The translations under genes were made by a program, and so were the position numbers. A DNA stretch of 32,000 bases from assembly GCA_016933055.1 (NCBI GenBank), contig JAFGBS010000026.1:1-32000 (forward strand), given 5' to 3'. Shown in pieces: positions 1 through 32,000 of the stretch. The notes beneath the pieces are model-generated. The model saw only the letters and a program-made list of their open reading frames with translations, was not told the DNA's origin and did no database searches. This stretch comes from Promethearchaeota archaeon. GTDB lineage: Archaea > Asgardarchaeota > Lokiarchaeia > Sigyniarchaeales > Promethearchaeaceae. Every line of letters begins with the position of its first letter. Position 1 is the stretch's first letter.

Positions 1-192
1 AAAAAAAAAAAAAAGAACTAAGTTAGAGTTGCAGCAATTATTTAGCTTCTATTATTTTTTTCATCTTTTGACATAGTACCAAATCTACTCCGTAACGAAA
101 ATTAGTTTGTAAAAAAATTGGGATTGAATTTTTTATTCAAAAGTAAATATAAGGAAAAATAATATTGTAAATTTGAAAAACCATTTTTATTG

Positions 193-897
193 CTAAGGTT
201 TTTCTTTTTTTTCATCCAATTTATCTGCTTGATCAGATGAACTGTTATTATCAGAACTGGTTTGCTCTGATTCTTCTAAAATCGTAGCTTCCACGGGAAT
301 TGATTGGGGAGATTCTTTCTTTTTGGATACTATCACTTTCGCGGGTCTTAGTACATTTTCCCCTAAATAATAGCCTTTCTGAGCGATATTAATAACAGTA
401 TCTTCAGGATGTTGTTCATCGACCAATTTCATGAATACATCATGTTCTTTATAGTTAAAGGGAACATTAATTTCTTCAATTGGTTTTATTCCTAACCCCT
501 TTAATACTTGAAGAAATTGTTTTTGGAGAGATTTCAACCCATCTAGTAATTGTTCGTAGTCTTTCTTTGCGGTGGTTTCATACTTACTGATTGCTGCTTC
601 AAAGGAATCTACGATAGGCAAGAAATTACTAATAACCGAGACCTTTATATTGTATCTGCTATTTTCTATTCGTTTGAGTGCTATTTTTTGGCTATTCTCC
701 ATCTCAGCTTGAAGATACATTCGCTTTTTTTGGAGTTCCTCAATAGCAAATAAGGCATCGGTATATTTTTCCTCAAGACTCTTTGGTTTTGTTACCTTTT
801 TATTATTTTCTTCAATTTTTTCTTGTTTGTTTTGTTGACTGTTGTTTTCTTCCATGGAGTTCTCTTTTTTGTGCTTTGCTTTCTCCCTTTCTTTCAT
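193..897 (-). CDS. grpE: Nucleotide exchange factor GrpE
   Basis: N-terminal coiled coil (RMYLQAEMENSQK), FLPIVDSFE, C-terminal QKGYYLGENVLRPAKVIVSK typical of GrpE; lies downstream of dnaK-dnaJ on the same strand. Confidence 0.95.
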   Translation of the reverse strand: MKEREKAKHKKENSMEENNSQQNKQEKIEENNKKVTKPKSLEEKYTDALFAIEELQKKRMYLQAEMENSQKIALKRIENSRYNIKVSVISNFLPIVDSFEAAISKYETTAKKDYEQLLDGLKSLQKQFLQVLKGLGIKPIEEINVPFNYKEHDVFMKLVDEQHPEDTVINIAQKGYYLGENVLRPAKVIVSKKKESPQSIPVEATILEESEQTSSDNNSSSDQADKLDEKKEKP

Positions 898-920
898 AAT
901 TCACACCTGTTCCGGATTTA

Positions 921-2048
921 TCAAGAAAATTTTTTATATTTTTTTGGAATTGTATTATTCAGTTGATCTACTAAAGTTTGTCCTTCTTTAGTCAATTTCT
1001 TATAATCTGGAATTATTACTTCCACTGCAACAATATGGTCTCCTCGCAATTCCAATCTGTTCAAACGAGAAAATCCTTTTCCTTTAATTCGAAATTCCGT
1101 GCCACTTTGAGTGCCTGGAGGAATTCTTATTTTTCCCTTGCCATCAATCGTTTCCACAGGGATATGTGCTCCTTTCATAGCATCAATAATGGATATTCTC
1201 TGACTACTTCTAATATCCAAATTATCTCGTATGAAGTGATCATGTGGTGCAACTCGGATTGTGATGTATAAATCTCCGGGAATTGCGTCTGTGGTGGGAA
1301 TGTGTCCCATTCCTTGGACTTTTAAGGACATTCCAGATTCCACACCAGGCGGAATCGATACATTGATCTTTTTATCAACACGAACTACTTTATCCCCTCT
1401 GCACGTCAGACACTTATTTTTTATAATTTGTCCTTCTCCACGACACTGGGGGCAAGTAGTTACTTGGACTACCCGTCCAAATAATGAAGAGCGTACTTCT
1501 TGCACTTCCCCACGTCCATTGCATCGATCACAAGTTATGGTCGAATTCGACCCTCGTGCTCCTGTACCATGACAATCTGGGCATGGTTCATATCTTTTTA
1601 TTTGAACATCCTTCTTTATTCCAAAGACTGCCTCTTCGAATGAAATCTCAATTCGCTGTTCAATATCCTCTCCATATTGTTGGCGTCTTCTCCGTGAAGT
1701 TCTTGAGGATGTGCGACTTGATCCAAAAGGACCAAATCCTTCCCCAAAAAACATATCAAAAATATCTGACATACTCGAGAACCCATCTCCTCCAAATCCA
1801 CCCATTTGTGGACCATCAAATCCAAATTGATCGTAGGCTCGTCTTCGTTCATCATCACTTAAAACTGAATAAGCTTCTTGGATCTCTTTGAATTTTTCCT
1901 TTGCGGCTTCCTTTCCTTCTTTATCTTTTGTTCGGTCAGGATGATGTTGTAAAGCTAGTTTTCTAAATGCTTGTTTGATTTCATCCTTGGTGGCATCACG
2001 CGAGATCCCTAATACTTCATAATAATCTCGTTTGTTTTTTTTACTCAT
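921..2048 (-). CDS. dnaJ: Chaperone DnaJ (class A J-protein)
   Basis: J-domain (DYYEVLG, HPD), G/F-rich region, four CxxCxGxG-type repeats (CPDCHGTG, CDRCNGRG, CPQCRGEG, CLTCRGDK), C-terminal substrate-binding domains. Confidence 0.98.
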   Translation of the reverse strand: MSKKNKRDYYEVLGISRDATKDEIKQAFRKLALQHHPDRTKDKEGKEAAKEKFKEIQEAYSVLSDDERRRAYDQFGFDGPQMGGFGGDGFSSMSDIFDMFFGEGFGPFGSSRTSSRTSRRRRQQYGEDIEQRIEISFEEAVFGIKKDVQIKRYEPCPDCHGTGARGSNSTITCDRCNGRGEVQEVRSSLFGRVVQVTTCPQCRGEGQIIKNKCLTCRGDKVVRVDKKINVSIPPGVESGMSLKVQGMGHIPTTDAIPGDLYITIRVAPHDHFIRDNLDIRSSQRISIIDAMKGAHIPVETIDGKGKIRIPPGTQSGTEFRIKGKGFSRLNRLELRGDHIVAVEVIIPDYKKLTKEGQTLVDQLNNTIPKKYKKFS

Positions 2049-2128
2049 TCTCTTGACCTGTAATTTTGTTTATTTGATTTGTAAAAATAGGTGAAAATAA
2101 GGGGGGGATCTATGGGTGAGGAGATTTC

Positions 2129-4084
2129 CTAATCTTCCTCTTCCCAATCTACATCTACTGATTTTTTCTTCTTCTTCTTTTTAGGGTCCTCTTCGTAAGT
2201 TGCACCACCTGCACCTTTCGATTTTGCAGCATCTTGTGCGGCACGAGCGAAATCTTCCGCGTTAAATCCCGCTCCTCCCGGACCACCGGCAGCACCACTT
2301 GCTTGATAAATTTTAGTCCCAAATTTTTGAACTGATTCGTTTAACGTGTCATAGGTCGATTTGATTTTAGTATAATCCTCGGTTTTCAATGCATCTTTGA
2401 CATCATCTATTGCTCGAACTAGTTCATTTTTTAATGCGTCATCCAATTTATCAGTGTGCTCTTTCATCAATTTCTCAGTTTGGTATACCAGAGATTCAGC
2501 GTTATTTCTAGTTTCTACCCGTTCTTTCTTTACCTTATCGTCTTCTTCGTATTTCTTTGCTTCCTCAACCATCTTTTGAACATCCTCATCTCTGAGATCT
2601 CCTTTATTACGTTCGATGGTGATTTTCTGTTCTTTACCAGTTCCCAAATCTTTTGCGGTCACATTAACAATTCCATTTTCATCAATCTCAAATTTCACTT
2701 CAATTTGCGGTACACCACGAGGAGCAGGAGGGATTCCTTCTAATCGAAATCGTCCAAGAGATAAATTATCTGCTGCCATAGGTCGTTCACCTTGTAATAC
2801 ATTTATCTCAACAGCCGGTTGATTATCCGCTGCAGTTGAGAAAACTTTCGCGCGTTCACATGGGATAGTGGTATTTCTTTCGATTAAGGGAGTTCTTACC
2901 CCCCCAAGAGTTTCAATTCCTAGAGTGAGTGGAGTTACATCTAATAACAATAATTCATCAACATCTCCAGCCATAACTGCAGCTTGTATAGCCGCTCCGA
3001 TTGCAACACATTCCATTGGATCAACACTACGCTCTGGCTCTTTACCGAAGAATTTCTTGAAAGTTTCTCGAACTGAGGGCATACGTGTTGGTCCCCCGAC
3101 AAGGATCACTTTATCTATGTTACTTGGAGAGAAACCCGCGTCATCAATTGCACGTTGCATCGGCGCTTCAAGGCGTTTCAATACAGGCGCAATTAACTCT
3201 TCGAGTTTTGCACGAGTAAGTTCTATATCTAAATGTAATGGACCATTTTCATTTTGCGAAATGAATGGAAGATTGATGTTCGTCGAGTATGATGTGGAGA
3301 GTTCAATTTTTGCTTTTTCACTAGCTTCCAACACACGCGCCATAGCCGTTGAATCATCTCTAAGAGATAGATTATTCTTCCTCTTGAACTCAGACACAAC
3401 CCAATCGACAATCATTTTGTCCATATCTGTCCCTCCGAGAGCTGTATCTCCAGAAGTACTTAATACTTCGAAAACACCTTTACCGTCAACGGCTCCCATT
3501 TCCATAATAGTAACATCAAAAGTTCCTCCACCAAGATCTAAAACACAAATCTTTAGTGTTTTTTCTTTACTCTTATCTAAACCATACGCAAGGCATGCAG
3601 CAGTGGGTTCATTTATGATACGAACAACTTCTAAACCAGCAATAGTCCCTGCATCTTTAGTTGCCGTACGCTGGGCGTCGTTAAAATACGCAGGTACTGT
3701 AATTACTGCTTTTTTAATAGGTTCTCCGACATAAGCTTCACTATCTACTTTAATTTTTGTCAGGATCATTGCAGAAATTTCTTGAGGTGTGAATTCTTTA
3801 TCGTCAATTTTTATTTTATACCCCGTACCCATTTTTCTTTTAATCGCATGAATCGTACGATCGGGATTAGATACAGCTTGACGGCGCGCAGGCTCCCCAA
3901 TGAGTCGTGTTCCATCTTTTGAAAATGCAACATATGAGGGGAAAGCTTTACCTCCTAAAGATACTCCCTCTGCGGATGGAATCACTTCAGGTTTTCCACC
4001 AACTACTATAGCAGCGGCAGAATTTGAGGTCCCTAAGTCAATCCCAATAATTCTTTCTTTCTTAGTTTTTTTATCTTCTGTCAT
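2129..4084 (-). CDS. dnaK: Chaperone DnaK (Hsp70)
   Basis: [37 protein letters not shown] and [14 protein letters not shown] motifs; lacks the ~23-aa N-terminal insert, as in archaeal and Gram-positive DnaK. Confidence 0.99.
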
Positions 4085-4103
4085 TTTTCTTCACTAATGA
4101 TTG

Positions 4104-4137
4104 TTAACTTTTGGTTAATTAAAACAAACCTTTATAG
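4104..4137 (-). promoter_or_regulatory. dnaK promoter: TATA box (TATAAA, 4131-4136 on minus strand) and TTAAC-N5-GTTAA inverted repeat (4104-4118)
   Basis: Perfect 5-bp arms with a 5-nt spacer, lying between the TATA-like box and the dnaK start; resembles the archaeal HSR1/Phr heat-shock operator core. Confidence 0.6.
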
Positions 4138-4370
4138 TAATATTATTTATTCTTTCTTAAAAGGCTAACGATTTTGTCATCTAGAGAAATAATCAATATC
4201 TTGGATTTTTTCTAGAAGAGGAGATAAGGAAATTGATACAAATGTTCCCTGTTTCATACGATAAATCATTATTTCCTAACAGACGGGATTAAGAAAATTT
4301 TGGATTAATATAATGACAATGATTTTTTTCCTATGGATTGTGAAAGAAATTCTTTCATTATTTCTACTTA

Positions 4371-5285
4371 TCACATGAGTTTAGTTTTTTGAAAAACGAG
4401 ACAATAATGATGATGTACATTAGAAATATAGGTATTAGGATATCCCCATATCCCTAATTTTTTATCGCTCTGACACCATATCATTTCCTGACGTAATGAA
4501 AATGAACCTTGTTCTCGCATTTTCAAAGCAAATTCCCATGCTAATGGATAAAATTGCTGCTTCTCTTTAAGAGTGTTTTGCATAATTACTACACAATAAC
4601 CATTGTCTTTCATTGCTTCTGCTATTTTGCTATATATATCTAGCAATGTATCCAAAAATTCATTATAATCTTCGATATTGCCTAGATCCTTTTCGAGTGT
4701 GCTAAATGTTGCGTCATAACCTTTTGCGATTCGATCTTTCTGTGTTGAATCTGAACCTCCTCGAGAATGATCCAGCATATCCCAATATGGTGGTGAACTA
4801 ATACAGAAATCAAATTTAGGTAATGTGGAGATTGTATCGATGCAATGAACATCTCCCAAAATTACATATTGATTAGTTCTTTTAGCGCCAATTTCAGCCC
4901 ATTTCTCTGATAGTTCGAAACCTATAGCGTTTCTCTCCACGGATTGTGCTGCAACCAAGGTGGAAGCAGTGCCACAGAAAGGATCAAGTACCCATGCACC
5001 TTTTTTGGTGAAAAATTTGATGAAACGGGCTATCAAATCCTCAGGGTATTTTGCTGGATGAAGGTCCTCTCCTTTCTTTTTATCTCTTGGTTTTGGTTTG
5101 TGAATGAACCAACTACGTGAGAAATGGATCCATTCTTTTCCCGTGAGATGATTTAGGGTATTTCTGGGGTGATAGGTCCCTCGTTCAGATACAATTACTG
5201 AATCGGGTTCTGCGGGTTGTTGATAAAATGGTGGGAACTTAAAGTCTAGATTTTGCTTCCAACGGATTAAATTATTTGATTTCAT
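4371..5285 (-). CDS. Orphan amino (N4-C/N6-A) DNA methyltransferase, permuted motif order
   Basis: HPAKYP element, motif I DPFCGTAS and catalytic motif IV SPPYW (in that order); no adjacent endonuclease ORF. Confidence 0.85.
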   Translation of the reverse strand: MKSNNLIRWKQNLDFKFPPFYQQPAEPDSVIVSERGTYHPRNTLNHLTGKEWIHFSRSWFIHKPKPRDKKKGEDLHPAKYPEDLIARFIKFFTKKGAWVLDPFCGTASTLVAAQSVERNAIGFELSEKWAEIGAKRTNQYVILGDVHCIDTISTLPKFDFCISSPPYWDMLDHSRGGSDSTQKDRIAKGYDATFSTLEKDLGNIEDYNEFLDTLLDIYSKIAEAMKDNGYCVVIMQNTLKEKQQFYPLAWEFALKMREQGSFSLRQEMIWCQSDKKLGIWGYPNTYISNVHHHYCLVFQKTKLM

Positions 5286-5395
5286 CCCAAATCTACTATT
5301 TTAGCATGTACTTAAAAAGATAAAAAACCTTATAAAAAAAATACATGCATTATGATTGAACCTTGTTGGTGAATTTATAGATTAAGGAAGGTGAT

Positions 5396-7273
5396 TTAAG
5401 ACGAGCTTTTTACTATAGGTTTTTCTACAGGGATATGGAGGGCTTTATGTTTTAGTTCCATTAACTCGTTGATTTCCTTTTGCACATTTGTGTGATCCAA
5501 ACCTACTTTATTATAAAACTGAGCACGTTTTGAATCCTCTTTTGTGGGTAGTCCAAATCCCCGTGCAATCCAGTAGATCAAATCCACAATAAGTTTAGAG
5601 GGTCCCGAAATATCCCTTGCCTTCCTTAGGGATTTAATCGTTTCTATATCCCAACCACCTAACAAGGCATGAATGGGGAAAAATACTAAGAATGGGCCAA
5701 CTATTAATGACCCAATGATAATAATAATAGACGAGAGTGCAGTACTCATATATACGGTCAATATGGGTAATAAAAAGTAACTGGCAATATACAATAATAG
5801 GATTTCTGCAAAAGCAGCAAGTAAGGGGGAAATGAGGGTTTGCCATTGGTTGATTCTCAATTCTGGAACACGTTTTCGTACAAGGAAAAGGCTTATTATC
5901 CATTTTACAATCCATCCCACTCCGAGGGAAATTACAAATGCTAATCCCCCTATCTGAGGTATCCAGTAAATTAAAAGGAACAACGTTCCAATGCGGATAA
6001 TTTGTTCTATTAAAATACCCACAATCGTGTATTCTGGTTTTCCAGATGCAATTAGGACGGTATCATTCACACTCGCAAGAACTTCCATCCAACGGAATCC
6101 TACGAGGATTTGGATGAGAATTATCGCATTTTTATAGTAAGAACCGGCGATGTTCCCTAATAGTGGTGCAATTGCTATGATGAATGCTCCTAAGAACCCA
6201 TTCACCATCGATGACCATCTATACTGCTGGTTGATGTAGTTGCGTGTGAGTGCAAATTTTCTATTGTGATAGGCTTCTGCTAGGGAGGATGTAGTAGGGA
6301 ATGAAAATGTTGATAGAGCACTACTAATTAATTGTGCTACATAGAACAAGCCAATAATAGTGGAGTAATTCGGTAGGAAATTAGTATAAATTAATACGAC
6401 AATAAGATTAGCACCTGGCACAATTAAACTGGGAACTAATGAACGTAATCCAAACCATAAGCTATTTTTTATTACATCTTTATCTACTCGAGGAATAAAC
6501 ACATCCACAAGTTTTATACGCGGATCAATTTTTTGTAAAACAGGTAAGGTCCATTTAGCAGCGATCGCTGCTGCGATGAAGTCATCAGCATAAGCTCCGA
6601 CAATACTCCCTATTGTTATTCCCATTAGTTCCCCAATGCCGGGTAATGCCCGTCCAATATACTTGCCAGCAAACACAAATGCAATCCGGGTGCTGGATTC
6701 AAGGATTACACCTTGGAAAAATCTCACCATAGAACTTTTATGAAATTGTTGGTAAGACTCCAATGTAGCTCGAAATACTCCTAAAAATCCAGGATACTGT
6801 ATTGTACTATGAAGTAGAAGAAAATAGGAAGCATATGCTAAATTTGATTCGTTGACACCCCCATATAGAACCCAAATGGCAATACCTGTCACTTGAAGCA
6901 AGCCCGAAATCATTTGGAACCAAATGAAAAATCGAATATAATGCAAGGATTTTAGTGGTTCTTTTACAGCGATTTCACCGATGAATCTTTGTAATGCCGA
7001 TCCGATCCCCAAATCAGCCAAAATAAATGTTAAATAAAATAATTGGGTTGTCATTTCCTGCCATCCGAGGGTTTCAGGATACGGATAAACATATCTTGGT
7101 AGAAGATATAAATTAATAACAACACCAAAAAGAATGGTTAAGACTATCAGAGTTAGATTATATAAGAGTCCTCCAAGAGGCCTATGAAACCCCACTTCAT
7201 CCCATAAACGTTCTTGAGTGGTATGAACATCCATCTTGTCATCTTGTACAGCTTTACTCTTAGCCCTCATCAA
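5396..7273 (-). CDS. Polytopic membrane protein, probable MOP-superfamily (oligosaccharide flippase/MATE-like) transporter
   Basis: About 13-14 hydrophobic segments; early FILADLGIGSALQRFIGE motif resembles the DLG motif of flippases. Confidence 0.65.
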   Translation of the reverse strand: MMRAKSKAVQDDKMDVHTTQERLWDEVGFHRPLGGLLYNLTLIVLTILFGVVINLYLLPRYVYPYPETLGWQEMTTQLFYLTFILADLGIGSALQRFIGEIAVKEPLKSLHYIRFFIWFQMISGLLQVTGIAIWVLYGGVNESNLAYASYFLLLHSTIQYPGFLGVFRATLESYQQFHKSSMVRFFQGVILESSTRIAFVFAGKYIGRALPGIGELMGITIGSIVGAYADDFIAAAIAAKWTLPVLQKIDPRIKLVDVFIPRVDKDVIKNSLWFGLRSLVPSLIVPGANLIVVLIYTNFLPNYSTIIGLFYVAQLISSALSTFSFPTTSSLAEAYHNRKFALTRNYINQQYRWSSMVNGFLGAFIIAIAPLLGNIAGSYYKNAIILIQILVGFRWMEVLASVNDTVLIASGKPEYTIVGILIEQIIRIGTLFLLIYWIPQIGGLAFVISLGVGWIVKWIISLFLVRKRVPELRINQWQTLISPLLAAFAEILLLYIASYFLLPILTVYMSTALSSIIIIIGSLIVGPFLVFFPIHALLGGWDIETIKSLRKARDISGPSKLIVDLIYWIARGFGLPTKEDSKRAQFYNKVGLDHTNVQKEINELMELKHKALHIPVEKPIVKSSS

Positions 7274-7559
7274 TATTGCCCCGTTCTTTTTCGCATTTTT
7301 TTAATTTTGTCAACAATTAAATTATTTGTCTAGGATTTTGTTTGAAAGAATAAATTAATTACGAACTTAAAAAATTATCGATGATTTATATTATTAAGTA
7401 TTGCAAGAATTATTGGAATCTTCCCAATATCTGCATAATACATTCTGTCGGGGGCTACAACTCTCCCTAAATCCTAAAGAAGATGGTTATCTACACTTTT
7501 ACAATTTCCTTACTTTCTCTAATGAGAAGATTAAAAACATCACAAAAAAATTCTAATGT

Positions 7560-7901
7560 ATGGATCATTACAATTTTTCTGCTGTTAAGGAAGAAGCGGT
7601 TACCGATTTTGGATCCACAAAAACCACTATACGAATATTGATCGAACCAAATCATGCACCAAATTTCATTATGAGGAGATTTGAAATTCAACCTGGAGGG
7701 AATATTGGTATCCATAATCATTGGAATGAGCATGAGATATATATCCTCGCAGGAGAAATGGATCTCCTCGATAAAGATGGAAATAAAACTCATGTAGTAG
7801 AAAATGATTTTGTTTTTATGCCCCCTAATGAACTGCATGGGTATCTAAATGAATCAGATAAGCCAGTTATTTTTCTCTGCGTAGTACCCAAATCGAAATG
7901 A
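7560..7901 (+). CDS. Cupin domain protein
   Basis: Cupin motifs GIHNHWNEHEIYIL and PPNELHGY. Confidence 0.9.
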   Translation: MDHYNFSAVKEEAVTDFGSTKTTIRILIEPNHAPNFIMRRFEIQPGGNIGIHNHWNEHEIYILAGEMDLLDKDGNKTHVVENDFVFMPPNELHGYLNESDKPVIFLCVVPKSK

Positions 7902-8007
7902 CCTAATTGAATCCAGGAAATATGGTTTATTTTTTTAATTTGTTTGCGCCGAATACAAATACTTCATAAGAAATGACTTTAGTTACTTGCATCGGTTATT
8001 CACTCGT

Positions 8008-8346
8008 ATGGAGCCTTTAACCGAAAAAAAATGCGTACCCTGTGAGGGAAAAATTTCTCCATTATCTGAATCCCAAGAAAAAAAATACTTACAACAGGTT
8101 TCTGGGTGGGAACTTAATCATGAGGGAATTCACCGTATTTCAAAAAAATTCATATTTAAGGACTTTAAAGAAAGTATGCAATTTGTGACTGCAGTAGCAG
8201 ATCTAGCCGAAGAAGAGGGGCACCATCCTGACATTCACATTTATTATAACCATGTGAACTTAGAACTGCATACACATGCGATAAAGGGATTGCATCAAAA
8301 TGATTTCATTTTAGCTTCGAAGATTAATAAGATCAACAAATACTAA
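8008..8346 (+). CDS. phhB: Pterin-4-alpha-carbinolamine dehydratase
   Basis: CVPCEG N-terminus, AEEEGHHPDI and THAIKGLHQNDFILA motifs. Start moved from the TTG at 7987 to the ATG at 8008. Confidence 0.9.
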   Translation: MEPLTEKKCVPCEGKISPLSESQEKKYLQQVSGWELNHEGIHRISKKFIFKDFKESMQFVTAVADLAEEEGHHPDIHIYYNHVNLELHTHAIKGLHQNDFILASKINKINKY

Positions 8347-8361
8347 AAAAAAACTCAACAG

Positions 8362-9024
8362 CTATAAATTTATGATTGTCCCCACCCCTCCTTGAATATA
8401 TTTCTTAGGGAATTGCTTTTTAATTGTCTTAATATGTTGTGTGCAATGAGTAGGGCAAATAATACTTAGTGGATCCACCAATCTAAATTCATTGAAACCA
8501 TGTAAACCTCCGATTAATGCATATGGATTGCCAAATTCTGTGCATTTCTTAAGAATTTGACTCACACCCGAATGAGAGCATCCTGCGACAGCGATCATTC
8601 CCTTATTCGTGCCGAAATATAAAGATTGTTCAACCAATCCACGTCTTCCCTCGCACAACAACAAACCAGACGAAAAAATTTTATCAGTTATTTGTGTCGC
8701 ATCCTCTAAAACACGTACTTTGTTTTTATATATGGAATGACCGATCTCAATTGGAACGAAGACATCTGCATGTGTGTTTAAGTCCATTACAGAAAAAAGT
8801 CCTCCCATGTGGTCCCCGTGTTGGTGAGACACAAATATCAGATCAGCATCATTAGGATCTATATTCAATTTTTCCATATTTGAGAGGAGTATTTGTGGTT
8901 TAGTTCCCGTATCAAAGAGTATTTGATTTTCGAGAGTTTCAATATAGCAAGAAAATCCCCAATCTGCAACCAAATCACTACTTCTAGTGGTATTATCATA
9001 TACAATTGTAATTTTGACATTCAT
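8362..9024 (-). CDS. Metallo-beta-lactamase-fold protein (COG1237-like)
   Basis: WGFS, LFDTG, SHQHGDHMGG, GCSHSG, GGLH and PTHCT motifs. Confidence 0.85.
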   Translation of the reverse strand: MNVKITIVYDNTTRSSDLVADWGFSCYIETLENQILFDTGTKPQILLSNMEKLNIDPNDADLIFVSHQHGDHMGGLFSVMDLNTHADVFVPIEIGHSIYKNKVRVLEDATQITDKIFSSGLLLCEGRRGLVEQSLYFGTNKGMIAVAGCSHSGVSQILKKCTEFGNPYALIGGLHGFNEFRLVDPLSIICPTHCTQHIKTIKKQFPKKYIQGGVGTIINL

Positions 9025-9154
9025 AAGCTAGTACTAAATATATGCTTATAAAGAAAAATATACTGAAAAAAGTACGAAAAAAAGAGAAGAAAAGCTAAAA
9101 AAATTCGCAGTAAGTATGAAAAAAAAAAATTTAAAAAGAATTACTCAACATAGA

Positions 9155-10963
9155 TTATTTCTTCATTGCAGCCTGGTATCGCGGATCTTCTTCCTGTAAA
9201 GTTCTCCGCATTACCTTTCCGACCATGCTTTTTGGAATTTCATCACGGAATTCAATTTCACCGGGGACTTTATAGTGAGTCATATTTTCTTTACACCATG
9301 CTCGTAGAGACTCTGGTGTTAAATCGCTTCCATCTTTTACTTTAACCCACGCCTTCACCATTTCGCCGGTTTCAGGATCAGGAATACCAGCTGCAGCGAC
9401 TTCTAGAACATCGGGATGATGTCCGACAAGAGATTCAACCTCTTTGGGATACACGGAATATCCTTTCATTTTGATGAGTTGTTTTTTACGATCACGAATA
9501 ATACATCGACCAAATTCATCCATGAATCCGATATCTCCCGTGAGTAACCACATCTTGCCTCCCCATTCCTTAATTGTCTCAGCAGTTTGTTCAGGTCGGT
9601 CAAGATAACCTTTCATAACTTGGGGACCAGAAACACAAATCTCCCCAGTGTTCTCTTCACCTATTCCATCAATAGGGCCTTCGTCAAAATTGTCAGATGG
9701 GAAGATTTTCCAATCCGTTCCTGGAAATGGCATTCCAATTGTACCAACCGAGCGTTGTTCTCCATAAAAGTTTCCCGCACTTACTACAGGAGTTGATTCT
9801 GTAAGCCCATATCCTTCTGTGATTCGTGCTCCTGTTCGTTCTTCAAATTTATCTTGCACAGGTTTGTGTAAGGGACCTGCTCCAGATACACAGAGTTTGA
9901 GTTTGGCTAATCCCTCTCGATAGGGTTCTAGATTTTCGAGGTCTGCAATCCTTTGGAATAATACTTCAGCACCCGCATAGATCAGACCATTTGGAGCGTT
10001 GATTTTATTGAATGCTTCCAAAATCTCTTCAGTTAGTGGGGGTCGTGGAAATAACATCATCCAAGCTTTAGATGCAATCGCAATATTCATTACCACTGTG
10101 TGCGCAAAAGAATGGAACAGAGGTAATATACCAACCATCCCTGACTTCGGACCGAGTTGTTCGGCGTCAGCAGGTGCATCAGGGTCTTTCTGCTTAAGTA
10201 ACCAATACTGACACTGAAGTGCATTGCAGTACACATTGCGGTGGGTCAAAACGGCCGCTTTAGGAACGCCTGTAGTACCACCTGTCATAATAAGTGTCGC
10301 TGTATCATTCGCTTGGTCAATTTCGGCTCTAGGACTGTTAGGAGAAGCCTTTAAGAGGTCCGTGAAGTTATGAGCAGCAGGGACTTTACCTTTCGGAATC
10401 TTACCTAATAGTTTACCTAGGAAAATCTTGAAACCAGACAATCCCGTTGCTAGATCTGCAATATTTGTACTGATAAAGCCTTTTATAAGATCTAATTTAT
10501 CTGCAATTGGTTTTATCATCGATTCATATAATGCATCCAGAACGATGATATATTCGCTCTTGGTTATTTCTAATTGATGCAATACCTCTGCAGGTTTGTA
10601 GGTAGGGTTTACTCCTGTTGGGATAGCTCCTATCTTCTGTGCAGCATAATATGAAATAACGTATTGGGGAGAATTTCCGAGGATAATACTAATAACATCT
10701 CCTTTCTTCACACCAAGTTGAAGTAAACCATTAGCAAATCGATCTACATATTCTTTTAGTTCACCATAGCTAATCCACCCTTCTCCTACTGTGAAAAAAA
10801 GAGCTGGCCAGTCAGGTACTTCGGTAGCTGCTTCTTCTAGGAAATCGTACATAGTTTTACTTGCATCATAGGTTAGCTGAAAAGGCATGCCTTTTGGCCA
10901 AAATGGGCAGTGAAACCATGGTCGGTCTTCAGGAATATTTGTTGTAATTTCCATAATTGTCAT
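9155..10963 (-). CDS. fadD: Long-chain fatty-acid--CoA ligase (AMP-binding, FadD-like)
   Basis: MTGGTTGVPKA P-loop, EGYGLTE, LLTGDIG, DRKKQLIK and PKSMVGKV motifs. Confidence 0.9.
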   Translation of the reverse strand: MTIMEITTNIPEDRPWFHCPFWPKGMPFQLTYDASKTMYDFLEEAATEVPDWPALFFTVGEGWISYGELKEYVDRFANGLLQLGVKKGDVISIILGNSPQYVISYYAAQKIGAIPTGVNPTYKPAEVLHQLEITKSEYIIVLDALYESMIKPIADKLDLIKGFISTNIADLATGLSGFKIFLGKLLGKIPKGKVPAAHNFTDLLKASPNSPRAEIDQANDTATLIMTGGTTGVPKAAVLTHRNVYCNALQCQYWLLKQKDPDAPADAEQLGPKSGMVGILPLFHSFAHTVVMNIAIASKAWMMLFPRPPLTEEILEAFNKINAPNGLIYAGAEVLFQRIADLENLEPYREGLAKLKLCVSGAGPLHKPVQDKFEERTGARITEGYGLTESTPVVSAGNFYGEQRSVGTIGMPFPGTDWKIFPSDNFDEGPIDGIGEENTGEICVSGPQVMKGYLDRPEQTAETIKEWGGKMWLLTGDIGFMDEFGRCIIRDRKKQLIKMKGYSVYPKEVESLVGHHPDVLEVAAAGIPDPETGEMVKAWVKVKDGSDLTPESLRAWCKENMTHYKVPGEIEFRDEIPKSMVGKVMRRTLQEEDPRYQAAMKK

Positions 10964-10987
10964 CTCTTTATAATATTATTAACACCC

Positions 10988-11474
10988 ATAGGGAGGGATT
11001 TAACTATCACTCCCTCCGAAACTACGGTTAACTATACTATCTATTTATTCTAATATAAATATCACTCTCTAATAGTCTATTCATTGACATCTATTCTATC
11101 CATAGGAGTTATTGTTTATTGCTGTAGTCGATAGAAGAAACAACTTTAATTGATTGTAAGGTAAACATTATGTTTTAAATTGACAAGTGTACGGTCAGGG
11201 CTCTTGCGATTTGGTATTTTTTATTAATTTTTTCATTAATTAACATATATTCTACCCTTTAGAACGAGTAGGTAAATGATAGAAGCAAAAACTATCATAA
11301 AACATCACTGAAAATCTCTATCCGATTTACCCAAGCGTAGCGATGGATAAAAGGAACACCTACCTTAAAACCTATGAATCTGTTCGACCAGAATAGAGGA
11401 ATAGGTGTTTAGCGTAGTTTAAAGAATAAGGTTCTAAATTACTATTCCGTGTAAAGTAGAGATCATAGGATAGG
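10988..11474. repeat. Hairpin-rich non-coding segment A1
   Basis: Inverted repeats GGAGGGA/TCCCTCC (10992-11017), ATGATAG/CTATCAT (11276-11298) and AACACCTA/TAGGTGTT (11355-11409); two blocks match 16373-16435. Confidence 0.6.
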
Positions 11475-11847
11475 GTAGCACCTAATTTAATTAAATAAAT
11501 ATGAAATCATAGAATTAGAGGCACAGAATGAAAATAATTTCTATTGTATGGATTTACCGGTAGTGGAGTATTTTTACGGGAAACATTGGTATTGTAAGAT
11601 TTCGTGGAAATTTGTTTCTATTCAAATAGAATTGCTTTAGATTGTTCTTGTGATATTAACGTAGTATTTGGGCTAATTCCTTTTTTTATTTCGACACTCG
11701 TGGCAAGAACGATTTTTTCTTCTATGGTATGCAGTATCATCATTTTAAGAATATCAGCATCGGGAGGGCTTAAGCATTTCCGATATGTATCCACCTTGAT
11801 CCAAGGGTTTTCTTTATTATCGAATTATTTTTGTACCTACGAACTTA

Positions 11848-11971
11848 ATCCGTACGAACTACGTTAAAAGTCTACTCGTGAAGCGATTTACCGTAGAAAT
11901 AGGACGTTTAGGGAAAAATAGGACAGATAGACTTTAAACAAGCGTGGAAGATATGGGATAGATGTTGATTA
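11848..11971. repeat. Non-coding repeat module A2
   Basis: Colinear similarity to 16070-16187; inverted repeat AAAGTCTA/TAGACTTT (11867-11935); direct repeat AAATAGGAC at 11897 and 11916. Confidence 0.55.
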
Positions 11972-12147
11972 TCAAATCATTACACACTAAAGTTTAATCC
12001 TCCTTTAGCTTAGAAACCATAACCAAAACCTGATTTTTTTTATTTATTTTTAAGAATCTGAATTGGAAACATATTTTTTCTTAGATTAACATTTAATTAA
12101 GTTCGGAAGTAATGCTAATCATAAAAAAATGAATAGATGAATTAAAT

Positions 12148-12594
12148 ATGCTAAAGGAAAATGATACCGCCCCTGATTTTACTTTACCCGATCAGGATGG
12201 AAATGATATAACACTTAGCGACTTGAAAGGACAGAAACTGGTAGTGTATTTTTATCCAAAAGACAATACCCCTGGATGCACTACAGAGGCTGTGAAATTT
12301 CGAGATAACATAGAGCAGTTTGCAGAAAAGGGATTTAAGATAATTGGTATATCTAAAGATAGTGTAGCCTCCCACAAAAAATTTCAACAAAAATATGATC
12401 TTAATTTTATGTTACTATCTGATAAGGATCTTGTCGCTGCTAAAGCATTTGGTGCTTATGAAGGGGGCAAAGTGAATCGCCGAACATGGATTATCGATGA
12501 AAAATGGAAAATCGAAAAAGTCTTTGAAAAAGTGTCTCCCAGTAATCATAAAGATGAGTTATGTGCGATTTATAATATAAAATCCTCGAAATAA
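12148..12594 (+). CDS. bcp: Peroxiredoxin, BCP/PrxQ family
   Basis: APDFTLPDQDG, YFYPKDNTPGCTTEA and LLSD motifs. Confidence 0.95.
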   Translation: MLKENDTAPDFTLPDQDGNDITLSDLKGQKLVVYFYPKDNTPGCTTEAVKFRDNIEQFAEKGFKIIGISKDSVASHKKFQQKYDLNFMLLSDKDLVAAKAFGAYEGGKVNRRTWIIDEKWKIEKVFEKVSPSNHKDELCAIYNIKSSK

Positions 12595-12732
12595 CTGTTA
12601 AATTCCAGTTTTGATAGTCCTTGCCTACATCGAGATTTTTTTGCTTTTTACGTTTAAAATTCCAAGAATCTAAAATAAGTTAAAAAAAAATAAAGGCGAG
12701 AACTTTGATTTTTATCTTACTGTTGAGGTATC

Positions 12733-13479
12733 GTGAACAATAAAACTCTCGCATATTTAGTAGGTGAACAAGGTACTCTTGTGCAGCTTAAACCAACAAT
12801 AATACTTCAGAACTTCAAATCTTACAATGTTATTTTATTTTATACTCCGTCAAAAAATCTCTATAATTGGATTGGGAGGAAAGCAAACTCACAAATAGTT
12901 GAATCCATCGAAAAAGCTGAACAATTAATATTGAATATGCATCCTGATATGACGGTATTAAGGCACATAACAGTAAAAGAGCAAGATAAGGATAGTTTAG
13001 ATGAATTTCTCGATGATATCGGGATCTCATTATTTGATTATAAAGAACGAGTAAGGTTATGGTGGGAATTTGAAATTTCAGTATATGCTGACATTCAAAA
13101 ATTAAAAATTAAAGAAAATAACCATTTGATGTTAAATCAATTAGAAAAAGTCATTGATGTAGCTAACAATATTATAAATCTAGCGGAGAAGATTCATGAT
13201 TCGAGCCTAGTTGAAGAAAAAAGATCATTTATTGAAGAAATAACCAAAAAATTGCATACATTCAATAAAAAAAACGCTACTTTATTGGAAATAGACAAGA
13301 TGATAACAGCTTTAAGAAATTGTATTCAAATCCAAGACATAGAAGAAGCCGTTACATTATATAATAGAATTTCCCTTCTCTATAAACGAATTAACGAAAA
13401 TCCAATTGATGACCACCAACGTGTGATCGATGATTATCTGCATTTTTATGATAAATGGGAAAAAAGTTTGCCTCCCTAA
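12733..13479 (+). CDS. Probable gelsolin-domain protein with C-terminal helical domain
   Basis: Residues 1-97 follow the gelsolin repeat pattern (FKSYNVILF, LYNWIGRKA, long helix, EFLDDIG); the remainder is amphipathic helices. GTG start. Confidence 0.65.
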   Translation: MNNKTLAYLVGEQGTLVQLKPTIILQNFKSYNVILFYTPSKNLYNWIGRKANSQIVESIEKAEQLILNMHPDMTVLRHITVKEQDKDSLDEFLDDIGISLFDYKERVRLWWEFEISVYADIQKLKIKENNHLMLNQLEKVIDVANNIINLAEKIHDSSLVEEKRSFIEEITKKLHTFNKKNATLLEIDKMITALRNCIQIQDIEEAVTLYNRISLLYKRINENPIDDHQRVIDDYLHFYDKWEKSLPP

Positions 13480-13568
13480 TTGGATTTAAAAGCATTCTAA
13501 GAAGTTCTTATCACTTATGAGCTTCTATATTCTCTATATCATGTAAAACGAAAGGAAAAACGAAAAAA

Positions 13569-14840
13569 CTATGAGTTAGTTTTTTCTTTTGGTTTAATCC
13601 AACCTCGACTTTTCATCATTTCCAAACGTTTTTGGTTAATTCTCTGTCGGGTTTTAGTATGACTATTCCAGAAACGAGTTCCTACGAGTTGCCATAATGT
13701 CCCAATAGTAAACGTAATTACAAGATTTACTGGATAAAACCACAAGTAATTCACATGCTGCAAATTTAACTGACTGAATGATATTGGATAACTTATTGTA
13801 CCAAAAGGGGCATTAAATGGAAGTAATAATCCGTAAATCAAAGAGAAGTAGAATATTTGGGTCGTAAGGATATGATAGGTCGATTTACTTAGTGTAGTGA
13901 TGAACCGGTATTGAGGACCGGAAGGGCTTTTGGGAAATATATTTAGTGTCAACATAACAATCAAAGCAGAATAAGGATACACAAATAAATTATAATCGAA
14001 AACTGTCCAAAAAGCGAATACGGGCCAACCAAAATATATTGCATAAATAACGAATGCAAAACTAGCTAAACCAAGCACCCAGACAATTATATTTTGAATT
14101 GCATCCCAGCGATGGTCTCTAGCAAGCCACATTCCCAAACCTATAGCAGACATTAACATAAAAGGCATAAAGGTGAAAATATTGATGCGGTAATCTACTC
14201 CATTCGCGTTAATGAATAATCGGATACTAAATTGAAAGCCTATTTCTATAATGTAGCATAATATGAGCGTAAATAAGGGAGTTATTGAAAACAGTTTATA
14301 GAGAAGTGGAAAAATTAAAATAGTGAGAAACAGCATTGGAATAAACCAATTACCGGGCCCCCATATGGGAAGCATAAGAAATATTTTAAGTATGGGTTCG
14401 TGTAATTCGGGAACTGGAAAGTTGAATGGATGATAGTAAATAATACTTAAGAAATCACTGCCAATAAATACATTCGCTAATATAAGGTAAATCAACGATA
14501 GTCCGTATATAATTGCAAAAGGCACCACAAATCGTTGGATTTTTGGTTTGAAATATCTTTCCCAGGAGTATAATGACTTTAATGACTGATCCTCCAATCT
14601 TTTCATGGATTTAGTCCAGTTGAAACCCAAAACCACCATGAATACGGGGATTGCTATTCTTTCCCATGCAAGGGCATGAAATAATCGCATGATGATGTGA
14701 GGTATAGAATGGTCAAGAATCACTAAGGCCATCATCCATACTTTTAGAAAATCAATTTGCCAAAAATTATTCGGATTTGGTCCTAGTTTATCAATTTCTT
14801 CAAATACATTCTTTTTAGGTTGAATTTCTATGTGTTCCAT
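13569..14840 (-). CDS. Acyltransferase family 3 (OafA/YrhL-like) membrane protein
   Basis: IDFLKVWMMALVILDH, AIPVFMVVLGF, GPGNWFIP and SKSTYHILTTQ motifs; about 10 TM segments. Confidence 0.85.
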   Translation of the reverse strand: MEHIEIQPKKNVFEEIDKLGPNPNNFWQIDFLKVWMMALVILDHSIPHIIMRLFHALAWERIAIPVFMVVLGFNWTKSMKRLEDQSLKSLYSWERYFKPKIQRFVVPFAIIYGLSLIYLILANVFIGSDFLSIIYYHPFNFPVPELHEPILKIFLMLPIWGPGNWFIPMLFLTILIFPLLYKLFSITPLFTLILCYIIEIGFQFSIRLFINANGVDYRINIFTFMPFMLMSAIGLGMWLARDHRWDAIQNIIVWVLGLASFAFVIYAIYFGWPVFAFWTVFDYNLFVYPYSALIVMLTLNIFPKSPSGPQYRFITTLSKSTYHILTTQIFYFSLIYGLLLPFNAPFGTISYPISFSQLNLQHVNYLWFYPVNLVITFTIGTLWQLVGTRFWNSHTKTRQRINQKRLEMMKSRGWIKPKEKTNS

Positions 14841-14921
14841 AGTGATGACTTCAATTTACATTTTGTAGTAGTATAAATACATTAGTAAAACTCAACAATT
14901 TTTATAATTTACCAAAATCTA

Positions 14922-15914
14922 CTAGAAAACTATTTCTTTGATTCTAATGCTTCCGGTACCTGTTTGAAATGTAAAAAAGAAGTTCTGTTCTGCTGGAAAA
15001 AATTCATTCTGATAGGGTGTAAAAGGTCCGGGAATTTCAAGGTCACTAGAAATGTCACCAGTGGAAGTAATCGCACTGATCTGTATCCCTGATTCCATAG
15101 GGAAATCATATCTCATGGATATTCTTCCCGTATCTGTTTCTATATTAAAAGTGGCATTTCGAGAACAGATAATCTCAGATTGATCAAAATGAAAATCAAT
15201 AATTCCACTGCGACTAGTCATGTTCCACATCTCTATTGTCGAGAATAATTCAACATTATCGAAAATTATATCCAATTTCCCCGCAATGGTATGAGTATCT
15301 AATGTTGATGAATCTAATGCAGTGTTATCCCCAAAATTTAAAGTCATATCCCCTGAACTTGAAAATACATTTAATTTGGCAATTATTGTCTGAGTTAAGA
15401 CAGAATCGAATACCAAATAGATATCTCCAGATTCAGTAGTTATATTGTACATAACGATCATGTCTGCGCGAATTGTGATATGTAAGTTATTATAAAAGGA
15501 ACGATCATCATTAGAGTCATATAATTTAGGTGCATTATAGGTAATCTGTAGAAATTCTCCTTCTTCATTTGCAGTAAAATTGGATGCATCCTCAACAATA
15601 GCAGCTCTTTTGCCGAAAAATCGATTTTCTGCTTCAAAAATGTTCTCTAATTCTTCTTTATAACTGATAAATATACTTCCTTCCGCATTCATAATGGTCA
15701 GGTTCAGAGTGGAGACATTTTCTGAATCATAGACGAAATCAATGCGATCCAGTAGAGTGTATCCAATTCTTGCTTCAGATTGAGTTAAAATAATCGCAGT
15801 TAAAGTTCCTGCGGTTATGACGATAGCAGTGATGATTGAAATTAGAATTATTTGTTCTTTTTTGATTTTCGACATTATCCGAGCACTCTTGTTGTAATTA
15901 GTGAAATACTTCAT
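14922..15914 (-). CDS. Membrane-anchored beta-strand repeat protein (DUF4097/adhesin-like)
   Basis: N-terminal TM helix followed by repeated xTxSGDIxL strands (TESGDIYL, SSSGDMTL, SRSGIIDF, TDTGRISM, TSTGDISS, TGTGSIRI). True start may be the second Met (MSKIKK). Confidence 0.75.
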   Translation of the reverse strand: MKYFTNYNKSARIMSKIKKEQIILISIITAIVITAGTLTAIILTQSEARIGYTLLDRIDFVYDSENVSTLNLTIMNAEGSIFISYKEELENIFEAENRFFGKRAAIVEDASNFTANEEGEFLQITYNAPKLYDSNDDRSFYNNLHITIRADMIVMYNITTESGDIYLVFDSVLTQTIIAKLNVFSSSGDMTLNFGDNTALDSSTLDTHTIAGKLDIIFDNVELFSTIEMWNMTSRSGIIDFHFDQSEIICSRNATFNIETDTGRISMRYDFPMESGIQISAITSTGDISSDLEIPGPFTPYQNEFFPAEQNFFFTFQTGTGSIRIKEIVF

Positions 15915-16002
15915 TGTTTTAATTTTTGTTTTTTTTTTTTATTTCTGATCGATAAAATCTGAGCCTAGCATCTTGCGTTCCACGAAACAGGCTAAAAGCT
16001 TA

Positions 16003-16446
16003 TTCACCTACACTAAAAGATAGGTGAAAAAATTGATTTAACGCAATAGGGATTATGACCCTAAGGTCCATCCGAAGAACTATGTGGCAATAAAAGTCTA
16101 CTATGTTGAAATTATGTACACGTAATGTTTAACATATAAACAACCTAAAATTCTAGAGGGCGGATATAACGGGATAGGTATTGACTAATCAACATCTATT
16201 CCGACCTTTCGGATACGTAGATAATCCCAAACACTTAAAACTATCGTAATACTCCACCGAACGTATAAAGTTGAATCCCTATCCAATTTGTTCTATGTGT
16301 TCAACCTATCCTATTGGATAGGTGGGTTTAAGGTGCACCTATGCTAAAAGAACCTATTCGATTACTCTTCACGAATAGGCTTTTTAGCATAGTTCTGAGA
16401 ATAAGGTTCTATCTATCCGAGCATAGCGATGGATAGGTAGGATAGG
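16003..16446. repeat. Hairpin chain B (CCTAT/ATAGG-rich non-coding element)
   Basis: Stems at 16003-16028, 16200-16213, 16304-16323, 16339-16392 and 16409-16440; 12 CCTAT/ATAGG pentamers within 16020-16446. Confidence 0.7.
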
Positions 16447-16492
16447 ATAGCATGGAAATTGATTAAACAAAAATCAAAATCAGAAAAGAAGA

Positions 16493-17149
16493 TTAAAGAT
16501 GTCCATTCCTTGAAAAGAACGATAGATCATGCCATCCAATGAGATATACTGTGATTAAAATAGTTGTTAAGAGGAAAACTATTGGATGAAATAACCAAGT
16601 AATTGCGGGGATAAGGAAATATAATCCTCGAATACCACTTGTCCAGTAATTTTGCGCAGCAGCGAATGATTTTTGCATTAATTTATAGGTTTCTTCGAAA
16701 AGTTCTTCTCTTTTTTTTGTATTTGCAGTGATTAAGAATTGACTTCTATAAAGCATCCTTATGGAAAATACAAAATTGAAAAGGGAAAAAATTGAAATCA
16801 TTCCAATCAGCACAATTTGAACAATTCCCACAGAAATCGTTATGCTTCCGAGAAAATCTGCATCTATATCTCCTAAAATTTCATATTGAAACAATCCAAT
16901 AATTAAACTTAAAAACAACAATAACCCAGAAATAAAAATAGAATTAGACATTATTGAGTTACGAATTGCCTGGATGGTAACTAAATGAGATAATTCATCG
17001 ATCCGAGCATCTACCCAATTTTTATAGGTACGTTCTATTGAAGCACGGTTGTAAAGTTTACCTGTTCTTTTGCAAATTACCATCATCATAACATAAATGA
17101 TGAGACAAAGAAGAAATGTGAAAAAAGCTGCTTCATCCCAACTAAACAT
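16493..17149 (-). CDS. DUF599-family membrane protein
   Basis: LVTIQAIRNSIMSNSIF and AQNYWTSGIRGLYFLIPAITWLFHP motifs resemble DUF599. ATG at 17149 preferred over TTG at 17167. Confidence 0.8.
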   Translation of the reverse strand: MFSWDEAAFFTFLLCLIIYVMMMVICKRTGKLYNRASIERTYKNWVDARIDELSHLVTIQAIRNSIMSNSIFISGLLLFLSLIIGLFQYEILGDIDADFLGSITISVGIVQIVLIGMISIFSLFNFVFSIRMLYRSQFLITANTKKREELFEETYKLMQKSFAAAQNYWTSGIRGLYFLIPAITWLFHPIVFLLTTILITVYLIGWHDLSFFSRNGHL

Positions 17150-17444
17150 AGCTCTCAACAAAAACAAGTAACTCTTGGTTAATAAAGATCACATTGTTTT
17201 ATTTTTCAAAAAGTTAACTGGTTTTTACTGCATTGGACGCCAATAATATTAAAATATAAACTACGTGTTCATATTTAAACAGCCTTATGTGTGAGATACG
17301 TAGTTGCATAGTCCAATTATTATAAAAATTGAGTTTCATAGTAGTGAGATTTTTAGAAAGATCAATGATCTTCTTATTTCCTAAAGATTTATATGAACTT
17401 GTTAATCAAACGATAGGTAGAAAATTTCATCATCAAAGTATCGA

Positions 17445-17747
17445 TTATTCAATAGGTTTGATTATATCATCCATTTTCAGAGCCTGTTTTTTGCAGTCAC
17501 ATTTTGCTATAATCCGCCAGCATTGAGGGCATTCTTCATTCACACATCCATAATGATGGTAATGTTGAGGAGCAATAAGAATCCCACATTCCTTACAACG
17601 ATTTCCAAGAGTCTCTCCACCATATGATATCAATTTCCGACTATACCACTTATCATTTATCTTAATTTGGTTGAATTTACAAGAATCGGTCGTCTCATCC
17701 ATTTCTTGATTACAATAAGAACATTTTGTCATAAATTTCCCTCTCAT
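17445..17747 (-). CDS. Small Cys/His-rich hypothetical protein (probable Zn-binding)
   Basis: CSYC ... RCKECG ... HHYGC..EECPQC ... CDC pattern. Confidence 0.7.
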   Translation of the reverse strand: MRGKFMTKCSYCNQEMDETTDSCKFNQIKINDKWYSRKLISYGGETLGNRCKECGILIAPQHYHHYGCVNEECPQCWRIIAKCDCKKQALKMDDIIKPIE

Positions 17748-17803
17748 TGATATTGGATTTTTTCCATATAAAACATTTCACTCTCGCATAACTGACACAG
17801 ATT

Positions 17804-17931
17804 TATCTCATAGATATTATTCAATTATTTTTTTATATACATTGGTATCCTTTATCTCTAATTGTGCGAATAAACTTCGTGAAACATCAGTTTGACGGTA
17901 ATGGATCAACATCTATGAGATAGGTAGATGT
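17804..17931. repeat. Inverted repeats in a divergent intergenic region (module C)
   Basis: TATCTCATAGAT (17804-17815) / ATCTATGAGATA (17911-17922); hairpin ACATCTA/TAGATGT (17909-17931); contains the shared 12-mer ATCAACATCTAT. Confidence 0.5.
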
Positions 17932-17943
17932 CTTCTGGATATT

Positions 17944-20412
17944 ATGATTGCAAACACCAAAAATTTATATCGGTTTCCTATAAATGCAAGCTTAATGACC
18001 AATGACTCTCCTTTGTATGAGAAAATCGAAGTACCGATTAAGAGTTTATTTCCTCTTGACAGAAACTATGCATTTTTAGCCGGTGCTGGAATTTCGATGG
18101 ATTCACCCTCCGATATGCCCTCAGCAAAACAGATGGTGATCCAATTGCTGAAATTGGTAGCACCAGAGGAGGAAGTGCATAATATTCTCCAATTGGATTC
18201 TTTACGCTTCGTAACGGTCGTGGAACTTATCCAAAATATTATTGATATGGATTTGAGGTTTTTAGATTATATGGAGCTAATAACCACTCCTAATCTTATC
18301 CATTTCTTCTTATCCCGATTAATTGTAAAAGGACATTCAATTGTAACTACAAATTTTGACTATTTGCTTGAATATGCCCTCAAACAAATCCTCCCTGCCC
18401 CAAAATACAAAAATATTCGGATTTTTGCCACAAAACAAAATTATATCGATGGGTCATTAAAACCCGAAATACTGCAAAATGCTTACAATCTCGTTAAAAT
18501 TCATGGTTCAAAACGAAATGTTATCACTATTACTGCCATACAGGATTCTATTGTCACCACAACCAGTGCTTTGGGTAGTGATCGGTCAGAGGAGGATACT
18601 TTTCTAATTAACTCTAACAAAAAAGATGTTATATATTCTCTAATGAAAGATCGCACATTAGTAGTCGTAGGATATTCTGGAAATGATGATTTTGGCATTT
18701 CGTCCCTAGTTAATGAGCTTCCGTTTCTCTCCCGTGTCATATGGATTGAACACTCAAACCAAGATAAATTTGAGATTCTCCGTTTCAGAAAACTACCTGT
18801 AAATGAAGATGAGGAGAACTATGTAGAAAATCAAAATAAGTCTCATCCCCCATTAGATCTCCTATTATCCAATCTACACATGAAACATGGATATGAGACG
18901 TTATTAATACGAGGTAATACAAAGATCTTAATTCAACATCATTTATGGTCTATTTTTCACCCCGACGTTCCTGCAGAAATTCATCCCCCAAGTTCTGGTC
19001 AACTCAACACAAGTTTTAATGATTTTGTTTTAAAACAATATAGAACAATAACTGGAACACAAAAATATCTCTTTGGTACGCAATTATTTTTCAAACTCAA
19101 ACAAATTCCCGCAGCAGTTCGTTGTGCACGTAGAGGTTTAGCATCTGCATCAATTACTGATGCACTAGCGGCTAAGTCAACGTTTTTGACCCTTCTCGGT
19201 TTATCTTATCAACTTCAAGAAGAGCACAAAAAAGCCTTAGATTTTTATAGTCGCGCTTTGCTTGTGAATAAAGAACTGGGAAACATTCCGGCTCAAGCTT
19301 CTCTCTTGAATAATATTGGTTCTGTATATAGGGAACTGAGAATATATGAAAAAGCCATTTCACATCATGAATTAGCTTTGAGAATCTGTGAAGAATTAGG
19401 AGATGTATCGGGGAAAATAACAGCTTTAGACAACTTGGGGCGCGTCCACGAGAAACACGGACAATATCAAAAAGCCAAGGATTATTATATCACAGCATTA
19501 GATTTCGCAGACAAGACTGGTGACCTCGAACGGAAAGTAATACTCCACAATAATATCGGGAAAATAATTAGCTCAGAGGATCCTAATACAGCAATCTTAC
19601 ACTATAAAAACGCATTGAAAGTTACGGAACTGTTAGGGGATTTACAAGGACAGAATATTTTATATAACAATATAGGCGCAGTTCTTCAGGAAAAAGGAGA
19701 TTTGGAGACTGCTATTTCTATGTTTAAAAAAACCGCCTTATTAGCCGAAAAGCTGGGGAGTATGTCGAAAAAAGCAGAGGCGTTAAGCAATCTTGGTTCA
19801 GTGTATCTCATTCGAAGTGATCTTGAAAAATCTGTGGAATATTTCAAGGAAGCAAGTATATTAGAAGAAAATCTTGGTAATCCAAAGTTAGCGGGTTTAT
19901 ATTACAACAAGATTGGAATCATAATGCAAAAAACCGGAAAACTTGAGAAAGCAATTGAATTCTATAAAAAAGCTCTGTTGAAGTTCGAATCCATTGCAGA
20001 TATGCATAATATCGCAATTATTTTAAGTAAATTAGGGGATTGCACTATTACCAAGAAGCAATACACAGAAGCGATTAGATATTTTCAGTGGGCGAGGAAA
20101 TTATATGCTTCCCCCGAATTGGATGATTTGGAAAATTATGCAGCAATTACAAATAACCTCGCAAAATGTTATGAAAATATTGGTAAACATACAGAAGCCT
20201 TAAGATATTATGAGGAAACTTTGGAAATACATGAAGAACTAGGAGATATTAAGCAAATCGCTGTGGATTTTTTTAATATCGGCAAAATTCAGCAACTCCA
20301 AGAGCATCTTCCAATTGCGGTGGATAATCTACGAAAAGCTCTAGACTTGTTTTCCCAACTGGGGATGGAAGACCAAGTAAAATCAATTCAACATCTACTC
20401 AATACATTATAA
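17944..20412 (+). CDS. SIR2-like domain fused to tetratricopeptide repeats
   Basis: FLAGAGIS, TTNFDYLLE, KIHGS and VVGYSGNDD SIR2 motifs; about ten 39-42-aa TPRs with N(N/K)(I/L)G signatures in the C-terminal half. Confidence 0.9.
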   Translation: MIANTKNLYRFPINASLMTNDSPLYEKIEVPIKSLFPLDRNYAFLAGAGISMDSPSDMPSAKQMVIQLLKLVAPEEEVHNILQLDSLRFVTVVELIQNIIDMDLRFLDYMELITTPNLIHFFLSRLIVKGHSIVTTNFDYLLEYALKQILPAPKYKNIRIFATKQNYIDGSLKPEILQNAYNLVKIHGSKRNVITITAIQDSIVTTTSALGSDRSEEDTFLINSNKKDVIYSLMKDRTLVVVGYSGNDDFGISSLVNELPFLSRVIWIEHSNQDKFEILRFRKLPVNEDEENYVENQNKSHPPLDLLLSNLHMKHGYETLLIRGNTKILIQHHLWSIFHPDVPAEIHPPSSGQLNTSFNDFVLKQYRTITGTQKYLFGTQLFFKLKQIPAAVRCARRGLASASITDALAAKSTFLTLLGLSYQLQEEHKKALDFYSRALLVNKELGNIPAQASLLNNIGSVYRELRIYEKAISHHELALRICEELGDVSGKITALDNLGRVHEKHGQYQKAKDYYITALDFADKTGDLERKVILHNNIGKIISSEDPNTAILHYKNALKVTELLGDLQGQNILYNNIGAVLQEKGDLETAISMFKKTALLAEKLGSMSKKAEALSNLGSVYLIRSDLEKSVEYFKEASILEENLGNPKLAGLYYNKIGIIMQKTGKLEKAIEFYKKALLKFESIADMHNIAIILSKLGDCTITKKQYTEAIRYFQWARKLYASPELDDLENYAAITNNLAKCYENIGKHTEALRYYEETLEIHEELGDIKQIAVDFFNIGKIQQLQEHLPIAVDNLRKALDLFSQLGMEDQVKSIQHLLNTL

Positions 20413-20431
20413 ACATCTAGGAATACGGAAT

Positions 20432-21346
20432 ATGATCTGGAATTATCTAATTGCTATCTTTATGGGAATTTGGAATAGTGTACTAATGAATCTAGCACAA
20501 GCGATGGAACGACATGGTATCGTAATCTTTGACAAAAAAACAAAGTCCCATGCTTCAGAATATCAATCTGAAGAGAAAAAAGGAAAAAAACCCTTAATTT
20601 ATACCATTGGGGTTATTTTAAATCAAACCCCCCCATTATGGATAATGATCTCTAATATATTTGCTCCCTTTACATATTTCACCTCCATGTACGGAATTGG
20701 ATTGATAGTGTTGTTGATCTATTCCGCAAAAATACTTAATGAGAAACTAACTACACGTAAAATTGTGGGAGCTGCAATTTTGATTTTAGGGACAATTACA
20801 TTAGGAATTGATGGAATTTTGCAACCCGAGCTGGATATGTCTGAGATCAATATTATTTCATCGTCCATATTTGTAGGAGGACTTGCTGTATTAGCAATAA
20901 TTCTCATACCTACATCATTGCACACGAAAAAACCGAAAATAATTGGAATTTGCTTTGGATTTATTTGTGGAAGTTTTCAGAGCTTGGATCCCGTCATAAA
21001 AGGGATCGGCCAATCATTTGGTGCGGAGAACACGGGATTTTTTCCCTCCACTCCTATTGGGTGGATAATTTTTTCAGCTAGTTTTCTTGCAGCTACCATT
21101 TCTTTTCTTTTGGCGCAAGTAGGATTCAGTAAAAAGACCGATGCATCGGTACAAGTACCAGTAGCCAATTCATCATTCATCATAATACCGATTCTGATTC
21201 AAGCAATAGCTTTACCGGGTTATTATATTAAAATTCTTACAATAATTGGCGTTACGGTTGTAATTTCTGGAATCCTTTTAATGCAAGTACATCCATTTGT
21301 TGCTTCTTCTCTTCCTTCGTCATCTATATCGAAGGATTCCCTTTAA
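20432..21346 (+). CDS. DMT-superfamily membrane protein
   Basis: About 9 TM segments in two halves; ILNEKLT..KIVGAAILILG motif typical of DMT/EamA-like transporters. Confidence 0.7.
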   Translation: MIWNYLIAIFMGIWNSVLMNLAQAMERHGIVIFDKKTKSHASEYQSEEKKGKKPLIYTIGVILNQTPPLWIMISNIFAPFTYFTSMYGIGLIVLLIYSAKILNEKLTTRKIVGAAILILGTITLGIDGILQPELDMSEINIISSSIFVGGLAVLAIILIPTSLHTKKPKIIGICFGFICGSFQSLDPVIKGIGQSFGAENTGFFPSTPIGWIIFSASFLAATISFLLAQVGFSKKTDASVQVPVANSSFIIIPILIQAIALPGYYIKILTIIGVTVVISGILLMQVHPFVASSLPSSSISKDSL

Positions 21347-21804
21347 TCCTCGAAATTTAGCTCATCTCGGTGAAACATGCTCTCAGCGTAATTTAGAAAC
21401 CAAATTTTCTTAGGAGTGAATTCAAGAATCACTCGTTTATGCCTTGGAATTCTGTTAAACACCGGAAATTTCTTCTCCATGATATCAAAATTATCATTAA
21501 ATCCCTCACCCCCATATGTCAAGATATTAGGAGTTGCAGAAACTTGTAATGCTTGTAGATTTTGCACATTTTCTAATGTTATCTCAATGTCTTCATGAAT
21601 TTCATAAAACACGTGTGGATTTTCCTTGATATTTTGGACTTTTTTCGAATTAGGTCTAACAGCCACAATAACAATAAATCCGTCATTCGCATACTCTAAA
21701 GCAGTTGCATCTGGTGTTCCATTTGAACTTGCAGTTGCCATTGTCAAAATTCGATGAGTATTGAGATAATGAAGAACTTTTTGCTTCAATTTATCTTGTT
21801 CCAT
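21343..21804 (-). CDS. Pyridoxamine 5'-phosphate oxidase-like FMN-binding split-barrel protein
   Basis: LTMATASSNGTP and SKKVQNIKENPHV motifs; 4-nt tail-to-tail overlap with the neighbouring gene. Confidence 0.85.
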   Translation of the reverse strand: MEQDKLKQKVLHYLNTHRILTMATASSNGTPDATALEYANDGFIVIVAVRPNSKKVQNIKENPHVFYEIHEDIEITLENVQNLQALQVSATPNILTYGGEGFNDNFDIMEKKFPVFNRIPRHKRVILEFTPKKIWFLNYAESMFHRDELNFED

Positions 21805-21964
21805 TCTTCTTCACAAATAATAAGGATTTTTGCGGCTTTAAACTGGATTTCATTGATGGGACGTAATATTATCGAATTCACTTGAAATAATATTCGCATA
21901 TGGACAGATTTTTGAACACCAATAGATTTATAGTGAGATATCACCAATCTACAGATGATGAATC

Positions 21965-22144
21965 ATGGGAAAGGAAAATGAAGACGATTATGTCCCAAAA
22001 TATATTAATTTAGAAGCTATATTGAAAATGCTCTTGGAAAAACTTAATCTAGAAATTGATAGTAATGCTAAGAATCTGGTAGCAATTTATTTTGATAAAG
22101 CGATTGAGAAAGCAGCTGCAGAATTATCGACAAAATTTCGGTAA
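21965..22144 (+). CDS. 59-aa ORF absent from the ORF track; possible truncated histone-fold protein
   Basis: ATG at 21965 to TAA at 22142-22144; MGKENEDDYVPKYINLEAILKMLLEKLNLEIDSNAKNLVAIYFDKAIEKAAAELSTKFR; protein-like composition, fills the intergenic gap, TTTATA about 35 nt upstream. Confidence 0.6.
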   Translation: MGKENEDDYVPKYINLEAILKMLLEKLNLEIDSNAKNLVAIYFDKAIEKAAAELSTKFR

Positions 22145-22156
22145 GATGGTAATAAA

Positions 22157-23707
22157 ATGACATCTTCTAATCAAAAACCTAACGTATTATTCATAATCTG
22201 CGATGCATTACGTGCTGATTACTTGGGATGTTACGGTAATCCCGACATACAAACTCCGAATATTGATAGATTAGCGAAGCAAGGCATGCGGTTTGTGAAT
22301 TATTACGCTGCAAATCCGATCTGCATGCCTAATAGAGCCTCTTTATTGACTGGGCAATATCCTAACACTCATGGAGTACGCTCAAACGGGATGATTATGG
22401 ATGAAATGATTCCAACACTAGTGAAAACACTAGCTAAACGGGGGTGGCATACCGCTGCAATAGGGAAAATCCATCATCAATTCTGGATGGGATCGACTAG
22501 TCGAAAATATAAATCTGCGGAAGACATTGCCTCATGGGTGATGAAACCCGAACAACAAAAACTATATCCCGTAGCTGAGAACTTTCCCTTACCATATTAT
22601 GGATATGAGGAAGTAGAAGTGGTGAGTGGAAACGGATGTATTTGTTCAGGTCATTATACTAAATGGCTTGAAAAGAAGAATTCAGAAGTTTCTCAAGAAA
22701 TAATAACCCGTTGCTATGATTTTCGTCAACTTTTTGATTTATTCTGTGCACCGATTGCGGAGGAATATAATAGTTCCACTTATATTACTGAACGAACTAT
22801 AGCATTTCTTGACCGAGTAGCAAATAAGAAATATGGAGACAAACCATTTTACCTTCATTGTTCATTTAATGATCCTCACTACCCAATTTATCCTCCTGAT
22901 CGACTACAAGAGAGATATAAAACCAAAGATATGCATTTACCTGAGAATTTTAACGATAAGAACAATCTCAAGAGCCACAAATATTTGAGTAATTTTCTAT
23001 ATACCAATCCAGATGCGTTTTTCAAAAAAGCGTTTCTAAAAGAAACCCATGAAGAAGAATTAAAGAAATTAAAAGCACTTACCCTAGCGAGTATTGCCTA
23101 TGTTGATGAATGTGTCGGAAAAATACTAAAGCATCTTGAAGATGTTGGACAAGCTGATAATACAATCGTCATTTTTACGAGTGATCACGGAGATTTAATG
23201 GGTGATCACGGGTTATTGTTCAAGGGTCCATGTCCCTATGATGGAATTATGAAAATTCCACTAATATGGAGGAATCCCGATATGATTAACTCAGGTATTG
23301 TATGTGATTCCTTTATCAGCTCGGTCGATTATACTCCTACCCTTCTCACCCTCTTAGGGGTAAAACCGAAATTCCATCCTCCTAATATGCAAGGATTTGA
23401 TATGACTCCCTTATTTCAAAATCCGAATAAGGAAATCCGAGAGCACTGTTATATTGAAGCAGATGAGGAAATGAATCCAATGGTCTCTCGTTTGCGTCAT
23501 TTAATAACAAAACAATTCAAATTAACCGTTTATGAAGAAATGCCAGGTTTTGGTGATTTATATGACCGACTTAATGATCCTCTCGAATTAACTAATCTAT
23601 GGGAGCATCCCAATTATCAGAAAATCAGGGTAGAATTGGTGGAAAAATTATTGTTTGAGGTTTTAAAAAATCAATCAAGATTTCCAAGAAGAATTGCAGG
23701 CTCTTGA
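22157..23707 (+). CDS. Sulfatase (Cys-type, formylglycine-dependent family)
   Basis: NVLFIICDALR, CMPNRASLLTG (CxPxR), IGKIH and FTSDHGD motifs. Confidence 0.93.
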   Translation: MTSSNQKPNVLFIICDALRADYLGCYGNPDIQTPNIDRLAKQGMRFVNYYAANPICMPNRASLLTGQYPNTHGVRSNGMIMDEMIPTLVKTLAKRGWHTAAIGKIHHQFWMGSTSRKYKSAEDIASWVMKPEQQKLYPVAENFPLPYYGYEEVEVVSGNGCICSGHYTKWLEKKNSEVSQEIITRCYDFRQLFDLFCAPIAEEYNSSTYITERTIAFLDRVANKKYGDKPFYLHCSFNDPHYPIYPPDRLQERYKTKDMHLPENFNDKNNLKSHKYLSNFLYTNPDAFFKKAFLKETHEEELKKLKALTLASIAYVDECVGKILKHLEDVGQADNTIVIFTSDHGDLMGDHGLLFKGPCPYDGIMKIPLIWRNPDMINSGIVCDSFISSVDYTPTLLTLLGVKPKFHPPNMQGFDMTPLFQNPNKEIREHCYIEADEEMNPMVSRLRHLITKQFKLTVYEEMPGFGDLYDRLNDPLELTNLWEHPNYQKIRVELVEKLLFEVLKNQSRFPRRIAGS

Positions 23708-23728
23708 ATAAAAAAAAAGATGAGAATT

Positions 23729-24613
23729 TTATGATATGACTCCATTCATCATCTCGAACACTTTGTAAAGACCGTGTGTTCCTAGGTTTTCCAATCCAAC
23801 TGCCATCGCGGCTTTATAGAATTGATACACTAAAGCAAGCCCTGGTAATGATAAATTCATTAAATCTGCTTCCCGAAGTGCAATTTTCATATCCTTTACA
23901 AAATGCTTGATAAAAAATCCGGGGTCAAAATTACCTTTCACGATTCGAGGACCTAGGTTATTGATTGACCAGCATCCTGCAGCACCACTCCCAATCACAT
24001 TTATTACTTCCTGTAAGTCATTTCCTGCTTTATAGGCATATAATAAGGATTCCACTACCCCAATCATCGTTCCTGCAATGAGAATTTGATTGCTCATCTT
24101 GGTGTGCTGACCTGCGCCTGCTTTCCCCATATAGGCGATATTCTTCCCCATATTCTTAAATAAAGGGAGAACTTTATCGTATGTTTCTTTATCTCCCCCT
24201 ATCATGATTGCTAAAGTACCGTTTTTTGCTCCAACATCTCCCCCCGAAACGGGTGCATCTAACGAGGAAACACCTTTTTTCTTTGCATGTTCGTAAATTG
24301 TTTGAGCTAGTGTCGGTTCCGAAGTCGTCATATCCACAACGATTTTTCCTTTGGACGCACCCGCCAGTACACCATCCTTTTCCATGTAAACTTGTTCAAC
24401 GTCTTTCGGAAAACCCACTATGGTGAATATAATATCTGCTTTCTCTGCTACTTCTTTCGAGTTATCGCACCATATTGCACCCAGTTTTAATATCTCCGTT
24501 GCTGTGCTTTTTGTTCGAGTATACACATGCATTTCGTGGCCATCTTTCATAAGATTTGCACACATGCTCTGCCCCATAACACCTAATCCAATAAATCCTA
24601 GTTTCTGTTTCAT
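23729..24613 (-). CDS. NAD(P)-dependent beta-hydroxyacid dehydrogenase (3-hydroxyisobutyrate dehydrogenase / 2-hydroxy-3-oxopropionate reductase family)
   Basis: GFIGLGVMG, DAPVSGGDVGA, GQHTKMSNQ and HFVKDM motifs. Confidence 0.93.
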   Translation of the reverse strand: MKQKLGFIGLGVMGQSMCANLMKDGHEMHVYTRTKSTATEILKLGAIWCDNSKEVAEKADIIFTIVGFPKDVEQVYMEKDGVLAGASKGKIVVDMTTSEPTLAQTIYEHAKKKGVSSLDAPVSGGDVGAKNGTLAIMIGGDKETYDKVLPLFKNMGKNIAYMGKAGAGQHTKMSNQILIAGTMIGVVESLLYAYKAGNDLQEVINVIGSGAAGCWSINNLGPRIVKGNFDPGFFIKHFVKDMKIALREADLMNLSLPGLALVYQFYKAAMAVGLENLGTHGLYKVFEMMNGVIS

Positions 24614-24693
24614 GAGTTAGCTATCGCTAAATGGATTAAAAATTCTCGTAATTTTAATATGTATGTGTATGTGTATATATTATTGGATATCTC

Positions 24694-24909
24694 ATGACAA
24701 CGAAAACTATCTCCATAAAAAAAGAAGTTTATGATATTTTGATTAGTATGAAGAGAATGAATGAGAGTTTTAGTGATTTATTCCTTCGGTTAGCAGAAAA
24801 AGAAAAACCGATGACTATTATTAAAGATATTATCGGAACGATGGATTTAGGAGATACTGATACCCTTATTCAAGAAATCCATAATCGTTGTGAGGATTGG
24901 CGAGGATGA
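24694..24909 (+). CDS. vapB: Antitoxin, archaeal VapB (ribbon-helix-helix type)
   Basis: KTISIKKEVYDIL..MK...ESFSDLFLRL pattern; ATGA overlap with the downstream PIN gene. Confidence 0.85.
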   Translation: MTTKTISIKKEVYDILISMKRMNESFSDLFLRLAEKEKPMTIIKDIIGTMDLGDTDTLIQEIHNRCEDWRG

Positions 24910-25298
24910 TTGTATTGGATACCGACGTGATAATCAAACTTATTGACAAGAAACACACCCCTTTCCAATCAGTTCTCATAAATAAACTCGAGGAAATTCA
25001 AGATGAAGATATTGTAACTACAGCATTAAATTTGGAGGAACTACTTTATGGGTTGTGTAAACGGAACAAGATTATTGATTTTTCCCATCCCATTTTCCGA
25101 TTGGAGGTTCTTCCCTTTAATGCGGAAACTGCTATGAGGGCAGCACAATTAGAACATTATCTCCAAAAAAAGGGCAAGAAGAAAACTCGAGGAGATATTT
25201 TAATAGCATCCATCGTATTGGAACAAAATGCAACTTTATTTACTTTACATACAAAAAAGTTCGAAGACTTTGAAGATTTATCTCTTGTGAAATTCTAA
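24906..25298 (+). CDS. vapC: PIN-domain toxin VapC
   Basis: IVLDTDVII, EELLYG and RGDILIASI motifs. ATG at 24906 overlaps the vapB TGA and is preferred over the TTG at 24897. Confidence 0.9.
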   Translation: MIVLDTDVIIKLIDKKHTPFQSVLINKLEEIQDEDIVTTALNLEELLYGLCKRNKIIDFSHPIFRLEVLPFNAETAMRAAQLEHYLQKKGKKKTRGDILIASIVLEQNATLFTLHTKKFEDFEDLSLVKF

Positions 25299-25364
25299 AA
25301 GACCTAAATTCTCACCTAACAACTATATTATATGCCAAATGAACATATAATAATGTGAAAAATA

Positions 25365-27101
25365 ATGAGTGAAATCGAATCCGAACAGACAGTTTCTGAA
25401 GAACTTCAATTCGTATACAGGAAGGAATTATGGTTTGCGAATCTTATTATTAATTCTACTCAAATTGACATGAAGACTATAGTGCACAAACTTAAAGAAT
25501 TCCTCGTAACTAAGTTGAAAAATCTCACTAAACAAGATATTCCCAATTGTGCTTGGAGCAATGATCTCCAAAAGAAAGTATTGGAGATTGCAAAACACTT
25601 AACTCTCACTATTTCATGGAATCCCGTACTTCTGAACTTCCCCTTTCAAGTAGAAAAATTGACCTATAATCAAGCGGGTTTTCTGGAATTTGATGTGGAA
25701 TATTTTAAGGGAAATTTAGAACGGAAAAGGCAATTAAAACCATGGATTTTACATGAAGTCCCGATATTCATCTTGACTCAGCTGAAGGAATATTTTACTC
25801 AAATTGATTATGTCATAGTCGATAAGGATCCTATGTACATGGTTGCGATTGCAGATCGGACCGAAGAAAGGGGGTTGCGAGTAGAAGTACCTTGGACGAA
25901 TATTGAAATGGAAAGACAAAAAAAATGCATTTTCCAATGGATTTCATTATATTCAGGACGATGGGATGATTTTCGAGATTCTTATTTGGAAAATACTGTG
26001 GAGGGGAATTTGGCTTATCGAAAATCGGAACTTCATTATATTCGAGATGAATCTGCATTTTTTTATATCGCCGAGTCAGATTTCAATGAATTTTTCGAAT
26101 CTTACTATAAATCCCGCATAATTAGAACGATTGGGGAAATCAGAGCGTTTCAAAATGCGATAATTGCCGTAAATAAATCTATCGATGAGTTAAAAACCAA
26201 TATCAATACTGCCGCTTACTTTAAATTGGAAAACGTGACTTTAACACTTTCAAAATTGGAGTATCTCGTGGGTGTGGTGGACAGCAGAATCAGTGAAATA
26301 AAAAATGACTTAGAATCGAACAGATATCGGTATTATAAAAAGGTGCTATTACATCTAGTTGAAATTATGGATATTGAACAGTTATCCGAACAATTACAGA
26401 GCAAAATTAGCCAAATCTCCGAATCCTTACAAAATCGCTATCGTAAAATACAACAAGTAAGTCAAGAACAACTGGAAAAATCTACTTTCTTCCTAAATAT
26501 TCTTTTCGGCCTCGGATTGTTCACTGATATAGTTGCACTAGGAGTAACCTTTGTATTCGCTTTATTCGGTGATCCTGGACTTGAAAATACGATTATATTA
26601 CTTTTATCGGGTATTTTTGGATCAATTTGTTTGATACTCATCTTTTATATTACCCATCGCATCATACGATTGCGAAAAAAGGATTCAGGGAAAAATCCGA
26701 TGCGGACTGTGGATGCAGTTATTATTGATGATAACAATAGAATTTTATTAATAAAAAGAAGATGGGAACCATTTAAAGGAGCTTATGCTCTTCCCGGAGG
26801 ATTTATTGAGCTTGCAGAAGAGCATATCGACGCCTTAGTGCGAGAAACTCGAGAAGAAACGGGTGTGGAATTACAATATGGAGAAATGCAATTCATCAAA
26901 GTATTTGATGACAAGAATCGCGATCCTCGTGGTCCAGTGCATTCATACGCTTATCTTTGTCGAGTGGATGATATTGAAGAACGGACACGTAATTATCATG
27001 ATAAAGGTCGTTTACTAATCATTCATATTAACGATTTAAAAGATTTTAAACTCGCATTTGACCATAGATATATAATCAAAGCGGCATTGAAGCGAGTTTA
27101 G
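25365..27101 (+). CDS. Fusion protein: large soluble/helical domain + 2 TM + C-terminal Nudix hydrolase (ADP-ribose pyrophosphatase-like)
   Basis: Canonical Nudix box GFIELAEEHIDALVRETREETGV, plus RDPR and LAFDH motifs; two hydrophobic segments preceded by long amphipathic helices. Confidence 0.85.
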   Translation: MSEIESEQTVSEELQFVYRKELWFANLIINSTQIDMKTIVHKLKEFLVTKLKNLTKQDIPNCAWSNDLQKKVLEIAKHLTLTISWNPVLLNFPFQVEKLTYNQAGFLEFDVEYFKGNLERKRQLKPWILHEVPIFILTQLKEYFTQIDYVIVDKDPMYMVAIADRTEERGLRVEVPWTNIEMERQKKCIFQWISLYSGRWDDFRDSYLENTVEGNLAYRKSELHYIRDESAFFYIAESDFNEFFESYYKSRIIRTIGEIRAFQNAIIAVNKSIDELKTNINTAAYFKLENVTLTLSKLEYLVGVVDSRISEIKNDLESNRYRYYKKVLLHLVEIMDIEQLSEQLQSKISQISESLQNRYRKIQQVSQEQLEKSTFFLNILFGLGLFTDIVALGVTFVFALFGDPGLENTIILLLSGIFGSICLILIFYITHRIIRLRKKDSGKNPMRTVDAVIIDDNNRILLIKRRWEPFKGAYALPGGFIELAEEHIDALVRETREETGVELQYGEMQFIKVFDDKNRDPRGPVHSYAYLCRVDDIEERTRNYHDKGRLLIIHINDLKDFKLAFDHRYIIKAALKRV

Positions 27102-27165
27102 CACCTGTAAATATATTTCGCTTATTTTACTTTTTTTCACTTTATCTGAGTTATATTGATGCTTT

Positions 27166-29166
27166 TTAATCCACTTTAAGTAATTTTGCGTTAATTGCAA
27201 CGATAATTGTGCTTAATGACATAAGTATAGCTCCAATTGCAGGAGAAATGACAAAATTCAATGAAGCTAAGACTCCAGCTGCAAGTGGGATCGCAATAAC
27301 ATTATATCCTGTTGCCCAGATTAAATTTTGCACCATTTTACCATAGGTTGCCTTGCCAAATTTTATTAGAGAGGTCACATCTTTTGGATTACTATTTACT
27401 AAAATTATATCCGCAGTTTCTGCTGCTACATCGGTTCCAGATCCAATTGCTATCCCAACGTCAGCTTGTGCTAAAGCTGGAGCATCATTAACTCCATCCC
27501 CTGTCATTGCAATAAATTGGTTTTCTCTTTGTAAATTTTTAATCGTTTCTTGTTTTTCATGAGGTAATACTTCTGCAAAATAACCATCTAATCCAAGTTT
27601 ATCAGAAACATTCTTAGCTATCTTTTCATTATCTCCGGTTAACATCCAACATTCAATACCTTCTTTCTGTAAATCCGATATCGCTTCAAATGACTCCTCC
27701 CTTATTTTATCAGATAAATTGATAACTCCCACTAAATCTTCATTAATAAGAACAAAGACACTAGTTCCGATATCCTCGTTCATTTCGTAATTCGGAATAG
27801 TGATTTTATTTTCTTTCAGATATCCGGGACTTACTACCTTCATTTTTCGATCATTTATAGTCCCTGTAATGCCTTTACCTTTTAACGCCTTAAAATCATC
27901 TACAGTGTTCAATTTAAGATCAAGTTCTCTCGCTTTTTTTAGGATTCCCGTAGCTATTGGATGTTCAGAATTTTTTTCCAGAGACGCTGCATATGATATG
28001 AGGTCTTCTTTAGAATACTGTTTATTAAAGACAATAATTTCATTTACTGAAAATACTCCCTCCGTTAATGTACCTGTTTTATCAAAAATCACTTTGGTAA
28101 TTTTTCTGGAATTTTCAAATGCAGTTCGATTTCGGATTAATAAACCATTCTTAGCCGATAGAGAGGTAGAAACTGCCACAACTAATGGAATTGCCAACCC
28201 AAGTGCATGGGGACAGGTAATCACCATCACTGTTGCCATCCTTTCAATAGAATAAGCAATAGTTTCTCCCAAAATCAACCAAACAGTTAGTGTAACAATA
28301 CCTATAGAAATGGATATGATAGTTAACACCAATGCTGCTTTGTCAGCAAGATTCTGTGTTTTAGATTTTGTTGCTTGCGCTTCTTCTACTAGTGTAATGA
28401 CTTGTGAAATATACGAATCCTTTCCAGTTTTTTCAACTCTCACATGTAATGATCCCTCCCCGTTAATAGATCCTCCTATTATCTCATCACTTTCTATTTT
28501 ATTTACAGGGTTCGACTCACCGGTTAACATTGCTTCATTTATCGCGCTTTCTCCTTTGATAATTACACCATCAGATGGGATTTTTTCTCCTGGTTTGATC
28601 AATAATATATCCCCTTTTTGGATCTTTTCAAGGGGGATATCTTCAGTTTCACCATTTTCCTTTATTTTATGGGCTTCTGAAGGCAATAATTTGACTAATT
28701 CTTCTAATGCTTGGGATGCTCCTAAAATAGATCTCATTTCTAACCAATGACCTAATAACATAATATCAATTAGAGTTACTAATTCCCAGAAAAAGAAAGT
28801 CCCTGAAAGACCGATTACTACCGCCACACTATATACATATGCTACTGTTATTGCCAGAGCAATTAGCGTCATCATTCCTGGTGCTTTTTTCTTGATTTCC
28901 TTGACAAGCCCCTTAAAAAATGGCCAACCTCCAAAAATGAAAATAATGGACGCCAATCCGAGTAACACATAATTCTTATACAGAAAAGTAATTTCGTAAT
29001 TTAACCACTCTTGTATTGTGGGTGATAAAAAAATAACTGGGATTGTCAAGACCAAAGAAATGAAAAATCGTAATCTAAAATCTTTTATCATCTTTTTATG
29101 GTGTTTGGACTTGCTTGTATTGTGTTTTTTTTTAGAATTACTTTCATTTTTTTTATCGTTTGTCAT
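27166..29166 (-). CDS. copB: Heavy-metal P1B-type ATPase, CopB-like (CPH motif)
   Basis: TGES, CPHALGLA, DKTGT, SEHP, GDGVNDAPAL, GYN and MSLST motifs. Confidence 0.93.
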   Translation of the reverse strand: MTNDKKNESNSKKKHNTSKSKHHKKMIKDFRLRFFISLVLTIPVIFLSPTIQEWLNYEITFLYKNYVLLGLASIIFIFGGWPFFKGLVKEIKKKAPGMMTLIALAITVAYVYSVAVVIGLSGTFFFWELVTLIDIMLLGHWLEMRSILGASQALEELVKLLPSEAHKIKENGETEDIPLEKIQKGDILLIKPGEKIPSDGVIIKGESAINEAMLTGESNPVNKIESDEIIGGSINGEGSLHVRVEKTGKDSYISQVITLVEEAQATKSKTQNLADKAALVLTIISISIGIVTLTVWLILGETIAYSIERMATVMVITCPHALGLAIPLVVAVSTSLSAKNGLLIRNRTAFENSRKITKVIFDKTGTLTEGVFSVNEIIVFNKQYSKEDLISYAASLEKNSEHPIATGILKKARELDLKLNTVDDFKALKGKGITGTINDRKMKVVSPGYLKENKITIPNYEMNEDIGTSVFVLINEDLVGVINLSDKIREESFEAISDLQKEGIECWMLTGDNEKIAKNVSDKLGLDGYFAEVLPHEKQETIKNLQRENQFIAMTGDGVNDAPALAQADVGIAIGSGTDVAAETADIILVNSNPKDVTSLIKFGKATYGKMVQNLIWATGYNVIAIPLAAGVLASLNFVISPAIGAILMSLSTIIVAINAKLLKVD

Positions 29167-29338
29167 CTCGTTTAAACTAGCTAAATTTTCTTTTTTAACC
29201 TACCTTTTATAATTATTATAATGTATTTTACTGAACTCTGAGCATAATTATGTAGATTATAACTAAGATATATAAGATTGGAATCTAAAGGTTATTCAAT
29301 TTGGCGAGAGATAGAAAAAAAAAAAGATTCTGTGAAAT

Positions 29339-30301
29339 TTAATCAATACTAGCGTTGTAAAGATGATCTAACTGCGTTATAGCGATTTCTTGATTGATTT
29401 GCTTTCTTTCCATCTTATCCATGACAATATTGACAAGATATTTAGGTATAAATCGTTTCAACTTTACGTCCGTGAAAATTACATAATGTGGTTCGGGTTT
29501 AGTCTCAATTTTTCGAAGATATCGGTTGCTTAATAATTTATTGACTATCTCCTCTTCTGCAAATTCTAAAATTTGTTCCATTGTGAGAGGTTTTTTCCGT
29601 AATTCATAGAATAGCTTCTGATATTTAAAATCTGAAAGAATACTCATTCCCATCTGCATTTCACGTAGTAAAAATCCTGGATCATCAGTTACACGAGTTT
29701 TATAGATTGTCAAAAATTGTTTTACACTCTTTTTATATTCACTATGGTATTGGAGGAATTTTTCATTTGTTGATAAATATTTATCCGTTAGTTTCGAGGG
29801 GATTCTAAAAACAATGAAATCTCCCACTAGATAATAAACCTCATGAAAAGTGTTTTTCAGAAAATTGAATTGAATTAAACCAGCTCTGATCAGTGGAATA
29901 AGGAGAAGATTGAACTCAGCTTGAGAAAAATCTTGCATCTCACTCATTATTTTGAAAAGTTCGTCATCCTTTAGTGGACCGTTCCGTAAATTCTTGTAGA
30001 TTTCATATCTTAACGGGTCGTTATAAATTGCATTCAATGCTTCCAGTTCAGTCATACGGTTTAACACTTGGATTTCCCGATTTTTCTCCCTTGCAATTTT
30101 CACATCACTATATGATCTGGCATCCCTTACATTAAGGTGATAATCAAGGAATAACATTAGGGCATGCTGAGGATCTCCATGAACATCAACATAGCCAAAA
30201 GGGTATGACTCCCGATCCTCGGCTAAATCTGCTGGAACAATCACCTCAACTTGTTTATCGCAAATATTACAGAACGCGCTAATTGATTTTGTTTTTGTCA
30301 T
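29339..30301 (-). CDS. Hypothetical protein: N-terminal CxxC/His module + two tandem winged-helix-like repeats
   Basis: CNIC...HGDPQHAL N-terminus; internally duplicated units ending YYLVGDFIVFRIP and HYVIFTDVKLKRFIP; GGAGG 7 nt before the ATG. Confidence 0.65.
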   Translation of the reverse strand: MTKTKSISAFCNICDKQVEVIVPADLAEDRESYPFGYVDVHGDPQHALMLFLDYHLNVRDARSYSDVKIAREKNREIQVLNRMTELEALNAIYNDPLRYEIYKNLRNGPLKDDELFKIMSEMQDFSQAEFNLLLIPLIRAGLIQFNFLKNTFHEVYYLVGDFIVFRIPSKLTDKYLSTNEKFLQYHSEYKKSVKQFLTIYKTRVTDDPGFLLREMQMGMSILSDFKYQKLFYELRKKPLTMEQILEFAEEEIVNKLLSNRYLRKIETKPEPHYVIFTDVKLKRFIPKYLVNIVMDKMERKQINQEIAITQLDHLYNASID

Positions 30302-30312
30302 TTGATGTCCTC

Positions 30313-32000
30313 CTATAGTAATTGATCAATCTCCTTGTTGATTATATCTGAAACGAGTGCATCTCTTGTGAATTCTGTGCGGTTTTTTATTTTTGGCAAA
30401 TTCAGCAAGTTTTTCTTGATAAAACTTACGTTTCGTTGAAACTTAGATAATTTAATATAGCGATTGTAAATGAGCAGACTCATCACTCCAAGTAGTGCCG
30501 TACCTGCAACAGAACCTGCTATCCACCAATATAGATTCCAATTTTGGGGAACAACTACCGTAATTAGGAAAGATTCATCCTCTCCATTTGGATTCGTAAT
30601 TCCGATATGTAAACTATATGGATTGATCCCAGGATTCAAACCGAATTGATCCAAGTTAATTGAATAGGTTCCATTTTCCAATGAGATTATGTTTCCCGCA
30701 ATACCATCAATGTACGAACTTATGTTAGCATCAGTTACATACACTCCATGACTCGAATCATAAACTGTGATATAGACCATATTGGAACCCCCCTCAGATA
30801 GAATTATGCTACTTGACGATAGCGTGACCTCAAAAACAACAGGTTGAATTTGGATGTACAAATTATATATTTGCGTTTGTACACCAGGTGCCTGAGCAAA
30901 GATTTGACTGAAATATATTTTTGGTTGTAAATCGGAAGTATCAAAATCCATAGTGTAAGCAGTTCCATTCCACATCAAAGTACCTTCGATATCTCCGATT
31001 AAGGTAATTGTTCCACCACTGAAACTTAAACCGTTAACACGATAATCCACACTGATTGTTACTTGATCACCCACGAAGAATTCTACCGGTTCATCATTTA
31101 ATAAAAATAATTCTGATGATACAGGTTCGATTAAAACCGTAACGAACAGACTTCGGGTTTCAAAACCTAATCTACTGATTTGAATTATAACAGTATATTG
31201 ACCTAAATCAAGACCGGTGGTATCAAAGTCTATAAAGAATTCGTCATTTAGTTCTGTTATATTTGAATTTTTTAACCATGTAACGATGCAGCTTGCACCA
31301 CTGATTAGAGTACCTGTATCGAAATAGGTGTAGTTTACTTTTATTGAAAATATTTCACCTTGTTCAATTGTGATTAAATTTACATTTCCCTCGATAACAG
31401 TGGATATGGGATCTACCAATACTGTAATAAATACATTCTTTGTTTCAAAACCCGTTTTATTTAATTGAATTGTTGCAGTATATTGATCTAACGTAAGATC
31501 CGTTGTATTGAACAGTATTTCGAAGCCATCTGTTACGGGAGTGATTTCATAGTATTTCACCCATGTCACTGAACACGTTGCACCTGAAATTATTGCTCCC
31601 CCGTAATATTCAGTATAATTGACTTTAATTGAAAATTGATTCCCTTGAGATACTCGAATGAAGGTTCTATTAGCTGCGATTGCAGTCTGAACCGGATTAA
31701 TCAATACTGAGATGATTATGCTTTTAGTTTCATATCCTGATTTATTTAGGTTTATAAAGGAAGTGTATTGATCCAAGGCTAACCCAGTTGTATCATAATC
31801 AATAATGAACTCATCCCCGATAACAGTAATATTTGTATCCAATGTCCATGTTACAGAGCAAGAGGCGTTTACTATAAGAGTTCCTAAACCAGTATCGGTA
31901 TAATTTACTTTAACACTGAATGGTGTGCCTTGAGAAATCTCAATAAATGTCGCATTTGCTTTAATTATTGATTGAATCGGATTTACTTGTAACAGAACAA
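30313..32000 (-). CDS. Large single-pass surface protein with tandem Ig-like repeats (5' end outside the window)
   Basis: Reading frame checked open from the TTG at 31842 to the window edge. ~96-aa repeats (QG..FS(I/V)KVNYT...A.C.VTW...QYT..I), many N-x-S/T sequons, C-terminal TM (YWWIAGSVAGTALLGVMSLLIY) and a short basic tail. Confidence 0.85.
   Translation of the reverse strand, partial: VLLQVNPIQSIIKANATFIEISQGTPFSVKVNYTDTGLGTLIVNASCSVTWTLDTNITVIGDEFIIDYDTTGLALDQYTSFINLNKSGYETKSIIISVLINPVQTAIAANRTFIRVSQGNQFSIKVNYTEYYGGAIISGATCSVTWVKYYEITPVTDGFEILFNTTDLTLDQYTATIQLNKTGFETKNVFITVLVDPISTVIEGNVNLITIEQGEIFSIKVNYTYFDTGTLISGASCIVTWLKNSNITELNDEFFIDFDTTGLDLGQYTVIIQISRLGFETRSLFVTVLIEPVSSELFLLNDEPVEFFVGDQVTISVDYRVNGLSFSGGTITLIGDIEGTLMWNGTAYTMDFDTSDLQPKIYFSQIFAQAPGVQTQIYNLYIQIQPVVFEVTLSSSSIILSEGGSNMVYITVYDSSHGVYVTDANISSYIDGIAGNIISLENGTYSINLDQFGLNPGINPYSLHIGITNPNGEDESFLITVVVPQNWNLYWWIAGSVAGTALLGVMSLLIYNRYIKLSKFQRNVSFIKKNLLNLPKIKNRTEFTRDALVSDIINKEIDQLL

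Follow-up and report, generated by a model that had tools for sequence, protein, structure and literature searches.

Gene and Domain Organization

The window, the whole stretch of 32,000 nucleotides analyzed here (the start of contig JAFGBS010000026.1 of a Promethearchaeota archaeon), carries the gene of a 578-aa protein (P0001) in which a CorA-like membrane module is fused to a Nudix domain (Table 1). The open reading frame begins with ATG, and this start is supported by relatives that align from the first residues. Annotated neighbors in the window include vapBC, a dehydrogenase, a sulfatase, a SIR2-TPR protein, a methylase and a DnaK operon, among others. With respect to a cas10/cmr locus, no Cas family was found among the Pfam-annotated neighbors. 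Beyond this Pfam-annotated set, a 666-aa ORF that adjoins the gene looks like a P-type ATPase from its sequence.

Table 1. Positions of the gene, its domains and its main neighbors in the window.
Feature	Position	Strand	Basis
Whole gene, CorA-like membrane module and Nudix domain, 578 aa (P0001)	25365..27101	+	ORF, relatives, AF2
Cytoplasmic alpha/beta N-domain, residues 1-236 (predicted)	25365..26072	+	AF2 secondary structure, conservation, alignment to CorA/ZntB cytosolic domain
Helical stalk region, residues 237-372 (three helices and cytoplasmic part of the long helix continuous with TM1)	26073..26480	+	AF2
TM1, about residues 373-401	26481..26567	+	Hydropathy, AF2
TM2, about residues 407-433 (AF2: 407-440)	26583..26663	+	Hydropathy, AF2
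Nudix domain, residues 446-572, NadM/NrtR-like	26700..27080	+	PF00293, NCBIfam, structure comparison
Nudix box, residues 478-500	26796-26864	+	Motif
SIR2_2-TPR protein, 822 aa, candidate NAD-cleaving partner	17944..20412	+	5 kb upstream of the gene
vapB (PF02697), 24694-24909, and vapC (PIN), 24897-25298	24694..25298	+	Pfam; 66 bp upstream of the gene

The full-length AF2 model (pLDDT 90.2, pTM 0.83) has a seven-stranded alpha/beta domain at residues 15-235, followed by helices at residues 237-282, 288-318 and 322-334 and by a 65-residue helix (337-401) that enters TM1. This bears out the layout given in a preliminary description of the sequence, which had read the protein as an alpha/beta region of ~250 aa, a stalk-like helix running into two TM segments and a terminal Nudix domain. 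The TM segments placed there at nt 26488-26655 agree with the hydropathy maxima, which are centered on residues 382-394 and 414-427. TM1 begins with a conserved L-N-I-L-x-G-x-G, the cytoplasmic part ahead of the TM hairpin comprises 372 aa, and a basic cytoplasmic linker follows TM2. The net charge is +2 ahead of TM1, -2 in the TM1-TM2 loop and +5 past TM2. This pattern points to an N-in/C-in topology, which would place both large domains in the cytoplasm, and indicates an inner-membrane protein with a cytoplasmic Nudix C-terminus. The most conserved polar residues of the N-domain are D153, W177, W192, Y196, G198, D202, N215, R219, E222, H224 and S230.

Distribution of the Fusion

The fusion recurs in about 50 loci of Promethearchaeota, Hel- and Hermodarchaeota. 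Because it is present at 27-70% identity in many independent assemblies it is not an assembly artifact, a possibility that had been named when the gene was first described. The family is so far confined to Asgard archaea. Its Nudix-bearing members form three clades, each of which lies by a different NAD-related gene: SIR2-TPR in clade A, to which the window gene belongs, TIR in clade B and NadA in clade C. The N-terminal module (N-module) is also found alone, and no separate Nudix gene adjoins these stand-alone members. A literature search found nothing specific on the combination of CorA-like, Nudix and TIR domains in archaea. Among sequencing runs, the probable source metagenome was listed and no RNA data set.

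The Nudix Domain

The C-terminal domain matches PF00293 (E 3.6e-18; 66.3 bits, with the cut-off at 21.1), and Foldseek retrieved Nudix structures with E values of 7e-10 to 1e-8. The best NCBIfam matches are NadM-Nudix and a family of ADPR-responsive repressors (NF003786, 2.3e-15; NF050029, 9.2e-15), while the closest solved relatives are 2fml, 2yyh, NadM (2qjt/2qjo), AraR, NrtR (3gz8, with ADPR) and 5bs6; a sequence alignment with these lines up the RDPRG and LAFDH motifs. The domain is thus nearest to the NadM/NrtR ADP-ribose clade, in line with the ADP-ribose type proposed previously. PADLOC gave only PDC-S07 (Nudix, 3.7e-11) and a weak LeoBC match.

The box GX5EX7REUXEEXGU is complete, including the catalytic glutamates (G478/G479, E485, R493, E494, E497, E498, G500), and 47 of the 49 family members keep it intact. 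Together with RDPRG (519-523) and LAFDH (563-567), the other two motifs already recognized in the window gene, the box is nearly invariant across the family. The replacement of the usual G-G-D-D loop by YHDK, which had been noted as well, holds for the clade of the window gene but not for the family, since clade B retains GGDD. In signaling effectors the sensor domain has usually lost its catalytic activity; NrtR and NUDT9H of human TRPM2 are examples. The Nudix domain of the window gene looks catalytically active, as judged from its motifs.

The conserved catalytic box fits a membrane-anchored pyrophosphatase that acts on ADP-ribose or on a TIR product and forms no pore. The CorA-like module would then anchor, oligomerize or regulate the enzyme, which would clear the products of TIR or SIR2 NADases. 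It could serve to protect the cell from its own NADases, to reset a signal, or to render NAD depletion irreversible through the destruction of ADPR that viruses could turn into NAD; phages are known to rebuild NAD from ADPR (10.1101/2024.02.11.579819). Nudix domains of the NadM-type clade act as enzymes of NAD metabolism (PMC9503650), bacterial structural look-alikes of the N-module bear other enzymes (alpha-amylase or GGACT domains), and TIR, SIR2 and NadA neighbors fit such a hydrolase equally well. However, a strongly conserved CorA-like stalk and TM hairpin of 440 aa would be a costly anchor, the occurrence of the N-module without the enzyme argues for a function of its own, and the conserved polar pocket of the N-domain suggests ligand sensing. 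We regard an anchored pyrophosphatase as possible rather than probable.

Structural Similarity of the N-Module to CorA

The N-module was modeled separately for the structure search because Foldseek with the full-length model gave Nudix matches only. The only solved chains that align with it end to end (model residues about 18-435) are those of CorA, Mrs2 and ZntB. CorA and Mrs2 fill all of the first 12 VIA rows, with Z scores of 7.3-8.3 and 221-239 residues aligned over model residues 18-437. TmCorA gave a Z score of 8.3 (224-239 residues aligned, rmsd about 7 A), followed by MjCorA (7.5), CtMrs2 (7.3), CjCorA (6.9), EcCorA (6.7) and ZntB (6.0-6.2). CorA also ranked top in Foldseek, at an E value of about 3e-3, and an ESM cluster titled 'CorA-like protein' scored 0.91. 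The Atlas names PF27233 (MJ0711_N), and no mention of MJ0711 was found in the literature. A complex prediction with two copies of the N-module scored 0.00 against a mark of 0.42, which speaks neither for nor against an oligomer.

Of the suggested relation to CorA, the fold layout stood, and profile comparisons gave it no support. At E<=1, PF01544 matched neither P0001 nor a single one of 45 family members, and an hhalign comparison with 20 Asgard CorA sequences returned a probability of 11% with only the stalk end and TM part in register. The absence of the GMN motif (G-M/V/I-N) at the outer end of TM1, noticed earlier in the window gene, was confirmed there and extends to all 45 members. Neither phmmer nor profile searches with the N-module returned anything significant among PDB sequences. 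Homology to CorA is unproven because of the missing PF01544 match, the low hhalign probability and the lack of GMN. The modeled similarity is modest (Z 6-8.3) and may stem from a common helical arrangement, so that we speak of a CorA-like architecture and not of demonstrated CorA family membership. A genuine CorA/MIT-type channel for divalent cations that happens to bear a Nudix domain, for instance to supply it with Mg2+/Mn2+ or to sense these ions for it, would agree with the end-to-end structural alignment and with the acidic TM1-TM2 loop. The results on GMN, PF01544 and hhalign argue against this, as do two canonical CorA genes with YGMN that are already encoded elsewhere in the genome, and we consider such a channel very unlikely.

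Genomic Neighborhood

As the preliminary description had proposed, the neighborhoods of the fusion were surveyed, and they tie the family to TIR and SIR2 enzymes, which generate products of the ADP-ribose type, and to NadA. TIR-domain proteins adjoin the family gene in 14 of the 26 clade-B loci from genome_contigs, on either side and strand and in varying architectures; adjacency was also seen at loci L003, L050, L053 and L068. In the sampled genomes four TIR adjacencies were counted against about 0.4 expected by chance, as a rough estimate. The partners with TIR domains are large proteins built on WD40/LVIVD repeats. The genome of the window (G000) has two TIR_2 matches above the cut-off, and both flank a paralog of the gene on another contig (C17:2362-4128). 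The window copy has no TIR neighbor and there is no TIR match anywhere on its contig. The 320-aa protein encoded downstream was considered as a hidden TIR protein and rejected, as it had no match in Pfam or PADLOC and none to a custom TIR HMM.

Near each of the three clade-A copies there is a SIR2-TPR gene. The genome has four SIR2_2 matches; one of the best two is located 5 kb from the window gene, the other 1 kb from its paralog. The SIR2-TPR protein of the window has a homologue with 32% identity beside the TIR gene of the paralog. Unrelated genes (sulfatase, dehydrogenase, PNPOx and vapBC) lie between the SIR2-TPR gene and the window gene. The position of vapBC, 66 bp ahead on the same strand, is as reported before; vapBC is common only to the window gene and its closest relative, in which vapC is shortened. 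For this reason it is probably not part of the system, and it was rejected as a functional partner; the adjacency looks incidental.

NadA is the immediate neighbor in about a dozen clade-C loci, which have no TIR gene beside them, as it is at L048 and L003 of clade B. Across 23 family loci the recurrent clusters were NadA, hexapeptide transferase, LRR, wHTH, TIR and SIR2-TPR, a list made up of annotated clusters only, which are a subset of the ORFs. The precomputed annotation of locus L003 adds HGD-D, LSM and Roadblock. The NadA neighbors could mean that the protein is a signal-transducing enzyme of NAD homeostasis with no role in defense, whose N-domain would sense a cue in the cytoplasm or membrane and control Nudix activity on ADPR or NAD, with TIR and SIR2 proteins sharing the same metabolite pools. 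NrtR and NadM also connect this Nudix clade with the control of NAD synthesis. However, NadA adjacency largely reflects one conserved synteny block with a single gene order, the variable side, strand and architecture of the TIR partners are typical of conflict systems, and WD40-TIR and SIR2-TPR are architectures of sensor-NADases and not of housekeeping proteins. It seems unlikely that the family serves NAD homeostasis.

Possible Role in NAD-Derived Signaling

Since relatives lie beside TIR and SIR2 genes, the protein is probably the membrane part of an undescribed signaling or defense pathway based on NAD derivatives. In the form that we favor, to which we assign a probability of roughly 0.45, it acts as the membrane component of a Thoeris-like pathway of NAD and ADP-ribose, an oligomeric CorA-like bundle that answers the product of an NADase. 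A triggered TIR or SIR2 NADase would free ADP-ribose or a nucleotide derived from it, and this ligand would dock on the Nudix domain, on the conserved pocket of the N-domain, or on both. Binding would alter the state of the oligomeric stalk and TM bundle, and the outcome would be an ion leak or membrane damage that arrests growth. The active Nudix site could then cleave the pyrophosphate of the ligand and so reset or limit the response, in parallel to the NrN enzymes fused to some CorA effectors of type III CRISPR. The window copy would answer the product of the SIR2-TPR protein or, in trans, that of the TIR genes beside the paralog. The protein is possibly a ligand-gated pore that hydrolyzes its own ligand, both pore and substrate being putative. 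The most specific version, a prokaryotic 'chanzyme' in which a CorA-like channel is gated by an NAD-derived nucleotide (ADPR, a cADPR isomer or a conjugate) from neighboring TIR or SIR2 proteins, a ligand that the channel's own Nudix domain recognizes and destroys, is tentative and less likely than not.

Several observations speak against the pathway reading. Firstly, the window contig has no TIR gene, and its SIR2-TPR gene is 5 kb away behind unrelated genes. Secondly, the similarity to CorA is modest and comes with no link by sequence or profile. Thirdly, a Nudix domain that looks active fits a plain hydrolase equally well. Furthermore, clade C, with NadA and without TIR, hints at NAD housekeeping, and the alpha-amylase and GGACT domains on the bacterial structural look-alikes would be odd for a killing pore. 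Lastly, many of the WD40-TIR proteins may themselves be effectors that deplete NAD.

Bacteria, plants and animals all use TIR-based NAD signaling in immunity, and no group known is related more closely to eukaryotes than the Asgard archaea. If the pathway reading is true, the Thoeris-like repertoire would reach into these archaea with a new type of effector, namely a CorA-shaped module joined to an active-looking Nudix domain of the ADP-ribose type and repeatedly tied to WD40-TIR and SIR2-TPR proteins. It would be the second independent case, after CorA-NrN of type III CRISPR, in which an effector of CorA shape is fused to an enzyme that degrades the signal, and a prokaryotic counterpart, as a functional analogue, of ADPR-gated TRPM2. 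The plainer reading, a membrane-bound ADPR hydrolase that guards against NADase action or reinforces it, would still define an unnamed membrane family of 440 aa.

Comparison With Known Systems

P0001 shares with CorA, Mrs2 and ZntB (PF01544) an alpha/beta cytoplasmic domain, a stalk helix continuous with TM1, a TM2 and the predicted N-in/C-in topology. It differs from them in lacking GMN and any HMM or profile match, in its larger N-domain and in the 135-aa domain past TM2. The Nudix domain has its best sequence and structure matches in NadM-Nudix, NrtR and 2fml-type proteins, with which it shares RDPRG, LAFDH and the fold. NadM-Nudix and NrtR, however, are soluble and fused to an NMN adenylyltransferase or a wHTH, and NrtR is a non-catalytic sensor whereas the box is intact here. 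TRPM2 (PMC5671594) is alike in concept, as a channel-like membrane protein whose C-terminus bears a Nudix domain of the ADPR type (NUDT9H), but has the six-TM tetrameric TRP fold and a domain of the NUDT9 subfamily, so that this is an analogy only.

In type II Thoeris, one of the types I-XI, His-ADPR activates a Macro-TM pore (10.64898/2025.12.03.692087). The family described here resembles Thoeris in that TIR genes adjoin a protein that joins an ADP-ribose-recognizing domain to TM helices. It differs in that the effector domains (Nudix and the CorA-like module) are new, the hosts are archaeal, the TIR partners are WD40/LVIVD proteins and the window copy has no adjoining TIR gene. The window gene had no match in PADLOC to the described Thoeris effector types (SLOG-SIR2, Macro-TM, caspase-like and others), and neither Nudix nor CorA is mentioned in the main text of the 2025 Thoeris survey (10.64898/2025.12.03.692087).

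CorA effectors of type III CRISPR are obligately paired with a signal-degrading phosphodiesterase, to which they are fused in some species (Chi et al., 2023, PMC10600005). In contrast to these systems, the family described here has no cas genes among the neighbors examined and no detectable sequence similarity to CorA, its fused enzyme is a Nudix pyrophosphatase and not a DHH/DEDD phosphodiesterase, and the implied signal is derived from NAD (TIR/SIR2) and not SAM-AMP. Like the type III CRISPR effectors, which come with an NrN/DEDD phosphodiesterase or a SAM-AMP lyase (PMC10600005), it combines a CorA shape and a divergent, putatively ligand-binding cytoplasmic domain with an attached enzyme that may degrade the signal, and would have no role in Mg2+ transport.

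Fusion Gene and Family

The Nudix domain is the only Pfam domain of the protein, and residues 1–445 have no significant Pfam match. Hydropathy analysis gave two hydrophobic segments, centred at residues 382–394 and 414–427. Net charge is +2 ahead of the first segment, -2 in the loop that joins them and +5 behind the second, and the positive-inside rule accordingly predicts a cytoplasmic location for the N-terminal part as well as for the Nudix domain. The protein carries the Nudix box, RDPRG and LAFDH, and a GMN motif was not found in it. Pfam, hydropathy and sequence agreed with the preliminary description on the two transmembrane (TM) segments and on these motifs, and ORFs and Pfam placed vapBC where it had put them. 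From a TATA-box-like A/T-rich stretch about 20–40 nt 5' of the ATG and an oligo-T run 3' of the stop codon, we infer that the gene might be an independent transcription unit, with which both would fit. Elsewhere in the window lie a chaperone operon, a DNA methylase gene that may form a restriction-modification pair with its neighbour, and two genes that are syntenic with genes in the metagenomic relative L001 and whose products have no family match.

Coordinates of the features (window positions unless a locus or genome is named)
Feature	Location	Strand	Remarks
Window gene, CorA-like module + Nudix	25365–27101	+	Uninterrupted ORF, 578 aa
Nudix domain (PF00293) of window gene	residues 446–572	+	Pfam E 3.6e-18
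vapB (PF02697) + vapC (PIN)	immediately upstream of window gene, 66-bp gap		Pfam
SIR2_2-TPR gene	17944–20412		822 aa
SIR2_2-TPR gene and 304-aa protein gene	17944–21346		20 bp apart
Paralog in the window's genome	G000:C17:2362–4128		Second family copy
Four-TM genes, ~145 aa	L050:3627–4067; L003:7902–8330; also L078, L079, L083, L086, L089, L092, L096		
NadA, clade-C copy, clade-B copy, WD40-TIR, 145-aa four-TM gene	L079:8679–15943		In a row, Promethearchaeota contig
Stand-alone (Nudix-less) members	G087:C26:1175–2365; G149:C77:1175–2365		One in-frame TGA read through in each
grpE-dnaJ-dnaK	193–4084	-	Chaperone operon
N6/N4 DNA methylase (303 aa) and adjoining 625-aa protein	4371–7273	-	625-aa protein without Pfam family
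320-aa and >561-aa proteins	29339–31998	-	Syntenic with 320-aa and 1316-aa proteins in L001

The fusion of the N-terminal module (N-module) to Nudix is real and conserved; its recurrence in relatives from word-indexed, HMMER and genome searches speaks against an assembly artefact, which the preliminary description had considered. The word-indexed search returned 15 relatives of 553–615 aa, all with Nudix (two labelled Promethearchaeota by the source), and an exhaustive HMMER search with residues 1–445 matched 73 cluster representatives. Among the 20 of these scanned with Pfam, most longer ones (539–849 aa) have a C-terminal Nudix domain and ten mostly shorter ones (405–556 aa) have no Pfam domain at all. 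Since the N-module thus occurs without Nudix or any other Pfam domain, it is an autonomous, unnamed family. Family matches occur in 44 of 201 genomes of the phylum, with the window's order richest in them (26 of 41 in family f2). The window's own genome contains a paralog with 40% identity to the window gene. A tree resolved three Nudix-bearing clades, with Nudix-less forms outside them: clade A (the window gene, L001 and the paralog), clade B (~575 aa) and clade C (~557 aa). The in-frame TGA in two of the stand-alone members could be a sequencing error, a pseudogene mark or recoding.

Fold of the N-Module

AF2 models built on a 45–46-row alignment were confident (pLDDT 90.2 for the full length and 90.6 for residues 1–442) and placed in the N-module a seven-stranded alpha/beta domain, three helices, a 65-residue helix running into TM1, and TM2. 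Foldseek against the PDB gave nothing below E 1e-3, and its best rows were nearly all CorA (E 3e-3 to 3e-2). In a VIA-align run over 48,161 representatives the only chains spanning the whole N-module were CorA or ZntB (5jrw Z 7.5 over 230 residues, 5n77 Z 6.7, 4ev6 Z 6.6, 3ck6 Z 6.2), and after re-alignment of the Foldseek top 1000 the first 12 rows were CorA and Mrs2 (Z 7.3–8.3, 221–239 residues), all values within the range where, as the tool warns, a match can reflect a common arrangement. Five MIT subfamilies nevertheless agree and the coverage runs from end to end, which speaks for a CorA-like architecture, in a relation that is modest but consistent.

The CorA-like claim of the preliminary description is supported by the stalk and TM arrangement and by the end-to-end alignments, but no link was found at the sequence level: PF01544 matched none of 45 family members, and hhalign of the family against 20 Asgard CorA proteins gave 11% probability, though the stalk end and both TMs were in register. 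As the structural match is modest and lacks a sequence-level link, we call the shape of the N-module CorA-like without assigning it to the CorA family, of which the window's genome has two canonical YGMN genes. Better structural matches were ESM Atlas predicted proteins (TM 0.61–0.65 over 320–360 residues), namely the MJ0711_N family (PF27233) and bacterial proteins with alpha-amylase or GGACT domains; a language-model search returned a cluster named 'CorA-like protein' at 0.91. The N-module may serve widely as a scaffold that tethers enzymes to the membrane.

Nudix Domain

The top NCBIfam matches of the Nudix domain were the Nudix half of NadM and an ADPR-responsive repressor family, and the nearest solved structures were 2fml, 2yyh, NadM (2qjt, 2qjo), AraR and NrtR, including the NrtR-ADPR complex 3gz8. 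RDPRG and LAFDH align with 2fml. Together these matches place the domain in the ADP-ribose clade, with ADP-ribose as predicted substrate, and agree with the NadM/NrtR-type assignment made earlier. Of 49 Nudix-bearing members, 47 retain an intact catalytic box, so the hydrolase is under selection.

Genomic Neighborhoods

Clustering of neighbour ORFs at 23 loci tied each clade to a different NAD-related gene: NadA (C), TIR (B) and SIR2-TPR (A). NadA (quinolinate synthase) is the immediate neighbour of the family gene in clade C, and likewise in the clade-B loci L048 and L003, within a conserved synteny block. The second recurring neighbour cluster shares a TIR domain (PF13676). Family genes have a 1193-aa WD40-TIR directly upstream (L050), three TIR proteins (L053), a WD40-TIR (L003) or a 518-aa TIR protein (L068) beside them, and the paralog is flanked by two TIR proteins, which are exactly the two above cut-off among only three TIR_2 matches in its whole genome. 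From per-genome TIR counts and gene positions in the sampled genomes about 0.4 chance TIR adjacencies are expected, and four were seen, an estimate that is only indicative, since related genomes do not count as independent. A scan of 185,579 species genomes added 26 further loci (a few duplicating earlier ones); with an HMM built from six Pfam-verified TIR regions, a TIR protein adjoins the family gene in 14 of them, and several others stop at a contig edge. The TIR partners vary in side, strand and architecture (344–1421 aa), which points to functional linkage and not to inherited gene order. Directly upstream of the ~1190-aa WD40-TIR gene neighbouring clade-B genes there is always a conserved ~145-aa four-TM protein (weak DUF7144 match), which may be a third component of this system. 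The gene row in L079 indicates that clades B and C can be tandem neighbours.

All three clade-A loci contain a SIR2_2-TPR gene. The window's genome has four SIR2_2 matches. Of the best two, one lies 5 kb upstream of the window gene and the other about 1 kb from the paralog, and their proteins share 32% identity across both the SIR2 and the TPR parts. The paralog, a TIR gene and SIR2-TPR all point in one direction, separated by 231 and 50 bp. In the window, PADLOC SIR2 models give weak matches to the SIR2 part, and the 304-aa protein that follows, for which no Pfam or PADLOC family was found, forms with it a pair conserved in L001. There is no TIR on the contig of the window copy, its vapBC adjacency is common only to L001 (with vapC shortened there), and it is separated from SIR2-TPR by sulfatase, dehydrogenase and PNPOx genes. 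The link of the window copy to NADases is therefore indirect and runs through the paralog, through the clade and through the SIR2-TPR gene 5 kb away.

Proposed Function

NAD cleavage by TIR and SIR2 domains yields ADPR or signals derived from it, as established for Thoeris (10.64898/2025.12.03.692087). For an ADPR-clade Nudix domain fused to a CorA-shaped membrane module beside TIR or SIR2 genes, the best explanation is a role as membrane component in a Thoeris-like pathway. We favour a ligand-controlled membrane effector whose own Nudix site would also destroy the ligand. The chief alternative is a membrane-anchored hydrolase that forms no pore and would clear ADPR-type products or destroy them irreversibly; an intact catalytic box and NadA as a neighbour agree with it just as well. 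Our literature searches found no description of a CorA-like/Nudix fusion, and neither Nudix nor CorA is named in the main text of a 2025 systematic Thoeris survey (10.64898/2025.12.03.692087). Precedents are known for a ligand-controlled effector. In type III CRISPR, CorA effectors occur in obligate pairing with, or as fusions to, NrN, which degrades SAM-AMP (PMC10600005), a precedent for a CorA effector coupled to a signal-degrading enzyme, and the Macro-TM pore employed by type II Thoeris (10.64898/2025.12.03.692087) is a precedent for a pore effector.
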